This document shows positions 1 to 11,623 of a DNA stretch of 11,623 nucleotides, in pieces. The notes below the pieces were generated by a model. It searched no databases and was not told the DNA's origin. It saw only the letters and a list, made by a program, of their open reading frames with translations. The DNA is taken from the NCBI GenBank assembly GCA_038727095.1, contig JAVYWK010000045.1, positions 1-11,623 on the forward strand. Reading direction: 5' to 3'. The DNA comes from Thermofilaceae archaeon. Lineage in GTDB: Archaea > Thermoproteota > Thermoprotei > Thermofilales > Thermofilaceae. The position numbers and the translations under genes are program-made. Each line of letters begins with the position of its first letter. Within the stretch, counting starts at the first letter, position 1.

Positions 1-417
1 AGTACCGTGGTAGAGGAGTTGGCCGTTGGACGCGTTGCCAACGTAGGCTCGAACAATCAAAGCTGTCGTGAGGGTTTCCGGGTCTCCACCCCTACTCTCC
101 ACCAGGTTGATCCAGCCTTCCGCAATCCTCTGCAGCTGCTGGTGGTTGATGTATGCAGCACCCCTACCCCTGTAGCAGGAGTAGAGCAGCTTTACCGTGT
201 CACCGCCCATCGATGCTGGCGCAACCGCGTCGATGAATAAGCACCAAACCACACCCCTGCGAGCCAGCAAACCGGTTTCATCGGTGTGCGAGTGCAAGCG
301 GAGTTCAATGTAGAAGCCCGGTGATGCCTTAAGCGCGAGTAGCGCGAGAGCGGTAGCAGCTACAGACGCTAAAACGAGAGTAAGCAGCAGTAAATCAGGC
401 CTACCGAGCTTCCACAC
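1..417 (-). CDS. Hypothetical secreted or membrane-anchored protein, partial (3' end lies beyond the left edge)
   Basis: Absent from the ORF track because it has no stop in the window. The frame is open from GTG 417 to position 1: MWKLGRPDLLLLTLVLASVAATALALLALKASPGFYIELRLHSH...QRIAEGWINLVESRGGDPETLTTALIVRAYVGNASNGQLLYHGT. It has a basic N-terminus and a ~20 aa hydrophobic stretch. An AT-rich promoter-like tract lies ~20-30 nt upstream (435-450). Confidence 0.8.
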   Translation of the reverse strand, partial: MWKLGRPDLLLLTLVLASVAATALALLALKASPGFYIELRLHSHTDETGLLARRGVVWCLFIDAVAPASMGGDTVKLLYSCYRGRGAAYINHQQLQRIAEGWINLVESRGGDPETLTTALIVRAYVGNASNGQLLYHGT

Positions 418-934
418 ATCCGAAAGTAAAACACAAAAAGCTTTATTTCTTGTGTAAACCTGAACCTTCAAGGCACTCCAAGGATCGACAGGCTGCGAGC
501 TTTCAGCACTAGTTCCCCACCTCTACTGTTGAGTGGGGGTTGTCGACCCCTCCCATTCTAGTAGCTGCCCCCTCCGGACTTAACGCTTCTCATCCGAGCA
601 TCTAGCCGCAGCAGGCTCAGCAAAAGCCCTCCGTTACGAGTCTGCTCAAGGCTGGTTGAGGTTGCGGATTCGAGTTGAAGGTCTAGAGCCGTTGATAGAC
701 GATTGTTCCCTTTGTTTCCTCGCTTGTCGTGTAGTGGAGGTGGGATGCCGCAACTCAGGTGGCTTCAACTGTCTTCCAGCGCTGCCGGTAGAGCGCTGGT
801 GAGGTTAGATTGGCCCGCTTGGTATTTGTCTCGGCCTCTTCAGTGGCGGCATGCTGATCGTTGTGAGGGAGGGGAGGCTATTGGAGGTGTGGGTGGCGCG
901 TGAGAGCTTTGACGGCTTGAGCAGTGCCCGTGAC

Positions 935-948
935 GAAAGGGTATTAAG
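935..948 (+). promoter_or_regulatory. BRE + TATA-like box for the flavin reductase gene
   Basis: GAAAGG-G-TATTAAG ends 22 nt before ATG 971. This is the usual archaeal leaderless spacing and supports a start at 971 rather than 851. Confidence 0.6.
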
Positions 949-970
949 CTTCCCGGCTTACCGCAACACA

Positions 971-1510
971 ATGAAGGAAGTAAAAAGGTTTTACCTGCTC
1001 CTCCACCCGAGGCCGGCTTACCTGATTGGCAGCGGTCGCTTGGGCGAGCGAGTGAACTTCATGGCTGCGTCATGGGTTACGCCGATCGCCGAGGAGCCCC
1101 CCCTTGTGGGAGTCGCGATAGGTGCGGACAGCTACACGCGCGAGCTGATCGATGCGTATGGCGAGTTCACCATCAACGTGTTGCCTATGGATAAGGTCGA
1201 CCTCATCTACTACGCTGGCAGCAGGAGCGGACGCGAAGAGGACAAGACGAAGCAGATCAAGGCTGTGAGGGGTGAGAAAGTGCAAGCCCCTGTTGCGGAA
1301 GGGGCGGTGGGGGTTGTCGAGTGCAGGATCTACACTAGAGTTCAAGCGGAGGACGTCGTCTTCTACGTTGGCGAGGTTCTCTCCGCCAGGGCGGACGAGA
1401 GCGTTTTCGACGAGAGGAAGGGCTGGGACGCCTCGCGGGTGGACTTACCTCTCCACAACTGGGGGCGCGGCTTCTACGGGCTAGGGCGCTTCAGAATGGC
1501 CAAAGCCTAG
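971..1510 (+). CDS. Flavin reductase family protein (flavoredoxin/DIM6-NTAB-like, FMN-binding split barrel)
   Basis: Motifs HPRPAYLIGS, NFMAASWVTP, PPLVGVAI, GEFTINV, GSRSGR..DK, VECR, FYVGEV. The frequently conserved GDH motif reads EDV here. Confidence 0.9.
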   Translation: MKEVKRFYLLLHPRPAYLIGSGRLGERVNFMAASWVTPIAEEPPLVGVAIGADSYTRELIDAYGEFTINVLPMDKVDLIYYAGSRSGREEDKTKQIKAVRGEKVQAPVAEGAVGVVECRIYTRVQAEDVVFYVGEVLSARADESVFDERKGWDASRVDLPLHNWGRGFYGLGRFRMAKA

Positions 1511-1809
1511 TGGTACTCGGTAATCACTGCCGCCAGCTTCACTTCTCCCGTTTTTTCGATGCGGTACGCGAGGCGGAGGACGGCGGCCCGATGGTCAAGC
1601 CTGCAGAAGACCGAGTAAATGTGAAACCCCTCGATGAATCCATCGTACCGCACCACACCGGGAACTCCCGTATCCCGCAGGGATCTGCCTATCCTTTTCG
1701 GGATCTCTGATAGCCACGTGCCGCCAGCTAAGGCTGCAGACTCGTAAGGGGCCTTCAAGTTAGTGCGGGCACGTATGGCATCGATGAGTCCTTTCAGATT
1801 GCTGCGCAC
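1507..1809 (-). CDS. Hypothetical protein (~100 aa)
   Basis: Fills the gap between two genes and its stop overlaps the convergent flavin reductase stop. GTG 1809 (MRSNLKGLIDAIRART...) avoids overlap with the zinc-finger gene. The start is uncertain. Confidence 0.65.
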   Translation of the reverse strand: MRSNLKGLIDAIRARTNLKAPYESAALAGGTWLSEIPKRIGRSLRDTGVPGVVRYDGFIEGFHIYSVFCRLDHRAAVLRLAYRIEKTGEVKLAAVITEYH

Positions 1810-1850
1810 GCGACATCTACTTCCTGTGACTATTGTACCGCACGCGTATT

Positions 1851-2102
1851 TTACTCTTCTTCGTACTCTTCCTCCTCCTCTTCCCACTCAAACTGGTAGT
1901 AGCTCTCCCCACTTTCCTCCTCTTCTGGGTGCTTCCGCAAATGCTCTTCCAGAGCAGCTTTGCTTTCCAGCTTCTTGCCGCACTTCGGGCACATGAGATA
2001 GTAGGGCCCAGTCGGCTTATGCCATGCATCAAAGTGCGCTTCGAAGTCCTCCCTGCTGTAGAACAGGGCTCCGCACTCGGGGCACTTCAGTAGGCTTGCC
2101 AC
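1851..2102 (-). CDS. Tandem C2H2 zinc-finger protein with acidic C-terminal tail (83 aa)
   Basis: CPEC-x12-H-x4-H and CPKC-x12-H-x3-H, followed by EEEESGESYYQFEWEEEEEEYEEE. An AAAACGTTAAG BRE/TATA-like element lies ~30 nt upstream of GTG 2102. Confidence 0.9.
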   Translation of the reverse strand: MASLLKCPECGALFYSREDFEAHFDAWHKPTGPYYLMCPKCGKKLESKAALEEHLRKHPEEEESGESYYQFEWEEEEEEYEEE

Positions 2103-2139
2103 AAGAGAATGAGTCTCCTGCGATTATCTGCTTAACGTT

Positions 2140-3174
2140 TTACTCGAGGGATAGGTCGATGGTTGCCTCGAGGACATCCATCGAGTAGTCGCAGATTCTC
2201 CTCAAGCTGTCCGCGATCAGCCTGATGACCATGTGCCTCCTCGCATCGCAGGGCTCCTCGAGGATTCTCTCGATGAACCCCTGTTCGGCTGCCGCCAGTC
2301 GGGGTGGGTACTCGTCTAGCAAGCTTAGGGCCTTCTCCCTCTCCCTATTGAGGAAGCAACGTATCGAGTTTTGGAAGATTTCCTTCGCGAGCCTCGTCAT
2401 CGACTCGAGCTCCCTCTCTAAGCCGCTGATCGAAACGCCCGCTGTTACCAGCGACTTCGCGTTCCTAGCGATCTTCTCCGCGTGATCCGCGCAGCGCTCC
2501 ACGCTCTTCCCGACCACCGCGTACTCGATTATCTCCTCGAGACTCTTTAAGCCGATCTCCTCGATCCCCACGAAGCCTCTGACGCCCGCGTTCAACTGGC
2601 GGAGCAGGTAGAGGTACAGCTTATCGATGAAATCGTCCCTTGATATGACGTCCTCAAGGAGGGTTATGTTTCGAGCGAAGAGGCCCTCCATGGAATCGTC
2701 GATCATCCCGGCCCCCACCTGCCCCATCCTCTGGATGACGAGGTTGACGGGGAGCTCCTCAACGTTGACCAGCACTTGCAGTACGATGCTGTGCTCCCCA
2801 TCCTCCAGCAGCTCCACTCCGATCATCTTGTTTGAAATGACCCTCTTTATGACGTCCTTGAACCTCTTCCCATCGGGGGGGAGCTCGACTCTGATCACCT
2901 TGTAGCCGACCAGGTAGCGAGACATTATCTCGCGGATAATTGTCCCTTCGCTCTCCCCGTCTCGGATTATCATTTTGCACTCCGGCCTCTTTCCCTCCTG
3001 AAGGGGTGGCGGCACTAAGCGGAGCGAGCCGTCGGGCTCAAGAACGATGGTGACCGGCGACCCCCTACCTATGCCAACGCGTTTCGCCCAGTTCTTGGGG
3101 AGCGAAACGACGTACGTCGACCTGCCTATCAGCTGAACCCTCCTAGTTACCTCTCGCGTTTCCATACTAACCAC
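2140..3174 (-). CDS. phoU: Archaeal phosphate uptake regulator (N-terminal AbrB/SpoVT DNA-binding domain + two PhoU repeats)
   Basis: N-terminal RRVQLIGRSTYVVSLPKNWAKRVG...G (AbrB-like). PhoU motifs SRDDFIDKLY, KSVERCADHA and SLRRICDYSMDV. Alternative start ATG 3165. Confidence 0.9.
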   Translation of the reverse strand: MVSMETREVTRRVQLIGRSTYVVSLPKNWAKRVGIGRGSPVTIVLEPDGSLRLVPPPLQEGKRPECKMIIRDGESEGTIIREIMSRYLVGYKVIRVELPPDGKRFKDVIKRVISNKMIGVELLEDGEHSIVLQVLVNVEELPVNLVIQRMGQVGAGMIDDSMEGLFARNITLLEDVISRDDFIDKLYLYLLRQLNAGVRGFVGIEEIGLKSLEEIIEYAVVGKSVERCADHAEKIARNAKSLVTAGVSISGLERELESMTRLAKEIFQNSIRCFLNREREKALSLLDEYPPRLAAAEQGFIERILEEPCDARRHMVIRLIADSLRRICDYSMDVLEATIDLSLE

Positions 3175-3201
3175 TACAAAGCTAATTACGCTCTCTATAC
3201 T

Positions 3202-3729
3202 TTAGACGCTTCTTTTAAAGCTTTTGGGCTCGCGATCCGCCCTCAGGGCGTCAAACCCGACGAGGAGGGTTCCGCAGCCCCCGCAGCTGGAGTTGAACAG
3301 CGAGAGCAGGAACGCGTGGGTCGGCGGCGAAGGCGAAGCTGCGACGCACGACTCTGCGATCTCGTCCAGCTCTGGTAGCTTGAGTGGTAGGAGAAGCACT
3401 GTGTGCTCCCCCCTAGCTTCCGCGATCGAGGTTCGGTCGATTAAAACCCCCCTTTCATCGATCACGCCGACTTTCCGCTCACCTACCTTGAGTACGGCGT
3501 AGGGGCCTGCAGGCCACTGGAAGTCGGGTCGCGTTAGAGCCGCAAAAACGTGCCTCTTGCCGAGGCACTCAAAGACGCCGACGTTGACCGGCCTACCCCA
3601 GTGCGACCTACTCGCGGAGTACTTCTGCTCAATCCTAGCTACCTCGTCGATCTCTTGCTGGCTGAGCTTCCGCACCCTAAGCACACCCCTTTTGACTAGA
3701 ACGGCCAGGACGACGTCCTCCAGCGTCAT
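3202..3729 (-). CDS. Uncharacterised protein (175 aa), translationally coupled to the Gfo/Idh/MocA gene
   Basis: ATGA start/stop overlap at 3726-3729 with the upstream oxidoreductase. Globular composition, with NVGVFECL, ASPSPPTH and CGGCG segments. Confidence 0.8.
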   Translation of the reverse strand: MTLEDVVLAVLVKRGVLRVRKLSQQEIDEVARIEQKYSASRSHWGRPVNVGVFECLGKRHVFAALTRPDFQWPAGPYAVLKVGERKVGVIDERGVLIDRTSIAEARGEHTVLLLPLKLPELDEIAESCVAASPSPPTHAFLLSLFNSSCGGCGTLLVGFDALRADREPKSFKRSV

Positions 3730-4730
3730 AGCCTTACGGGCTGCCCCCTCTTGCCTGACTCGATGATCGCCTCGAGTATCTTAACGTTATCCACGCCGTC
3801 CTCAACCGTGATGGCGGGCTCCGAGCGGCCGAGAACACAGGAGATGAAGTGGCGATCGGCCTCTACGAGGAAGCCGCTTGCAACGCCGTGAGACTTCCTC
3901 AGCTTGGCGAGGTGAGGGTACGTGTAGCTGGTGCTTGCCACGCTGATCGACTCCCTCTCAGTGTCAACGTGGACTGCCCCCCTCGTGCAGACGAGCTCCA
4001 GCTTGAAGTCGAAAATCGAGGGGGAGCTTTCGGGGAGCACCCAGCTGCTCTCAAGCACGGCGAAACCTTCGTCGAACTTCAGGATAGCAGCGAAGGCATC
4101 GGGTGTCCCCAGATCGCTGAGCAGCTTGGTCACCGACGTTGCGTACACTTCCCTCACGGGCTGGTTGAAGTACCAGCGCGCTAAATCGACTGTGTGGCTC
4201 ATGAGGAAGAAGGCGACGCTGGTCTTCGAAGCCCAGCTCAACATCCTCCTCGGCACGTACAGGGTGTCGCTCAGCCTGATGTACGCGTGAATTGGGGACC
4301 CGAGCTCGCCCCGTTGCAGCAGCTCCTTCACGTATACGAACGGGGGGTTGAACCGGTTCTCGAAGTTCACAAGCAGGAGTACACCCCTCCTTCTAGCTTC
4401 GTCAGCCATCGCTTGTGCCTCAGCGAGGCTCGTAGCCATCGGCTTCTCCACCAGCACGTGCTTACCTGCTCTCAGAGCCGCCATCACAGGATCAAAATGG
4501 AGGTGGTCAGGCGTTGCTACAACTACCGCATCCACCCCGGATCTTTCGCATAACTCCTCTGCACTGCCGTAGAACTCGGGCACGCCTTGCTCGGAGGCTA
4601 CAAGCTTGGCCTTCTGCCTATCAACGTCCGCCACTGCCACGATTTCCGCTTCTGGTACATGCCTTAACGCTTCGAGGTGCAGTAGCCCCTGGTTCCCCAA
4701 CCCTACAACGCCAACTCGAACCTTCCCCAT
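3726..4730 (-). CDS. Gfo/Idh/MocA family NAD(P)-dependent oxidoreductase
   Basis: VGVVGLGNQG Rossmann motif, VVATPDHLH, GKHVLVEKPMA, NFENRFNP, and catalytic-region FFLMSHTVD. ATG 4730 is preceded by GGAG. The alternative start is TTG 4739. Confidence 0.95.
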   Translation of the reverse strand: MGKVRVGVVGLGNQGLLHLEALRHVPEAEIVAVADVDRQKAKLVASEQGVPEFYGSAEELCERSGVDAVVVATPDHLHFDPVMAALRAGKHVLVEKPMATSLAEAQAMADEARRRGVLLLVNFENRFNPPFVYVKELLQRGELGSPIHAYIRLSDTLYVPRRMLSWASKTSVAFFLMSHTVDLARWYFNQPVREVYATSVTKLLSDLGTPDAFAAILKFDEGFAVLESSWVLPESSPSIFDFKLELVCTRGAVHVDTERESISVASTSYTYPHLAKLRKSHGVASGFLVEADRHFISCVLGRSEPAITVEDGVDNVKILEAIIESGKRGQPVRL

Positions 4731-4739
4731 GCGCTCCAA

Positions 4740-4833
4740 GGCCTCGATGCGGAGGTGCTTATCTAGCTTTGCTTTTCATTAGTGTTAGTCGCTATGTTTA
4801 ATAGTGCAAGGAAGAAATCTTCCAGAGGATGCA
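4740..4833. promoter_or_regulatory. Divergent promoter region with TATA-like TTTAATA (4797-4803) and palindrome GGAAGA-AA-TCTTCC (4810-4823)
   Basis: AT-rich spacer between divergent genes, with a perfect 6-bp inverted repeat just downstream of the + strand TATA-like box. Confidence 0.5.
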
Positions 4834-5187
4834 ATGGTTGAGCCGAGGCAATCAGCATTGGAGGAGGTTGAACGGAGAATCTCTATAGTCGTTGAGCAGT
4901 CCAAGGATCAATCGATCGCCGAGGGCCTGAAAGGCTTCAGCAAGTTAGTTGCTCTGGAGTTCCCGGATTTGGGTATCACTTACGCATTACGTTTTGAGGA
5001 TGGAGTAGTAAAGGAAGTTATAAAGGGGCATTCAGAGGCGGCGGAAATCAAAGTCGTGGTTCCCTCAACTACGTTCATAGGGATTATCGATAAAACCACA
5101 AGTCCTGTGAAGGAGTATCAGCTCGGCAGGCTCCGCGTGAAGGGTCCCATAAGCGACCTGCTGAAGTTGAGGAAGCTCCTCTTCTGA
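4834..5187 (+). CDS. SCP2 (sterol carrier protein 2)-like lipid-binding domain protein
   Basis: ~117 aa with the SCP2 pattern ...YALRFEDG...AEIKVVVPSTTFIGIIDKTTSPVKEYQLGRLRVKGPISDLLKLRKLL (G-x-L-x-V-x-G...L-x-KL). ATG 4834 is preferred over GTG 4804, which abuts the TATA-like box. Confidence 0.8.
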   Translation: MVEPRQSALEEVERRISIVVEQSKDQSIAEGLKGFSKLVALEFPDLGITYALRFEDGVVKEVIKGHSEAAEIKVVVPSTTFIGIIDKTTSPVKEYQLGRLRVKGPISDLLKLRKLLF

Positions 5188-5189
5188 TC

Positions 5190-6221
5190 ATGCACGCGCT
5201 TGTAACGGCCCGCTTCGATGAGAAGGCGATCGAGAAGCTAAGGGAGTACATCGATGTAACGTACCAAAGCTGGTGCAAAACTAAAAGGGTCATTAGTCAG
5301 GAGGAACTAATTGAGTTGGCGAACTCCCTGAAAGCTAACATTTTAATTGTAGAGTTGGAACATGTCGATCGCGAGGTCATCGAGCGCGTCGATGGGCTAA
5401 AGCTAGTAGGTGTTTGTCGGAATGACCCGGGCAGGAACGTCGATCTCGAGGCCGCGACTGAGAGAGGAGTACCAGTGATCTACACTCCAGGCAGGAACGC
5501 CAACGCGGTGGCCGAGCTCACAGTAGCAGTGATACTGATGCTCTTGAGGAAGCTCTCATCGATCTGCTTTAAGCTGAAAAGCGGCGCTGTGCGAATCGAC
5601 TCGTTTGAGGACTTCGCAAAGTACTACAGCGAATGGATGGGGAGCGAGTTGTACGGTAAGACCGTCGGCATCGTCGGGTTGGGGAGGATAGGGTACCGCG
5701 TCGCTGAAATACTGAGAGCCTTCGGAGCTCGCATTTTGGTCTACGATCCCTACGTTCACGACGAGAGAGTTAAGAGCGTGGGTGGTGAAAGGGTCGACCT
5801 GGAAACTCTGTTGCGCAGCTCCGACATTGTGACTCTCCACGTTCCACCCACCGAGGAGACTGTGAACATGATAGGGCGCAGGGAAATCGAGTTGATGAAA
5901 CCGACGGCAATACTCGTCAACTTGGCAAATCCCGTTGTAGTCGACGAGGACGCCCTCTACGATGCACTGAGGAGGAGAAGGATCGCGGGAGCAGCTCTAG
6001 ATGTTTTCTACGAAGAGCCTGTCGACTCCTCAAACAGATTCCTCCAGCTCGAGAACGTGGTTGTAACACCCCACATAGGAGGGAACACCGTTGAGACTAT
6101 AAGACGGCACTCGTGGATGATCGTCGAGGACGTTCTCAGGTATCTGAGGGGGGAACGCCCCTTGCACCTCGCGAATCCGAAGGTCTGGGATCGTGTCGCG
6201 GGAAGCTCTTATAGTCGTTGA
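5190..6221 (+). CDS. D-isomer-specific 2-hydroxyacid dehydrogenase family protein, YoaD-like
   Basis: VGVCR..P..NVDLEAATERGVPVIYTPGRNANAVAE, GKTVGIVGLGRIG, YDPY, LHVP, ALDVFYEEP, TPHIGG. The N-terminal LVTA...YQSW resembles Bacillus subtilis YoaD as I recall it. Confidence 0.92.
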   Translation: MHALVTARFDEKAIEKLREYIDVTYQSWCKTKRVISQEELIELANSLKANILIVELEHVDREVIERVDGLKLVGVCRNDPGRNVDLEAATERGVPVIYTPGRNANAVAELTVAVILMLLRKLSSICFKLKSGAVRIDSFEDFAKYYSEWMGSELYGKTVGIVGLGRIGYRVAEILRAFGARILVYDPYVHDERVKSVGGERVDLETLLRSSDIVTLHVPPTEETVNMIGRREIELMKPTAILVNLANPVVVDEDALYDALRRRRIAGAALDVFYEEPVDSSNRFLQLENVVVTPHIGGNTVETIRRHSWMIVEDVLRYLRGERPLHLANPKVWDRVAGSSYSR

Positions 6222-7677
6222 TTTCGGTAGCAGCGCGCTTAAGGTGCAAGCCTTCACTACCAGTGGCGAGTTCATCGTAGAGAGGCGCGCACCCCTTAGG
6301 CTGTACGCGGATGAAGCAACGCTAGCCGTTGAGTACAATCCAACGGAGGTTGAAAGCTCGCTTTTCACCTGCCTGCGCTCAGTAGGCGAGGGTCTCCAGC
6401 GGCTGCAGTACGAAGTGAAGGGCATCGGGTGTACCTCTCAGCGCTACAACATGGTTCTCCTCGATATTAACGGGAGGGAGCTCTGCATGAGCCCCAACGT
6501 TGATCCGCGCGGCTTCCTTGCTAGCCTTAGCCTCAGCGACGATGAGTGTGCTGAACTCTACAGAGTCACGGGCCTTTACCCGCCGCACCTCTTTACAGCT
6601 GCTCGATTAATCTGGTTCAAGGAGTTCAAGCCAGAATCTTTTTCAAAAATTTCAAAGATTTTAACCATATGCGATTGGCTGCTGTACAAGCTCTGCGGTG
6701 CTTACACTACGTGCCCGTCCTTAGCGGCCAGCACCATGTTGTTCGACGTGGTTAGCATGAGGTGGAGTAGGAAGGCGATGGAGATGTTCGGAGTCGTCGA
6801 GGATATGCTTCCGGAAATCGTGAGAGAGGGGGATTTCGCAGGCTACCTCTCACGGGAGGCGGCGAAGAAGACTAGCCTACCTGAGGGGCTACCCGTCGTC
6901 GTTTGTGGTGGCGACACGCAAACAGCCGCTTTAGCGGCCGGCGTTTTCGGCGAGGGTGAGGTGGGGGTGATCGCAGGTCGTACGGTACCCGTTGTCGCTT
7001 GGACCGGGAATCCAGCGATTGACGCGGGGATGCGCACCTGGCTGGTCCCCCATGTGGGAGGTGGTTGGCTTGTAGAAAGCAACGGAGGGCCTCTCGGAGA
7101 ATTTGTTGAGTGGTTCCTCAGAGATATCATAGTCACAGAGGATTACGGGGCGCTCGATCGGCTGTTCGAGCTCTCCGAGCCAGGTGCGAAGGGAGTCATG
7201 ATGAAACTCTACCCATCGATCATGGATGCAAAATCGCTAGGCCGGCAGAGCTTTAGGAGCTTCATCTCCACGCCACTCCTCGCATCGCCTTTTACCCAGC
7301 CCGTTAAAGTCTGCGACATGGTGAGGGCGCTCCTCGAATATGTCGCGTACAGCATTAAAGCGAACGTTCTGCAGGCGGTCAGTGTAGCATCGAAGAGATT
7401 AACGAGCGTGAGAGCGACGGGCGGCTTAACGCGGATTAGGTCGCTAAGGAAGCTTCTGCCATCTGTGCTCGGCAGAACGGTGTTCCTCACGAACGTTCCG
7501 CACGGCAGCGGGGCTGGGAGCGCAGCTCTAACAGCCCTCTCTCTCGGATGCTACAGCAGCCTGAGAGAGGCCGCTAGGGCGTTCGTGCTGCTTGAGGGGT
7601 GCGAACCTGACCCCGATCTCGTCGAGCACTACGAAGCCGCTTACGTGAGCTGGCTTGACTTTTATACCGGCGTTTAA
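6193..7677 (+). CDS. FGGY family carbohydrate kinase, YoaC/AI-2-kinase-like
   Basis: IVVDFGSSALK phosphate-1 motif, CTSQR...LLD..G.....PNVDPRG, DWLLYKLCG, GGDTQ, ESNGG, RALLEYVAY, ATGG. TSQR/PNxDxRG is typical of the YoaC/LsrK-like branch. GTG start overlaps the dehydrogenase end by 29 nt. Confidence 0.9.
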   Translation: MSREALIVVDFGSSALKVQAFTTSGEFIVERRAPLRLYADEATLAVEYNPTEVESSLFTCLRSVGEGLQRLQYEVKGIGCTSQRYNMVLLDINGRELCMSPNVDPRGFLASLSLSDDECAELYRVTGLYPPHLFTAARLIWFKEFKPESFSKISKILTICDWLLYKLCGAYTTCPSLAASTMLFDVVSMRWSRKAMEMFGVVEDMLPEIVREGDFAGYLSREAAKKTSLPEGLPVVVCGGDTQTAALAAGVFGEGEVGVIAGRTVPVVAWTGNPAIDAGMRTWLVPHVGGGWLVESNGGPLGEFVEWFLRDIIVTEDYGALDRLFELSEPGAKGVMMKLYPSIMDAKSLGRQSFRSFISTPLLASPFTQPVKVCDMVRALLEYVAYSIKANVLQAVSVASKRLTSVRATGGLTRIRSLRKLLPSVLGRTVFLTNVPHGSGAGSAALTALSLGCYSSLREAARAFVLLEGCEPDPDLVEHYEAAYVSWLDFYTGV

Positions 7678-7687
7678 CGGCTGGCTC

Positions 7688-8332
7688 GTGAAGTATCGGG
7701 AGCTTAGGGAAAAGGTGATTGATGCCTTCAGGTTCATGGAAAGTGCGGGGTTGAACTGGGGCTATAGCGGCAACATCAGCGTTCGCTTGCCCGAAGAAGG
7801 GCTCTACTTAATGACTCCAAGCGGCCTGAGGAAAGCCCAGATGAGGCCGGAGGACCTGGTCGTAGTTGACGAGCAGGGAAACTTGGTTGAAGGAGGGCGC
7901 GCTCCAACGAGCGAGTATCTGATGCACTTGGCTGTGTACAGGGCTAGGAGCGACGTCAAAGCTGTAGTGCACGCGCACCCGGTATACGCATCGGTTCTAG
8001 CAGCGCTCCGGCGGAGACTGGAGCCCGTGCTGGACGAAATCACAGTCTACCTGGGTGGTGCGGTCGAGGTAGCCGACTACGGGCCGCCCGGCAGCGAGGA
8101 GCTGGCGAGGAACGTCGTACGAGCGTTGGGTGACCGGTGCGCTGTGATCCTGGCTAACCACGGGGTTTTAACCTGCGGGAAAGATTTGGACGAGGCTCTC
8201 GACGCGCTCGTCTACCTTGAGAGAGCAGCGAAAGTCTACGTGCTAACGCTGCTATTGGGCACCCCGCACCCGCTTCCGGCGGAAGTGCTGGAGTTCGAGA
8301 AACAGCTATACCTGCTGAGGCGCGGTCAGTAG
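7688..8332 (+). CDS. Class II aldolase/adducin family protein (L-fuculose-phosphate aldolase-like)
   Basis: GNISVR, TPSG, PTSEYLMHLAVY (catalytic Glu), VVHAHP and LANHGVL (three Zn-ligand His). GTG 7688 is preferred over TTG 7655, which lies inside the kinase. Confidence 0.93.
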   Translation: MKYRELREKVIDAFRFMESAGLNWGYSGNISVRLPEEGLYLMTPSGLRKAQMRPEDLVVVDEQGNLVEGGRAPTSEYLMHLAVYRARSDVKAVVHAHPVYASVLAALRRRLEPVLDEITVYLGGAVEVADYGPPGSEELARNVVRALGDRCAVILANHGVLTCGKDLDEALDALVYLERAAKVYVLTLLLGTPHPLPAEVLEFEKQLYLLRRGQ

Positions 8333-9042
8333 AGCGGGGGTAGGTGGGGTCCGAATACCCTCAGCAACGATACGTAGCCTGGAACGTACACCTTGCTCTT
8401 CCCCTTTCTCACGGCCTTTAGGATTTCCTTGCTAACCTCCTCCGCTGTAACAGTGCCCCACTTCGGGGCAGCTCCTCCAGCTCGCGCGTGGAACTCGGTG
8501 AGCACTGAGCCAGGGTAAACGGTCACTACCCTGATGCCTTTCAGCTTCAGCTCCCTCTCAATCGCTTTAGAGGCGTAGTGGAACGCTATCTTCGTTGCAC
8601 CGTAGATCGGTAGCCGCGTCATCAGGACGTGGATACCGGCAGTAATGACGTTTACGACGGTGGAGCCCTCGTGCATCAGCGGGAGCAGCTTCCTGGTGAG
8701 CACTATCGGGGAGACGAAGTTCACGAGCGTCATCGAGAGGAGCTCGTCTTCACTGTGCTCGAGCACACCTTTGTATAAGCCGAACCCGGCGTTGTTCACG
8801 AGGACATCGACCCTCCCCAGAAACGCGCGAGCCCCCTCAACAACTCGATCTAGCTCCTCAAGCTTGGAAAGATCGGCTCTCACGTAATCGAAGCGATCTC
8901 CCAGCTGCCGCTTCAGCTCCAGTAGCGCTCCCTCGCTTCTAGCGACGCCGAGCACTCTACCACCTGCGCGACAGATTTCAAGTGTGAGAGCCCTACCGAT
9001 CCCGGAGGACGCGCCCGTGACTACAGCCCTCAGGTCGGCCAT
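8326..9042 (-). CDS. Short-chain dehydrogenase/reductase (DltE-like, probably NADP-dependent)
   Basis: TGASSGIG, VARS (basic residue favouring NADP), NNAGFG, YGATK catalytic motif, YPGSVLTEF. Confidence 0.93.
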   Translation of the reverse strand: MADLRAVVTGASSGIGRALTLEICRAGGRVLGVARSEGALLELKRQLGDRFDYVRADLSKLEELDRVVEGARAFLGRVDVLVNNAGFGLYKGVLEHSEDELLSMTLVNFVSPIVLTRKLLPLMHEGSTVVNVITAGIHVLMTRLPIYGATKIAFHYASKAIERELKLKGIRVVTVYPGSVLTEFHARAGGAAPKWGTVTAEEVSKEILKAVRKGKSKVYVPGYVSLLRVFGPHLPPLY

Positions 9043-9077
9043 AAGGCTGAGGGGAAACTCACCAAAAATCCTTAACG

Positions 9078-9140
9078 CGCTCAGCTTTCCTAGCCCGCTT
9101 CATGCCGGAGAGGTCTACAGTTCCGGCGCTCATCACAGCA
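9078..9140 (-). ncRNA. Box C/D 2'-O-methylation guide sRNA
   Basis: On the minus strand: C box GUGAUGA (9136-9130), 12-nt guide GCGCCGGAACUG (9129-9118), degenerate D' UAGA (9117-9114), C'-like GCAUGA/AUGAAG (~9105-9098), guide CGGGCUAGGAAAG (9097-9085), D box CUGA (9084-9081). A 3-bp terminal stem (UGC/GCG) is in K-turn register, and C to D spans 56 nt. A TTTTAA box lies ~25 nt upstream and a T-run downstream. Confidence 0.8.
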
Positions 9141-9161
9141 GCAGTTCCGGCGGCCCCCGGG

Positions 9162-9167
9162 TTAAAA
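9162..9167 (-). promoter_or_regulatory. TATA box of the box C/D sRNA
   Basis: TTTTAA on the minus strand, ~25 nt before the C box. Confidence 0.55.
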
Positions 9168-9179
9168 GCGTTACCGCTC

Positions 9180-9191
9180 GAAACCCTTAAC
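9180..9191 (+). promoter_or_regulatory. BRE/TATA-like element for the downstream SDR
   Basis: GAAACCCTTAAC ends ~23 nt before GTG 9215. Confidence 0.5.
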
Positions 9192-9214
9192 ATGCGCCTA
9201 CCTCCGTGGCTACC

Positions 9215-10111
9215 GTGCGGTTGAAAGGTAAGGTTGTGATAGTAACGGGGGGAGCACGCGGGATTGGAGCCGCCATCTCCCACAGGCTGGGGAGGGAGGG
9301 CGCCAAGGTCGTCGTCTTCGACATCGATGGTAAGGCTGGAGAGTACAGGCTGAAAGCGCTGATGTCCGAGGGTGTTGATGCGATCTTCGTTGCGGGCGAC
9401 GTTGCAAGGGAGGAGGACGTCTCCCGCTGCGTGGGGGAGGCAGTTGATGCCTTCGGCAGAATTGATGTACTCGTGAACAACGCGGGTATCGGCTTCTCGG
9501 GCAAGCCGCTTTTCGAGCAAACGCTCGAGGAGTGGTGGAGAGTGCTCTCCGTCAACCTGACGGGCCCCTACCTATTCTCGAAGCACGCTGCCCGAATCAT
9601 GGCGGAGAGGGGAGGGGGAGTCATCATCAATATTGCGAGCACAAGGGCCCTCCAGTCGGAACCCAACACGGAGCCCTACTCTGCGTCGAAGGGAGGGCTT
9701 TTGGCACTAACTCACGCGCTAGCCGTCAGCCTGGCACCCTACCGCATCAGGGTGGTAGCGGTATCGCCTGGGTGGATCGATACGAGCGAGTGGCAGATCC
9801 CTCCAAGAGAGCCTCAGCTAACCAGGCTGGATCACGAGCAGCACCCGGCTGGCAGGGTTGGCAGGCCGGAGGATGTTGCAGCACTAGTGGCGTTCCTGGC
9901 TTCAGACGAGGCGGGCTTCATCACGGGTGTCAACTTCGTGATCGACGGGGGCATGACGGTGAGGATGATCTACTTAGATGACGCCGTAGTCGAGGACGCC
10001 TTGTTCAGGCTCACCGGAGACCGCGAGTTTGCCGCGCTCGTCAGGCGAGTAGCCCTTTCGGGACTAGCGGGGAGAGCGAAGGAGGCTCTCAAACCAGTCC
10101 TTGTGGATTGA
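9215..10111 (+). CDS. Classical SDR (glucose 1-dehydrogenase-like) with a 45-aa C-terminal extension
   Basis: TGGARGIG, VFDID (acidic residue favouring NAD), NNAG, IASTRALQSEPNTEPYSASKGG, SPGWID, QHPAGRVGRPED, DGGMTVRMIY. Alternative start GTG 9206. Confidence 0.93.
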   Translation: MRLKGKVVIVTGGARGIGAAISHRLGREGAKVVVFDIDGKAGEYRLKALMSEGVDAIFVAGDVAREEDVSRCVGEAVDAFGRIDVLVNNAGIGFSGKPLFEQTLEEWWRVLSVNLTGPYLFSKHAARIMAERGGGVIINIASTRALQSEPNTEPYSASKGGLLALTHALAVSLAPYRIRVVAVSPGWIDTSEWQIPPREPQLTRLDHEQHPAGRVGRPEDVAALVAFLASDEAGFITGVNFVIDGGMTVRMIYLDDAVVEDALFRLTGDREFAALVRRVALSGLAGRAKEALKPVLVD

Positions 10112-10132
10112 AACATTCGAACCGGCAGAGCT

Positions 10133-10211
10133 GGACGGGCTATCAGCGTCCGCACGTGGGGTTCCACCCCGCTGGATTGAATGATACCTCTTTCCCCGCG
10201 AGTATCCCAGC
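10133..10211. terminator. Cluster of three hairpins between convergent genes (possible 3'-end/terminator structure)
   Basis: GGACG/CGTCC (10133-10151), GGGGT/ACCCC (10158-10170), and GCTGG+GATAC/GTATC+CCAGC (10171-10211). Function is not established. Confidence 0.3.
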
Positions 10212-10212
10212 G

Positions 10213-11622
10213 CTACCTCTTCATCAGCGCTGCGGCTAGGGCCCTGAAGAATTCGATCATCTTCGCCGCCGCATCGTAGGGCTTCTCCGCCCTGTACAGG
10301 CTTAGAGCTTCATCGAGTATGCTCTTGAGCTCGTCGGCTTTGGCACGAGCCAACTTCCCCTCCCTCACATAGTCCTCCAGCAGCGAGACGGCCAGCCGGT
10401 GCCCGTACTCGACATTCACCAGAGCCACTAGCTCGTGGAAGTTGATGGGGATGATCTGAGGGCGCTCCTGGAGGATCCTCCTGAGGCCTTCGAACTCCTC
10501 GATGTCCCACGGCTGGGAGATGACAAGGATGATGGGGAGGTTCCGCGCAGCTGGCTGAATGCCTGTGAGCTCCACCGCTCCCGCGTAGAGGTCCACACCG
10601 CTGCCGGGGTCGTACCAGACCCTGAACTCTATGTTGCCAGTGGCTTTAGCGAGTGTGAAGTTGATCTCAAACCACTGGTAGCTGCCGACCCTCACGAACT
10701 CTGAGCCGGAGATCTCCCTTTGGGCTATGATCGTCCTCCCGATGTCCGTGCACACGTCTATGGTCGCTACACGAGCCTCCGTGCGAGCGGAGATCTTAAG
10801 GGCGAACCGCACGGTGTAGCTCCCAGCTGGCAGCTCCGTGTAGGGTCCGTAAACCAGAGCTCCTGCTAGGCTCGCCCCCGCTCCCGCAAGCCTAGCTCTC
10901 TTCGTGGGGGAATCGGGGTCGTCGACTTGCGCCCCAAAACCGGGCAGTTCGTCAGCCGGGTTAAAGCGCAGTGCAGTAGGCGGCTGAGCGTACATCCTAA
11001 TCGCTTCGTCGAGGTCGGAGGCGAACTTTCCCAGCTCAGTGCTCCTGAAGTGAAGCGCACCGAAGACTACGGGGATCGTTAAGTTGCCCTTTCTTACGTA
11101 GTAGACGGAGCTTCCGTGAGCCTTGAAGAGGCCGGGCAACTCGTTGTAATCCCTCTTCACCGCTAGAAGCCAGGGGGAGAGTTGAACAGCGTAAGCCGCC
11201 GCGACGTCATCGTCGTATCCCAGCACCTCAACGACCCGCAGACCGCTCTTTTCCAAGTGGTAGCTCGTGTGTGGGAGGTACTGGCCCAGGTAAGGCTTGT
11301 TAGAGGTGGGGTAGATGTAGCCTGCACCGGAAGGGCCGCAGACGAACGTATCGTGCTCGCTCATGGTTCTGGCGTAGTAGTACACCATGAAGGGTGCCAC
11401 GTCGAGGAGGAAGGGGCTAACCGTCCAGGCAATCGGAACGCCAAGCCTCCTCTGCCACAGGTTTACCATGTTGTAATCCCACTGAAGGTTGTCCCCGTCA
11501 GTCACGTAGAAAGTTACGTAAACCCCATCTCTCCCCAGCACTTCAGGTCTAACGGGAGGCAGGGGGAACTTCGGGTCCTCGGGCGGCTTCAGGTGCATCC
11601 AAACCGTCGGATTCGCAAAGTC
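10213..11622 (-). CDS. GxGYxYP-domain putative glycoside hydrolase with inserted CBM-like domain, partial (5' end lies beyond the right edge)
   Basis: VTFYVTDGDNLQW, PIAWTVSPFLLDVAP and DTFVCGPSGAGYIYP are the GxGYxYP C-terminal domain signature. The frame stays open to the window edge (DFANPTVWMHLKPP...), so ATG 11598 is internal. Confidence 0.88.
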   Translation of the reverse strand, partial: DFANPTVWMHLKPPEDPKFPLPPVRPEVLGRDGVYVTFYVTDGDNLQWDYNMVNLWQRRLGVPIAWTVSPFLLDVAPFMVYYYARTMSEHDTFVCGPSGAGYIYPTSNKPYLGQYLPHTSYHLEKSGLRVVEVLGYDDDVAAAYAVQLSPWLLAVKRDYNELPGLFKAHGSSVYYVRKGNLTIPVVFGALHFRSTELGKFASDLDEAIRMYAQPPTALRFNPADELPGFGAQVDDPDSPTKRARLAGAGASLAGALVYGPYTELPAGSYTVRFALKISARTEARVATIDVCTDIGRTIIAQREISGSEFVRVGSYQWFEINFTLAKATGNIEFRVWYDPGSGVDLYAGAVELTGIQPAARNLPIILVISQPWDIEEFEGLRRILQERPQIIPINFHELVALVNVEYGHRLAVSLLEDYVREGKLARAKADELKSILDEALSLYRAEKPYDAAAKMIEFFRALAAALMKR

Positions 11623-11623
11623 C

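Follow-up and report, generated by a model that had tools for sequence, protein, structure and literature searches.

Described pathways can combine a sugar-type kinase with an aldolase-fold enzyme. In fuculose-, rhamnulose- and ribulose-type deoxy-sugar or pentulose pathways, the kinase acts on the free ketose and the aldolase splits the ketose-1-phosphate. In the Otn-type acid-sugar route, an aldonic or tetronic acid is oxidised and phosphorylated and an aldolase-fold beta-keto-acid decarboxylase yields dihydroxyacetone phosphate (DHAP) and CO2; the known Otn kinases belong to the DUF1537 family. We analyzed a window of 11,623 nucleotides from a Thermofilaceae archaeon, in which an FGGY-family kinase and a class II aldolase stand together with a dehydrogenase and an SCP2-family protein. 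The four genes form one conserved catabolic-type module, of which our literature searches found no description.

Gene layout of the locus

An earlier, sequence-only reading had named five genes and their families; all five are present, Pfam agrees with the assignments and the spacings given there match the sequence. The features are as follows.

3726–4739, minus strand: Gfo/Idh/MocA oxidoreductase (Pfam, 114.5 bits)
4797–4803, plus strand: TTTAATA, a TATA-box-like element read from the sequence
4834–5187 (alternative start 4804), plus strand: SCP2-family protein, 117 aa (PF02036, 21.6 bits)
5190–6221, plus strand: PGDH-like 2-hydroxyacid dehydrogenase (2HADH), 343 aa (Pfam 2-Hacid_dh_C, 189.5 bits)
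6193–7677, plus strand: FGGY-family kinase, 494 aa (Pfam FGGY_N, 136.8 bits; FGGY_C, 27.3 bits)
7688–8332 (alternative start 7655), plus strand: FucA-type class II (zinc) aldolase, about 214 aa (Pfam Aldolase_II, 196.1 bits)
8326–9042, minus strand: classical SDR, 238 aa, convergent with the aldolase (Pfam adh_short, 132.6 bits)

The SCP2 stop codon ends at 5187, 2 nt before the 2HADH ATG at 5190; the 2HADH gene ends at 6221 and overlaps the kinase, which starts with GTG at 6193, by 29 nt; and 10 nt separate the kinase TAA (7675–7677) from the aldolase GTG at 7688. The TTTAATA element lies about 31 nt 5' of the SCP2 ATG at 4834, and archaeal promoters follow a 26–27 nt spacing rule. It is likely the promoter of a near-leaderless SCP2-2HADH-FGGY-aldolase transcript. 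The true SCP2 start is most likely this ATG and not the GTG at 4804, since homologues begin at 4834, the element occupies 4797–4803, and a DNA sequencing run from a close strain contains 1-base insertions at 4807 and 4813 (n = 2) that coding DNA would not tolerate. Contigs of one metatranscriptome bridged all three gene junctions, which is weak evidence of expression; contigs from the RNA library covered 29 of 30 window bins, divergent genes included, and neither establish a single transcript nor rule out carry-over of DNA.

Linkage across archaea and fusion in bacteria

The order SCP2-2HADH-FGGY-aldolase was identical in all three related Thermofilaceae loci fetched from other genomes. A profile built from four SCP2 sequences gave 10 matches at E <= 1.5e-20 among 401 genomes of the phylum. 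All seven matches outside Thermofilaceae adjoin an aldolase, and six have the FGGY kinase adjacent, the remaining one lying on a 2.5-kb contig. In seven genomes from two further Thermoproteota families (f20 and f27), the module genes are clustered but rearranged and are joined by an aldehyde dehydrogenase (ALDH) gene; the six larger regions all read FGGY-aldolase-SCP2-ALDH-2HADH, with the SCP2 gene on the opposite strand. The cassette of SCP2, PGDH-like 2HADH and FGGY kinase is thus conserved and always found alongside a FucA-type class II aldolase. Of 41 related genomes, the source genome (G000) itself counted, just four have a full-length orthologue of the kinase (38–98% identity).

Anaerolineae-type bacteria carry the module as one protein of 1300–1480 aa with the architecture FGGY-2HADH-SCP2(x1–2)-aldolase. 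The SCP2 profile also retrieved a protein of 987 aa with the order 2HADH-SCP2-SCP2-aldolase, and a search with this protein gave 620 matches. Among the best 120 of the 620, every one contained SCP2, Aldolase_II and 2-Hacid_dh_C and 108 contained FGGY_N; the full domain order was the same in all six fused proteins scanned. In metagenomes, 64 of 80 loci consisted of a single fused ORF, and BLAST detected all three enzyme domains in 57 of these 64. The sequence-only reading had placed SCP2 in an uncharacterised catabolic-type unit and named absence of synteny elsewhere as grounds for dropping the idea; SCP2 was clearly found to be syntenic in relatives, linked despite rearrangement in other families and fused in bacteria.

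The genes flanking the module are less constant. The Gfo/Idh/MocA gene (165.1 bits against the IolG model, cut-off 355) had been counted with the module: it does face the cluster, but the pairing recurs only within the genus, in G002 and G003 and not in G018, and in G014 and G009 the first gene of a Gfo-aldolase-SDR operon is a different Gfo paralogue (29–31% identity). We regard the gene as a genus-level local neighbour outside the conserved unit, and its link to the module is uncertain. Homologues of the SDR (59–73% identity) adjoin the aldolase orthologue in G003, G004, G014 and G009, and the SDR is probably an accessory enzyme, for example for an aldehyde or alcohol product.

In three lineages, the module repeatedly has an aldehyde:ferredoxin oxidoreductase (AOR) or ALDH as a neighbour, which argues for an aldehyde product. 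In G018, the 3' end of the aldolase gene and an AOR gene share 4 nt; all five f20/f27 loci scanned have an ALDH within the cluster; and 11 of 48 bacterial groups encode one or the other at most 8 kb away from the fused gene, many of the groups being on short contigs. No sugar isomerase was found in any module locus scanned. MFS transporters adjoin the module in G018, in four of six f20/f27 regions and in three bacterial groups, and glycoside hydrolases (GH4, GH10 and GxGYxYP) occur nearby, so that an ordinary soluble sugar fits these neighbours better than a lipid.

Protein families and catalytic residues

In trees built without bacterial outgroups, the 25 module kinases (window, f20/f27 and fused) separated from 21 paralogues with an SH-aLRT support of 96, and the 25 module 2HADHs separated from five paralogues with moderate support (89/90). 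The module 2HADHs all share a 10-residue insertion as well as C-R and P-G-R-N motifs, none of which occurs in the five paralogues. The kinases and dehydrogenases of the module therefore share ancestry across archaea and bacteria, and the catalytic sites of the module are intact apart from one Arg.

That residue is the carboxylate-binding catalytic Arg of the 2HADH, whose best solved relative is the P. horikoshii PGDH (1wwk, 219.6 bits). It is Asn in the window enzyme and Asn or Ser in all nine archaeal module 2HADHs, with the catalytic His and Glu kept, while two further Arg are invariant in all 25. The best reading is that the 2HADH works upstream of the aldolase and on a non-acid substrate, because it belongs to the core while the aldehyde oxidiser varies, because the module loci scanned have no isomerase, and because the archaeal enzymes lack the carboxylate-binding Arg. 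The absent Arg could instead reflect an impaired or non-canonical dehydrogenase.

The aldolase is encoded by a single-copy gene in this genome. Its alignment to E. coli FucA shows that all three His, the counterpart of Glu73 and the residues of the phosphate site are retained, with Asp or Glu at the position of FucA Tyr113. Given the kept metal and phosphate ligands, it is predicted to be a competent aldolase. Its sequence falls within a broad archaeal clade: it is 45–69% identical to the lone aldolases of 22 other loci, in which the other three module genes are missing, and only 36–40% identical to the f20/f27 and 28–38% to the fused aldolases. This aldolase type therefore also exists independently of the module and is not specific to it.

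The SCP2 gene is also single-copy, and it was linked to the module enzymes in all lineages examined. The window protein scores marginally against PF02036 (21.6 bits, cut-off 21.3), its orthologues reach 34.8–43.4 bits, and a family profile of 43 relatives matched solved SCP2 proteins at E = 1.5e-12. In the fused bacterial proteins, SCP2 sits between 2HADH and aldolase, with linkers of at least 77 residues before it and about 46–61 Pro/Ala-rich residues after it. It may serve the module as a tethered carrier or adaptor, most likely a mobile carrier and less likely a purely structural adaptor, and the substrate is therefore possibly amphiphilic. The amphipathic substrate or product suggested earlier gained some support in bacteria, from the tethered SCP2 and from lipid-related neighbours (HpnA-type SDR, P450, MMPL and thiolase) in some loci, but archaeal loci have no such neighbours.

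The proposed route and its alternatives

We infer a polyol substrate and the following order of steps. The substrate would carry a terminal chain of hydroxylated carbons, R-CHOH-CHOH-CHOH-CH2OH, and the FGGY kinase would phosphorylate the primary hydroxyl at this terminus. The 2HADH would then convert the adjoining CHOH, a secondary alcohol, into a ketone and so create a ketose-1-phosphate-like end with no need for an isomerase. Cleavage by the zinc aldolase is proposed to release DHAP, which would pass to glycolysis, and an aldehyde R-CHO. The latter would be oxidised by the AOR or ALDH where one is encoded alongside, and at the window locus the adjacent SDR may handle it instead. SCP2 would be the integral fourth component, most likely one that holds a hydrophobic moiety of substrate or aldehyde for presentation to the enzymes. 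We give this overall reading, with a polyol kinase and dehydrogenase, an aldolase giving DHAP and an aldehyde, and an SCP2 carrier or adaptor, roughly an even chance.

The foremost alternative, an ordinary deoxy-sugar or pentulose pathway, appears unlikely. The AOR or ALDH would then oxidise lactaldehyde, glycolaldehyde or glyceraldehyde, the 2HADH would act on the resulting D-2-hydroxy acid, and SCP2 would be a structural adaptor only. The best aldolase matches are indeed L-fuculose-phosphate aldolases (family PRK06833, 160 bits; structure 4c24, 135.7 bits), FGGY kinases are numerous in the genome (eight matches), ALDH adjoins 2HADH in the f20/f27 loci, and the transporters and glycoside hydrolases suit such a pathway. 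However, an aldose-ketose isomerase is absent from every module locus scanned, the 2HADH is fused to kinase and aldolase while the aldehyde oxidiser varies or is missing, the Arg that would bind the acid carboxylate is missing from the archaeal enzymes, and the universal SCP2 is left without explanation. The window kinase missed the models of its nearest named families, LsrK (160.4 bits, cut-off 528) and XylB (157.5 bits, cut-off 380), and kinase and aldolase missed by wide margins every equivalog cut-off for fuculose, xylulose, AI-2, ribulose and MTRu enzymes.

An Otn-type route is improbable. The usual substrates of the 2HADH family are 2-hydroxy acids, the aldehyde-handling Tyr of FucA is not conserved, and the model of 3-oxo-tetronate 4-phosphate decarboxylase gave the aldolase 122.2 bits; yet the cut-off of that model is 250 and FucA models scored higher, the repeated presence of an AOR or ALDH indicates an aldehyde product, the archaeal 2HADHs lack the carboxylate-binding Arg, and the module kinase is not of the DUF1537 family. 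We consider the biosynthetic direction similarly doubtful: an AOR would reduce an acid to an aldehyde, the aldolase would join this aldehyde to DHAP, and the final steps to a polyol or amino-polyol lipid head group on SCP2 would fall to the dehydrogenase, an aminotransferase or both. Aldolases and AORs are reversible, and some bacterial loci contain an HpnA-family SDR (412 bits, cut-off 367.65), a class III aminotransferase, a polyprenyl synthetase, or DXS with LytB. This scheme, though, would call for a phosphatase and offers no obvious role for the kinase; MFS transporters and regulators of the GntR/UTRA and SorC/DeoR types typify catabolic operons; and the occurrence is patchy and accessory, with a strong SCP2 match in 5 of 17 genomes of one genus.

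The disposal of SAM by-products (5-deoxyribose or methylthioribose), put forward by analogy to yoaDC and DrdA/Ald2, is very improbable. The third solved aldolase relative listed is 6btd (123.7 bits), which we take to be the B. thuringiensis 5-deoxyribose-pathway aldolase, and the MtnB model gave a partial match (83.3 bits); this falls below the cut-off of 137, however, the window contains no riboswitch, MtnA/MtnK/DrdI-type genes are absent from all module loci scanned, the conserved set has no DrdK kinase or MTA phosphorylase, and the dehydrogenase and SCP2 would go unexplained. That SCP2 is a chance neighbour, a view its marginal Pfam score might invite, is scarcely credible and is contradicted by the archaeal linkage and bacterial fusion: SCP2 accompanies the enzymes in both archaea and bacteria, in three gene orders, and is built into the enzyme polypeptide in every one of the best 120 of 620 matches.

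The sequence of oxidation, phosphorylation and aldol cleavage that had been suggested for these genes fits a module with no conserved isomerase, a core dehydrogenase and a recurrent aldehyde oxidiser. The conservation of the module and its fusion in bacteria point to an undescribed breakdown route for a sugar-alcohol-like compound, possibly one with a greasy part.

Gene organization and linkage across Thermoproteota

The window is the entire 11.6-kb contig C45 of a 1.86-Mb archaeal genome bin that is 92% complete; database relatives of its proteins that carry a name are Thermofilaceae, and near-identical DNA was found in 17 runs that bear the label hot-springs metagenome and come from seven coded studies. 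An ORF listing combined with Pfam searches recovered all five genes named in the sequence-only reading:

3726-4739, minus strand, Gfo/Idh/MocA oxidoreductase (Gfo; Pfam, 114.5 bits)
4834-5187, plus strand, SCP2 protein
5190-6221, plus strand, D-2-hydroxyacid-dehydrogenase family protein (2HADH)
6193-7677, plus strand, FGGY kinase
7688-8332, plus strand, class II aldolase

The tight packing of the four plus-strand genes was likewise confirmed, with spacings of +2, -29, and +10 nt. ATG 4834 is the most likely start of the SCP2 gene, since its homologues begin at the same position, a TTTAATA box lies at 4797-4803, and a DNA run from a close strain carries single-base insertions at 4807 and 4813. 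In one metatranscriptome run, contigs of a 95-99% relative spanned all three cluster junctions. The same run covered 29 of the 30 bins of the window, divergent genes among them, and because nearly the whole window is covered in this way, the contigs are weak evidence of expression and demonstrate neither a single operon transcript nor a DNA-free library; the uncovered stretch at 4446-4872 carries no weight. Contig breaks with unlike continuations, seen in a DNA run and the RNA-library run, lie within the Gfo gene at 4416 and 4448 and suggest that strains vary or are rearranged immediately ahead of the cluster.

Full-length orthologues of the kinase were present in 4 of 41 related genomes, the window's own included, at identities of 98% (G002), 51% (G003), and 38% (G018); the remaining genomes held only kinase paralogues of at most 32% identity. 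The order SCP2-2HADH-FGGY-aldolase was identical in all three loci fetched from these relatives. Using a profile of the four SCP2 orthologues against 401 genomes of the phylum, we obtained 32 matches, 10 of them strong (E <= 1.5e-20). Seven strong matches lay outside the family, in two other families of Thermoproteota (f20 and f27); an aldolase gene adjoined SCP2 in all seven and an FGGY gene in six, the seventh being on a 2.5-kb contig. The six larger f20/f27 regions all had a rearranged order, FGGY-aldolase-(SCP2, on the opposite strand and in its own 0.4-kb gap)-aldehyde dehydrogenase-2HADH. SCP2 synteny, by which the sequence-only reading had proposed to be judged, therefore held in all three same-order relatives and in the rearranged clusters. 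The module takes the form of an operon in three or more families of Thermoproteota, with hot-spring samples among its sources. At the 20 loci examined among those with weak SCP2 matches (L037-L056; E = 1e-7 to 6.5e-4), none of the enzymes was encoded within 1.5 kb, and we set these aside as other SCP2 proteins. A pattern scan of genome contigs with the SCP2 alignment reached two close relatives only, and the profile and representative searches reached wider. The simple ORF caller was crude: it overlooked the SCP2 ORF at two loci (L057 and L061), both found by tblastn, and mis-stranded the aldolase at another (L146).

The sequence-only reading had listed the Gfo gene with the module, as a divergent oxidoreductase, and nothing in the comparisons supports this link. 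It adjoins the cluster in the window, but it is a neighbor at the genus level only and is absent beside the G018 cluster, where a divergent MFS transporter lies upstream and the aldolase stop falls in a 4-nt overlap with an aldehyde:ferredoxin oxidoreductase (AOR) gene. The Gfo protein passes the Pfam cut-off and misses that of IolG (165.1 against 355), and we therefore treat it as a family member without assigned specificity. On the minus strand it is followed by a 175-aa protein without family match (3202-3729; 50% identical in G003) and an AbrB/MazE-PhoU fusion (2140-3174; 78% identical in G003), which may form an oxidoreductase-led unit with it. Downstream of the cluster lie a short-chain dehydrogenase (SDR; 9206-10111, plus strand) that is kept in G002 and G003 and, with 263.8, exceeds the cut-off of 215 set for a 'glucose 1-dehydrogenase' subfamily model, and a GxGYxYP_C-family putative glycoside hydrolase (10213-11598, minus strand) kept in G002; this hydrolase and SDR, the second in the window, are a sugar-related context of the cluster.

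Fused forms in Anaerolineae-type bacteria

An exhaustive SCP2 profile search returned, among its matches, a 987-aa fusion protein (E = 1.6e-7) with domains in the order 2HADH-SCP2-SCP2-aldolase, an NCBI record from an Anaerolineaceae genome bin (131-kb contig). Used as a query against proteins 542-1728 residues long, it yielded 620 matches. The best 120 of these, mostly 1300-1480 aa long, all contained SCP2, Aldolase_II, and 2-Hacid_dh_C, and 108 contained FGGY_N. The domain order was FGGY-2HADH-SCP2 (one or two)-aldolase in all six proteins scanned, and the seven organism-named rows among the fusion matches were without exception Anaerolineae or Chloroflexi. The fused gene was one uninterrupted ORF at 64 of 80 metagenome loci, 57 of the 64 encoding all three enzyme domains; at the other 16 it ran off the contig end in the simple ORF caller. 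At one locus (L131:3404-7349) the gene appeared in two pieces, FGGY+2HADH in one ORF (3404-6358) and SCP2+aldolase in another that overlaps it (6147-7349); the cause may be a frameshift, or the two-part form may be natural.

The SCP2 domain of the fused proteins is flanked by long low-complexity linkers, so that it resembles a mobile domain on a tether; the preceding linker has at least 77 residues, and the following one, rich in Pro/Ala, has about 46-61. The linker between 2HADH and SCP2 carries a short conserved motif of the type G-G-L-L-x-G-L-K-K-L in about 9 of the 16 fusions aligned; it resembles an amphipathic helix and might touch membranes.

Enzyme families and the SCP2 protein

None of the window's kinase, dehydrogenase, and aldolase reached an NCBIfam equivalog cut-off. 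The kinase belongs to the FGGY family (FGGY_N 136.8; FGGY_C 27.3 against a cut-off of 27) and contains a G-G-D-T-Q stretch, which we take to be the FGGY catalytic motif. It scored below every named FGGY cut-off (LsrK 160.4 against 528, XylB 157.5 against 380.25, GntK 107.6 against 648.55, GlpK 101.7 against 590.35, FucK 77.4 against 470.9), reaching neither these equivalogs nor ribulokinase or rhamnulokinase, and its best solved relative was LsrK 5ya0 (115.2 bits). In a tree of 46 rows, inferred without bacterial outgroups, the module kinases (3 from the window clade, 6 from f20/f27, and 16 fused) were separated from 21 archaeal paralogues by a branch with an SH-aLRT support of 96, and we class the window kinase on this topology as an orthologue of the fused FGGY domain.

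The dehydrogenase is a member of the 2HADH family (2-Hacid_dh_C 189.5, 2-Hacid_dh 69.5) with the NAD-binding GLGRIG motif and a YDP motif, and falls below the equivalog cut-offs of PGDH (TIGR01327, 256.9 against 454) and glyoxylate reductase (NF009714, 244 against 455). Its tree, again without bacterial outgroups, separated 25 module rows from 5 same-genome paralogues with moderate support (ultrafast bootstrap 89, SH-aLRT 90). A 10-residue insertion before GxGxxG and the motifs C-R and P-G-R-N were found in all 25 module enzymes, and in none of the five paralogues or the two aligned solved relatives. The window enzyme is likely an orthologue of the fused 2HADH domain.

Within the active site, the catalytic His295 and Glu276 are invariant in the 25 module rows and the NAD site is intact. 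The Arg-Glu-His triad is incomplete in the window: aligned to 1wwk and 5aov, the arginine of N-T-x-R-G is replaced by asparagine (N-L-A-N-P). This position holds Asn in all three members of the window clade and Ser in all six f20/f27 enzymes, leaving the nine archaeal module enzymes without the arginine, which is kept in 16 of 16 fused proteins and 5 of 5 paralogues. The catalytic arginine of the family holds the substrate carboxylate, and its loss speaks against the archaeal enzymes acting on a 2-hydroxy acid; it would be compatible with a polyol phosphate bound by the two invariant arginines. The insertion and arginine motifs and, in archaea, the loss of the catalytic arginine are sequence features of the module's own.

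The window's genome contains a second 2HADH-then-FGGY pair (contig C16, 24929-27447, minus strand), with a 4-nt overlap between the two genes. Over 265 aa, the 2HADH of this pair shares 44% identity with that of the window, and it retains the catalytic arginine; its FGGY protein is 23% identical, and BLAST around the pair found no aldolase or SCP2 gene beside it. The pair may be a closer analogue of the plain yoaD-yoaC pair of Bacillus subtilis than is the module.

The aldolase is a PF00596 protein (Aldolase_II 196.1) with the zinc histidines, catalytic Glu, and phosphate-site residues present. Aligned to E. coli FucA (1dzw), it matched at G-N-I-S, T-P-S-G, T-S-E, H-A-H, and N-H-G, positions for which we assume the E. 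coli residue numbers (e.g., Glu73). The FucA-type site residues were kept in 47 aligned relatives, save one His in a single row. FucA Tyr113 was not conserved: it aligns with Asp127/Glu128, and an acidic residue occupies the position in all 47 relatives, comprising all module rows and the wider stand-alone clade. The FucA equivalog cut-offs were missed (PRK06833, 160 against 264; TIGR01086, 118.2 against 400.25), as were those of other activities on the fold: the OtnC decarboxylase (122.2 against 250), the MtnB dehydratase (83.3 against 137.05), and the AraD epimerase (65.7 against 389.1).

Class II aldolases 45-69% identical to the window's occur in many genomes of the phylum, and 22 such stand-alone loci examined had no SCP2, 2HADH, or FGGY gene nearby. 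In the aldolase tree, inferred without bacterial outgroups, the window clade nests among the stand-alone enzymes, with the f20/f27 and fused aldolases as successive outgroups; the window and fused aldolases fall in the same larger group, the window enzyme in a clade with stand-alone ones. The contexts of the latter vary and include a Gfo-aldolase-SDR operon in two genomes of one genus. An SDR homologous to that at 8326-9042 of the window accompanies the aldolase in four genomes (G003, G004, G014, and G009), and in the genus mate G004 the two occur without the cassette of SCP2, 2HADH, and FGGY, on a 5-kb contig. The inclusion of the aldolase in the unit thus stands in part: it is always with the cassette at module loci, but it is shared with a wider, independent stand-alone clade. 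Our reading of the window, from these comparisons, is a resident aldolase and SDR with a Gfo neighbor, in front of which the SCP2-2HADH-FGGY cassette sits.

The window's SCP2 protein exceeds the PF02036 cut-off marginally (21.6 against 21.3), its orthologues scoring 34.8, 40.2, and 43.4. A profile of the 43-sequence family matched the PDB structures 2c0l, 1qnd, and 1c44 at E = 1.5e-12 to 4e-12, as well as domains of peroxisomal multifunctional enzyme 2 (MFE-2; 1ikt, 6z1w) and alkyl sulfatases (4nur, 2cfu), and the protein's feature score to the SCP2 clusters of a protein atlas was 0.96. Other multidomain proteins reuse the same SCP2 subfamily, as shown by a 1104-aa protein with three SCP2-like repeats (P0048) and a peptidase-U32 + SCP2 fusion (P0125). 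Three further profile matches (P0051, P0053, and P0060), about 260-370 aa long and encoded in Lokiarchaeia/Promethearchaeota genome bins, combine an N-terminal part without Pfam match with a C-terminal SCP2 domain. The N-terminal part of P0051, the sole one inspected, is hydrophobic-looking and resembles a membrane anchor, and proteins of this type could serve Asgard archaea as lipid carriers anchored in the membrane.

Substrate and comparison with known systems

An aldehyde dehydrogenase (ALDH) gene was present in all five f20/f27 clusters scanned and an AOR gene in G018. Around the fused gene, an AOR or ALDH gene lay within 8 kb in at least 10-11 of 48 bacterial groups (dereplicated at 85% identity), neighbor counts in these groups being lower bounds since many contigs are short. 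The recurrence of an aldehyde oxidizer fits an aldolase releasing an aldehyde. An aldose-ketose isomerase was absent from every module locus scanned, and the dehydrogenase is present in every module, even fused between kinase and aldolase, which makes it the candidate for supplying the keto group required by a class II aldolase. In our best explanation, the kinase, the dehydrogenase, and the aldolase would act in this order on a terminal polyol, creating a ketose-1-phosphate-like end and yielding DHAP and an aldehyde; the order is proposed on the aldehyde oxidizer, the lack of an isomerase, the lost arginine, and the largely intact aldolase site taken together.

Within this explanation, we consider the odds roughly even that the substrate is amphiphilic. 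To our knowledge, nearly all known fusions of the SCP2 fold serve hydrophobic substrates. MFS transporters adjoin the module in G018, in four of the six f20/f27 regions, and in three bacterial groups, there accompanied by a SorC/DeoR-type regulator, and glycoside hydrolases lie near several archaeal loci; such neighbors suit a soluble substrate, hence the roughly even odds for the amphiphilic reading.

A more specific form, which we consider improbable, is that the module clips the tails of amphiphilic polyol lipids, including hopanoid and archaeal applications. SCP2 would lift the lipid out of the membrane or micelle, the kinase and PGDH-like dehydrogenase would turn a terminal tetrol into a ketose-1-phosphate end, and the aldolase would remove three carbons as DHAP, leaving a lipid aldehyde for oxidation to the acid by AOR or ALDH. 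In the hopanoid case bacteriohopanetetrol would become C32 hopanoic acid, and in bacterial operons the class III aminotransferase and HpnA-family SDR encoded directly upstream would beforehand turn lipids of the aminotriol type into the tetrol; in the window, the substrate would be another polyol lipid of the hot-spring habitat. Sedimentary C32 hopanoic acid derives from bacteriohopanetetrol. One study states that it dominates among sedimentary hopanoic acids (PMC11884234).

The tethered SCP2 domain and the recurring aldehyde oxidizers agree with such clipping, as does the SDR encoded immediately ahead of the fused gene at one bacterial locus (L112), which passes the curated cut-off of the hopanoid-associated HpnA model (412 against 367.65) and has a sterol demethylase component as its second match. 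Single bacterial loci also have neighbors encoding P450s, an acyl-CoA synthetase, a thiolase, and an MMPL transporter, which point the same way, and DXS with LytB. However, BLAST homologues of the L112 SDR (62-78% identity) occur in the neighborhood of the fused gene in only 5 of the 48 groups and at none of the archaeal loci, beside which the MFS transporters and glycosidases stand. The HpnA-type gene is often accompanied by a GntR/UTRA regulator, AOR, class III aminotransferase, and M28 peptidase. One review states that hpnA, like the enzyme making bacteriohopanetetrol from ribosylhopane, is without known function (PMC12583986). Ether-lipid cleavage (alkyl-DHAP) was dropped, as nothing but SCP2 calls for it. 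The links to SAM by-products and to YoaC/YoaD drawn in the sequence-only reading found nothing in their favor. An Rfam scan of the whole window gave no family at gathering score and hence no SAM riboswitch.

The broader claim of that reading, an uncharacterized catabolic unit to which SCP2 belongs, has strong support from conserved linkage, fusion, and the accompanying aldehyde oxidizers. The module is conserved across two domains of life, with hundreds of fused proteins from Anaerolineae-type bacteria in many metagenomes. Its enzymes come from familiar families, yet all fall below curated specificity cut-offs, and for a lipid-carrier domain within a sugar-type enzyme set we found no described counterpart. 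Because the fusion ties the four genes into one function, one recombinant protein could be enough to identify the substrate; G018 is a complete single-contig genome with proteins recorded under a named strain, and physiology may be possible there. An amphiphilic substrate would provide a first enzymatic handle on anaerobes stripping polar polyol ends off membrane lipids, bearing on sediment carbon turnover and lipid biomarker alteration. A plain polyol would mean a new isomerase-free entry into DHAP, with the role of the SCP2 fold there a further question.

Our literature search found no description of the gene combination or of its fusion, and in literature on Infirmifilum the module genes appeared in no title among the matches listed. 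Among known systems, the B. subtilis yoaD-yoaC-yoaB operon, an S-box operon of 2HADH, FGGY kinase, and MFS transporter, shares the enzyme-family pair with the module, and an MFS gene adjoins the module in G018, f20/f27, and some bacterial loci. The operon is not known to contain an aldolase or SCP2, and, unlike it, the window has no riboswitch in the Rfam scan. No YoaC-like or YoaD-like subfamily model was among the NCBIfam matches of the window proteins. For yoaD/yoaC, the one paper found to mention both genes only guesses at a role in cysteine and sulfur metabolism (PMC2885750). In the Lsr system, LsrK is the best-scoring named family of the window kinase (160.4 bits), and a regulator of the SorC/LsrR type is encoded ahead of the fused gene in 5 of the 48 bacterial groups; the module differs in missing the LsrK cut-off (528), in having no LsrG/LsrF homologues, and in its cleavage enzyme, a class II aldolase.

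The joining of an SCP2 domain to the catalytic domains of one pathway is also seen in MFE-2, SCPx, and alkyl sulfatases. There the partners serve lipid beta-oxidation or are sulfatases, whereas those of the module are a sugar-type kinase, a PGDH-like dehydrogenase, and an aldolase; and MFE-2 and SCPx carry the domain C-terminally, whereas in the fused proteins it sits between two enzymes on long linkers.

The haloarchaeal ribulose-1-phosphate aldolase and bacterial 5-deoxyribose (DrdK/I/A) routes use a FucA-like aldolase that cleaves a ketose-1-phosphate, giving DHAP together with a small aldehyde. Unlike the module, their core has no dehydrogenase or SCP2, and their kinase families and isomerase step are without counterpart in it; the RU1PAldHalo model scored 138.4 against a cut-off of 300. 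Phosphorylative L-fucose and L-rhamnose catabolism of E. coli (FucK-FucA, RhaB-RhaD) similarly employs an FGGY kinase and then a zinc class II aldolase, giving DHAP and an aldehyde that is subsequently oxidized, there by lactaldehyde dehydrogenase; the corresponding steps of the module are proposed. The module aldolase keeps the metal, phosphate, and Glu73-type residues of FucA. In contrast to the fucose/rhamnose route, the module has no isomerase and has the PGDH-like dehydrogenase and SCP2 as obligatory partners, and relative to the fucose enzymes it misses the FucA (160 against 264) and FucK (77 against 471) cut-offs and replaces FucA Tyr113 with Asp/Glu. We thus see the module as a variant of the kinase-plus-class-II-aldolase theme, possibly one acting on an amphiphilic polyol.
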